A stretch of DNA of 64,000 nt from Octopus vulgaris. Taxonomy: Eukaryota. The stretch is taken from contig OX597819.1 of assembly GCA_951406725.2 (NCBI GenBank), positions 16,244,001-16,308,000 on the forward strand, given 5' to 3'. The position numbers and the translations under genes were made by a program. Every line of letters begins with the position of its first letter. The stretch's first letter is position 1. Shown here one piece after another: positions 1 to 64,000 of this stretch. The notes under the pieces were generated by a model, which did no database searches, had not been told where the DNA came from, and saw only the letters and a program-made list of their open reading frames with translations.

Positions 1-401
1 ATGTTGATACAACACCTGTTCCAATAATTGGTTTACACAAGATGTAAGAATACCCGGGATTATGGACATTTGTAATACATCAGTTATATATAGTAAGGAC
101 CAATTCTTCAACATTTTCGACAATTTACTCGATTTGATTTGTTGTTTAATCGTTGTAGTTGGATATTTTTCGGACCATCCAAGCAACATTCTTTTATGTT
201 AAACGCTCTCAGCATCATGTTGACCTCGTAGTGCAATCGTTGATGCACTGAAATAACACCAAACTATTTCCGTTGCTCTCACTCTCCTCGCAAAAATCAG
301 GTTCTTCTTTAAGCTTAAGAATAATTTGAGTTTGGTTTTTAATTGCCACGTCTTAGACAGTTTTTCAAATTCCTTTGCTGAGATGTTTCTATCAGTAGGC
401 A

Positions 402-458
<57 letters not shown>

Positions 459-634
459 GAGTGAGAGAGCAGTTCATGCCATCAAAGTGACACTGAGGTA
501 AAATATACGAAGCCCAATATACCCATCATGACTACCCGTCTGATAAGGGTACACTAGGCACATGCATCACAACCATATGTGCGCGACATGGTGATCTCAT
601 ATCAAGATAAATAGCACATGACCTTGCAGGTGGG

Positions 635-635
<1 letters not shown>
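459..635 (-). mobile_element. 5'-truncated copy of the (AAT)n-associated retroposon
   Basis: Matches 29086-29262 and is embedded in (ATT)n. Confidence 0.75.
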
Positions 636-666
<31 letters not shown>

Positions 667-685
667 CATTATTATTATTATTTTG

Positions 686-975
686 GTTTGTCTCAGGTTC
701 GGTCTTATTCCTAGTGGGGATTCTGTGGGTAGCGGGTTACTACCTGTGATTTTAGATATTCACAAGTTTACAGCAGCCTTTCAAGTGCTTAGAACCCTCC
801 CCATAATCCTTGCTGTCCCTAAAAGACAAACATTCTGTAGAAGCTCTACTGGGCATTCTATTTCAATCACCCTCAGCCACTGGTCTAGATCTTGGCTTAT
901 TGTTCCCAACGCACCAATAATTATAGGCACGACCTTTACTGTTCACATGCTCCAAATTCTTCCTATTTCAAATGT
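686..975 (-). mobile_element. Second R4/Dong-like 3' end fragment (different subfamily)
   Basis: VKVVPIIIGALGTISQDLDQWL…LLQNVCLLGTARIMGRVLST*, then a 3'UTR and (AAT)n. Confidence 0.75.
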
Positions 976-1001
976 ATTCTCTATTATCATCATCATCATC
1001 A

Positions 1002-1044
<43 letters not shown>

Positions 1045-1050
1045 CATTAT

Positions 1051-1665
1051 TGCCTGTACACAGCTTCTAACGCTGGAGATGTACTACGGTGTCAGCTGTT
1101 CACTACCAGTGAACTATGGTAACACCTCTTACTTTTCGAACACCTCCCGGAGTATTCGAGAGGTTCCAAGCAGTGCGATTTTCTGCTCGACCCTTATTGC
1201 CGGCCCTATTTGTTCCATGTACTTCTCGAGATTTTTACTCACTGTTCCCAAGGCTCCGACAATTATTGGTACCACTACCACCTTTTCCATCGACCACAAC
1301 TACTTTACCTCCCAAGCTAACCTGTCGTATCTATCGACTTTTCTTTCTCCTTGTCGTATACCTTGTTGTCAGCTGGGCATGCTAGATCTATGATCCAGCA
1401 AAGTTTGCTTTCTTTCTCAATTAAAACTATGTCTGGCTTCCTATTCTCTATCTCATGTTTGCACTGAATCATAGGATATGTGCATTATCATTTTCAATGA
1501 TGCCTTCGGGTTTGTGATCGTACCAATTTTTTGCTCTGTCAAGTCCATACTTGTTGCAAAGTGTCCAATGGACAATCCTTGTCGTGGCGTCTCTTATATT
1601 CCTTCTGGGCTAGTGGTGTACATTGGTTGGTGATATACCATACGGTTTTACCCTTGTGTCCACAG
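1051..1665 (-). mobile_element. R4/Dong-clade non-LTR retrotransposon 3' end (zinc knuckle + restriction-like endonuclease), 5'-truncated and decayed
   Basis: Minus-strand translation with frameshifts: ICGHKGKTVWYITNQCTPLAQKEYKRRHDK…NWYDHKPEGIIEN…RKPDIVLIEKESKLCWIIDLACPAD…VVVVPIIVGALGTVSKNLEK…ALLGTSRILREVFEK*. Followed by an (AAT)n tail. Confidence 0.85.
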
Positions 1666-1683
1666 ATTCTTCTTCTTCTTCTT

Positions 1684-1714
<31 letters not shown>

Positions 1715-1949
1715 GTATTATTACCTACAGACGAGAAATGCATCAAATATTTCCTTTCATAAAACAAAGATGTCAATGGTTAACGAAAGTGCGCAAAAAT
1801 GTAACCAAAATGTAAAAAAGCGAAAATTTTAATAACTTGAAAATTCAGATGTTCAGTGATAGAGATGTCTAAAACTACACAAAGTTAACAAAATGTTCAC
1901 CGTTAACAAATATTATGTCAAGAATTAGTTTAATATACTTACAGAACAA

Positions 1950-2552
1950 GATGGCGAGCTGGCAGAAACGTTAGCGCGTCGGGCAAAACGCTAAGCGGAA
2001 TTTCGTCTGCCGCTACGTTCTGAGTTCAAATTCCGCCGAGGTCGACTTTGTCTTTCATCCTTTCGGGGTCGATTAAATAAGTACCAGTTACGCACTGGGT
2101 CGATATAATCGACTTAATCCGTTTGTCTGTCCTTGTTTGTCCTCTCTGTGTTTAGCCCCTTGTGGGTAGTAAAGAATAGGTATTTCGTCTGTCTTTATGT
2201 TCTGAGTTCAAATTTCGCCGAGGTCGACTTTGCCTTTCATCCTTTCGGGGTCGATGAATCAAGTACCAGTTGCGTACTGGGGTCCATCTAATCGACTGTC
2301 CCCTCCCGCCAAATTTCGGGCCGAGTGCCTAAAGTAGAGTTTTGTTAGGGCCTTGTGCCTAGAGTAGAAAAGAATTTTGCTTCTATTTTTTCTATCCTAT
2401 TTTACGTTCTGAGTTCAAATTCCGCCGAGGTCGACTTCCCCTTTCATTCTTTCGGGGTCGATAAATTAATTACCAATTTCGTACTGGGATCGATCTAATC
2501 GACTGTCCCCTCCCTTCAAATTTCGGGCCTTGTGCCTAGAGTAGAAAAGAAT
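1950..2552 (+). mobile_element. tRNA-derived SINE family A (Meta-domain-like core) with two tandem body duplications
   Basis: A box TGGCAGAAACG, B box GAGTTCAAATTCC, core GTCGACTTTGCCTTTCATCCTTTCGGGGTCGATAAA…AGTACCAG present three times. Other copies: ~3768-3970, 10061-10292, 23715-23875, 31725-31955, 57001-57150 (+); 32450-33020, 47095-47340, 59020-59150 (-). Confidence 0.85.
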
Positions 2553-2984
2553 ATACCTACAGAATGTGTCTACTCTAAATAATTTGTCAATGTTCTTAAG
2601 AGAAGTGGTTGTTTACCACTCAGGAATGGCGCATTCTTTAACCACCACTAATGTATTAATCCAACAGTTAAATCCAAACAGTTTCTTGCTCAACGTCAGG
2701 GTTATTTGATATTGCAATGGTGATTATTAATAAAACTTGTTATTTTCGTTGGTTATCTTTCATAAGCATGCTTCCGTCCTTAGTCAGGCGTTAGAAGTCG
2801 AAATCAGGTTTACTGTATGCAACCTGATATATATATATATATATATGTGTGTGTACATACTTACATACATGCTCACATACACACACGTATATTTATATAT
2901 GTATATTCATGTGTGTGTGTATACACACACACATATATATATATACATACACATAAAATATATATATATATATACACACACACA

Positions 2985-3241
2985 TGGAGGCGCAATGGCC
3001 CAGTAGTTCGGGCAGCGGACTCGCGGTCGTAGGATCGAGGTTTCGATTCCCAAACCGGGCGTTGTGAGTGTTTATTGAGCGAAAACACCTACAAGCTCCA
3101 CGATGCTCCGGCAGGGAATGATGGTGATCCATCCTGTACTCTTTCACCACTCTTTCTCTCACTCTTTCGTCTGTTGGCCTGCTCGCTTAGCCAGCGGGGT
3201 GGCGTCATTCAAAGGCTAAAACAATGCGAACGCATTGTGAT
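2985..3241 (+). mobile_element. SINE family B head with an alternative 3' tail
   Basis: Same tRNA head, but the tail is …GCCAGCGGGGTGGCGTCATTCAAAGGCTAAAACAATGCG. A related tail occurs at ~60400-60625 (-); other variants at 22945-23270 and 16920-17220. Confidence 0.75.
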
Positions 3242-3265
3242 CTTGTGATATACATACACATATAT

Positions 3266-3354
<89 letters not shown>

Positions 3355-4072
3355 TGTGTGTGTGTGTTATACTTCATACATACATACATACATATATATC
3401 TGGCGGCTTCTAAGCTAGTATATAGCTTTGAAGCAACTGACCCTGAATGGGAAGATCTGCAAACAGATCTATGACTTGTCTTGAAGAATTTGCTGCAATT
3501 GTTTCCTGCAGAGTTATATCCCAATGATGATAATATTCGTCGCAAAAAAATCATTTAAAAAAAATCGCCGGAAATACAGTACTGAAAATTCGGGAATCCA
3601 AAATTTCAGGATGATGGGTCCGGATTCGGCCCGGAATGTTTTAAATTTACTTACGGAATCATCCTGATTCGAAAATGCGTAACTGCCTCTCGGAGTAAAG
3701 TTGAAAAGGTGTGACACAATGACATTCACATTTATTATATTATATCATATTATTATCTTTTAGTAGGGCGGCGAGCTGGCAGAATCGTTAGCACGATTTA
3801 AGCTATATTTCGTCTGTCGTTAGATTTAGAGTTCAAATTCCGCCGAGGACGACTTTACTTTTTATCCTTTCGGAGTCGATAAAATTAGCACCAGTTACGT
3901 ACTGGGGTCAATGTAATGGACTTAATCCCTTCCACTAAAATTTTAGACTTTGAGCTTCCAGTAGAAGGATTTATTAAAGTTGAAAATGGGCGACACACTG
4001 TCATTCATATTTATTATATTAGATATGTTTAATTTTGGGGAAAATTTATTTCCGTTGAAGTGTATTTTATAA

Positions 4073-4109
<37 letters not shown>

Positions 4110-4805
4110 GATTACAGAAAGCACAAAATCAAACAAAAACGATAGAGTTCAGTATGTTGGTAACAGGAATTTCTGTCAAAAAGACATGGTTAAACAAAGT
4201 TGTGCATCATCTCCCTCTTTCTCTCACATACCCACTCTTTCTCTCTCTCATATTATTACTCCCACTGCCACCATCAACACTACTACTTTTAATAAAACAT
4301 CATCAACTCCCCCTAGTGTCTTTGTCTCTCTCTTTCTCTCTCTCTCTCTGTTTTCGCCACCGCCCTCCACGTCTCTATACCTGCTATTACTCTCACCCCA
4401 TCATGAGGAATAGTAGTGGTGTTATTGAATTTTGTGAAAGGGCGTCTAAGAGTTACACACCGACACACGGAAATTAATTTTCGCAATTATTATATTATAT
4501 ATATGCTCTTAATTCTTTCCTCCACATTGCACCTCTTTATTTACTGTTATACTTTACTATTTCGTTTAAGATCTGAGAAACCAACAACAGGATAATCCGA
4601 ATGACGCTTTATCAGACTTTGGTGAGTTGCTCTGTTACTTTTCCTCTCTTTTCTGTTACACACGCTTCACCATGTTTCCTTGGCGCGCATATATCTAAAT
4701 ACAAACGCATACGTACACTTAACCGTGTGTATATGTACTTATGCATTCACACACACACACACACGTGTGTGTGTGTCTATACTGTGGACATCAAAATGGT
4801 GATGA

Positions 4806-4837
<32 letters not shown>

Positions 4838-4954
4838 TCATACACATACAAAAACATCCATCGATTCATCCATTCCACCCAGTTTATACCTACACACACA
4901 CACGAGAACGTGGAAACAAATATAGTATTATTGGACGCTCAGGAAAGAAGGAGA

Positions 4955-4989
4955 GTTTAACGTTTCGAGCGGAGCTCTTCGTCGGAAAC
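4955..4989 (-). ncRNA. Minimal type I hammerhead ribozyme-like motif (Penelope pLTR type)
   Basis: Minus strand GUUU-CCGACGA-A-GAGC(UCC)GCUC-GAAA-CG-UUA-AAC. Stem I GUU/AAC, stem II perfect, palindromic AACGUU at stem III; core has U4→C. Confidence 0.6.
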
Positions 4990-5434
4990 ATAGGAGAAGG
5001 AAAGATCCAGAGAAGGGAAGACAGAGGAAAAAAAATCGCCAACGGTACACACGAGGTCACATTTTGAAAGCAACGTATATATATGTATGTATATACATAC
5101 ATACATACATACATACATAAGGATAAGCATATGAAAAGGGGGTCCGTGGGAAAACTCATTTAAATATAGGGGAGTGAAAAGGTTGGGGACCACTGTGTTA
5201 TATGCATACGTACACTCTGTATGTGCGTATACATGAGATGTAAGGGCAGAACATGTCCTCCGATCACGAGGTACGTTCTTCGACCCGTCAACACTTTCAT
5301 CCAGTAAATTTCGCTCTTGACTCAATATTGAATTCTTTCACCAACAAACGGTTGTTGTTGTTCTTCACTCAACAACCCTAAAACTAAAACGAATATACAA
5401 ATCATATATGTGTATGCATATGTGTGGCACATGT

Positions 5435-5620
5435 GCGGGTGGCACGTAAAAAGCACCCACTACACTCTCGGAGTGGTTGGCGTTAGGAAGGACATCCAGC
5501 CGTAGAAACACTGCCAGATCAGACTGGGCCTGAAGCAGCCTTCTGGCTTCACAGACCTCAGTTGAACCGTCCAACCCATGCTAGCATGGAAAGCGGACGT
5601 TAAATGATGATGATGATGAT
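5435..5620 (+). mobile_element. Retroposon 3' tail ending in (TGA)n (RTE-type tail)
   Basis: …CCAACCCATGCTAGCATGGAAAGCGGACGTTAAA(TGA)n. Assignment from general resemblance only. Confidence 0.5.
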
Positions 5621-5625
5621 ATATA

Positions 5626-5666
<41 letters not shown>

Positions 5667-6132
5667 CACACACACGCATGTATATGTATGTATGAAAAAG
5701 CATACCCATACGTATTCAGAAATAGATAGATGTATGTATACATATGTGTATATCTATACATAGTATATATTTGTGCGTGTGTGTGCGTGTAAAAATATAT
5801 GTTGATACGCACAAGCGTACTTATATTTAGAGATATGTACATCAACGTATATCTATGTGTGTGTGATACATACATGTACGTGTATATATATATACATACA
5901 TACATATACGCACACATATTTATATATATATAAATATGTGTGTGTTTTTTTTTGGGGGGGTATTTATACACACACAAACACATGCACACACATATACACA
6001 CTCGTACACTCACATACATATATAAGGTTGTGTATTTTTGTTTCTTTTCTATGATCTGAAAAACAAACAGGATAAAAATCTGGTGATTTCATTTCGAGCC
6101 TTTGAATATATTGTATGTGTGTGTATAAATGC

Positions 6133-6224
<92 letters not shown>

Positions 6225-6441
6225 GTCTGTCTGTGTGCGTATGTATGCACGTATGTATATATGTATGTATGTAGATGTGTGTTTGTGTGTCTCTCTGTAC
6301 GCACACGCATATATATGCGTTTGTTTGGCAAGTCCAACTCTTTTGAGTCAAATTCAAACCGGAAGGAAGTGTTTTTTGTAAAAACTGTCCGTTTTTTGGT
6401 TTTTCTCTCCAGCTTTTTACATCTTTCTCCTTTTCTTTCTG

Positions 6442-6473
<32 letters not shown>

Positions 6474-6619
6474 TAAACTTCCTCCTTTCTCTCCATGTTC
6501 TTTCCTTCCTTTCGTTTTTCTCTTGTTTATTTCGGTCTCTTCTTTCATTTCTTTTTCCCAGTTCTTTGATTTTTAAACATTTATTCCCTTTCTCCGCTCC
6601 TCCTCCTACTCCTCTTCCT

Positions 6620-6673
<54 letters not shown>

Positions 6674-6797
6674 GCTAGCGAGCTCACTTTTGTCTTCATT
6701 CTGTCTCTTTTATTCATTTTGCTTCTCCGCCATAAACAATCATGTTGCGCGCATATGTATTCATGAGTAAGCATGTACGTATGTATGAGAGTGTATA

Positions 6798-6856
<59 letters not shown>

Positions 6857-7267
6857 ATATTGGAAGAAGGGAGTACCCGGTTCACCAGTAAAACTAGATA
6901 GAAACTTTTGAAGATTTTTAACCCGGCCTCCATTACATACACCTCCTCACCGCCGATCAAAGCTTGTATTCTCCGTTAAATCAATTGCCAAGTTAGTTTA
7001 GTATATATCGGCATAGGAATGGCAGTTTGATTAAGAATTTTACTTCACAAGCCCGTGGTTCCGGTTTCAATTTCTCTGTGCAGCACACATCTTAAGTAAT
7101 TGCCTTCCACCATGTTCTGTGAGTGGGACTTGAAGGAGAAGAATTTGCTTGATCATCGTGCGGTAGTCCATTGTGTGTATGTGTGTGTGTGTGTGTCTAC
7201 CTACCAATCTGTCTGTCTGTCTGTAGGTCTGTCTATCTATCTATCTGTCTATTTGCCTGTCTGTCTA

Positions 7268-7362
<95 letters not shown>

Positions 7363-7386
7363 TGTCTGGCTATCTATCTATCTATA

Positions 7387-7542
<156 letters not shown>

Positions 7543-7708
7543 CTGTCTGTCTATCTTGCTATATACATATTCATATACTTTCATACATACATATTTATAT
7601 ATATCTTTTATTTAAATCATGCAAATGACCTAATCTTATATTTTTAACTCTTCTTGTATATGTTTAAGTCTCATGTATATACTTCTATCAAGTCTTATAT
7701 ATACAACT

Positions 7709-7753
7709 GCTGTACTGATAACACCCATTGAGGCAGAAACACTTGTCTATAGC
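7709..7753 (+). ncRNA. Degenerate type I hammerhead-like motif
   Basis: GCUGUA-CUGAUAA-cacc…ggca-GAAACA-CU-UGUC-UAUAGC. Stem I 6 bp and GUC triplet, but G8→A and stem II decayed. Confidence 0.45.
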
Positions 7754-7945
7754 TGTCTTCTTGTTTCCCGCATAAAACAACAACAACCACAAAACAGTTG
7801 ACTTACATTGAATGACACTGACATTTCAAAGATTCCTCTATACCCCTTCTCATTTGGAATCGATTACAATTGCTTGCGGGCGTGTGTCTACTGTCTCTCG
7901 GAGAGAAGATTATGTCAACAAATTAAGAAATAGTCTTATATGATA

Positions 7946-8341
7946 TCTTTATATATAAAAGTAAGGTTGTGTGTCTGTCTCCTACGATTTAGATTCCTAA
8001 CTACTCCCACATTTTGCGGTGCAGTTTAACCAAAACCAGGTATCTTATAGTCATGATTCATATTGAGCCCTTCTGGGTATTAGCGCGCGTCTACGATGAG
8101 TCTACGATTTTGAAAATAATTTACCATCATTTTTTTCCATTTTAATGCGTTTTTTCGCTATTATATAAGGGAAGTAACTCTCTAAAAATGTCTACGATGA
8201 GTCAACGATTTAAAAAAAAATTTACCATCATTTTTTCCCGTTTTTAATGCATTTTTTGCTATTTTTTGGCTATAACTCTCTAAAAATGATTATATAGTTA
8301 TTTCCCTTGCAAACCCGAGCAACGCCGAGCGATACTGCTAG
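7946..8341 (+). mobile_element. Non-autonomous Helitron
   Basis: A|TC 5' end, subterminal GC-rich hairpin-like CCCGAGCAACGCCGAG, CTAG|T 3' end, no TSD. Related copies at 34778-35174 and ~49440-49955. Confidence 0.8.
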
Positions 8342-8395
8342 TTTAATATATATTTATTCTCCACAGCTCGTTTTCATTTATTTCTCTTCGCTTGA

Positions 8396-8459
<64 letters not shown>

Positions 8460-8462
<3 letters not shown>

Positions 8463-8850
8463 AGACCAATCACTTCTTTCGAACGAATATTTGTTCTACT
8501 CCGAGATGCGCAGACAAACGCCAATGTCAATGCTTGTTTGCGCACTTCCTCTTTTCCAAAGTGCCTGAGCTCAAATCTTCCAGCATGTTATTTCTGTCCT
8601 CACTCTTCGATTTACGACATGCTGACCAGACTGGAGCATTGTTCGATCTTCTCTTTTAATACAATTTCTGATGCTTCGTCTCATCTACGAATATTTTTGC
8701 TTTGCTCTGCTTGAAGACATTTGAGATATTGTTTATATGCACTACGAAGAGAAGTGGGCCCAACTCAGTGCTGTCGGGGACACGACCAGTGGTGTCTGCT
8801 GAGCATGAGTGGGTTCCACCGATCACAAGAAAGGTTTTGCTCACACATAT
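8460..8850 (-). mobile_element. CR1/L2-clade LINE RT fragment
   Basis: GRVPDSTELGPLLFVVHINNISNVFKQSKAKIFVDETK is similar to GVPQGSVLGPLLFLIYINDL…FADDTK. Confidence 0.8.
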
Positions 8851-8965
8851 GAGAACTAATGGTGATATAATGATGGAATATTTTGGAGATTCGGTTTACT
8901 GGGCCCTTATTATGTATGTGTGTGTGTCTTTGGGTGGATCTATCTATCTTTTTATCTATCTATGC

Positions 8966-9105
<140 letters not shown>

Positions 9106-9123
9106 GTCTGTCTGTCTGTCTGC

Positions 9124-9155
<32 letters not shown>

Positions 9156-9585
9156 GTATTTATCTGTCCACCTACGTACGTACGTACGTACCTACCTACC
9201 TACCTACCTACCTACATAACATGATAAACTTCACAAGACATATCTCTTTCAAGTTCATCGGTTCTTTATTGTTTTAACTAGTTTGAGAGTTTCAGAAACA
9301 CGAAGACTGCTTTGAGTTTAAACCACCAAAGAATCTATTTCGGGAATTCAAGTCCAGAACATTAATTCAAAAATACTTCACTGGGAAGTAATTCCATTGG
9401 TTGAAAGACTTTATTTCTTGATATAAATATATAATTATATTTGTTTTGTCTTTTATATATAACATTGGAAATAAATCAACTACTAATCCGTAAGGGGAGC
9501 AGCTGGGATTTATGAAACGGATATTAGCTGACTAGTTGTAAATTAATCTTCTTGTGGCACTAATCCTCTTAAAGATGACATGTTG

Positions 9586-9647
<62 letters not shown>

Positions 9648-11284
9648 GTGTGTGTATACATACGTATGTGTGTATTCTGCAGATATCCATTCAAAGCCAG
9701 TGGTCAACTCACTGCAATACCATTCCACACCCTGAGCCTCTCCACTCTGCTGTGTTTTATTCTATTGCCATGGCAATTGTTGCTATAGCTCCTATTATGT
9801 TGCATCACTGAATGAGCTTGTCCTTGTCATTGTTGAACACCATATCAACTCTATGTTAATAAAATTATGGCCGAAGGCATTTCACATGTGACCACCTATC
9901 CTTCAGTCATTACATCTCAAAGAATATATTATCTAACGTGTCCTTCTATTTTGACGACAGTAATGTGTAATTTGTGTATGATTCGGCAAATATTTCTTGA
10001 AAAGTTGGGTGACTACGTAGAAAGCTCTACGTTATCTCATCTCGTTTCTGTTGCAATTGTGGTGAGCTGGCAGAATCGTTAGCACGTCGGGCGAAATGCG
10101 TAACCGTATTTCGTCTGCCGTTACCTTCTGGGTTCAAATTCCGCCGAGGTCGACTTTGCCTTTCATCCTTTCGGGGCCGATAAATTAAGTACCAGTTACG
10201 AACTGGGGTCGATATAATCGACTTAATCCGTTTGTTGTCTGTCCTTGTTTGTCCTCTCTGTATTTAGCCCCTTGTGGGTAGTAAAGAAATATGAAATTGT
10301 TGTTTTCGTTACCTTTGATAACTGAGGCTTTGCTCTTGCAGAAGCTTTGATGGATCGAATTGATAATTTACAGAAGGATTAGGCGTAACTTCTAGAAATG
10401 TTGTGCTTAATTCTACAGTAGCACCAAAATCTTCCTTAAATCACATACTGCCGCCTTAAAAACAAGGAATGACGCATTGGTTTATTTGGTCTTAGATATA
10501 ACTTGGATAGTCACAACTAGAATAATTTTCTGCAATATCAGTTTAGCTGGGACGAAAATACATCACCAACGACGACAGCAATCCCGTTAATCATCGTTGA
10601 ATATCGATAATTTCGGCAGACCTTATTTATCGATCATCTTCGATACTAACATCCTTTACTCCAATAGTCACAACATAGCAGAAACTAGAAAAGGTATCCG
10701 AGGATCAGGGGTTGATCTAAATTGGACAACGAATTAAATGTGCCAGACAAGAACATGAATGGCTTCTACACAATTTCCACTTACCAAATTTCACTTGCAA
10801 GGCTTTGGTATACCAAGAAAAACGGTAGAATATTCTTTGTTAAGGTTCTGTGCAGTTCGCATTCGGAACCATGAAAATGAAAAGTAGATTACTCAATCAC
10901 AGAGCCGTGCCTGTGGACACAGCCTTGAAATGATAACGTTGCATTAGACTGGCTGTATGTAGGCGATAAGAAATACAAAGGGCTTAAACATCATAACAGC
11001 ATTGATAAAGATCGAAATCTACCGAATGTATTTTGATCGGTTTGTTTAGGGGAAGAGGTTGTTTCCATTGTTCCCACTACAGGTTCTGCATGACTAATAA
11101 GATTGAGCCCTAAATATTATGCGTCGACGGCTGAAGTATGAATTCTAAAGAGCAGAAGGGAGAACGAAGTGTTATGGTTAGTTAGGGACCAGGATATTGG
11201 AGGACACAATATTGGTGAACATTTGGAGGTAAGAGTGTGTTGAAAGTGCTCGTGTAGAGGTAGTTCATCACTAATCACTAATGT

Positions 11285-11892
11285 TTATCTCCATCCTGCT
11301 CTTACCCTTCACGAGATCTCATTCTCCATCTCTCGTCTCATGGTCACTTCTTGAACGAGATATTCATAGCTGCTCACCTCTCCTATTTCATCGTCTCCGA
11401 CTGTTAGGCGTCCGATGAGTACACCCTCAGACCGTATGTGCTTGGTTTTTGCACGGCTGATCTTCAGGCCGACCGCCGAAACCCTGAAATCCAGTTTATC
11501 TAACGTGGACTGCAGCTGGTCGGTGCCCTCCGCTAGCAGCGCTATCTCATTAGCGAATCTTAGATGAGTGATCAGCTCTCCGTTTATCCTTATGCCTCCG
11601 TTCCAGTTCATGTCTCGCATGACCATTTCGAGACACGCCGTGAAAAGCTTAGGAGAGATGGTGTCTCCTTGCTTGACACCCTTTTCCACCACAACATTCA
11701 CTGGTGATAATAACAGGGTCATATTCGTTGTGCACCCGGTATTCGCCTCCCTAATCTAGGTGACGTATTGTGTCGTCACACCTTGTTTCTTGAAAGTTTG
11801 CAGTACTGCGTTGATTTCGAAGCTGTTGAAGGCTTTCTCATAATCATTGAACGCAACGCACAGAGGCACCCGTTACTCTCTCGCTCACTCCG
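11285..11892 (-). mobile_element. RTE-clade LINE reverse transcriptase, core part (decayed)
   Basis: VPLCVAFNDYEKAFNS…KGVKQGDTISPKLFTACLE…GIRINGELITHLRFANEIALLAE…YEYL…EIS*RVRAGWR. Confidence 0.9.
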
Positions 11893-12600
11893 CAGTTCTG
11901 AAGGAGACAGGAAAGATCTCGGAGCAGAAAAAGAAGCTGAGGGAAAAGCGGAGAAATAGAGAACACCTGGTAGAATATTCTGTTCTTTGCAAGACTATAA
12001 GGCGATGTCTTGAGAATGACTTCGAGAGGTAGAGAAAAAAGATGCTCCCGAAGACCGCGCAAGAAGGGAAGAGCCTTCAGAAATACGAAAAGGGAGATGG
12101 TACTTCATAGAACGGAAGTAACGACGCTGAAGAACCAGGATGGCAATGCAGTAAACGATAGAAGAGATGTTGAAAAAGTCTGCAAAACCTTCTACACAAA
12201 CTTCTGTCAATCGAGAGCAGTGGTGGGGCTCCCGTCGCTGGAAAGTGAAGGAGAGAAAGTACCATCTATTCTAATCAGTGAAGTCGAGAGAGCCCTCAAA
12301 CTGCTGAACAAAGAAAAAGTACCAGGCAAGTACGATGTAACATCTGAAGTGCTTCAGACCGCTACCTAGAGGAACGGTGAATAACTTCCCAATGGAAGGA
12401 GTCAAATACGATCTTGCAGTACAAGAAGGGCGATAAGGAAGATCTTGAGAACTATCGTCCCATCCGCCCCCTGTCTCATATTTGCAAACTGTTCACGAAG
12501 ATAATCGCTGAACGGTTATCTCATCAATTGGATGAGCAACAACCAAGAGGACAGACAAGGTTCAGAAAGAAGCACAGCACCATAGATGATATATTATTAA
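11893..12600 (+). mobile_element. RTE-clade LINE upstream part, inverted relative to the RT core
   Basis: …VPSILISEVERALKLLNKEKVPGKYDVTSEVL…[58 protein letters not shown]. Confidence 0.9.
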
Positions 12601-12636
12601 CTCTCTTTCCCACTCCCCCCACCCTCTCTCTCTCTC

Positions 12637-12673
<37 letters not shown>

Positions 12674-12674
12674 A

Positions 12675-12714
<40 letters not shown>

Positions 12715-13163
12715 TACATATATATATATATATACACATACATGTATAAATGGATATCTATATATATATATGTATATATACTCACATTTATATAGACACG
12801 CATATGCATATGTATACACACGCTCATATATATGCATATGATAAATGTGTGTGTGTGTGTATATATAAGTATAGATAGATATAGATACAGACCTGAGTAA
12901 GTCTCTGTATGTATGTATGTATGTATGTATGTATGTATGTATGGATGGATGGATGGATGGATGGTTAGATGGTGGTGGTGGTGGTTTGGCACATTAATCA
13001 AACTGTAACATCATCAACAATACAATTATTTCTTTAGGTCTAAACCAGAATGATTTGCCTCTAGACAACAACAACAACAACAACAGTTTCCTGCAAGCCA
13101 CCACACCTGCAGGTGCTAATTGTAAACTAAGGGGAGTCCACCTGTGTATCAGTCACTGAAATG

Positions 13164-13253
<90 letters not shown>

Positions 13254-13282
13254 TACATACATACATACATACATACATACAT

Positions 13283-13332
<50 letters not shown>

Positions 13333-13587
13333 ATACATATACATATATGTATACATGCGTATTTGCGTGTATGAGTGTGTATGTACGAATATGTATGTGT
13401 GTGTTTGTATATATATATATGCATACACATACACACAGTCACATATCTATACACACACACACACACACACACATACATACATGCGTGTGTGTGCATGTAA
13501 TGTACATATGTACATAATTACAAGCACATGGAAGATAGATATCAGCTTTATTATATGGTGACGGAAGGGGCAATAACAATATACATT

Positions 13588-13646
<59 letters not shown>

Positions 13647-13772
13647 AACAAAGTGGAGTTGTGGGGTATATATATATACACGTATGTATATATGTATACG
13701 TATGTATATAAGTGTGTGTGTATCTTTTTTCTCTATATATATCCATATATATATATATATATATATATATCC

Positions 13773-13805
<33 letters not shown>

Positions 13806-15274
13806 TGTATGTATGTATATGCATATGTATATATATTTATGGGTATATAAGAGAGAATAAGAAAGGAGAGAGAAATGGAGGGTTAGAATAAAGAATAAAA
13901 GTAAGTTACTGAACGCACACTCATACACACATATACATACATGCATATATATATATATATATATATATACATACATATGTGTATAATTGTGTGTGTGTGT
14001 GTGTATGTGTGTGTGTGTAGCCAGGTAGATACATGGCGAGAGAGAGGGTAGGAGAGCAAAACAAAAAAAAATATCTGAGGTGTATATGTCTATCTAGGAC
14101 GCACCTGAAGACGGTGGGAGATGAGACTGATCAAATCGTAATATAAAACAGAAAGAGGCAAATAAACGTTCGGGGCTTGAACGTCTGGAATTGTGAAACA
14201 GGAACATAATAAGTCATCTGGTTGTGAACTGTGGGTGGTGGTGGTGGTGGTGGTGATGGTGATGGGGGTCGACTGACTCACCAATCACCAACACGTTAAA
14301 ATACCTACCACACTAACAACATATACCTACCCACCTTCTTACCTACCTCCCTACCTATCTGCCTCCACACCTCTCTCTCTCTCTCTCGTCCCCTCTACAA
14401 CCTCGACCTCACTGTCGCACTACACCCTCTCCTTCTCTCTCTCTCTTATACTCTTACTGCAATCATTTTTACTAATATACTTTATTGTCTTCCCTCCTCT
14501 ACTCTTACTACAACCCCTTCAGTAATTCTAACACAGCTTCTCTAATTCTTACAACTCCTACCACGCTGATGTTTCTATTCTTCTCTGTCTCATCTACTCT
14601 TACTACAACTATTATCCCTCCCATTGTCACACTGTACCCCCCCTCTCTCTCTCTCTCTCTATCTGTCTGTCTGTCTGTCTGTCTGTCTGCCACTTTCTCA
14701 TTGCAGCTCCTCGTAGTCTTTTTACCTTTTACTTGCTTCAGTCATTGGACTGCGGCCATGCCGAGGCACTGTCTCGAAGGGTTCAGTCGAACAAATCAAA
14801 CCCAAGGCATTTTTTCTAAGCGTGGTACTTAATCCATCGGTTTCATTTGTAGAACCACAAGGTTACGCAGGCTTCCACTCAGTTTCCGTCTTGCAAATAC
14901 ACTCACTGGGCGTTGCTGGAAGACACTTTCCCCAAGATGCTGTGCTGTGGAAATGAGCCCGAAACCACGTGCTTGTAAAGCGATCTAACCCCCATATTTA
15001 ATGCCCCTAACAAAAGAAAGCTACATAAGATAATGTAGTCCTGGGTAAACTGAGAATACAATGGGTGGTCATGGTCGGAACGCTTTGACCCTAAATCTGA
15101 GTTAACCTGGAACAATAACAACAGCGACAATTACAATACACGCTGTTAGCAAATCCTTCTTCTCCAAAGGCCACCTCCTGGAACTTCAGTTTGGTTCATC
15201 TGATCTCTTGTATACATAGATCAATCTCAGAAGACATCCAACACACCATGTTGAAAGACTGCGTAGATGACGTT

Positions 15275-16340
15275 TGTTATTGATGTTTAGCCCCAGGTCA
15301 ATCCCGATTCAGCACAGCTCTATGATCCAATGCATTCCAGCAGCGACCACACTATGTCTTTTGATATAACAAGCAACTGACATCTTCCCATTTTCTCAAA
15401 TGGAAAAATCAAAAAAGGTGGCATTAGAATGAATTGCAGCGGCCGATCGGGGTCCCTCGAAAATTCCTGGAGCAACCTGACTCAACAGGGTGCGTAACTC
15501 GGAAATCAGAGAGCCTCAACTTGCCCACATTGAGAGGTCATTGCTTCGGTTCTACGGATATGTGATATGTTGCAAGAAAGAATCAAAAACGAATTCTTTA
15601 AGCCGAGCCCAAATGGTAGGAGATTTTGGGGGGTAGACGAGGAACGACGTGGTTGGATAATATTCATAGAATCGGTTACGCTTGGAAATCTAGCAGGAGA
15701 ATGTATTGACGGTTGCTTCTGGTAGGACTCTGTGTAAGAGGCGGCAGCGAGGGTTGAGGATATGTGATTAACATGCACTGTGTAGGGGGTACCTGAGGAC
15801 ACTACTCCCACAACCATCCATGTAATAGTAGGCGGAGAAAAATAGATGAAGGTGATTAGAGAGGACGGTTACACTGCTATATTTAGTAGATAAAGCAATC
15901 ATGTAGACGCCCCCTTTTCAACTCATCATGTGAGCTTGTTGTAACTGTTGTTGTTTAGCCCCAGACCTATTATCAAAAGCATTCCTGTCGTGACCATCTC
16001 GTTTTAGGTGCAAGCAACCTACGACCACTTTCATAAATGTCGTTTAGCGGATTTGATGAAAACTTAGTTGGTATTTCTAGTAGTTGAAGTGGCTGCGTAG
16101 AAGCTAATTCGTTGACCCGTGTGTGTGCAATATCATCTGAGTTTCGTTGTTTAGCCCAAGGTCAGTCCTTTGACCACTAAAATCTATGGTCAAAAATGTT
16201 CTATCTTTAACCTTCTCGTCTTGTATTCAGGAATAGTGTATAGAAGACATTATCCTGTGTTCGTTTTTCATTTGAAGACAGTAGGGTGTTTTTTGAGGGT
16301 TATTTGACTGCTATTGCTTCTCTGTCGGTGACTCACGTAA
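15275..16340 (+). repeat. Cluster of an old dispersed repeat (GTTTAGCCCCAGGTCA…CTATGATCAAAGGCATTCCAGC…GACCATC)
   Basis: Decayed copies at ~15275, 15950, 16145, 33065 and 56135 (+); ~10380-10560, 14990-15125, 46090-46260 and 46650-46830 (-). Confidence 0.55.
15478..15760 (+). mobile_element. Decayed RTE-like LINE C-terminal fragment
   Basis: LNRVRNSEIRE…IERSLLRFYGYV…GRRGTTWLDNIH resembles the RTE pattern DRVRNEEIR…QLRWFGHV…GRPRTRWLD. Confidence 0.65.
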
Positions 16341-16455
16341 ATGGGAGCGTTTTAGTTTGTGGCGTTTCTATAAAATAGGTGGTGTGTGTGTGTGTGTGTG
16401 TGTGGTGTAAATGAAGCGTCTGTGCTTGTGTGTGTGTGTATGTGCTTGTAAATGA

Positions 16456-16521
<66 letters not shown>

Positions 16522-17909
16522 GTCTTCCCTAGGTCTCTGTATTGCTGCAAACCTTAGTCCTCTCTGTTTTGTCGGCAGTAGGTGGATGACGGAAAACAGT
16601 AGACGGGCAACGAACCTATATAAACACTTTCACAGTGACGGTCTCTTATCAAAGAAATCGCGAGGGTTCGTTCGTCGATCAGTTTGTACAACGAAGAAAC
16701 GCATTTTATTATATATTTTTTTGGTTCCTCTCCCTTCATTTCTTCTCACACATCTCTAACTCCACTCTCCCCTGCTCTCTATGTACACAATTACATTCTT
16801 CATTTGCTTACGACACCACCACTTTCTTTTACTTACTCTTAGTCTGATGAAGAACAACAACCCGAAGCGTCAGTTTCTTCACTCCTTACGAATTTTGACA
16901 TTTTCCCCCCTATGTATGAGACGCATGGCCTAATGGCTAAGGTGTTGCTCTTACAATCATAAGATCGTAGACTGATTTTAAAGCAAAGTGACGTGTTGTT
17001 TCCTTGAGCGAGACACTTCATTTCATGTTCCAGTCTACTCTGCTAAAAATAAATATCAATCTAGTGGTGGTGCCGCACTCCCTTCTTTCAGATCCTTCGC
17101 AATGAATCGGCCTGGATAATACATAAAGAGTACACATATGTGTACGGAGTACTCAGCCACGGGTAGTTTAGTTGGTCGAATAACTGAATCCTGAGAAGCT
17201 CTGTCGTTATGCCAAACTATATAAGCTGTATGAGTCATTTTACGACCGATTTTTGAGGGATAATTGGTTTCTGTTTCTTGCAGTCTAGCAATCACGTAGG
17301 GGCTCCTTGTCTAGCTGGAGTGTGTGTTTGTGGGGAGCGTTGGTGTGAGGGGGCTGTGTGGATAGGAAGCATTCGACGAAACTAAGAATCGGGTGGACGT
17401 AGAGAAGGGGGTGGACGTAGAGAAGGGGTTGGAGGGACGAGACAGTGAGGTAGTGAGGAATGGAGGCGGAGGGGGGTAAGTGGGGAAGATCATCTGGCCT
17501 AATCGATTTGTGCTAGGTGCGTTGAAGTAGAACACTTTCAAGAAAACTGTTATTAGTAAGAAGGAAAGAGAAAGAGAGAGGGAGGAGAAAGAGGAGGGCT
17601 GAGAAGGAGGAGGGTGAATAAGAGGCTGGTGTTACTTGATGTGGCGTGGTGGTAGTAAGAGGATAGGTGGAGACAACAAACTCCTTCTGCTGTATCTGAT
17701 AGTATCACGTCTGAATAATAATATAAAAATAAACACAAACACACACATCACACATATACACACTTACGAACAATCGCACGCATTTGTGTGCGTGTCTATG
17801 TGCGTTTTATGTTTATACACGTATGTATATTTATATACACACGCATATATATGTATATTCGTATAGATATATTTATGCATGCATATGTTATACAGACACT
17901 GACACACAA

Positions 17910-17960
<51 letters not shown>

Positions 17961-18236
17961 GTATGCATATATATTATATATATATATATTATGTATGTAC
18001 ACACAAGCAGACACATATACATACATACATGTATTATTAGAGTGTGTGTGTGTGTGTGTATCCTGCTACCGTCAGTAAAATACACAAAAACAAACACTTG
18101 TTCCTGTCCAGGTGCAACTTCCCCCTACGACAGAGATTTTAAGACCATCTGGGTAGTATGTGTTTGACATTGGGGTATGGAGTGTTGTGTGAGACTATGC
18201 CATTGGGTATAGAGGCTATACTAACGGTGGGGCAAC

Positions 18237-18270
<34 letters not shown>

Positions 18271-18429
18271 CTGTTGTTGTTGCTGTTGTTGGGGTGGTTG
18301 TATTAGTAGTGGGGTTTGAACCAAAAGTTTGAGAGGCGAAACTAAATAATGTATAGATACGAACACACACACACAACACACACATACACACACACACATA
18401 CCTGCACATATACACACGCCCACACACAT

Positions 18430-18566
18430 TACTTCCCAACCACATGGTTCCGGGTTCAGTCCCACTGCGTAGCACCTTGGGTGAGTGTCTTCTGCTATAG
18501 CTTCGTGTCGACCAAAGGCTTGGCAGTGGATTCGGTAAACAGAAACTGAAAGAAGCCTTTCGGATA

Positions 18567-18620
<54 letters not shown>

Positions 18621-18812
18621 TGTGTATGTGTGTGTGTGTGTGTGATGTCTTTGTGTCTGTGTTTGCGCCCCCGTAACGTAGCGGTTCGACAAAAGAAACC
18701 GATAGAATAAGTATGAGGCTTAAAAAAATAAATACTGGGATCGATTCATTCGACTAAGAATTCAAGGCGGTGCCCCAGCATGGCCGCAGTCTAATGAACG
18801 AAACAAATAAAA
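18430..18812 (+). mobile_element. tRNA/CORE-like SINE family C with internal microsatellite
   Basis: CTTCCCAACCACATGGTTCCGGGTTCAGTCCCACTGCGTAGCACCTTGGGT…; related copies ~7010-7180, 59320-59680 (+) and 14720-14980, 10750-10920 (-). Confidence 0.7.
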
Positions 18813-18819
18813 AAGATAA

Positions 18820-18874
<55 letters not shown>

Positions 18875-18922
18875 CATACACCCACACACATTATGGTATT
18901 ACATTGCGCATAGCCGTTTATA

Positions 18923-18969
<47 letters not shown>

Positions 18970-19163
18970 ACATACATACATACATACATACATACATACA
19001 TAAATGCATACATACATAAATAGATATATGGGCGCCCATGTATATATGTTCGTGTGCTTATTTACATATATATTTAATAAAATATTTCTACAAATGTAAA
19101 TGTTGACATTTATACATTCACACAATCCCGGACGGACACACACAAACACGGAAACAGACGCAT

Positions 19164-19231
<68 letters not shown>

Positions 19232-19269
19232 TATGTGTGCTAGTGTGCGTGTGTGCATGGATCTATTCA

Positions 19270-19413
19270 CGAGGGGTATATGAAAAGTTTTGAGCCTTCA
19301 AGGCCTTTGAGCCTTCAAGTCCTTTGGCCTTCAAGTCTTGTACCTTCATCAGAAGTCTTGTACCATGTTTTGTCTTTTTTTTTTGAGGCTCGAGACTTTT
19401 CATACACCCCTCG
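19270..19413. mobile_element. Mariner-derived MITE (~144 bp)
   Basis: TIRs CGAGGGGTATATGAAAAGTTTTGAGCCT / AGGCTCGAGACTTTTCATACACCCCTCG; TA on the right, CA on the left. Confidence 0.75.
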
Positions 19414-19751
19414 TATAAGGGACATGCTATCTGGGTAGGCTGGGTTAGGTGGGTCTCCCCTGATTAAAATTATCAATATTAACTATAAAATATAGAAAAA
19501 TAAGTGATTTCAAATTCAGTTTAATAAACCTAAGCCATTGCATGCAGTTCTGTAGAGAAAGAACTGAAACGCCATTAATCCCGCGTGATTTGAGATCAAC
19601 TCCATAATATATTAAATAGAGTGTCATGAAAAGAGAAATTATTCTGCCTGGTTAAGTGTTAATAGAAATGAAGGCGTTGAAGTGTTTGTGTGTTTCCTTA
19701 AGTGTGCGTTTGCTTCTTAAGTTTAAAGTGATTTTGTTTTTGTAGCATTCT

Positions 19752-20137
19752 CGTCGTCGTGGCACTCTGTCGGTTGCGACGACGAGGGTTCCAGTTGATC
19801 CGATCAACGGAACAGACTGCTCATGAAATTAACGTGCAAGTGGTTGAGCACTCCACAGACACGTGTAACCTTAATGCAGTGCTCGGGGAAATTCAGCGTG
19901 ACACAGAGTGTGACAAGGCTGGCCCTTTGAAATACGGGTAAAATAGAAACAAGAATAAAGTGAGAGGAAGTTGTGGTGAAAGAGTACAAAAGGGTTCGCC
20001 ACCAACCCCTGCCGGAACCTTGTGGAGCTTCAGGTGTTTTCGCTCAATAAGCACTCACAACGTGGTTTGGGAATCGAAACCGTGATCCCACGACCGCGAG
20101 TCCGCTGCCCTAACCACTGGACCATTGCACCTCCACA
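19752..20137 (-). mobile_element. SINE family B with TSD
   Basis: Reverse complement of family B. TSD GTAGCATTCT at 19742-19751 and 20138-20147. Confidence 0.85.
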
Positions 20138-20760
20138 GTAGCATTCTAGTTCATGTGAGACTAAACATTAGAACTAATGCATGAGGCATCAGTGTATGTG
20201 ATTGTGTATGTGTGTACATATATACGTATATGTGTGCGTGTGTGTGTGTATAAAAGGGCTGTGTATGTAACTGTGTGTGTATAAAAAATGTGTATATATG
20301 TATCTATCCAATGATAAATGTGATAAAGTTTGTTTACATGTACACGAATGTATAACCCACTAAAATATTATTCATTTTAAGTATATACACTTATATATAC
20401 TAATGTATGTATGTTATGTGTAGGTTTGTCTGTGTATGTATTGAGTGCATATGTGTGAGAATAAGTAAATATTTCGATTCAGATATTTTTGCGCATTTGT
20501 TTAATCGTGAAAAAGCCCTTTTTTAGACATTTCACTCCAATATTGCCAACCGTTTTGAGTATCGACTCAAGGCACGTGCCTGATATATACAAACATGCAT
20601 GCATACATACATGCATACATGCATTCATCGGTATATACATGTCTACATACATACAAAAATATGTACATGCATACATACACCGAGAAGACAATAAATAGTA
20701 AATCAATCACGTGTACTCATTAGTATGAATAATAACTCCATGAAAGAAAACAAAGTATCT

Positions 20761-21410
20761 GTAAGTAGCTACTGCGAATGTACCGCTGTATTTGTGAGTA
20801 GCTGCTGTGAGTGTACCGCTGTATTCGTGAGTAGCTGCTGTGAATGTACCGCTGTATTTGTAAGTAGCTGCTGTGATTGTACCGCTGTATTTGTGAGTAG
20901 CTGCTGTGAATGTACCGCTGTATTTGTAAGTTGCTGCTGTGAGTGTACCGCTGTATTTGTAAGTAGCTGCTGTGATTGTACCGCTGTATTCGTGAGTAGC
21001 TACTGTGATTGTACCGCTGAATTCGTGAGTAGCTGCTGTGAATGTACCGCTGTATTTGTAAGTAGCTGCTGTGAGTGTACCGCTGTATTCGTGAGTAGCT
21101 ACTGTGATTGTACCGCTGAATTCGTGAGTAGCTGCTGTGAATGTACCGTTGTATTCGTAAGTAGCTGCTGTGAATGTACCGCTGTATTCGTGAAGTAGCT
21201 ACTGTGATTGTACCGCTGAATTCGTGAGTAGCTGCTGTGAATGTACCGCTGTATTTGTAAGTAGCTGCTGTGAGTGTACCGCTGTATTCGTGAGTAGCTA
21301 CTGTGATTGTACCGCTGAATTCGTGAGTAGCTGCTGTGAATGTACCGTTGTATTCGTAAGTAGCTGCTGTGAATGTACCGCTGTATTTGTAAGTAATCGC
21401 TGTGAATGTA
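20761..21410. repeat. 33-bp minisatellite, ~20 units
   Basis: Unit GTRAGTAGCTGCTGTGADTGTACCGCTGTATTY; 1-bp insertion near 21193. Confidence 0.95.
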
Positions 21411-21659
21411 ATGCTATTCAATCTGAGCTAACTGTTGCTGAATTAACTTTCTTCGCCTGAATGTTGTTAGAGAAGCATTCATCATACCAGCAGAAAGTTA
21501 GGATTGGACAGGTCGTCCACTCTAGTTAGAGAATAGCAGCAACATTAATAAGGAAACTGCTCCTCTTAGACCTGTGATGGATGCATCTCATCTTCCCTAG
21601 ATGGGTACACCATTGCTCTCTAGGAACAAGAGCTACTGAATGCCTGATCAATAGGGGAG

Positions 21660-21714
<55 letters not shown>

Positions 21715-21954
21715 AAGGGATAGAGCGATAGACAGATTTATAGAGAGAGAGGGAAAGCGAAATAGATAGAGAGAGAAAGGGATAGCGAGATAGATAGAGA
21801 GAGAGAGAAAGAAAGAGATAGATAGGGAGAGAGAGAAAGAGGGATAGATAGAGAGAGAAAGAAAGAGAGAGAGAAAGGGATAGATAGATAGAGAGAGAGT
21901 GAAAGAGATACAGAGAGAGATAGTGAATAAAGAGATAGATAGATAGATAGAGGG

Positions 21955-21999
<45 letters not shown>

Positions 22000-22839
22000 T
22001 TCTATATCCCTATGTTGTGATAAAAAATGTCGGTTCCTTTACGTTAGTGTGGAAGATGTCACCCACATCATCAGCAACTTTCCAAAAAAATCCGTGAGGT
22101 ACTACTTTGCCATGAATCTTGACCTTGTCGCTAAAACCATTACTGATGTTGTTCATACGAAGATTGTCCTGGCACCTTATACAAGAGGCACATCAAGAGC
22201 AGAATGTATCGGTAACTTTAAATTAAGGAAAAACTGGGGGAATATTCCAATGAAAACAGCTCCTCGGTGCAAACACAACTAACCTGATATTGTTCAACGG
22301 GACTAGGGGCAAAAGTTGTATTGATCAACTGTCTAGTGGATGCGGACGTCTTACATAAAGGGAAAAGGGTAAACGTCTCTGGTGAATTAATAACAAACCC
22401 GAAGATTTTCATTTTTACGTAACTAGGGTTTACCAAGACAGACCAAAGCAAACGGTCTCGCATCGCCCAAATACAACTGATTCGTTGTACAGTGAAGAGT
22501 TATAAACCATTCCAAGGAGGCTACATCTGAATTTTCTGGAATGAAATTATGTACACAATTGTGAAAAACACATGCGCGTGCACACACTCATACACGCAAA
22601 CACGCTCAAGCACACACGCTCACGCACACACACAGACGCAAAAGTAATGAAATACACTCACTTGTATACTAAAGAGACATGCATACTCATTACAGGAGTG
22701 TAAGTATATGCGTGCATCAACATCTATGCACATACTAACTTAACCACATGTCCACAAATCCCAGAAATTGCCCTGATTTACAGAAAAGAACCTCGCTTTT
22801 AGTTCTGCGAAATCTCAAAGAAAAACATACACATATACA

Positions 22840-22890
<51 letters not shown>

Positions 22891-23568
22891 ACACATGTAT
22901 ATGGTATATACATTTATATATAAGCATATATGTATATGTGAAAAGGTGCGGCTTAGTGGTTAGGGCATTCAACTCACGATCGTAGGGTCGTGAGTTCAAT
23001 TCCCGGCGACGCATTTTGTCCTTGAGCAAGACACTTTATTTCACATTGCTCCAGTCCATTCAGCTGGCAAAAATGAGTAGTGAGCAGCACCAGTAATTCA
23101 AAGGGCCAACTTTGTCGCACTCTGTGTCACACTGAATCCCCCTGAGAACTACGGTATGGGTACACGTGTCTGTGGAATGCTCAGCCACTTGCACGTTAAT
23201 TTCACGAGTAGGCTGCTCCGTTGATCGTATCAGCTGGAACCCTTATCGTCGCAACCGACGGAGTGCTCCTTTATATATGTACATATACTTCTTCATTTTG
23301 CTTTTGCGTTATACACAAGCATTCTCTCAGATGCTCATTTATAGCATAAAGTGAGATAGTAGTTCGACAGTGCCGCTCCTCTGCTTGAGGTACCCGAAAA
23401 TACATGCAACTATTCATCGGTTGGTGTTGAGTAATATTCACTGTAAAGCATCCACCCATATATGTTACAGACACTCACATACACACACACACACACACAC
23501 ACGCATAAGATGTTGCCTACGTGACCTGTAACTTGACCAGATAGAAGAAGGAGGAGGAGGAGGAGAAG

Positions 23569-23599
<31 letters not shown>

Positions 23600-23898
23600 C
23601 GTCGTCGTCGTCTTATCCTACCTTCCGATTCGCTAAAGTAGTGCGGCGTGTTTATACCTCGTACATAGCTTACGACGGGATTTGAACTCAGAACGTAAAG
23701 TCGGATGAAATGCTGTTGAGCATTTCGTCTTCTTAACATTCTGAGTTCAAATTTCGCCAATGTCAGCCTTGGCTTTCATGCTTTTGAGGTTGATAAAAAA
23801 AAGTACCAGTTGAACACTGGGGTTGATGTACTCGAGTTACCCCACCCCGCCAGAAATTGCGGGCCATAGACCAACATTTGAAACCGTTATGATGATCA

Positions 23899-25013
23899 TT
23901 CAAAATTTGAAACCAATATATATGTATACACATGAACATAAATATGTGCATACATACATATACATTGTATATATTAAGCACAGTATGTGTGTGTATATTG
24001 ACTAATGCATACATTTCCACAATTCTCAACCGATTTTCACCAAACTTTACACTCACATTACTTTCAAAATTTGAAACCAATATATATATGTATACACATG
24101 AACATAAATATGTGCATACATATACAGTGTATATATTAATCATAGTATGTGTGTGTATATTGATAAATGCATACATTTCCACAATTCTCAACCGATTTTC
24201 ACCAAACTTTACACTCACATTAATTTCAAAATTTGAAACCAATATATATGTATACACATGAACATAAATATGTGCATACATACATATACATTGTATATAT
24301 TAATCATAGTATGTGTGTGTATATTGACAAATGCATACATTTCCACAATTCTCAACCGATTTTCACCAAACTTTACACTCACATTAATTTCAAAATTTGA
24401 AACCAATATATATGTATACACATGAACATAAATATGTGCATACATATACAGTGTATATATTAATCACAGTATGTGTGTGTATATTGATAAATGCATACAT
24501 TTCCACAATTCTCAACCGATTTTCACCAAACTTTACACTCACATTACTTTTGTGCCTAGGACTATAACAGTTTGCCGAGAGCTCTCGCGTAAATTGACAA
24601 ACTGAGAAAAACGGTGGTTAACACGGCTTTTTCTCTAATTCGTTGTATGTACATAGCTTTTTTTTGTATGTAGTGTCTTCCATACTTTTTAAAATCTATA
24701 TGGTCGTATATTGGCATAAGAGAATATCTTTAAGTGGTTTTCGCACTTTTTTGATTTATTATTTATCTATATATTACATTTGTGTATTATTGCTTTCTAT
24801 ATTTTTTTATGTGTATTGGTGTATATTGTTTGAGGATTTTTGGTTAGAGAATATTATAACAGTGAAAGGATTTTGTCTATATATCTCTACTGTTTTACAT
24901 ACTTTTTAAATCTATATGAAGGTATATTTGCATTACAGAATATGTTTTTGTTCACATTGGTTTGATTTATTATTTATATGTTAAACCGTCCGAAGGACGG
25001 GTGCGTTTGCTAG
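23899..25013 (+). mobile_element. Second Helitron family carrying a ~163-bp tandem repeat
   Basis: Four tandem units (23899-24550), then a perfect hairpin CCGTCC-GAA-GGACGG (24986-25000) 9 nt before CTAG|T (25010-25013). The 5' end is not identified. Confidence 0.6.
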
Positions 25014-25047
25014 TATACATACATACATATATATGTGTGTGTGTGTG

Positions 25048-25092
<45 letters not shown>

Positions 25093-25609
25093 TGCACACA
25101 AACACACACACACACAAACACCTTGGAACATAATTGCAGCCGTTGTGTATGTATGTTTGTATATGACACATGCATTGACAGATGTGTGTATATAGTACAC
25201 GCGAATGTGTATATTGCCATGAGGTTCCAAATAAATATGTTATTCGGAATGTAGAGTAGAGTATACGATATTCGTGGAATACCAGCTTATACAGATAATG
25301 GCACACACAGACTCATAAATATATAAAAAGAAACACACGTATATTCACACACATATATATACATATATACACATGTGACACCTATCCAGGAGAGAGACGT
25401 CTCAACACGCATGCTCAAACATCAAATATACACTCCATTATGGCGCCGTTCCACTGTTGATGTTATGATTTTACTGTACACGAGTTAATGGAAACCTGCA
25501 CAGATCTATATACATGTTGTGTGGTGTGTGTGTGTGTGTGTGTGTATACATATTTATGTGAGTGTGCGCGTACGCATCATATATGTGCACACACATATGT
25601 ACCTTCCTA

Positions 25610-25653
<44 letters not shown>

Positions 25654-25741
25654 TATATGAATGTACATACATGTTTGTGTATATTGCATTTTGATAGTTA
25701 TCAATTAATTTAACTTTGCAAATTGATACAAAACACCGATA

Positions 25742-25774
<33 letters not shown>

Positions 25775-25810
25775 TGTATGTATGTATGTATGTATATGTA
25801 TGTATGTATG

Positions 25811-25846
<36 letters not shown>

Positions 25847-25902
25847 CATACAACTATATATGTGGAAATGTATATGCATCTATATCTAAATCTATCTATC
25901 TA

Positions 25903-25941
<39 letters not shown>

Positions 25942-26362
25942 TTATTCACTCACACACACTCACACGCAAATGCATACTTGTGTGTAAGTGTATATGTACA
26001 CCCCAATACACACACACACACACACACATTGACGGATGTACTCAGAAGCATGCAGTGATGTAAATAGCCGTGTAACTTAAGCCCGATGTAAAAGCGGGTG
26101 TATATAAACAGTGATAGCGTGATATTAACGTTGCGGGCAAACTACTGTAATTCCTTTACACAGAAACTAGCAGATGATGACCTTTTAGGGGTCATGGATC
26201 CGCCCTTTCCCACCCACTTTTTTAGAAATTGTCCCAATCTTTGCCAATACCACCTCCACTTGCCTCGTCAACGCCTGTCACTTCATGAACACGTTATTGA
26301 TGGTGTTAATGATGATGATGATGATGATCGTTGTCGTTCTAATGGTTACCACCACCACCACC

Positions 26363-26396
<34 letters not shown>

Positions 26397-26753
26397 TCAT
26401 CATCATAACTATATATTCATAAAATACTGCCATGATTGCGTTGGCTCGGTTCCTTTAATCCAGGTGATAATGGCAGAAATTTATGGAATATTTTAGCTGC
26501 CATTTCTGGCAGATCGCATAACCGTAATGTGACTTCCTTAATGGCTCTGTAAAAGACACACACACACACGCACATCACACACACACACACACACGTGCGC
26601 ATTCATTCACGTTTTGAATCAATCATACGCTCTACAAAACTACGAAATTACGCTTTGAGTTATCGATTCAATAAATATTCACCTTATATTCATAAAAAAG
26701 CTATTTTCTGACAACGTCTATGTATATTTGTATAATATATATGTGATAGCGTT

Positions 26754-26788
<35 letters not shown>

Positions 26789-27639
26789 ACCACCATGCAT
26801 ACATACGTGAAAAATCCTCACACTTGCTGTGTTTTGGGTTTGAATTATGTCTAAATACTTCTCAGTTCTAAGTCTGTCGTTAACAAAGTGAAACCATCGC
26901 GATAACAATAAGGAATTAGTTCTAAATTTCTCAGACTCTAAAGTCTTTCGCTCAACAAGCAACTATCCACAGACTTGTATGAATATTATACTAGTGCTCT
27001 CTATATTATACTGGTGTTTAGAAGGAAAAATTCATGTATATTGAAGATACTACAGCTCATAGAGACAGGAAATGAATGTTACTTGGTATAATCCATCTTT
27101 TAATTTAACTTTTGTTACTCTAATCGCTTATAATTTCTTCAACTAATTTAGGAAAATTTCTTACACAACATATGTGCCATAAAATATTTAACAAAATCAG
27201 TAAAAAACCTCTTAGTTTACCAAACGTAATCTTCCTTGCTCATTTGTTTTATCACAACCAGCCGAATAAGCCGACAACTAAAAATACAAGTAAATACAAT
27301 TGTATGAACTAAACAACTGCCTCTTAGAGTTCAACTGCCTACAATGCATTACAAAAACCGCTACCTCGTCTGAGTTTTTAACATAATTTCTAGGTAACTA
27401 AAAAATTTCAAACTTCGTATACTGGTAGAATGTGTTAGTAAAACATCTTTTTCTCTTGGTTTTATTGAGAAAATTCTATAGTTTGTAAGATATTTGCTGT
27501 TTTTTCTCTTCAATTTCTGCAATTTCAACCAATCGATGACGTCCATTGAGTTAAAAAAACATTCTGTGCCGTATGAATATGTCTCTCGTTTAAGAAACAG
27601 ATTGGGTTTATTTGTGAAGAAAAAAAGATACCCCCCCAT

Positions 27640-27686
27640 AACCCTAATCCTAACCCTAACTTAACCATAACTAACCTTAACCCTAA
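27640..27686. repeat. Degenerate telomere-like (CCCTAA)n tract
   Basis: accctaatcctaaccctaacttaaccataactaaccttaaccctaa. Confidence 0.55.
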
Positions 27687-27810
27687 AACAGATTGAAATG
27701 CAATAGATCGATACTAGGGTCATAATTATGGGTGACAATTTCATGTGACACCGCTAGAAAAAACTGCCGTTCAAACCGAAAAGATCCACAGTTTGTGAAT
27801 GTTTCAGTAA

Positions 27811-27861
<51 letters not shown>

Positions 27862-28986
27862 TGTGTGTGTGTGAAAACATTTGACCCGCTCGCCTAATTC
27901 CCCTTATCTTTAAAAATACCTAAGTTTAAATTGCACAAAATCTTTTCAAACAATTTGGCGAGAAACGAAAACGCTAGCATTAAACGGTAGAAGTAAATCC
28001 TTACCACCTCCGATAATTAAACGTATTGTTTAGTTTTCAAAATAGTCCTTAACTGTTCGGTGAACCTCTAACCAAAGTACTGTCTAACTGTTCCTTGCAA
28101 ACCGGTAACTCATCTTTCTTTCTTGTTTATTTATTTATTTATTGTTGGTCTTAAAGAATAATTTGTGGAAGTTTCGGCAATATTATTCATGTGACTTCAT
28201 CGGGTTAGACAGTCTTAGATTAGGAGATTTAATCTAATTATAGCAATTTCAGGGATTTAAGTCCATGTTATGTCTTACCTATTTTAAGATAATTCCGGTT
28301 AGTGCATCATATAATGATATCTTGCTATGTTAGACGCGAGTATAAGAAACCTAATTCTGCCCAAACTAAGCTACTGAGCAAATTCCATTCGAAATATACA
28401 CGGGATTGTGTTAGAGAGTTCATAATGTAAATAGAAATATGTGCCTCGTTTTCTGAAACGAGAGCCTCTGTTCAACACAGATTCAGAACAGGTCAAACGG
28501 TAATATGCTTGTATTTGTTCGTTGGCAAATTGTAATTTGGAAATAAATGTTGTTTTTATACATTCTTATGTACCTCTGCCTGTGGACAAAACTTAATCTA
28601 AGGCCCAGATAAAAGAGCAGCACCTCTAAACTTTTTCTTTGTTCTTCGATTCTTATGAGGTATGAGGAAAAGAAATCATAACGAATGATTTACCTGCAAA
28701 CAGGTAAATGCATGAAGTAGATTGGATCGCGCCTAAATTCAAAAATGTAACAAGTAAGTATTACATGATTTCGATCAGGTAACAAATAATGGCTCAACAT
28801 CAAAACGGGTATAAAGTATATCGAACGGCCTTCGACGGGTTTCATTTCACATACAAAGCTCGATCGTGTCGTGGCTATGGTCAAAGAAATTTAGCAAAAG
28901 TCTCCAACTTTGGATCAGTTATGGAACACGTGATTGTGAAGAGACCTTCACAATATCGCCATATTCTTCTTCTTCTTCTTCTTCTT

Positions 28987-29085
<99 letters not shown>

Positions 29086-29633
29086 GAGTGAGAGAGCAGT
29101 TCATGTCATCAAAGTGACACTGGGGTAAAATATACGAAGCCCAATATACCCATCATGACTACCCGTCTGATAAAGGTACACCAGGCACATGCATCACAAC
29201 CATATGTGCGCGACATGGTGATCTCATATCAAGATAAACAGCACATGACCTTGCAGGTGGGGCCCAGTTAGAATTTTCTTCAGGTTGAGTAGCCCATCCC
29301 GCTCAAACGGTCTCTGAATAAGGGTTGTTTAAGGATGTTGAAAAACCCACCCATGTCTCCAGAGGTGAATTATTCAAACCCCAAAGAATCCCTCTCAACA
29401 CATGGCTATGATGCTCCCCCACTACTTCTGCTCGTGATCAGAGATGCACATATCGTCAGCCACTAAGGGACATGCTCAACTGGTTAAGGTCAAACAACTG
29501 ACAAGCAAATCTGTGGTATTGAGCAGAATATTTGCTGTAGCCCATCTTTTATACCAAGACAAAACAATGTACATAATAACACTTCCAATCAGTTAGGATC
29601 AGAAGCCATGAGTCCACTGCCTGGTACTGCATC
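29086..29633 (-). mobile_element. ~550-bp non-coding (AAT)n-associated retroposon, near full-length copy
   Basis: Six related copies in the window: 459-635, 29086-29633, 33525-33691, 38708-38987, 43585-43823 and 43884-44427. The 3' end is …GCTCTCTCACTC followed by (AAT)n. Confidence 0.8.
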
Positions 29634-29687
<54 letters not shown>

Positions 29688-29855
29688 CATTATTATATGG
29701 GAATCGAAATGGGTAAATTTTAGCCAGGATTTGTAGGAAGTAAATGTAAGAGGACTGGAAGAGGAAATTAGATTAAATGCTGTAAATGATGTACCAGAAA
29801 TGTCTCGGCGTGCGTGCGTGCGTGTGTATGAGCACACACACACGCACCGCACACA

Positions 29856-29893
<38 letters not shown>

Positions 29894-29929
29894 GAGGGAA
29901 GAAAAGAGACATCGAGACGTAGAATTAGA

Positions 29930-30014
29930 TACATATGAACATACATACATACATACATACATACATACATACATACATACATACATACATACATACATAC
30001 ATACATACATACAT

Positions 30015-30051
<37 letters not shown>

Positions 30052-30542
30052 TACATACATACATACGAATATACATACATACACACGTACATACATACAC
30101 ACATACATACACATACATACATACACACATACATACATACACACATACATACATACACACATACATACATACACACATACATACATACACACATACAAAC
30201 ATACATACATACACACATACATACACACATACATACATACATGCATACACACATACATACACACATACATACACATACATACATACACACATACATACAC
30301 ACATACATACATACATACATACATACATACATACATACATACATACACACATACACACATACATACACACATACACACATACATACACACATACATACAT
30401 ACACACACATACATACACACATACATACATACACACACACATACATACATACATACATACACACACACATACACACATACATACACATATACATACACAC
30501 ATACATACATACACACATACATACATACACACATACACACAT

Positions 30543-30573
<31 letters not shown>

Positions 30574-30655
30574 TACATACATACACACATACACACATAC
30601 ATACACACATACATACATACATACATTCACACATACATTCATACACACATACACT
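29930..30655. repeat. Compound (ACAT)n/(AC)n microsatellite
   Basis: Seen directly; source of several spurious long ORFs. Confidence 0.95.
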
Positions 30656-32604
30656 GGCAGACACAAATAATAATTATACATCCCTTTCCACAAACGCAAT
30701 CATAATCATACAAAAAATACCATCACACGTATACACAACACACACACACGTACATACAAACATTGTTAGAGTGTACACACATAGACGTAAACACGCACAC
30801 ACACACACGTATACATACACATACATATGTACATTCCTCAACTGATGCCAACGAGGAGCCCTCTCTACAAGTCTGTCTGTGTTAAAATCACATATACACA
30901 CGCATGTTGAAGGCACAAACGCACACACACACACACAGATGTACACGCATATACATGCACACACACACACACACACACAGAGAAAGGTACACGCATACAC
31001 ACACACACACACACACACACACAGATACATTTGTACATTCCTTAAGTGATGCCAGCAAGGAGCCATCTCTACACGCCTGTCTGTGTTAAAAATCTACCAA
31101 ATTTCCATTGACTCAGTTCCAACATCGAAGAAATACCGACGTCCATTATTTGCGGGTGACCAACTCCTTCCGGTTCGCTCTCGTGACGTAAGCAGTCTGT
31201 TTAGGTGTGGTGGTTGAAGTGGTGCTGGGTAAGGGCTGTGGTTGGTGGTGGCGGCGGTGGTGCTGGTAGAGATTGTGGTGTTGATGATGGCGGTGGTAGT
31301 GTTGATTGCGATGGTTGTGGTGGTGGTGGTGGCAGTGGTGGTGGTGATGATGATGATTATGATGGTGAAGGATTATGATGGTGGTGGCTAAAGTGGAAGT
31401 GGTGTCGGTCGTGGCGCTGGAGGTAGTGGCCTTGTTGGTTGTGGTGTTTGTTAAATTGGTGATGGTGGCGAGGTGGTGGTGATGGTGGCGGTTGAACAGG
31501 TAGTGGTAGTGGTGATTTTTGGATTGGTGGTGGTTGAGCTTTTTGAAAGGGATAAGGTGGGGGTGGCGGTGGAGGTTATGGTGGCTGAAGTGATGGCCAT
31601 GGTGGTAATGATGCTTGAAGTTGTAGTTTTACCAGTGATGCTACGATTTGTAGTTGTGACGGTGGTGGTGGTGGTGGTGGTGAATTTATATCTTGGAGTG
31701 GTGCTAGTGGCTGAAGCATTGATAAGGCGGCGAGCTGGCAGAATCGTTAACACGCCGGGCAAAATGCTTAGCAGTATTTCGTCTGCCGTTAAGTTCTGAG
31801 TTCAAATTCCGCCGAGGTCGACTTTGCCGTTCACCCTTTCAGGGTCGATAAATTAAATACCAGTTGCGCACTAGGGTCGATGTAATCGACTTAACCCCTT
31901 TGTCTGTCCTTGTTTGTCCCCTCTATGTTTAGTCCTTTGTGGGCAATAAAGAAATATGAAGCATTGATAAGGGGTGTGATATAGAGGTAGTGGTGGGTGA
32001 TGATGAAGGTAATGAGGTGGGGTGGATGGGTGAAGGTAGTGGTGGTGGTGGTGGTTTGGTGGTTGATGTAATATGTCGGCAGCGGTATTGTGTAGTAGTG
32101 ATGTTGACGGTGATGGTGGTGATTATATGTATGCGCGCGCGTATGTGCGTGTGTGTGTGTGTGTGTGGTGACAGTAATGGTGTGGAGAGGTTTGTAGTGG
32201 AAGCTGGCCGAACTGATGGCACACGGAACAAAAGTATCTTTCGGCATATCGGAGCACAAGTTTAAATCCCTTTCGAATCCATAAAAAAAGAAAAAATTGT
32301 TCCGAGGTAGACAAGATATGTCTTTAGGTCCACATAATGGACAACACCTCAGAAAGCAGCGCCCCAGCATCACCACAGCCCGGGGATCGAAACCAATAAA
32401 ATAGCGGTGTCTGATTTAGATGCAAAGTGAACATTTTTGAGAGGAGATGATTAGTCGATGCCATCGATCCGATACTTGATTAGTTGTTTAATTTACCGAT
32501 CCCCAAAAAAGGAAAATAAATGACAAAGTCGACAGCAGCGGAATTTGAACTCAGAATGTAGACTGAGAACTAATTATCATTAAGCATCTTATTCCGACTC
32601 GCTA

Positions 32605-32996
32605 TGGATGGAAGCACTCCGTCGGTTACGACGATGAGGGTTCCGGTTGATCCGAATCAACGGAACAGCCTGCTTGTGAAATTAACGTGTAAGTGGCTGA
32701 GCACTCCACAGACACGTGTACCCTTAACGTATTTCTCGGGGATATTCAGCGTGACACAGAGAGTGACAAGGCCGGCCCCTTGAAATACAGGTACAACAGA
32801 AACAGGAAGTAAGAGTGAGAGAAAGTTGTGGTGAAAGAGTACAGCAGGGATCACCACCATCCCCTGCCCGAGCCTCGTGGAGCTTTTAGGTGTTTTCGCT
32901 CAATAAACACTCTCAACGCCCGGTCAGGGAATCGAAACCGCGTTTCTATGACCGCGAGTCCGCTGCCCTAACCACTGGGCCATTGCGCCTCCACAC
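32605..32996 (-). mobile_element. SINE family B nested in a family A copy
   Basis: Full-length reverse copy. TSD TCCGRCTCGCTA at 32593-32604 and 32997-33008. Confidence 0.85.
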
Positions 32997-33474
32997 TCCG
33001 GCTCGCTAACAACTCTTACGAAAGCAGGAAAGTAATAACATAAAATATAACTGAAATGTTGGCCGTTGTTATTTAACCCTCGACTAGCCTTGTCTTTGCC
33101 AACATATGACCAAAAACCTACCTACCAGGGCTACCCTGTCGTTTCAAGAGAATGTAATATTACATTATCTAATGTTTGCTTTGAAAAATAATTGGGTGTA
33201 ATTTGAAGGATATTTGGCTGTTACTTATAACGGGTCGAATAAAAGCATAGAGGCTCCTTAGTCATTGCTGTTGTTAATGGCTGTGGTAACGACAATGTGG
33301 CATTCTTTATGGTGACGAGATGGTATTAGTGGTGTTGATAAAGTTGTGATTCACGGTAATATCAGGTATGGCTGATAGCTGTGGTTCAGTACAGAGTTTG
33401 AGATAGAAGGACAATGTGTGAATCTAGTGCCATTTTTATTAATGGTATTATAATAGCAGTTAATAATAATGATG

Positions 33475-33526
<52 letters not shown>

Positions 33527-33691
33527 GGTCATGTGCTGTTTATCTTGATATGAGATCAACATGTCGCGCACATATGGTTGTGATGCATGTGCCTGGTGTA
33601 CCCTTATCAGACGGGTAGTCATGATGGGTATATTGGGCTTCGTATATTTTACCCCAGTGTCACTTTGGTGGCATGAACTGCTCTCTCACTC

Positions 33692-33736
<45 letters not shown>

Positions 33737-34034
33737 CGCTACCTAACTCAGATACTAGGAAACCCCAAAATGGCAGAAATTCAAAAGATACTGCTCATGG
33801 GAACTGCTCATATACTACGCAAAATATTTTCTATGTAATCTCAAGTTTCTCAAGTAATCTCAAGTTTTAAAACAAACATTTTTTTTTTGACATTTACTTG
33901 TACAACACTAAATACAAAACCAAATATATGGCAAACTAGGCATAACATCACGAACTTCCAACCTGCTGTCTCTTGAGGTCTCTGGGTGAGACTTGGAGCC
34001 AACTTGTACAAATATAAAGCAAAAGTCAAACATA

Positions 34035-34035
<1 letters not shown>
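33737..34035 (+). mobile_element. R4/Dong-like 3' end fragment
   Basis: MAEIQKILLMGTAHILRKIFSM* plus 3'UTR, flanked on both sides by (AAT)n. Confidence 0.7.
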
Positions 34036-34073
<38 letters not shown>

Positions 34074-34777
34074 TAATAATGGCTTCAAGTTTTTCCACAA
34101 GGGCAGCAATTTTGGTGGTGGGGATGAGTCGATTGCATCGACCCCCAGTATTCCACTAGTATAAGGCACCAAGATAGAATGACTCTCCCCAGACACAACA
34201 GAATATGCTTCAACAAACGAATTCACGTAAATAATCTTGCAAACCAAATACAAAAACGAAATATAGGCATTTATATAATCATACATATATGTATCGTTCT
34301 TCAGCCATCCTTTCAGGCCATGCTGGAGTATAGTTGTAGCGCTGGATCTTGTTTTATTTGTTTGTATGGTTCTTAGTCTTGTCGCCAGAGGCTCCAATTA
34401 TGTTGTTCTACCGTCTTTGCTACGTTTACTTCCTCTAATTGTTGTAGAAAATTGTTGCTGGAGTCTGTTGTACACTGTTTATAACCCTTGGCAGATGGCT
34501 GGAATTTTCAGCAGTGCATACGTGTGTACACATGTAGGTGTGTGTGTGTGTGTGTGCGCATGCGTGTGGATGTTGGTAGGTAGGTGTTGCGCTTACGTAA
34601 ACGTGTGTGCATGTGTAATTCGGTGTGTGTATACGCATGAATGTATCTTTGTGGATGTTTATGTTCGTGTGTATGTGCATATATATATGTATGTATGTGC
34701 ATACCAAATATATACGTTTTATTTATTATTTTGCACATTACTTAATCATCGGTATATTATTGTTATTTTATATTTAA

Positions 34778-35174
34778 CTAGCAGTATCGCCCGGCGTTGC
34801 TCGGGTTTGTAAGGGAAATAACTATATAAGCATTTTTAGAGATGTAAAGTATAATAGCCATCTCAATATGGCTAACCACAAAGGGGAGTGTGTTACTGTA
34901 GCTTTTTACGTTCTGAGATTTAATAATAAATTTTTAGAGAGTTACTTCCCTTATATATGCCAAAAATGCATTAAAAATGGGAAAAATTGATGGTAAATAT
35001 TTTTTTAAATCGTAGACTCATCGTAGACGCGCGCTAATACCCAGAAGGGCTCGATATGAATCACGACTATAAGATACCCGGTTTTAGCTAAACTGCACCG
35101 CAAAATGTGGGAGTAGTTAGGAATCTAAATCGTAGGAGACAGACAGCACACAACCTCTCTTTTATATATAAAGA
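34778..35174 (-). mobile_element. Non-autonomous Helitron (same family, inverted)
   Basis: Reverse complement of 7946-8341, with TC…CTAG termini at an AT site. Confidence 0.8.
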
Positions 35175-35256
35175 TATTTCTTTTATATGTAATTTTCTAG
35201 ATGGTGTAATTTAATTGTTCATTTTGAATTGATAAAAGGTGTTTTTTTTTCTAATT

Positions 35257-35290
<34 letters not shown>

Positions 35291-35370
35291 ATATTTTGTG
35301 AAATTTGATTTAGTATTTCTAAATTGAATTTTTCCCTGTAAGTTAGAATAATATTCCCTCAAATTATTAT

Positions 35371-35419
<49 letters not shown>

Positions 35420-36099
35420 ATTTATGTGTATGCATATATATATATATATATATAAACGCATATACATATATCTATGTACAGGTGTGTATTTATATATGCA
35501 GGTGTACACAATGAGATGTAAATATATCTGACATTGTTGTGATTAGTTACTGGTGGTACATGACATTGTATGTTTAGGTGTTGCGGTAGTAGTTGTAGTG
35601 GTGGTGGTGGGACATAGTAGTAAGCGGGGTGGTGAGAGCAGAGGTGATGGTGGTGCAGATGGGGGTGCTAGTACTACCGATACGGGTAACTGTAGCATTG
35701 TTAGTAGTGGTGGGGACGATAATGGCGGGGTGGAGTATCAAAGGTGATGGTGATATTAGTGACAGGAGTGGTGGTGGTGGTGGTGGTGGTGCTGGGGTAG
35801 TTGATGGTACTTGGTTATGGCAGTGGTGGTGGTCATAATACAGAGCATGGCTGTGGTATTTGTTGATGTGATGGTGGTTGCATTGTTGATACAGGTTTGT
35901 GATAGAGGAGATTATGGTGAGAGTGATGGTGGGGTGTTATGATGGTGGTTCGTATTGAAGCATAATGGTTGTGGGTGTGATGGTAGTGGTGATGGTGGTG
36001 GTAGTTAGACGGATGGCAAGGAAAGTAGTGCATTCTCAAGGCACCGTCAACTCATCAATCAGAACTCTTTTTGTCAAGTCAGACTTTATCATAAAGGTG

Positions 36100-36608
36100 T
36101 TGTCGTCGTCGTCATTGTTGTTGTTGTTGGTGGTGGGAGTGGTGGTGGTGGTGGTGGTGGTGGTGGTGGTGGTGGTGGTGGTAGTGGTGGTGGTGATAGT
36201 GGTGGTGGTGGTGGTGGTAGTGGTGGTGGTGATGGTTGTGGTTGTAGTGATGGTGGTAATGGTGGTGGTGGTGGTGATGGTGGTGATGGTTGTGGTTGTA
36301 GTGGTGGTGGTGATGGTGATGATAGTGGCGGTAGTGGTGGTGGTGGTGGTGGTGGCGGTGATGGTTGTAGTTGTAGTGGTGGTGGTGTGGTGATGGTTGT
36401 GGTTGTGGTGGTGGTGGTGGTAGTGGTGGTGGTGGTGATGGTTGGTGGTGGTGGTGGTAGTGGTGGTGGTAATGGTGGTGGTAGTGGTGGTGGTAGTGGT
36501 GGTGATGGTTGTGGTGGTGGTGGTGGTGGTGGTGGTGGTGGTGGTTGTGGTAGTGGTGGTGGTGATGGTTGTGGTGGTGGCGGTGGTGGTGCTGGTGCTG
36601 GTGGTGGT
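36100..36608. repeat. (GTG)n trinucleotide tract
   Basis: Seen directly; related tracts at 31200-31700 and 53500-54040 (CAT/CAC with recurrent CACCGTCACCTCCC). Confidence 0.9.
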
Positions 36609-37849
36609 AGGGCGTTGCTTGGTTATTGCAATATGGCTTGTGAACATGAGCGATTCCTTCAAACCCCACCTGCACCTTTCTTCCAGTCATTAGCTCCATT
36701 CAGAAATCTGGGTCTTTGCTTTTCTCTACTTACCCTCCTGCACTACCCCCACCCCACCACCATCACCATTACCACCTCCACCTTAGGGCGGGGTGGGGTC
36801 CTTTAACGTGGAACTCAACCTGCTGCAGCTTCATGTTGATTCGCATCACTTTGATGATATTGCATGGCTGTTTCCATGACTTTGTTATATCTTTACCACC
36901 ATTTTATATTCTGTCAGGGGTAACTTGCATTATGTTACAACGTGTTCCAAGAACGTGTAAGTTTATTATTTTTTTTTTATTACTCCGCTGGCAATTAACC
37001 GTGTCACGCCACACTCATTTTTCAAACTGACCAGATGTGGAAATAAACCGGATACAGCAGTCTTAGGATAAATAGCGATCTGACTCCATTTTTTAAAAAA
37101 TACACTCCACTATAGCTTCCATTGATAAATTATTACCAATGCTGCACATGCGCATTGGCTTCTGAAACACGCTGCTTTCGTCGCATAGGCTTTCTCGTCA
37201 ATATGGCGAATTTATTAGGTTAGGACATATTGTCTGACTTTGTTATCTCCGACAAACATGTCTTTATTTTTAATACATGGAAACAACAGCTTCTTTTATT
37301 GCCAGGTCCGACTGTGTTTCCTCCAAGGTTGTTTTCTTTTCACGCTTTATTTCCTCGTTAATGGTATCTCCGCACTTAAAATACATCAAGAGAAACTACG
37401 TATAGACGACCAAAGCTCATAAACACCTGAACTATCATCATTTATAACTGATCCCTTCTGATTTGAAGGCAAAATACCCTGACATTTTCACCTGTTCTCA
37501 AATAAATTGCAGCTTTTCTAGATTTTTCTAATCGAAGTAGCTGGAATAGTTCATTCAGCCAAAGTAAAGTGAGGTTAGAAACATCAGAAATGTTATTTGA
37601 AAGTCATGAACATTGCATATTCACTACAAGACGCAGTAGGCACCCATCCTAATGTCGCCATTTTACATTACGTCAATGCTGGAGCGTCAGAGGTGCGTCA
37701 GAGAAAACAACAAAATACGGATGTGTGTGTTTTACATATTCTTTGTTTTGTTACTGAATATATGTATATAGTTTGAGTGTTCGTATGCATGTATGTATAT
37801 ATGAGTGAATCTATGTATGTAGATATGTATACATATACATGCTGAGATA

Positions 37850-38420
37850 TAACTTTGCTATGTGAAGTTAGAGACAGGCCTGTAGTTTTTGGCATCCGCT
37901 CTGCTACCTCTTTTATGGATAGGGCATATTATTCCTTTCTTCAACTCGACTGGAAGATTGCCACTTGCAAGAAAACTCTGGAAAAGAAACTGCAGTTATG
38001 TTGCTAGGACTCGTTTGCATGGTTTTAGGATTGCTGGGAATCTATCAGGGCCAGTAGTTGAGTTCAAGTTTGTCTCGTATATGGCCAGTATTACTTTTTT
38101 TTTATATCGACCGTAACTGCCTGCCTTTTTCCGGCCATAGTTGCAAAGAACTCTGCTGGTTTGCATGCACTCTAGACGGTGGGGTGGAGTGAAAACACTT
38201 TTGAATTGTTCATTCAGTGTTCCACTTAGTCTTCATGTGTTTACCGTGAGTGAGCCATCCTTTTAGATGAATGACCCTACTCTGTAATGCAAGAAGGCTG
38301 TTCCTTTGACAAATTTAAAGGAGGTTTTATATTTTTATATTTTCTATAACGCAGTCTTCTTGGCCTGCTCTCACTCTTTTTCATGAGAGAGTTGCACATT
38401 TTTCTCAGTTTCCAGTAGTG
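37850..38420 (-). mobile_element. CR1/L2-clade LINE RT N-terminal fragment
   Basis: LFQSFLASGNLPVELKKGIICPIHKRGSRADAKNYRPVSLTSH. Confidence 0.8.
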
Positions 38421-39003
38421 TCATTTTCACAGGATTTTTCGTTGCTTTTGAGTTGTTTGTTTATAAAGATAAGTTGTGCCTTTACTTAAGTATTTGCTCC
38501 TGAATTGATGTGTAGATGGTTGAGTATTTCGCAGACACGTGTACCATAACAGAAATTCTCAAGTAGAATCAGCGTGACACGGTGTGTGGCAAGAAGACTA
38601 TACCTTTTAAATTCGAAGCACGATTCACGCGACGAGCGTCTTCAGCTCAGTTTCCATTACACCAGTTTTATCCAAACGGGATGGACTGAATCCACACTAT
38701 ATAGCAATGAATTATTCAAACCCCAAAGAATTCCTCTCAACACATGGCTCTGATACTCCCCCCCCCCACTAATTCTGTTCGTGATCAGAAATGCACATAT
38801 CAGCTACTAGAGGACATGCTCAACTGGTTAACGTCAAACAACTGACAAGCAAATCTGTAGTATTGAGCAGAATATTTGCCGTAGGCCATCTTTTATACCA
38901 AGACAAAACAATGTAGATAGTAACACTTTCAATCAGTTAAGATGAGAAGCTATGAAAGCCATTGCCTGGTACTGAATCAGGGCATTTATCATCGTCATCA
39001 TCG

Positions 39004-39060
<57 letters not shown>

Positions 39061-39594
39061 CAACACTTAAAGAGGTGTAACTCTTACTGCAATTAGAATC
39101 CCAATGAAGAACAGTCAAGCAGGATTTATGAATGGAATAATATAAACAACAAAACTACCATAAATTAAGAAAACATATACTTGCATGCACATAAATATGC
39201 ACGCATGCACACACACATATACACACACATATACACACACATACACACACACACATACACACACACATACATCCAAACATACTCTCTTTCTCTCGCCATA
39301 TACACAAATAAATAATAAAAATATAAATACGTATCTTCCCCCTATGTGTCGTGAATAAACTCTTCCAATAAATGTTTCTTACTTCCGGCTTGTCTGGAAA
39401 ATGAAATTCTGGCTTTCCAAATGAGTGAATTTCCTACTCTGCTGAGTAAATTTCCTGTTCTCCTTCTTTCTACGGAATGATGGGTGTTCTTGCTGAAATC
39501 TGTGTAGTAAGAGGTAACTTAGTGGAACCCAGACAGTGGCTTAGGGAGGAGGGGGTCGGAGGAGATTACAAGACATGTAGGCAAACAGTTACTG

Positions 39595-39641
<47 letters not shown>

Positions 39642-39779
39642 CAGACAAATGGGTATACATACATACATACATACATATATACATACACATATCGCTACAT
39701 ACATGCATACATACATACATGCATACATACGTACGTACTTATATTTTATAAAAAGGAATGTTTTAAATCATTAGTATAC

Positions 39780-40320
39780 CCTCTGAAATACTACGCTAAC
39801 TTATACCATGACACTCATTAGACATATCTCATTAAAAATATCCTACTGCCACGACATACATGTTAAGCTGACATGCTCTGACATGACCTAAATGCTACAC
39901 AAATCTCTTAAGGTGACACCTGATGAATGTTATCCCCGCCTATAATTTGAGAGACACTTACTGATATGCTGGCCTAGATAATATACTGAGATAACCTGTG
40001 ATGTGACTTAGCTGTTACTCTGACCAAAGTGTGTCACGATCCAAATGTAACGCCAACCCATCATTCGAAATCTGTCGAAACGTCAGATTGATCTACATTG
40101 TGACACAACCTAAACTGTGACACGACCTTTGTGTTAAATAGACCGGCTGTGTGACTCTACTTAAATATTACAGTTGACCTATATGTAATACAACGTGACA
40201 ACAATGTTGCTGCGACCTATATTTCGACAATATCTAGACGTTACGCTTTGCTTTATGGTGACATGACCTGCATTTCACAATTGACCTACATTATAACGTG
40301 ACCTAATTGCAGCTGGACGA
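39780..40320. repeat. Highly degenerate short-period repeat (GTGACACGACCT-like motif)
   Basis: Recurrent gacatgacct / gtgacacaacct / gtgacacgacct / gtgacatgacct motifs at ~20-25 bp spacing. Confidence 0.45.
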
Positions 40321-40504
40321 CTATTTCGTTATTTATATCAATTTTTCGTCTAATATGTGCCGTTGTAGTGGTATTTGTTCTACGTTCACTTACACACACA
40401 CATGCCTACACATTTGTATTTTTCTATTGTCATGGGTTTATACGTTATATGTATATGTTTAAATATATATTGTATGTATATATTTATAAGTGTTAAAGTA
40501 TTTA

Positions 40505-40540
40505 TGAGTGTGTGTGTGTATGTGTAATATATAAATATAT

Positions 40541-40573
<33 letters not shown>

Positions 40574-40724
40574 ATATATGTATGTATGTATATATATGTA
40601 TGTATGTATATATATGTATGTATGTATATATATGTATGTATGTATGTATGTATATATATGTATGTATGTATGTATATGCATGTATATGTATGTATGTATA
40701 TATATGTATGTATATGTATGTATG

Positions 40725-40760
<36 letters not shown>

Positions 40761-41034
40761 TGTATGTATGTATATATATGTATGTATGTATATATATGTA
40801 TGTATGTATATGCATGTATATGTATGTATGTATATATATGTATGTATGTATATGTATGTATGTATATGTATGTATGTATATATATGTATGTATGTATATA
40901 TATGTATGTATGTATGTATATATATGTATGTATGTATATATATGTATGTATGTATATATATGTATATATGTATATATGTATATATATGTATATGTATATA
41001 TATATATGTATATATATGTATATATGTATATATG

Positions 41035-41084
<50 letters not shown>

Positions 41085-41089
41085 GTATG

Positions 41090-41126
<37 letters not shown>

Positions 41127-41275
41127 GTATATATATATATGTATATATATATATGTATATATATATATGTATATATATATATGTATATGTATATATATGT
41201 ATATGTATATATATGTATATGTATATATATATATGTATATATATGTATATATATATATATATGTATATATATGAA
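40505..41275. repeat. Compound (TATG)n/(TA)n microsatellite
   Basis: Seen directly; similar tracts at ~52000-52620 and 54780-55075. Confidence 0.95.
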
Positions 41276-41515
41276 TTTGTGTTGCAAGATTCCTGATGTG
41301 AAACCATGTATTGAAACAAATACTGTATTTGGATTTTTTTTTACACTCTATGACGTGTATCCTTACACACGCACGCACGCACACACAAACATGTATGTAT
41401 TTATAGTGACAGTGGGGGAGTGTGGTAACTCTTACTGAAACTCCAATATTACAGTGCATTCCAGTGACGTGGTGTCGCATCATGTGGTGAGGTGTATTAT
41501 AGTTTAGTGTGGTGG

Positions 41516-41603
<88 letters not shown>

Positions 41604-41926
41604 GGTGGTGGTGGTGGTGGTAGGGCGTTGCTTGGTTATTGCAATATGGCTTGTGAACATGAGCAATTACTTCAAAGCCCACCTGCACCTTTCTATCACA
41701 TAGAATGGTGTAGACTATAAAGCGTACAAAAGGAAAGTGCTATATAGTGTGGTAGAGTGGAGAAGACAGTGGTATGGAATAATGAAGTATGATGGAGCCC
41801 CTTTTGTTGTGCCCAGGGAGGAGCAGTCAGTCATTGCCCTTAACCATCGTATCGAGGTAAACGACCTCACACTTTAACACATTACCCGCATGCTTTGTCT
41901 AATTGCACATATGTTGTCTTTTGTAG

Positions 41927-41974
41927 GTAAAATGAAAAGACATCGAGGTAAAAGACGGCGGAAAGGAAAGCGAG
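41927..41974 (+). CDS. SMOC: SMOC/Pentagone-like gene, 48-bp basic microexon (GKMKRHRGKRRRKGKR)
   Basis: Acceptor tgttgtcttttgtAG and perfect donor GAG|gtaagt. Phase 1-1, open, and joins in frame to the 44632 exon (…KGKR-G-CSKSDR…). Confidence 0.8.
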
Positions 41975-42073
41975 GTAAGTAGAGCAATGTTACTTGGAAT
42001 ATAAGAATACAAATATATACACCCAAAAACATACACTCGGCCGCACTCACCTACACCCTCATGCATATATGTA

Positions 42074-42952
42074 CGAGGGGGTAACCTAAAGAGACCGGAA
42101 TTTTGCAATGTTATCTTACTCACTTAGTTTTACATGTTTACACTTTTATCACCTTCAAAGTATTCTCCATTTGAAGCAATGCATCGGTCCAGACGCGTTT
42201 TCCACTGTTCGAAGCAATCCTGGAACTCTTGCGAAGTGATGCATTTTAACGCCTCCGTCATTTTTTTTCTTCATCACTTCCGCATCTGCAAAATGTTTTC
42301 CTTTAAGGACTTTTTTTTCATTCGGGGGAGTAAGATCGGGTGGGTAAGTGGGGTTATGCCATTTTTTTCTTCAAAATCTGTTTCACACTTCCGTGAGCAA
42401 ACGAGACGCAGATTTTGCTGTAACTCTTTTTATTTGTAATTCCTCGCTCGAAGTTCGTTGGCAGGGGCTCTAGGGCACACCAGTCATATCAACAAGTTCT
42501 TCAATTGTTCAGTGACGGTCCGCTAAGACCAGTTCAGGAATCTTCATTTGTTCGGGGAGGTCGACGGTCGCCCTGAACGAGGTTGGTCCTCAAGCGAGAA
42601 GTGACCGTTCCTAAAGCGTGGGAACTGCTTGTAAACTTGTATTTTACTCATGGCAGCATCCTGGTAAGCTATTTGAAGCATGACAATTATTTCAGCCGCC
42701 GTTTTCCTCAGCAGAAAATATTTTCCTGAAAACTCGGTGTTCGTTCGTTTCAGTCATCGCAAAAATCGACGATCAGCAGAGAAGCACTGTAAAACAAGGA
42801 CGCACCACGTGGCAGTACGACGTCACTCGACGATGGCGGTCGGCAGACTGATGCCTGAGGGTCGCATCAAGTTGCTTTCAGCGGCGGAAGCCTGAACTAC
42901 GACGGGCCTGTACCACAGAGAACGTTTCCGGTTACTTTGGGATACCACCTCG
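42074..42952 (-). mobile_element. Internally deleted mariner transposon
   Basis: Imperfect ~27-bp TIRs CGAGGGGGTAACCTAAAGAGACCGGAA / TTCCGGTTACTTTGGGATACCACCTCG with a TA TSD. Minus-strand transposase C-terminus EFQDCFEQWKTRLDRCIASNGEYFEGDK. Confidence 0.85.
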
Positions 42953-43232
42953 TACATGTATGTACATTTGTGTGTATATATACATATACACACAAAATTG
43001 TACAACTATCTCACACGTACACACATCCTCTATATACTCATATATACGTATATAGATATAGAAGTAAATGTAATGATAAGCAAGTTAGGCAGGTCAATAT
43101 ACAAAGGATATTAAATACATGCAATACGGAAAATATGTATATGTTTACAAACAAAATGGTCCGACTTATACCGAATAGAAATGATATTCTATGATATCAA
43201 GAATTCAAGGGGTTGAAGAAAAGTATTACAAA

Positions 43233-43323
43233 TCCAACAAATGTTTCTGGAGGCTCGGTGGTCCAAAATATTGTCTGTAGATTGATTCCATCGTCGGATG
43301 AGACGATCCTCCATCTTCAGGGA
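43233..43323 (-). ncRNA. Type I hammerhead-like motif with long stem II insertion
   Basis: Minus strand UCC-CUGAAGA-UGGAGG…(54 nt)…CCUCCA-GAAACA-UU-UGU-U-GGA. Core intact, 6-bp stem II, GUU triplet. Confidence 0.6.
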
Positions 43324-43466
43324 AGAAATCTTTCATATGAAGTATTGACAGAAAGAAGATATATGTGTACTTGTATGTATACACACATACATGCCAGCAT
43401 ATACATATACACTCACTCGCATATTGTTATACTAAACTTACTAATGGTTTTTATGCTTTACACACA

Positions 43467-43501
<35 letters not shown>

Positions 43502-43819
43502 GCACACACACACATACATATGTACGTATGCATATACATGCATATATATATATGTATACACGTTGAGAATACCTCTCACGTTGAGCTATGATGCTCCCCC
43601 ACTACTTCTGCTCGTGGTCAGAGGTGCACATATCGTCAGCCACTAAGGGACATGCTCAACTGGTGAAGGTCAAACAACTGACAAGCAAATCTGTGGTATT
43701 GAGCAGAATATTTGCTGTAGCCCATCTTTTATACCAAGACAAAACAATGTACATGATAACACTTCCAATCAGTTAAGATCAGAAGCCATGAGAGCCACTG
43801 CCTGGTACTGCATCAGGGC

Positions 43820-43864
<45 letters not shown>

Positions 43865-43883
43865 TATTATTATTATTATTAGT

Positions 43884-44427
43884 GAGTGAGAGAGCAGTGC
43901 ATGCGACCAAAATGATGCTGGAGTAAAATGTACGAAGCCCAATCATGACTACTTGTCTTCGGTACACCAGGCACATGCATCACAACCATATGTGTGCGAC
44001 ATGGTGATCTTATATCAAGTTTAAACAGCGCATAACCTTGCAGGTGGGCTCAGTTAGAATTTTCTTCAAGTCGAGTAGCCCATTCCGCTCAAAAGGTCCC
44101 CGAATAAGGATTGTTTAAGGATGTTGAACGAAACGTCCATATTTTCAAAGGTGAATTATCCAAACCACAAAGAATTCCTCTCAACACACGGCTATGATGC
44201 TCCCCCACTACTTCTGCTCGTGATCAGAGATGCACATATCGTCAGCCACTAAGGGACATGCTCAACTGGTTAAGGTCAAACAACTGACAAGCAAATCTGT
44301 GGTATTGAGCAGAATATTTGCTGTAGCCCCTCTTTTACACCAAGACAAAACATGTAATGACAGCAATTCCAATCAGTTAAGGTCAAAAGCCATGGGAGCC
44401 ACTGCCTGGTACTGCGTCAGGACATTT
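43884..44427 (-). mobile_element. ~550-bp (AAT)n-associated retroposon, full-length copy (partial copy adjacent at 43585-43823)
   Basis: Colinear with 29086-29633 and flanked by ATT/ATC arrays. Confidence 0.8.
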
Positions 44428-44443
44428 ATCATCATCATCATCA

Positions 44444-44529
<86 letters not shown>

Positions 44530-44631
44530 ATTATAATTATAATTATTATTATAATTATAATAATAATAATTATTAGTATACATAGTATTATTATTATAAT
44601 TATTATTATTATTATTATTATTATTGTCTAG

Positions 44632-44742
44632 GATGTTCGAAATCCGATCGAGAAGTGTTCAATACCAATCTCATCAGTGAATTTGCGGCCGAATATTACC
44701 GAGGATCACCGAGACCCACTCAGGTGACTTCTATGTCATCAG
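44632..44742 (+). CDS. SMOC: SMOC/Pentagone-like gene, EC-domain N-terminal helix exon (GCSKSDREVFNTNLISEFAAEYYRGSPRPTQVTSMSS)
   Basis: Acceptor ttgtctAG. The C-x3-DR-x2-FN-x-NL-x3-F pattern resembles the start of invertebrate SMOC/Pentagone EC domains. The in-frame phase-1 end requires the donor CAG|GCAAGT. Not in the ORF track. Confidence 0.8.
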
Positions 44743-44945
44743 GCAAGTATCTCTCTTTTTTCTCTCTCGATTGTTCCGCCCATGTGTGCGCGCGCGATCG
44801 TGTCTGTGCGTGTGCGTGAATATGAGAGAAAGAAACATGGAATCTATATTGGAGGCCGAACAGTTGGTGCGATATTCAGCCTTTCGTTCTCTACGAAGTT
44901 CCAAGCTTTCCATGTAAGTCACCAACTGCCCACCTCTACACACAC

Positions 44946-44999
<54 letters not shown>

Positions 45000-45732
45000 A
45001 TGCGTGTGTATGGACGTAAGTATCTTATTGATGTCATAAGAACACACGAACTCTCGAGAGAAAGCAATTCATTTCTGGAATATTGGGTCCCGAAGCACTT
45101 ACATAAAGCTGTATATAATATTTGTAGTAAGTAAAGATTGTGTAGAAAAGCCCTTTTGGTTATGTTTGTGTGCGTGTGAGTATACATGTATGCCCCCCCA
45201 CCACCACCACCACGAACACACGCACATTCACGGATGCAAGTATGGTCGTTTGGTTAAGAAGTTTACTTCGCAACCACAAAGCTTTTGGGCCAACTCTCAC
45301 TGAGCGGCACGTTGGGCAAGTGGAAATGTATTCTATGACACCTCCGTATGTTTTGTCCAAAATGCCATGTAGTGTGGTCAAAGCGGAGCCACGGGGTTGT
45401 TGCAAAGTGAGATTCTTAGCTACACAACCCAGCCCGTGTCTGTGTGTACGCCGTAAAAACATCGGAGTAAGAGGTCACTAGATCGGCTTTAGCAAACTTC
45501 TGCACTTTACGTTTATATTGAGTCCTCCTTCTCCGGATTGTTTTCCAATAGTCGCACATATATACATATGTACGGCTATCTCTATATCTTTATTTGTTTA
45601 CCTCTCTCTGTCAGCCTTACCTTCTCGTTATATCTGTTATCTATGTCATATACACATGCGCGCGCGCACATACATCTACATACATACCCGACAATCATTC
45701 GTATTATATCATGATCCCTTCTCTGTTTACAG

Positions 45733-45975
45733 GTCAAAATAAATCTTCCCAGAATGCAACACGGAAGCGTATTGTAGAATGGAAGTTTTCACAACTGGAC
45801 CGCAACAAAGACAACGTGCTGAAATCCGGCGAGGTGAGGTCTCTAAAACGTTTGGTCAAGAAACTGGTGAAACCCCGACGCTGTGCCAAAAGCTTCATTG
45901 ACTACTGTGATACAGACCAAGACAAGAGAATTGTCAGCAAAGAGTGGACATTTTGCTTAGGCCTTAATCACAGCA
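45733..45975 (+). CDS. SMOC: SMOC/Pentagone-like gene, SPARC-type extracellular calcium-binding (EC) EF-hand exon
   Basis: GQNKSSQNATRKRIVEWKFSQLDRNKDNVLKSGEVRSLKRLVKKLVKPRRCAKSFIDYCDTDQDKRIVSKEWTFCLGLNHS contains W-x-F-x-x-LD EF-hand 1, C..F..YCD EF-hand 2 and EW..C. Acceptor ctctgtttacAG, donor A|gtgagt, 243 bp, phase 1-1. Confidence 0.92.
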
Positions 45976-46917
45976 GTGAGTATATAAAACTTATCCATCT
46001 AACATTGTTGACTCCCTTTCTTGAAGGAAACTTCTAATCAGGGTGTGCTGCTAACATATTTCTAAACTACCCCACTTTATTTGCACAAACTTGGGGATCT
46101 CTGCATGGCCTTTCGTTCTTCAAAAAATAGTGGGCTAATTTCTCTCTAATCCTGGTCTTACGAATTTTGAGTGTAGTGTCTAACGAAAAGATGGGGTGGT
46201 TATGGCTGGAGTGACTCTTACCTTAGATCTGCTCAATTAGGGTCGACTTGTGGCTAAACATCAATCTCTATATATTCGAGCCAATGAGAGGGCCTGTAAG
46301 TTGTCACTGGATATGCTAGAAATAATTGGCAAGCCTCCTTCAAATGATACCTCACTGTCTTAAAAAACAGATTACAAATGTCGTGTTGGATAGAGTGTGT
46401 TTGAAACTAGGTTGGCGATGACTAGAATGTTTTCTGGTTATAGGTTGAGCAACATAACAGCAACAACAGCAGCAGCTGCAACAATAACAACCTCTCTTTA
46501 GCATTTCCACTGTGTTTCCCATAAACACAAGTGTGTTTGCCATCCGCACTGTGACCAGTGAACATTTCACTTAAAATAACATTTCATTACTCCCAGTGAC
46601 TCTTTTTTAACATCTGGACTTCCAATTATATCAAATACAACGAGCAATAGAAGGAGCCTCTGGATGGTTGCTCAATTTGCTAGAAATAGCAACGGAATCT
46701 CGTTCGAATCACATCCTGCCATCTTAAATAAGATATTAGATAATGTAATCTTTCATATGGCTAAAAACATGGTATGGACACGGCTAGAATGATTTTGGTC
46801 ATAGGACTGCTTGATCTGAGTCAACCCATTGCTAAACTACAACAATTATACTGTTAAATGTAATGCAAATAAATATTCAGGCTTCGGTGATGCTAAGTTG
46901 ATGATAACAATTAATAC

Positions 46918-46949
<32 letters not shown>

Positions 46950-47220
46950 GTGATAATAATAATAATAATAGTGATAAAAATAATAATAATAGTGATAATA
47001 ATAATTATAATAATGATAATAATAATAGTGATAATAATAATAATAATGATAATAATAGTGATAATAGTAATGATAATAATAATAATCCATTATTAAGTCG
47101 GCCTCGGCGGAATTTGAACACAGAACCTAGCGACGGGCGAAATACCACTAAGCATTACGTCCAGCGTGCTAACGATTCTGCCAGATCGCCACCCTAATAA
47201 TAATATTAATAATAATAATG

Positions 47221-47251
<31 letters not shown>

Positions 47252-47440
47252 ACGGCAAAGTCGACCTCGGCAGAATTTGAACTCAGAACGTAGCAACGGG
47301 CGAAATACCGCTAAGCATTACGTCCAGCCAGATCGCCACTCTAATAATATTGATGATGATGATGATGATGATAATAATAATAATAGGAAGAAGGAAGAAG
47401 AAGATGAAGAAGGAGAAGAAGGAGAAGAAGAAGAAGAAGA

Positions 47441-47700
47441 AAGTAATGGTGATACCGGTGGTAACTGGAGCACTAGGAGCAGTTTCCAAGGGTTTTGAAA
47501 AACATATTAAGAATATTGGAGCCGCTGTCAGGCTCGAAGTGTTCCAGAAGACAGCATTCTTGGGTACAGCTCGCATTCTAAGGTGAGTATTGTCTCTTTG
47601 AGTCACAGAAGAAGGCACTACTTGAAACCTTTGGTGATTTGTTATTGCCAGCTTTCAAGTAAAGAATAACCGGTAATTAAGAACTATCCGAGAGTCTTTG
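47441..47700 (+). mobile_element. R4/Dong-like 3' end fragment
   Basis: VMVIPVVTGALGAVSKGFEKHIKNIGAAVRLEVFQKTAFLGTARILR, then a 3'UTR and (ATA)n tail. Confidence 0.75.
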
Positions 47701-47714
47701 ATAATAATAATAAC

Positions 47715-47746
<32 letters not shown>

Positions 47747-47934
47747 TGATGAGGATAATAATATAGATTACTCAGAGTATTGTTCCTCTTTAAGATAATA
47801 TAGTGCCGTTTGAGGGATATTTAGCTGCTGCCATTTTTATCAGGTCGAACAACTACATTGAGGCTCCATCAGTGTCTGAACGATCAAAAGTAAAATTGTA
47901 TGTATGTATGTATATATATGTATATAAATACATG

Positions 47935-47968
<34 letters not shown>

Positions 47969-48196
47969 TATAGATATGTGTGTGTGTGTGTGTGTACACG
48001 CATATATATATGTGTGTGTATGTGTGCTGTGAGATATGTATGTATATGTGCACACGCTCAAATATATGTACATATACTAAATGATGCAGCATAGAACGCT
48101 TACATTCAGCACTCTGAGTTTCTCGGCAGTGATTTATACTCGCTGTCGTTCTTCAGCTGATGCAAGCATGTTTGATATACATACGTACACACACCA

Positions 48197-48249
<53 letters not shown>

Positions 48250-48439
48250 TACACCTCCCCCACATCTATCTATCTATATATAATCAAAATAAGCCGCAGG
48301 ATATCAAGCTATCACAACCGTCGGATATATTATCTTATGTTTAGAAATACATTAGATAACGTATTTGTACACTTCAATAACATAATGGTGAGGTCATGGG
48401 AGGAATGTCTTTCCTCATGTCTACTCAATCAGAGCTGAC

Positions 48440-48900
48440 CTGGAGGTAAACGATGACAATAACACCATGTTCCGTCATTTGCAATTTAAAGCTGTCATCC
48501 CTATCGCCTGTATCAAGCAGACTATAGGATGGTGTTATATACCGCTTGCCACAATGCACTTCCAGTACATTCTTGATTGCGCCATTCTTTTCCATCTTGG
48601 GCCAAATTGTTTTACTAAATCGTCTTCTCATAGAGGCTTTCCGACTGGTTTTTACCAATCCCTTGGGTAACACTCGGAAACTGCATTGGGTCCACTCGTT
48701 ATTGGAGTATCTTACGATTTATCCGTCTCGCCGGAGGAATTTGTGCTTTCATTCATTTCGCTTTGTTCTAGAGCCACCTCATTTTGGATATGTACTCCAG
48801 TAATATACCTTGCATGCGTCTTTCCATGGCCCTTGCGTCGAAGCCAATCGATGTTCTTCCCTCTGTCGTAGTAGTAGACAATCTTCTAATCTTCAGTGCG
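48440..48900 (-). mobile_element. Possible decayed APE endonuclease of a LINE
   Basis: Weak motifs only: ILLEYISKMRW (similar to ILGISEMRW) and GVIVIVY. Many stops. Confidence 0.35.
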
Positions 48901-49395
48901 TTAAGCTTCTCTACCCATAGTATACCACTGCGATTAAGACTCCCTGTTTCTCTATTATTCTCATACTATCCTGTTCAGTATAGACCGCAATAGACCGACA
49001 ATACAGCCGCAGTATTCAGTAAACTCCTTATCTCAAAGTAGGTCCCTGTGTTCAGCATTCCATATTACCTGTTCCCTGTATTCAAAATGCACTAGTTCAT
49101 GGTCTGCAGCAAACCCTGGTTCCCTTCTCACAATATAACACTCTTTCTCCTGTGCAAGCAATCAATACTCTTTCCTGTGTGGGCGGAAGAGTGTGTACAA
49201 GTGTGTGCTGCGTGACTGCGTGTATAAGATGTGGCGGTGTCCGTGAGTCCATGTATCAGTCTTAGGATGTTTTATAAAACTATGCATTCACACATACTCA
49301 TATAACACACACACGCATACACACACACATCTATTGATACACACACGCGAAATACATACACATGTACAAATAAGATAATGGAATGGAAATAACGT

Positions 49396-49439
<44 letters not shown>

Positions 49440-49454
<15 letters not shown>

Positions 49455-49955
49455 TGTAGTTGTGTGAGTGTCTGTCTCCTACGATTTAGATTCCTAACTC
49501 CTCCCACATTTTGCGGTGCAGTTTAACCAAATTCGGGTATCTTGTAGTCGTGATTCATATCGAGCCCGTCTGACTATTAGCGCGCGTCTACGATGAGTCT
49601 ACGATTTTAAAAATAATTTAACATCATTTTTTATTCCATTTTAATGCATAATTTTTCGTGTGTCGATGGCGGCGGAGTTGGCGTCCACGCTCAAACACCT
49701 GCACCTGTGTTTGCTTCTCCCCCTTCTTCCCTCCAACGTGAAGCTGTGGGGAAGGGAGTTTAAGGAAATCAACGTCGTAATGCGTTGTCAAGGAGACCAG
49801 CGTTCTTTTAGAACAACGACTTCATGGCTTGAAGACACCAAAACAGAAATGGCTAAGAAAGCCCGAATTGGCATCTATAAAGGAAGTAACTCTCTAAAAA
49901 TGCTTATATAGTTATTTCCCTTACAAACCCGAGCAACGGCGGGCGATACTGCTAG
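49440..49955 (+). mobile_element. Helitron of the same family with an extra ~220-bp internal segment
   Basis: Same left body and CCCGAGCAACGGCGGG…CTAG|T end; ~49655-49875 is absent from the other copies. Confidence 0.75.
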
Positions 49956-50063
49956 TATATATATATATATATAAGTGGAGGCGCAATGGCCTAGTGGTTA
50001 GGGCTGCGGACTCGCGGTCGTAGGATCGCGGTTTCGATTCCCAGACCGGGCGTTGTGATCACG

Positions 50064-50107
<44 letters not shown>

Positions 50108-50239
50108 TGTATATATTTATGTATGTACATACGTATATATATTATATATATGTGTGTGTGTGTGTGTGTGCGTTTGCATACACACACACGCACACAAATA
50201 CACATATATACGTATATGTATGTATGTAGCACAGAAATG

Positions 50240-51420
50240 CATGAGAAGATTTCACCCTCAGAATAATCATTGAAACCAAGATTCATATAGCTACCTCACT
50301 AGACATAATATCAACCCTAACAACAAGAAAAGCAGGAATCGTATGGAGGCGCAATGGCCCAGTGGTTAGGGCAGCGGACTCGCGGTCATAGGATCGCGGT
50401 TTCGATTCCCAGACCGGGCGTTGTGAGTGTTTATTGAGAGAAAACACCTAAAAAAGCTCCACGAGGCTCCGGCAGCGGGTGGTGGTGATCCCTGCTGTAC
50501 TCTTTCACCACAACTTTCTCTCACTCTTACTTCCTGTTTCTGTTGTACCTGTATTTCAAGGGGCCGGCCTTGTCACTCTCTGTGTCACGCTGAATATCCC
50601 CGAGAACTACGTTAAGGGTACACGTATCTGTGGAGTGCTCAGCCACTTACACGTTAATTTCGGATCAACCGGAACCCTCATCGTCGTAACCGACGGAGTG
50701 CTTCCATCCAGTAATCGTATGGAAAACCTAATGAAAAAGGGCTCTCATATATACACATATATTCCAACTACTCGCATCCAATAACAAAATTCCTTAGAAA
50801 AATATGCAGGATGAACCAACATTCGACCAAACTGCGCCATTCAATAATGAAACCTTAAAAACTAACAGTAAATATCTAATCTTAAGCAAGCGAAAAGAAA
50901 GGTCTTCTGGTTCAATCCACTTTTAGCGAACGTGTAGCACGAACTATAGTGACACATTCCATACAGTTAATCATTAAACATGGGTACCATTTGACTTTTT
51001 AGTTGAAAGAATCCTAAAGTTCTTTATAGCTACACGTAGAAATAAACTAATGTTATTCGGCACAATACTGACAAAAGGCTCGGTCGAAAACTAATGCAAC
51101 CAAAACCGTTTACGAATATGACAGTTAAGATGTAATTGTAGAAAAACTATTCATTTATGAGACAAAAGTACTGTAAGAAATATGTACTGATGAAAATTAC
51201 ATCGATAAATAAAGGGGAACATTTAAAAATATATAGACGCAATATATTTACTCTTACTTCTGCGCTAATAGGAAGAATGCAACGACTTTATTGCGTCAAA
51301 TCTGGAGCATACAAAAGCAACATTTTAATATAAGCTGGACAATAATAGCGTTCCACATCATATATATATATATTTACTGGATAGAAGAAATGAGATTGTA
51401 ATCCAGTGCAGACATCAGAA
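50240..51420 (+). mobile_element. Decayed Penelope-like element (RT C-terminus, linker, GIY-YIG), interrupted by a SINE
   Basis: LRIIIETK…SLDII…YGKPNEK…YIHIYSNY; KRKVFWFNP; KVLYSY; CNCRK; ENYI…GTFK; IWSIQKQHFNISWTII. These match the PLE motifs WFNPP, KVSYS, CNC and YIG in the correct order. Confidence 0.65.
50345..50712 (+). mobile_element. tRNA-derived SINE family B with TSD
   Basis: GGAGGCGCAATGGCCCAGTGGTTAGG…GGTTTCGATTCC head. TSD AATCGTATGGA at 50337-50347 and 50713-50723. Confidence 0.88.
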
Positions 51421-51547
51421 TCAATTAATATTGCAGTTGTAAATAAAAATGCCTTAAGATGACTAGATAACGGCAGGACAGCAGTAGTTAACAACCAGCA
51501 GCTAAACAATAGATCCAGACACGAAAACGAAACAACCAATGAAACAT

Positions 51548-51589
<42 letters not shown>

Positions 51590-52169
51590 TTATTATGTAT
51601 ATGTGAGTGCGTGTGTGTTGATATATATACATATATGTGTGTGCGTGTGTTGAGATTTGTGTCTACATATGTAGGTATACGCAGCTACGAACACAATCTC
51701 ACACATGCCATACATATACACACATATACGTGCATATACATGCATACATATATACGTATAGTAGCATCGCCACTGCGTCTCGGCAGTCAGGTGCAAGTAA
51801 AGGAGTCCAGGTGAGTGCTTTAATGTTAACCCAAAGGTACTCAAACGATCAACTTGATCCGTTCCCCTGCTTACTAAGAAACCGATGTATGAGCCACGTG
51901 GTCTACTTTTCGCAACAGCTGTAAATATATTTCTCAAACATATAATTATAAAATTGGGTTACAATGTTAATGAGAAGCAGTGTGTCCGATGCTAACATAT
52001 GTGTGTATGTATATATGTACATATTTGTGTGTGTGTATACATATATATGCATATATATATATATGTATATGTATATATATGTATATATGTATGTATATGT
52101 TTATATGTATACATATATATGTATATATATATATATATGCATATATATGTATGTATATATATATGCATA

Positions 52170-52210
<41 letters not shown>

Positions 52211-52854
52211 TATATATATGTATGTATATGTTTATATGTATATATATATATGTATGTATATGTTTATATGTATATATGTATATATATATATATATATACA
52301 TATATATGTATATGTATGTATATGTTTATATGTATATATATATATGTATGTATATGTTTATATGTATATATATGTATATGTATGTATATGTTTATATGTA
52401 TATATATATATATATGCATATATATGTATATATATGTATATATATATATGTATATTTATATATGCATATATATGTATATATATATATGTATATTTATATA
52501 TGCATATATATATGTATATATATATATATATGTGTGTGTGTATATATATACATGTATACATGCATATATATGTATATATATATATATGTGTGTGTGTGTT
52601 TGTGTGTGCGTGCATATATACATGTATTAGTACAGGTATTTCACCGATTTACCGGTTCTTTGATTCCAACGCTTTGACAGATAAACCGTTTTGCCGCATC
52701 ATCCGTGCCACTAATTACTCATTATATTGCATGGCTTACTCACCGAAACGCTACGATCCACTTCCTTTCAACAGTTCTTCCTGATCTTGGATCGCTGTGG
52801 ATTGACGTTTATGTTTGGCACAACTTGAGACGCCCTTAGTTCTCTTACCTGCAG

Positions 52855-52911
52855 TAGACATAGAAAAGGAAAACATCTCAAAGACATCTCAAAGACTGAC
52901 AAGTGATACAT
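52855..52911 (+). CDS. Candidate linker exon of the SMOC-like gene (IDIEKENISKTSQRLTSDT)
   Basis: Good acceptor ttctcttacctgcAG and moderate donor T|gtaaat. 57 bp, phase 1-1, open in the required frame. No homology support. Confidence 0.35.
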
Positions 52912-53078
52912 GTAAATATGACAAAACACGCAACACCCCCCCCTGTGGTCGTGCAGAGGGCTGGGCTGGGCTGGGCTGGTGGCCACAGGAATTTCAAGTT
53001 CTCCTTTGTAATTATCCAAATTAAAGCAGGTGCCGGACCATCAGTTGCCGCGAAATAGGCGGTGAACATACACGCATA

Positions 53079-53124
<46 letters not shown>

Positions 53125-53251
53125 CACACACACACGCACACATATGTACATATACAATAATATATATATATAAATTTACAATTATATTAATATATATATA
53201 TATGTGTGTGTGTATGTATGCCTGTATGTGTATAGGTATGAATGTATGTTT

Positions 53252-53282
<31 letters not shown>

Positions 53283-53353
53283 CTGTGCATGTGTCTTTAT
53301 GTCTATGTACGTGTATGTATGTATATTCTTTGCGTTGTTGTTGTTGTTTTCAG

Positions 53354-53383
53354 TGGGTCAAACCCCAACCCTAGATGGCACAG
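53354..53383 (+). CDS. Candidate 30-bp microexon of the SMOC-like gene (xGQTPTLDGT)
   Basis: Strong acceptor ttgttgttttcAG and strong donor CAG|gtaagc. Phase 1-1 and open; a unique island between microsatellites. Confidence 0.55.
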
Positions 53384-54162
53384 GTAAGCTTCCATTTACA
53401 TGTATGCAATGCTTTTTTTAATATTGTTGTTGTTCTTGTTCTCTTCTTCTTTGCTATTGTTCACGACATTTGTAATAAACGTCATCCTCATCATTAAAAC
53501 CATTTATCGTCATCATCATCAACATCATCATCCTCACCGTCACCTCCCCATCATCATCATCATCCTCACCGTCACCTCCACATCATCATCGTCACCGCCA
53601 CCTCCACATCATCATCATCACCGTCACCTCCCCATCATCATCATCATCACCGTCACCTCCCCATCATCATCATCACCGTCACCTCCCCATCATCATCATC
53701 ATCAACATAATCATCCTCACCGTCACCTCCCCATCATCATCATCATCACCACCATCACCTCCCCATCATCATCATCATCACCGTCACCTCCCATCATCAA
53801 CATAATCATCCTCACCGTCACCTCCCCATCATCATCATCATCACCACCATCACCTCCCCATCATCATCATCATCACCGTCACCTCCACATCATCATCATC
53901 ATCACCGTCACCTCCCTATCATCATCATAATCATCATCATCATCACCACCATCATCATAATCATCTTCACCATCACTACCACCACCATCGTCGTCATCAT
54001 CATCAGCATCGTCATCATCGTCATCATCATCGTTATTAGTATTATTGTCGTCGTTATTTTTATTACCAAATAATTAGATATATTCATTATCATTATAAAC
54101 GTTTGTCATAATTATTACTGTCTTTCAATATCATATCATACATTCATTATTACTTTTATTAC

Positions 54163-54243
<81 letters not shown>

Positions 54244-55930
54244 CATTATTATTATTATTATCATTATTAAATTATTATTACTATTATCATCATCATTATT
54301 ATTATTGTTATTATTATTACCCATTTATTGCTAATTTCTGCTATTGTTGGTGTTGTTGTTGTTGTTATTGTTGTTAGTATTAATACTGGTGGTGGTGGTG
54401 GTGGTGGCAGTGGAGGTGGTAGCAGTGGTGGTGGTGAGTAGTGAGTTGGTGATGGTGATGATTGTGGCGGTGTTGTCGATGATGGTGGTGGTTGTGATGG
54501 GGTAAACTTTTTTTAAAATTTCCCATAAATTCTCACTAATGAAGTCAACTATACCAATTACAGAAATATGCATTAGAAATACATACATATATAAACATAC
54601 ACACACACATATATATATTCATATAATACACACATATACATATGCATATATACACATATCCATAAATACCTACATATATTTATGTGTGTATGTATGTATG
54701 TATGAATGTGTGTATGTATGTGTATGTATATATATATATAATATACCTGTATAAATGCGTGCACATCTATCTACCTATAAATCTCTCTCTCTCTCTCACT
54801 ATATATATATCTATATCTATATATATACATACATACATATGTATATATATAGATATATATGTATGTATATATATATATACATTTACATATATATATACAT
54901 TTACATATATATATACATTTATATATATATTTATGTACATATATATATACATTTACATATATATATACATTTACATATATATATACATTTACATATATAT
55001 ATATATATATACATTTACATATATATACATTTATATATATATATACATTTACATATATATATATATATATATGTATATCCGGATTGATTGGGGAACATTT
55101 GAGTCTACATAGACAGAAAAAATACTCAGTATCTACATGTTAGTAGTGATCATTGACTTTTTGTTTACAAGGTGAAGTCTCTTGGAACTACTTTAAGTTT
55201 CAAGTTTCCGATTGTCCAAACTTTCGATGAAGAATAGAAGTCTGACGATATATGAGAAAAAAGAAGAAAAAAACGTTCAAAAACACATGGATAGATGTTT
55301 TGTTATAGAATTTCTGTTTAGGCGAATCTACGAATATTCATTTTAATCTCTATAAATATCCCGTTACGAAACCTCTCTTATCTCTTGAACATTATACTAC
55401 ATTAACATAAATTTTGATTACCCCTCATTAATCCTAAAAATTGTTTGTGATATCTATAAACACATATCCAAGAGTTCATGATTCCAGCTATCCTCCATTA
55501 AGCTGGAAAAAAGCAAAAAAAAAAAAAAAAAGAGAAATAAACTTGTTAACATTGGTAATGGCATAAGCTTGAGCTCGTATGATTTGAGTAAAATTTAAGC
55601 GTGACACCAAGGAAGTTTACTGTTGTGATGTTTGCTTCAACGATCACGCATCGGCCAAATGTGCTTAATGTTGTAATTATTTGTTTGATGAATGTGTCAG
55701 CTGTTTGTACTGCTTGAAATCATCTTCTCATCATGAGTCACATACTTCTGTTACAAGAGTTGGTTCCTAAACCATGTCAGTGGCTGTCATTGTTGTTATT
55801 TGGTCTTAGTTCAGCTCTCTTCCGGAAGATTTATGATTAAAGAAATCCCAGATTCCAGTCATGTTCGTCTCATCTTTTTTTCAGACATAAACGTCTAGGA
55901 CTATATGCAATCTGTTCTTCTATATTTTTA

Positions 55931-55965
<35 letters not shown>

Positions 55966-57627
55966 AATAAAATCATATGTTTGGCTCCTATTTCTAGCAT
56001 GTAACACAGCCACATACAAACTCCCTTCTTGTCTTCGTTGTGGTTGTGCTGCCAATATTTTCGTCTTTAATTGTCAAAAAGTTAAAATTTAATTAAAGAA
56101 AATATATTCGTTCTCGCGCCGTAGTTGCTGATGTTGTTTAAGCCCATCTCAGCACTCATTGACACGATATATGATTAAAGGCTTTCTAGCCATGACCATC
56201 CCGTTTTTCCTGCTGTTGCTGTTTTTAGGCTTAGTATACGTCCTGCTGCTTTTAAAGATGACAAGATATGGTTTAATACTCCTTAACAGGTCGATTGACC
56301 ACGTAGAAAATCCGTCTTATATTGTTGCAATTGTTGTTGCTGTTGTTATTGTGTTGTGGTTAGTAAGAGTACTTCAGTTGTTTTACTTTTTATTGCGTCC
56401 TTTCATTTCTCTGCTGTGTCGAGCTTTCAGTACCTTGCGTACATAGTGTTTTGGTGTCTTCCTTTTTGTTCGTGCGCTTTTTGCTGTTTTGTCAAAAGCT
56501 TCCAATGCAATATGTCACCTGGAAATCAACCCATGAAAGGATGAGCCACTGGCATTCTTTCAATGCCACAGGTGAAACCGTGATCGAGAATAAATGCAAA
56601 ATGTCATTTGTAAATCTTTTCTGCGGATCAAAAGCATAGTAAGAATGTGTTTCTGTTCTTACGGTTCAAATCACAATAAAGGGCATGAAAAAAGTTACAA
56701 GAATGCATCTGGCAACCGGTCTGCTAAGCAAAATGGTGAGGAGTGATTAAAAGACAAGATAAGAGGGAAAAGAACAGCCCTAAAACACAAAATAAAAGGA
56801 ACAGAGTAACCCCGATATTAACTTTTTCATTTATTTCTTAATTCCACTGAATCTGTTGAAAAAATCAATTTCTTTCGCGCTTTTATAGGAATCCATTGTT
56901 TCCACTTCATTTCCATTCGGTTCTCTTCCCTCGGTTTTGCCTCCTTTTGTTTTTCTTAGTCACATCCAAATTCAAGAATATTTCGATATATCAAAAAACT
57001 ATGTTCTGAGTTCAAATTCCGCCGAAGTCGACTTTGTCTTTTATCCTTTTGGGGTCGATAAATTAAGCACCAGTTGCGTACTGGGGTCGATCTAATCAGC
57101 TGGTCCCCTCCCATAAAATTTCGGGCCTTGTGCTTAGAGAAGAGAAGAATATATAAAATGACTACTCTGTATTTTTGGTCAGGAGCGTATTGTGTGTGTG
57201 TGTGTGTGTGTATGTGTGAATTTACTTTGTGTTGGTGGTTCTATACAGTCGCTAGTTTTGAAGTTTGAACTTGTGCGTGTTGTTTTTTGTTTGTTTTTGT
57301 TACTTTCAGATTGAACCCTTTTTTGCTTTCTTTCTGTATCTGTTTTGTATATTTATTTTATATATTACCATTATTAATTGTAATTTTCCTCTTTTTTTTT
57401 TTACTAGTCTTTTTTTTTATTTTTCGTGTGATCTGGTTTTAATCGTTTTGCTGTGTCGTCGGCTGTGTACTTATGATTTTTCTCTCTCAAATATGCTTTT
57501 AATATCTTACAAGTTTATTACTATTAGATCTTTGCTAGTTTGATGGATTTAACCGTTCTGGGGGTGGAATATATATTTGATATGTGTGTATACATACACA
57601 CTCACATTTATATGTGCCTGTGTGTGT

Positions 57628-57665
<38 letters not shown>

Positions 57666-59246
57666 GTTGAAGGGAGGAAGGGGATTGTGTGAATAAGATT
57701 GTTCTAAGGCGTTGTGAAAACATATGTACCCTAAATATTTTTACCAACACTCTGACCTGTTTCTCCTGTGTGAGCTCTGGAAAGTTAGCGCATGATCCTT
57801 CTTGGTTCATATTACTGTATACTCTATGTGGTAGCTCGTAATCGATATATTGGTTTGTGCGAACAAATTGAAGACCTTATTACAGGTGAACTAATCAAAA
57901 TAGTTGAACTTACAGCTGATCGATCAGATGTTTCGATCTGATTTTGTTTTCACACAATTTTTGTATTGAAAATAGTTTTTCTGGGGATTTTCTGGAATCT
58001 GTTAGTTATTTCACCTCTGGGCGTGGTGTCTACGAATCGTATCAAAATTTAAAGATCTACTTCTAAGTAACGACTCAGGCCATTTTATTATTTTCTCAAA
58101 CCACATCAGTTCAAAATTTGTTGCCATGAAGACGCCATATTCCATATCTGTACTTTTTAAAATTTGTATTTTCCAGTGTATGCCATTGTTTCCTCCCTTC
58201 ATGAGACTAAACACATCATTTGTGATGTATTCATCATTTCTCTTATGAGGTTTGCCATTAGGATATTTGACATATCAGTGTCCGACAAAACAGTCTTTAC
58301 TGATTATTTGTTGGGGTTCACCATAGACTTTCTGCATGGTTTGGGTCATTTATCCTGTATGTTCTCAACACATACTGAAGGTGTCTAGAGGTTTAAGAAA
58401 CTGATTTCTATAACATAGTGAACAGAATTAACCATGTATTGTATTGTAGGAATAGTATGGCTTGCTAAGGAATAAATCCATAGATATTAACCGTCGCAAA
58501 TTGTTTAAACAAATTACAATTAAAAAAAGATAGATTAGACAGTCTTAATGGCAATTGTGATTTAAAGGCAAGGTGAGCAGTTGATGATGAGAATATGAAC
58601 AAATCTGAGAACTATAGTCATGCGTATTTTCTGTATATTACTGTATCGCGTAATATTATACACTTACTTATACAGGAATATATAAAGCCATACACCACGT
58701 ACAGAAAAAAGCTGCCCCTTGAGAAAAATCCCAGAGTTACCGCCATTGTGAGTTTCTGTGCCGTATACATGACTCCATCATATTTAAAGATGCCAACGTA
58801 CAAATGGTTCTATGTGTATAATTTATGTGATAGAATACAATAATGGAAGAAGAGCAACCCTAGCTCTATGCTTAATATATAGGCTTCAACACACACTCAT
58901 AGACATATATGCATACAAACATACCATAGTAGTTAAATGCATAAACTCAGTAAGAATCTAATACTGGTTTCAGATTTTGGGAAATCAAGTAATTTCGGAG
59001 GAGGGGTAAGTCGATGGTACTTATTTTATTAACTCACGAAAGGATGAAAAGCAAAGTCGACCTCGTCGGAATTTGAACTCAGAACGTAAAGACAGACAAA
59101 ATATTGCTAAGCATTTTGCGCAGCGTGCTAACGATTCTGCCAGCTCGTCGCTTCGTGCATCAAGAAGAATTATAAATATACTATGAAAGTCTTCACAAAC
59201 ATCCAAAATCCAAATTCTATGAGAAAAGGAAAAAACTATCTGCAAT

Positions 59247-59285
<39 letters not shown>

Positions 59286-59971
59286 TGTGTCTGGTTGGAC
59301 ATATATATACATACGATGTATTAGGTGCATAGTTAAGAAACTCGCTTTGCATCCGTGTGGGTTTTCAGTTCGGTCCTAATGCGCTGCTCTTTCACCCAAT
59401 GACTCCTACCCGTTCCGACTAATACCGTGTGAGTGAATTCCGTAGACGGAAACTGTGTGTAAGTCCGTCATCAGTGTATGTGTGTTTCCCTCGTCACCGC
59501 TTGAGAGCTGGTGTTGGTTCCTTTACATTCTGTAATTAAGTGGCTCAATGATATAAAAATAAAGACCTCATAGAATATGTACCAGATTTTAAAATATGGT
59601 CAGGGGTTGTGCTGTTAGATGAAAACCATTCAAGGCGGGGCCCCCATCATGGCGGCAGTCTGATGGCGGAAACAAGTAAAACATAACAGAAATTAGCAGC
59701 CAGCAATAGAGTAAATCCACGGGTAAAACATGAAAGAATTACTGCATCATTCGTTCGAGATGCTTCGATTTAAAAGCACCTGAAGAAAAAAAAAAAGAGG
59801 ACAAAAATTAAACAGAGAAAATGTATAAAAAAATATAGATAAGAAAGAAAACCCTGAATGGAAAATAACAAGTTGCCAAATGCATAGATTTTGCCAGAAG
59901 GAACTAAACGATTAGTGAACAGTGCTTTAGTAATGACCCGTCAACTATATGTGTATGTGTGTGTGTGCATG

Positions 59972-60019
<48 letters not shown>

Positions 60020-60107
60020 TAATAATAATATGACAATAAAGCAATGAATGAGACCTCGATATTATGTAATTACAAGAATTTATTTATAAATATATGTGAC
60101 AGTTGGT

Positions 60108-60160
<53 letters not shown>

Positions 60161-60659
60161 GTATATATATTGTGGTGGTGGGGGTGCATGAGAGATGAAT
60201 GGTTACTGTAATCGTCATGTTCTGCTCATCTGATGAACCAGCTTTATCAGCAGTAATTAGTCGATATACAGTTGTGTTATATAATGTACACACACACACA
60301 CACTTATATGTGCGTTTATGTGTGTAAATCCATCTATCTATCTCTATGTCTATCTCTCTCTCTCTCTCTCACTCTCTCTCTCTATATATATATATATATC
60401 ACGTGATCATGTGACCAACCTGGCTATCAGATTTTGTTATTCATTGCTAGTCACAATGCGTTTTGCATTGTTTTGGCCTTCAAATGGACACCACTCCGCT
60501 GGCTAGCTGAGCAGACCAGCATCTTCCCACGAAGTGGAGACTGGAGCAACATGAAATGAAGTGTTTTGCTCAAGAATACAACGCGCCGCCCGATCAGGGA
60601 ATCGAACCCTAAGCCATGCGCCTTCATACAAACACACACACACGTTTATGTGTATGTAT

Positions 60660-60668
60660 ATACATACA

Positions 60669-60722
<54 letters not shown>

Positions 60723-61080
60723 TATGTATATATATATGTACATACATACATATATATATATGTGTGTGTGTATATATATATTTGTACATGCATACATTGT
60801 TATATATCTATGTAGGTATCTATCTATCTATCTATCTATCTATATATATATATGTATATATATATATGTATATATATATGTATATATATATGTATATATA
60901 TATGTATATATATATGTATATATATATGTATATATATATGTATATATATATATGTATATATATATATGTATATATATATATGTATATATATATGTGTATA
61001 TATATATATGTATATATATATGTGTATATATATATATGTATATATATATGTATATATATATGTATATATATATGTATATA

Positions 61081-61163
<83 letters not shown>

Positions 61164-61486
61164 GTATATATATATGTGTATATATATATGTGTATATATA
61201 TATGTGTATATATATATATGTATATATATATGTGTATATATATATGTGTATATATATATGTGTATATATATATGTGTATATATATATGTGTATATATATA
61301 TGTATATATGTATATATATATATGATTATATATATGTGTATATATATATGTATATATGTATATATATATATGATTATATATATATGTATATATATATGTA
61401 TATATATATGTATATGTATATATGTATATATATATGTATATATGTATATATATATGTATATATGTATATATATGTATATATATATG

Positions 61487-61544
<58 letters not shown>

Positions 61545-62426
61545 TTGATATTGATATTGATACATGCACATGTCTATCTTTTATCTTCTACTTGTTTCAA
61601 TCATTGGACAGTACGCATAATATACAATATAAGATGTACCCCCGTATATATCTAAATGAAAAACTGTGGATTAAGTGGTATGATTTGTAAATATGATATT
61701 CTTTTGTTTGAACAACAACAATAGCAACAACGGTAGCAGTATCAAGAACAACAACAATATCGATCTAATCAATTAACTTCAGACAAATTATGCATGCCGC
61801 CCATCTAATCAATTAATGAATTGTTTGTTTTTCGTTCTCTTTAGATGTTTGTTTGCTTGCTTATCATTTTATATACGGCTGGGCATGTATATAAATATGT
61901 ATAAATATATATATAAGCATTTGTATATGTATTTGTATGTATGTATGTATATATATATATATATATGTATATATATACATAAAAGCATATATATTTGTGT
62001 GTGTATATATTAATACATGCATGTATATATGTATGCATGAATGTACACATGTATGCATGTATATATATATATGTGTGTATATATGTAAGTAGGTATATAT
62101 ATATTTATATATATACACGTATAGAACTACGCTCACCCTATATATGCACATTTATATATCTAAATGTATACATGTATAAATTCATACATGTCTGTCTGTG
62201 TTAATATGTATGTATATGCATGTATGTATGTGTATATATATATATATATACATACATACATACATATATATATGAATATATATATATACACATACATACA
62301 TACATACATATATATGTATATATATATAGATATACATATATATATATATAAATGTATATATATATATATGTAAATGTATATATATATATATGTAAATGTA
62401 TGTATATGTATATATATATGTATATG

Positions 62427-62457
<31 letters not shown>

Positions 62458-62490
62458 GTAAATGTATATATATATATATATGTATATATG

Positions 62491-62539
<49 letters not shown>

Positions 62540-62582
62540 GTGTATATATATATATGTATATATATATATGTATATATATATG

Positions 62583-62625
<43 letters not shown>

Positions 62626-62738
62626 GTATATATATATGTATATATATATGTATATATGTATATGTATATATATGTATGTATATATGTATATATATATATG
62701 TATATATATATATGTATATATATATGTATATATATATG

Positions 62739-62772
<34 letters not shown>

Positions 62773-63083
62773 TATATGGAGCAGAAAGATATGCATCACT
62801 GTGAATAGTAGTTATTGATAGATTACTCTTGAATTTCTTCAACTTGGTCTGACGAATCACGAGATAAAAGTTCGATTCTGTAGGATATAATATTATTATA
62901 ATTATTACGTGAGACATAGCACTGTGTCCATATTGGTCTAGTTATTATTCACTCACATTCACGCACATAATACATGAAGGATTATTATCAAAAGCAATCG
63001 TAATCTATCCTAGGGCAGTATAATAAACATTTATATCTACATCATATAAAATTTGCACAATGCAAAATTGACTTTTAAAATTT

Positions 63084-63131
<48 letters not shown>

Positions 63132-63310
63132 TATATATACACACACACAGTTATATATGGATACATGTATATATATATATTTGTATGTATATATGTTCAT
63201 ATATGTATATATATATATTTATATATGTATGTATGTATATGTATATATATGTATATATATGTATGTGTATATATATATATATACATACATATATACATAT
63301 ATATACATAC

Positions 63311-63343
<33 letters not shown>

Positions 63344-63356
63344 CATATATACATAT

Positions 63357-63403
<47 letters not shown>
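60660..63403. repeat. Cluster of long interrupted (TA)n tracts
   Basis: ~60660-61540, 62160-62780 and 63090-63403. Confidence 0.95.
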
Positions 63404-63408
<5 letters not shown>

Positions 63409-63995
63409 GAAATGAAGAAAATGCTGACAAAATAATTTAAGTAAAGGAGAGTGTATTTAATTAGGTGAAAGTTCTTTTTTAAAACAAAAAAAGGTGAAAA
63501 ATTGGGTTAGAATACAATGTTCATTTTTTGTGAATGATTTCAGTGTAGAATAAAAAAAGTAAGAGTTTACCGGTTGCGCATTTGTTATGCTTATCAAAAG
63601 ATATTTTTGAGTGAGATAGAGTTCCTTTCTGATTGATTTTTTTCGAGAAAAAAATCAATCAGAAAGGAACTCTATCTCACTCAAAATATCTTTTGATAAG
63701 CATAACAAATGCGCAACCGGTAAACTCTTTTTTTATTCTACACTGAAATCTGACATTGAACTTTTCCACAAAAAACTGTATATTACACGCTTTTACTAAA
63801 TATCTTATTCTGCAACAGAACACTGTAAAAGACTCTTACTTTTTTTCTTATACACTGTAATCATTCACAAAAAATGAACATTGTATTCGAACCCAATTTT
63901 CCCCTTTTTTTGTTTAAAAAAAGAACTTTCACCTAATTAAATACACTCTCCCTTACTTAAATTATTTTGTCAGCATTTTCTTCATTTCCTTTTTT
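63403..63995. mobile_element. Foldback/MITE-like palindromic element with nested hairpin
   Basis: ~63405-63565 is the reverse complement of ~63832-63992. An inner near-perfect palindrome ~63537-63750 is centred on T7-CGAG-A7. TA-rich flanks. Confidence 0.8.
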
Positions 63996-64000
63996 TATAT

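What the first reader, a model, noticed from the sequence alone, without database searches (positions are those of the whole stretch)
29086..29633. ~550-bp non-coding, non-tRNA element that always abuts (AAT)n: candidate non-autonomous partner of Dong-like RLE elements
Seen: six copies in 64 kb. Three share the same 5' end, AAATG(C/T)CCTGA… on the minus strand (38987, 43823, 44427). Four share the 3' end GCTCTCTCACTC+(AAT)n. Two are 5'-truncated straight into AAT repeats. No convincing ORF and no obvious Pol III A/B boxes. Inference: a site-specific SINE/SIDE-like parasite of the R4/Dong machinery. A fixed 5' end may reflect a self-cleaving ribozyme, as in R2/R4 elements, but I could not fold one by eye.
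Basis: partly seen in the sequence, partly recalled or inferred. Interest (0 to 1): 0.75.

Follow-up and report, generated by a model that had tools for sequence, protein, structure and literature searches.

The report
Microsatellite-targeting passenger of Dong retrotransposons
A 558-base non-coding repeat with over 13,000 copies sits almost always inside AAT microsatellites of this octopus-like genome and likely borrows the enzymes of Dong retrotransposons to copy itself, although it shares no detectable sequence with the Dong families compared and carries a piece of a DNA transposon in its middle.

Summary
The six copies belong to a 558-bp non-coding family with at least 13,081 exact 3' ends in the genome; 85% are followed by AATAAT. 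Of 61 consecutive copies, 52 are preceded and 59 followed by AAT-type repeats, against 5% background. About half are 5'-truncated, and 23 of those 30 join AAT directly. This is the footprint of target-primed retrotransposition. The only autonomous elements found ending in these arrays are Dong/R4-like LINEs, three of them young with intact ORFs, so Dong is the likely helper (inferred).

It is not a LINE 3'UTR. It did not pass as a SIDE: neither end resembles Dong-B, -E or -F, and none of 195 Dong tails matches. No ribozyme, tRNA head or A box was found. A 3' hairpin looks like a hairpin conserved across Dong tails, but a Dong-only model scores it as insignificant. New here: positions 105-274 are 96.5% identical to the middle of an older MITE.

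Closest precedent: Entamoeba EhSINE1, an R4-dependent, non-tRNA element. Repbase and Dfam could not be checked.

The parts
29086..29633 (-). Focal copy of the 558-bp element (positions 10-558; first 9 nt missing), young subfamily
   Evidence: 97.8% to the family majority; junctions
29370..29539 (-). Element positions 105-274, shared with positions 208-377 of a ~490-bp MITE
   Evidence: 96.5% between the two majorities; found through recurrent loose ends in three organisms
29139..29186 (-). Predicted 3' hairpin (element 458-505) with CCTTA, a GGGTA loop and TGG in the same register as the Dong 3'UTR hairpin; candidate recognition signal
   Evidence: Fold; Dong-only model aligns here over its full length but at 6.1 bits, E 1.2, not significant
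29017..29085 (-). (AAT)n array at the 3' junction (tail and target), running on into (AAG)n
29635..29685 (-). (AAT)n array at the 5' junction (target)
43884..44427 (-). Full-length older copy (254A/270G/282T/401C subfamily)
   Evidence: 89.4%; haplotype
43566..43823 (-). Copy with positions 1-259 only, directly behind the AAT tail of the previous copy; 3' half missing
38708..38987 (-). Copy with positions 1-278 only; 3' half missing
459..635 (-). 5'-truncated copy (382-558) between two AAT arrays, stacked behind two Dong fragments
33525..33691 (+). 5'-truncated copy (392-558) between two AAT arrays, followed by a Dong-B fragment
1051..1667 (-). 5'-truncated Dong/R4-like LINE fragment, family A (RLE region and 3'UTR), ending in (AAT)n
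683..969 (-). 5'-truncated Dong/R4-like fragment, family C, ending in (AAT)n
33737..34035 (+). 5'-truncated Dong/R4-like fragment, family B, ending in (AAT)n
47452..47699 (+). Dong/R4-like fragment, family D (ORF end and 3'UTR), ending in (AAT)n

Best explanation
This is a composite, non-coding 558-bp retroposon that inserts into (AAT)n microsatellites and is likely copied in trans by the reverse transcriptase and endonuclease of Dong/R4-like LINEs. Shown: fixed ends, AAT on both sides, frequent 5' truncation, no ORF, successive subfamilies, and a MITE-shared middle. Inferred steps: (1) a unit-length RNA is made, probably by Pol II, since there is no A box and there are T4 runs; how its 5' end is fixed is unknown, and an internal promoter is more likely than a ribozyme. 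(2) A Dong protein binds the RNA's 3' end, perhaps through the hairpin at 458-505 plus the AAT tail. (3) The endonuclease nicks an AAT array and primes reverse transcription at CACTC|AATAAT. (4) Synthesis completes or aborts, and the cDNA joins the upstream AAT strand. Each insertion leaves AAT on both sides, so copies stack with Dong fragments.
For: Target: 11,180 of 13,081 exact 3' ends are followed by AATAAT. Of 61 consecutive copies on C1, 52 have AAT-type repeats upstream and 59 downstream; background is 4.9%. Polarity: of 32 5'-truncated copies with a 3' end, 20 join AAT upstream; of 17 hits with a 5' start but no 3' end, 3 have AAT at the break. In the consecutive sample, 23 of 30 truncated copies join AAT directly, and 27 of 31 full copies start within 5 nt of position 1. 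Reverse-transcription marks: tandem repeats of terminal or internal pieces at 5' junctions (7 of 89 junctions, against 4 of 21 for Dong-E) and one 5' inversion (L239). Helper: among 397 sequence ends upstream of AAT arrays, the recurring classes were this element, Dong tails and small RNA-like repeats; 126 ends were singletons. Dong-B, -E and -F have intact RT ORFs of 1226-1268 aa. The 3' junction is AAT in 57 of 62 element copies, 6 of 6 Dong-E and 14 of 17 Dong-B. Age: the young subfamily is 1.3% from its majority; Dong-B, -E and -F medians are 1.0-1.4% (both samples lean young). Dong is reported to target TAA repeats (PMC3812793, PMC1635306, passages).
Against: There is no direct link to a Dong protein. 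Neither end aligns with Dong-B, -E or -F better than shuffles, and none of 195 Dong ORF ends carries this tail. The Dong-only covariance model misses the hairpin at E<=10 in the window and in 27 loci and gives it 6.1 bits in a restricted search. It also misses the real Dong-E tail, so the test is inconclusive. A descriptor written after seeing the hairpin gave 12 of 2000 shuffles (last 120 nt) but matched only 4 of 16 Dong training segments. The hairpin shows no recurrent two-sided change: its four common variants are one-sided and keep pairing, which is weak evidence. Dong-F and -B show few 5' duplications (0 of 19, 1 of 53). There are no RNA data for the start or the polymerase. About 13 Dong tail types were seen, whereas an O. 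vulgaris annotation lists 51 Dong-R4 families.
Confidence: 0.6

Rival explanations
1. It is a SIDE or tail-sharing SINE-like element of a Dong family that I did not sample or that is extinct. Its first 104 nt and/or last 284 nt would be that family's UTRs, with the MITE piece added between them. The helper is still Dong.
For: The 3' hairpin has the Dong layout and matches Dong-A at 18 of 25 ungapped positions by eye. True 5' ends were recovered only for families B, E and F. An O. vulgaris annotation counts 51 Dong-R4 families. SIDEs and R4-partner SINE-like elements exist (PMC3414825 abstract; PMC3747384 Table 1 passage).
Against: 0 of 195 Dong ORF ends have this tail. None of 61 consecutive 3' ends continues into a shared upstream sequence; two abut Dong coding fragments without a match to each other. 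No recurrent foreign loose end showed on the 3' half, but only 6 of 469 loose ends were displayed. Local alignment with 17 tail clusters gave a best p of 0.04, uncorrected.
Confidence: 0.25
2. It is moved by another non-LTR machinery (Tx1, RTE, CR1, Hero or Penelope-like) that also nicks or primes in AAT arrays.
For: No sequence ties it to Dong. 126 of 397 ends next to AAT arrays were singletons and were not translated. Octopus has many recently active RTE, CR1, L1-Tx1 and Penelope families (PMC13282606 Table 1).
Against: No such class recurred at AAT arrays in about 0.65 Mb of array-rich loci. The 3' register is the same as Dong's. The loci were, however, fetched with Dong and element queries, so they favour Dong.
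Confidence: 0.1
3. It is a DNA-level element (a MITE derivative or solo LTR; it can be read as TG...CA) that prefers AAT arrays.
For: 170 bp are shared with a MITE. The ends can be read as TG and CA.
Against: The MITE's terminal and subterminal inverted repeats are absent from the element. 30 of 61 copies are 5'-truncated with an intact 3' end, which cut-and-paste transposition or LTR recombination does not produce. No two-LTR form with a shared interior appeared in the loci examined.
Confidence: 0.03
4. It is only the 3'UTR of a longer LINE.
For: Half of the copies are 5'-truncated.
Against: 31 of 61 copies start at the same 5' end, 29 of these 31 directly after AAT-type repeats. The exact 5' 21-mer occurs 6,477 times. 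No ORF continues upstream.
Confidence: 0.02

Closest known systems
EhSINE1/EhLINE1 of Entamoeba histolytica; EdSINE1 and R4-N1_ED with R4-1_ED (PMC2996970, PMC3747384, PMC1635306, PMC3716655; passages read)
   Same: About 550 nt, no ORF, no known small-RNA precursor, promoter unknown, dependent on an R4-type LINE with a restriction-like endonuclease.
   Different: EhSINE1 shares about 70 nt of 3' end with its LINE and has no targeted insertion. This element shares no detectable end with the Dong families compared, is microsatellite-specific, lies in an animal genome and has a MITE-shared middle.
R2 SIDEs of Drosophila (PMC3414825, abstract; PMC3774820, passages)
   Same: Short, non-coding, site-specific passenger of a restriction-like-endonuclease LINE, with TPRT-type 5' junction variation.
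   Different: SIDEs are the 5' ribozyme plus the 3'UTR of the parent. Here neither part was found.
Dong (Bombyx mori), DongAg, DongBg (PMC3812793, PMC1635306, PMC3774820; passages)
   Same: TAA/AAT microsatellite target and AAT tail.
   Different: Dong is autonomous, and B. mori Dong has a self-cleaving HDV-like ribozyme. This element is non-coding, and no ribozyme was found in it.
MER6 (PMC6887750, abstract)
   Same: A segment shared between a non-autonomous retroposon and a MITE.
   Different: In MER6 the MITE took a SINE V domain. Here the direction is unresolved and the retroposon is not tRNA-derived.
LP-SINEs and tRNA/CORE/Ceph SINEs of molluscs (PMC4758252, passages)
   Same: Short, modular, LINE-dependent molluscan retroposons, some without a tRNA head.

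Membership tests
Non-autonomous non-LTR retroposon | No coding capacity | tested here: met
   Longest ATG frame is 50 aa; no tblastn match to Dong proteins below E 1
Non-autonomous non-LTR retroposon | Fixed 3' end with repeat tail and variable 5' truncation | tested here: met
Non-autonomous non-LTR retroposon | Transcribed as a unit RNA | not testable with these tools
   Only contigs were available; one 191-nt contig in one RNA run (X20) was laid on it
Dong-dependent element | Same target and strand as Dong (AAT arrays, 3' junction at |AAT) | tested here: met
Dong-dependent element | 3' recognition signal shared with the Dong 3'UTR | tested here: inconclusive
   Layout similar by eye. Model score 6.1 bits, E 1.2; the model also misses Dong-E; no sequence homology
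Dong-dependent element | Mobilised by Dong protein in trans | not testable with these tools
   Needs an experiment
SIDE / bipartite non-autonomous LINE | 5' end homologous to the parent LINE's 5' end | tested here: not met
   Not met for Dong-B, -E and -F; 5' ends of the other families were not recovered
SIDE / bipartite non-autonomous LINE | 3' end homologous to the parent LINE's 3'UTR | tested here: not met
   0 of 195 Dong ORF ends; 17 tail clusters aligned
SIDE / bipartite non-autonomous LINE | 5' HDV-like ribozyme | tested here: inconclusive
   No strict hit; one relaxed hit that 24 of 40 shuffles also give; no positive control, and no strict hit in the Dong 5' ends either; no Rfam ribozyme
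Pol III SINE (tRNA/5S/7SL/snRNA head) | Small-RNA-derived head with A and B boxes | tested here: not met
   ARAGORN found nothing in the element in 5 loci; Rfam none; no A box within 1 mismatch
Retrozyme | Complete hammerhead ribozyme | tested here: not met
   Two CTGANGA words and two GAAA words exist, but I could not close stem II and the cleavage triplet by eye; no Rfam hammerhead hit
MITE | Terminal inverted repeats and target duplication | tested here: not met
   The element holds only the MITE's interior 208-377
R4/Dong clade (for the helper LINEs) | Single ORF with RT, zinc knuckle and C-terminal PD..D endonuclease; TAA target | tested here: met
   RVT_1 in all three, zf-RVT below cut-off in two; PD..D motif read in the translation; AAT junctions
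R4/Dong clade (for the helper LINEs) | Placement with named Dong/R4 elements in an RT tree | not tested
   No labelled reference proteins were held; the name Dong is my assignment from structure and target

The most novel reading that the evidence does not exclude
A retroposon assembled from unrelated parts, including a captured piece of a DNA transposon, with no tRNA head, no ribozyme and no LINE-derived sequence. It hijacks Dong proteins by mimicking the shape of their conserved 3' hairpin, and became one of the commonest residents of AAT arrays. It would be an animal SINE-like family born without LINE or Pol III ancestry, and a natural reporter of what R4/Dong proteins recognise.
Probability: 0.3. 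Interest if true: 0.62.

Novelty: new variant of a known kind. Interest (0 to 1): 0.42.

Why it matters
Known passengers of R4-type LINEs come from Entamoeba and share a 3' tail with their LINE. A 2018 survey lists only RTE, Ingi, Vingi and R2 as making bipartite non-coding passengers (PMC5786205, section 23). A successful, microsatellite-specific passenger of Dong in an animal, without tail homology, would show that these proteins can read RNA shape or only the repeat tail. Together with the covarying Dong 3'UTR hairpin found here, it makes the template-recognition rule of R4/Dong proteins testable. In practice the family is a large repeat class that probably sits among 'unclassified' repeats, and it can confound AAT microsatellite markers. 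Non-autonomous retroposons as such are ordinary, the family may already be in Repbase or Dfam, and the helper is not proven, so the score is moderate.

Tried and rejected
Rfam on the focal copy and on four loci: no relevant family. ARAGORN: nothing in the element. HDV descriptor: no strict hit, and the relaxed hit is at chance level. Hammerhead: core words are present, but no complete core by eye. Whole-element folding is only mildly better than shuffles (z -2.2); one of 16 windows reached z -3. Opposite orientation: rejected by the truncation polarity. End homology to Dong-A, Dong-B, Dong-E and -F and four N-terminal Dong fragments: none. The Dong-tail covariance model did not detect the element. 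A search with an 84% copy returned 40 other hits, nearly all at 77-79%, so no separate older subfamily was seen among 40 scored of 7,541 candidates. Direction of the MITE exchange: unresolved. Two of 6 differences are CpG in the element and CpA/TpG in the MITE, which leans to element-to-MITE. The MITE copies are older on average (11% against 8% for old element copies), which leans the other way. RNA runs held only small shares of the words (0.06-0.22) and give no evidence on expression. Ten literature searches and one supplement search found no description of this element; one search searched its end sequences and gave one unrelated hit. Repbase, Dfam, SINEBase and the repeat library of PMC13282606 could not be searched and may hold it.

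Full report
Setting. The window is G000:C6:16244001-16308000, in a 2.80-Gb assembly of 227 contigs. Genome size, about 30 large contigs and the repeat content suggest an octopus. That is my inference; earlier scan notes say the same.

Observation. All six copies are present as described. Two are near full length, two are 5'-truncated between AAT arrays, and two lack their 3' half. The unit is 558 bp, from (AAT)n AAATGCCCTGATGCAG to CTCTCTCACTC (AAT)n. The focal copy lacks the first 9 nt. Exact 21-mers from the 3' and 5' ends occur 13,081 and 6,477 times in the genome, with zero hits for the reversed controls, so 13,000 is a lower bound. DNA runs of three coded organisms hold 82-94% of its sampled words.

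Target and polarity. 11,180 of the 13,081 exact 3' ends are followed by AATAAT. To avoid picking best hits, I fetched the first 61 of the 100 listed 3'-end matches on C1; these have an intact 3' end by selection. 52 of 61 have AAT-type repeats upstream and 59 of 61 downstream, against 4.9% of random window positions. 31 are full length, 27 of them starting within 5 nt of position 1. 30 are 5'-truncated, and 23 of these join AAT directly. The other seven are one tandem array of a 19-nt internal piece, one 5' inversion, two that abut Dong coding fragments, and three unique flanks; none shares an upstream sequence. In the larger, search-biased set, 20 of 32 5'-truncated copies join AAT upstream, whereas only 3 of 17 hits lacking a 3' end have AAT at the break (14 hits at locus edges were set aside). 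The 3'-less copies look like later deletions or small 5' duplications (inferred).

Age. 109 full-length copies fall into young, middle and old groups, 1.3%, 3.0% and 6.9% from their own majorities. The family has been active through successive masters until recently.

Candidate helper. Clustering 397 sequence ends upstream of AAT arrays gave this element (76), Dong-type tails, small RNA-like repeats and 126 singletons. About 13 Dong tail types were seen. Family A is old and truncated. Families B, E and F are young, with intact ORFs of 1268, 1226 and 1235 aa that carry an RT domain. All 138 scored Dong-E hits were listed at 100% identity. Median 3' divergence of B, E and F is 1.0-1.4%, like the young subfamily. 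The 3' junction is at |AAT for 57 of 62 element copies, 6 of 6 Dong-E and 14 of 17 Dong-B. Tandem duplications at 5' junctions occur in 7 of 89 element and 4 of 21 Dong-E junctions, but in 0 of 19 Dong-F and 1 of 53 Dong-B. In the window, two copies are stacked with Dong fragments in the same arrays. Dong is reported to target TAA repeats (PMC3812793, PMC1635306; passages). The name Dong/R4 is my assignment from domain layout and target, without a tree. The helper role is inferred.

Not a SIDE of the families compared. The 5' ends of B, E and F were mapped. Neither end of the element aligns with them better than shuffles, and none of 195 Dong ORF ends carries its tail. Contigs of one DNA run showed no recurrent foreign sequence joining its 3' half, but only 6 of 469 loose ends were displayed. 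An unsampled parent remains possible: an O. vulgaris annotation lists 51 Dong-R4 families (PMC13282606 supplement).

The 3' hairpin. Dong tails from 11 families share a hairpin about 45-60 nt before the tail: outer stem, a CCTWR-like 5-nt bulge, a 6-bp stem, a 5-nt loop and a 3-nt bulge. It covaries: 57 cells change on both sides, 0 of 500 shuffles reach that, and the slid controls are lower (the segments were anchored on the loop by hand, which favours the inner stem). The element has CCTTA, TCAGAC, a GGGTA loop and TGG in that register, 77 nt from its end. A model built from Dong only aligns there over its full length but at 6.1 bits, E 1.2, and finds no element copy at E<=10 in the window or in 27 loci. 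It also misses the true Dong-E tail, which was left out of training. A post hoc descriptor gave 12 of 2000 shuffles but fitted only 4 of 16 training segments. Four common variants in the element's hairpin are one-sided and keep pairing; no two-sided change recurs. The hairpin is a lead, not a result.

No ribozyme or Pol III head found. Rfam, ARAGORN, A/B-box, HDV and hammerhead scans were negative. The HDV descriptor was written from memory, had no positive control and found no strict hit in the Dong 5' ends, so it is inconclusive. Three T4 runs and a subfamily variant that lengthens a T run at position 300 (24 of 78 copies) argue mildly against Pol III. No RNA data show the start site.

The MITE segment. 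Laying public contigs on the element showed the same foreign sequence before position 108 and after position 274 in all three organisms. That sequence occurs 396 times as an exact 20-mer. Twenty such loci define a ~490-bp element with 11-bp terminal inverted repeats starting CACTG, a ~96-bp subterminal inverted repeat at 80%, and TAA or TTA flanks. The two flanks were identical in 4 of the 8 copies where both ends were mapped. Its positions 208-377 are 96.5% identical to element positions 105-274 and end where the right inverted arm begins. MITE copies are a median 89% to their majority. Old element copies do not carry the MITE alleles, so the exchange predates the copies sampled. The direction is unresolved. 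MER6 is a precedent for a MITE holding a SINE piece (PMC6887750, abstract).

Comparison. EhSINE1 is 500-600 bp, has no ORF and no known small-RNA precursor, and shares about 70 nt with its LINE (PMC2996970, passages). Entamoeba SINE-like elements are listed with R4-1_ED as partner (PMC3747384, table passage). So an R4-dependent, non-tRNA passenger is a known kind. R2 SIDEs are ribozyme plus 3'UTR (PMC3414825, abstract; PMC3774820, passages). Bipartite non-coding LINE derivatives are reported for RTE, Ingi, Vingi and R2 only (PMC5786205, section 23). Octopus repeat papers mention Dong-R4 activity and about 900 recently active SINE families, mostly unclassified, without describing this element in what I read (PMC13282606 part 1 of 3 and passages; PMC8967140, PMC9115989 and PMC4758252, passages). 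PMC3716655 and PMC2657916 were seen as passages. Repbase and Dfam could not be checked.

Verdict. This is a real, large, recently active, AAT-specific non-autonomous retroposon. Dong help is likely (about 0.85 with or without a shared-UTR origin) but unproven. The ribozyme and SIDE ideas are not supported. It is a new variant of a known kind; interest 0.42.

Noticed in passing
Alignment A1 (e.g. window 1082-1130 -, 719-767 -, 33961-34009 +, 47617-47665 +): A conserved 3'UTR hairpin across 11 Dong-like families with strong covariation. I did not find it described in my searches; it is a candidate template-recognition signal of R4/Dong proteins.
   Followed up: partly
L136-L145 (e.g. G000:C18:16882000-16888300): Dong-E appears currently active: all 138 scored hits were listed at 100% protein identity, several with 1226-aa frames. 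Its 5' junctions often carry 2-6 tandem copies of the first 22-33 nt.
   Followed up: partly
L148, L153, L154; L112-L134: Dong-F and Dong-B 5' ends share the word GCGGCTGGACGTG. It resembles a downstream Pol II promoter element (recalled, untested). No strict HDV fold was found there.
   Followed up: no
L185-L204: An old ~490-bp MITE with CACTG termini, long subterminal inverted repeats and TAA/TTA flanks; superfamily not determined (CACTA- or PIF/Harbinger-like, recalled).
   Followed up: partly
G000:C1:30148150-30149000; L230; L019; L104: Tandem arrays of short element pieces (19-68 nt) at 5' junctions, including 11 copies of the 5' 21-mer mostly about 68 nt apart; probably repeated template slippage that can seed minisatellites.
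   Followed up: no
window 47086-47325 and many loci: Other abundant short repeats, probably tRNA-derived SINEs on the opposite strand, abut AAT arrays at one or both ends. Their tails may supply the arrays that Dong and this element target.
   Followed up: no
window 11297-11863 (-) and 12408-12599 (+): Decayed reverse-transcriptase fragments, distant from Dong (about 25-40% identity).
   Followed up: no
window 20755-21410 and 23899-24550: Minisatellites with 33-bp and 164-bp units.
   Followed up: no
window 63397-64000: A 170-bp inverted repeat at 94% between 63397-63566 and 63832-64000.
   Followed up: no
Runs X2, X3, X4: Organism B (run X3) carries mostly the older alleles (254A, 297T), suggesting that the young subfamily expanded only in the lineages of organisms A and C; contig depth is a rough guide.
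   Followed up: no
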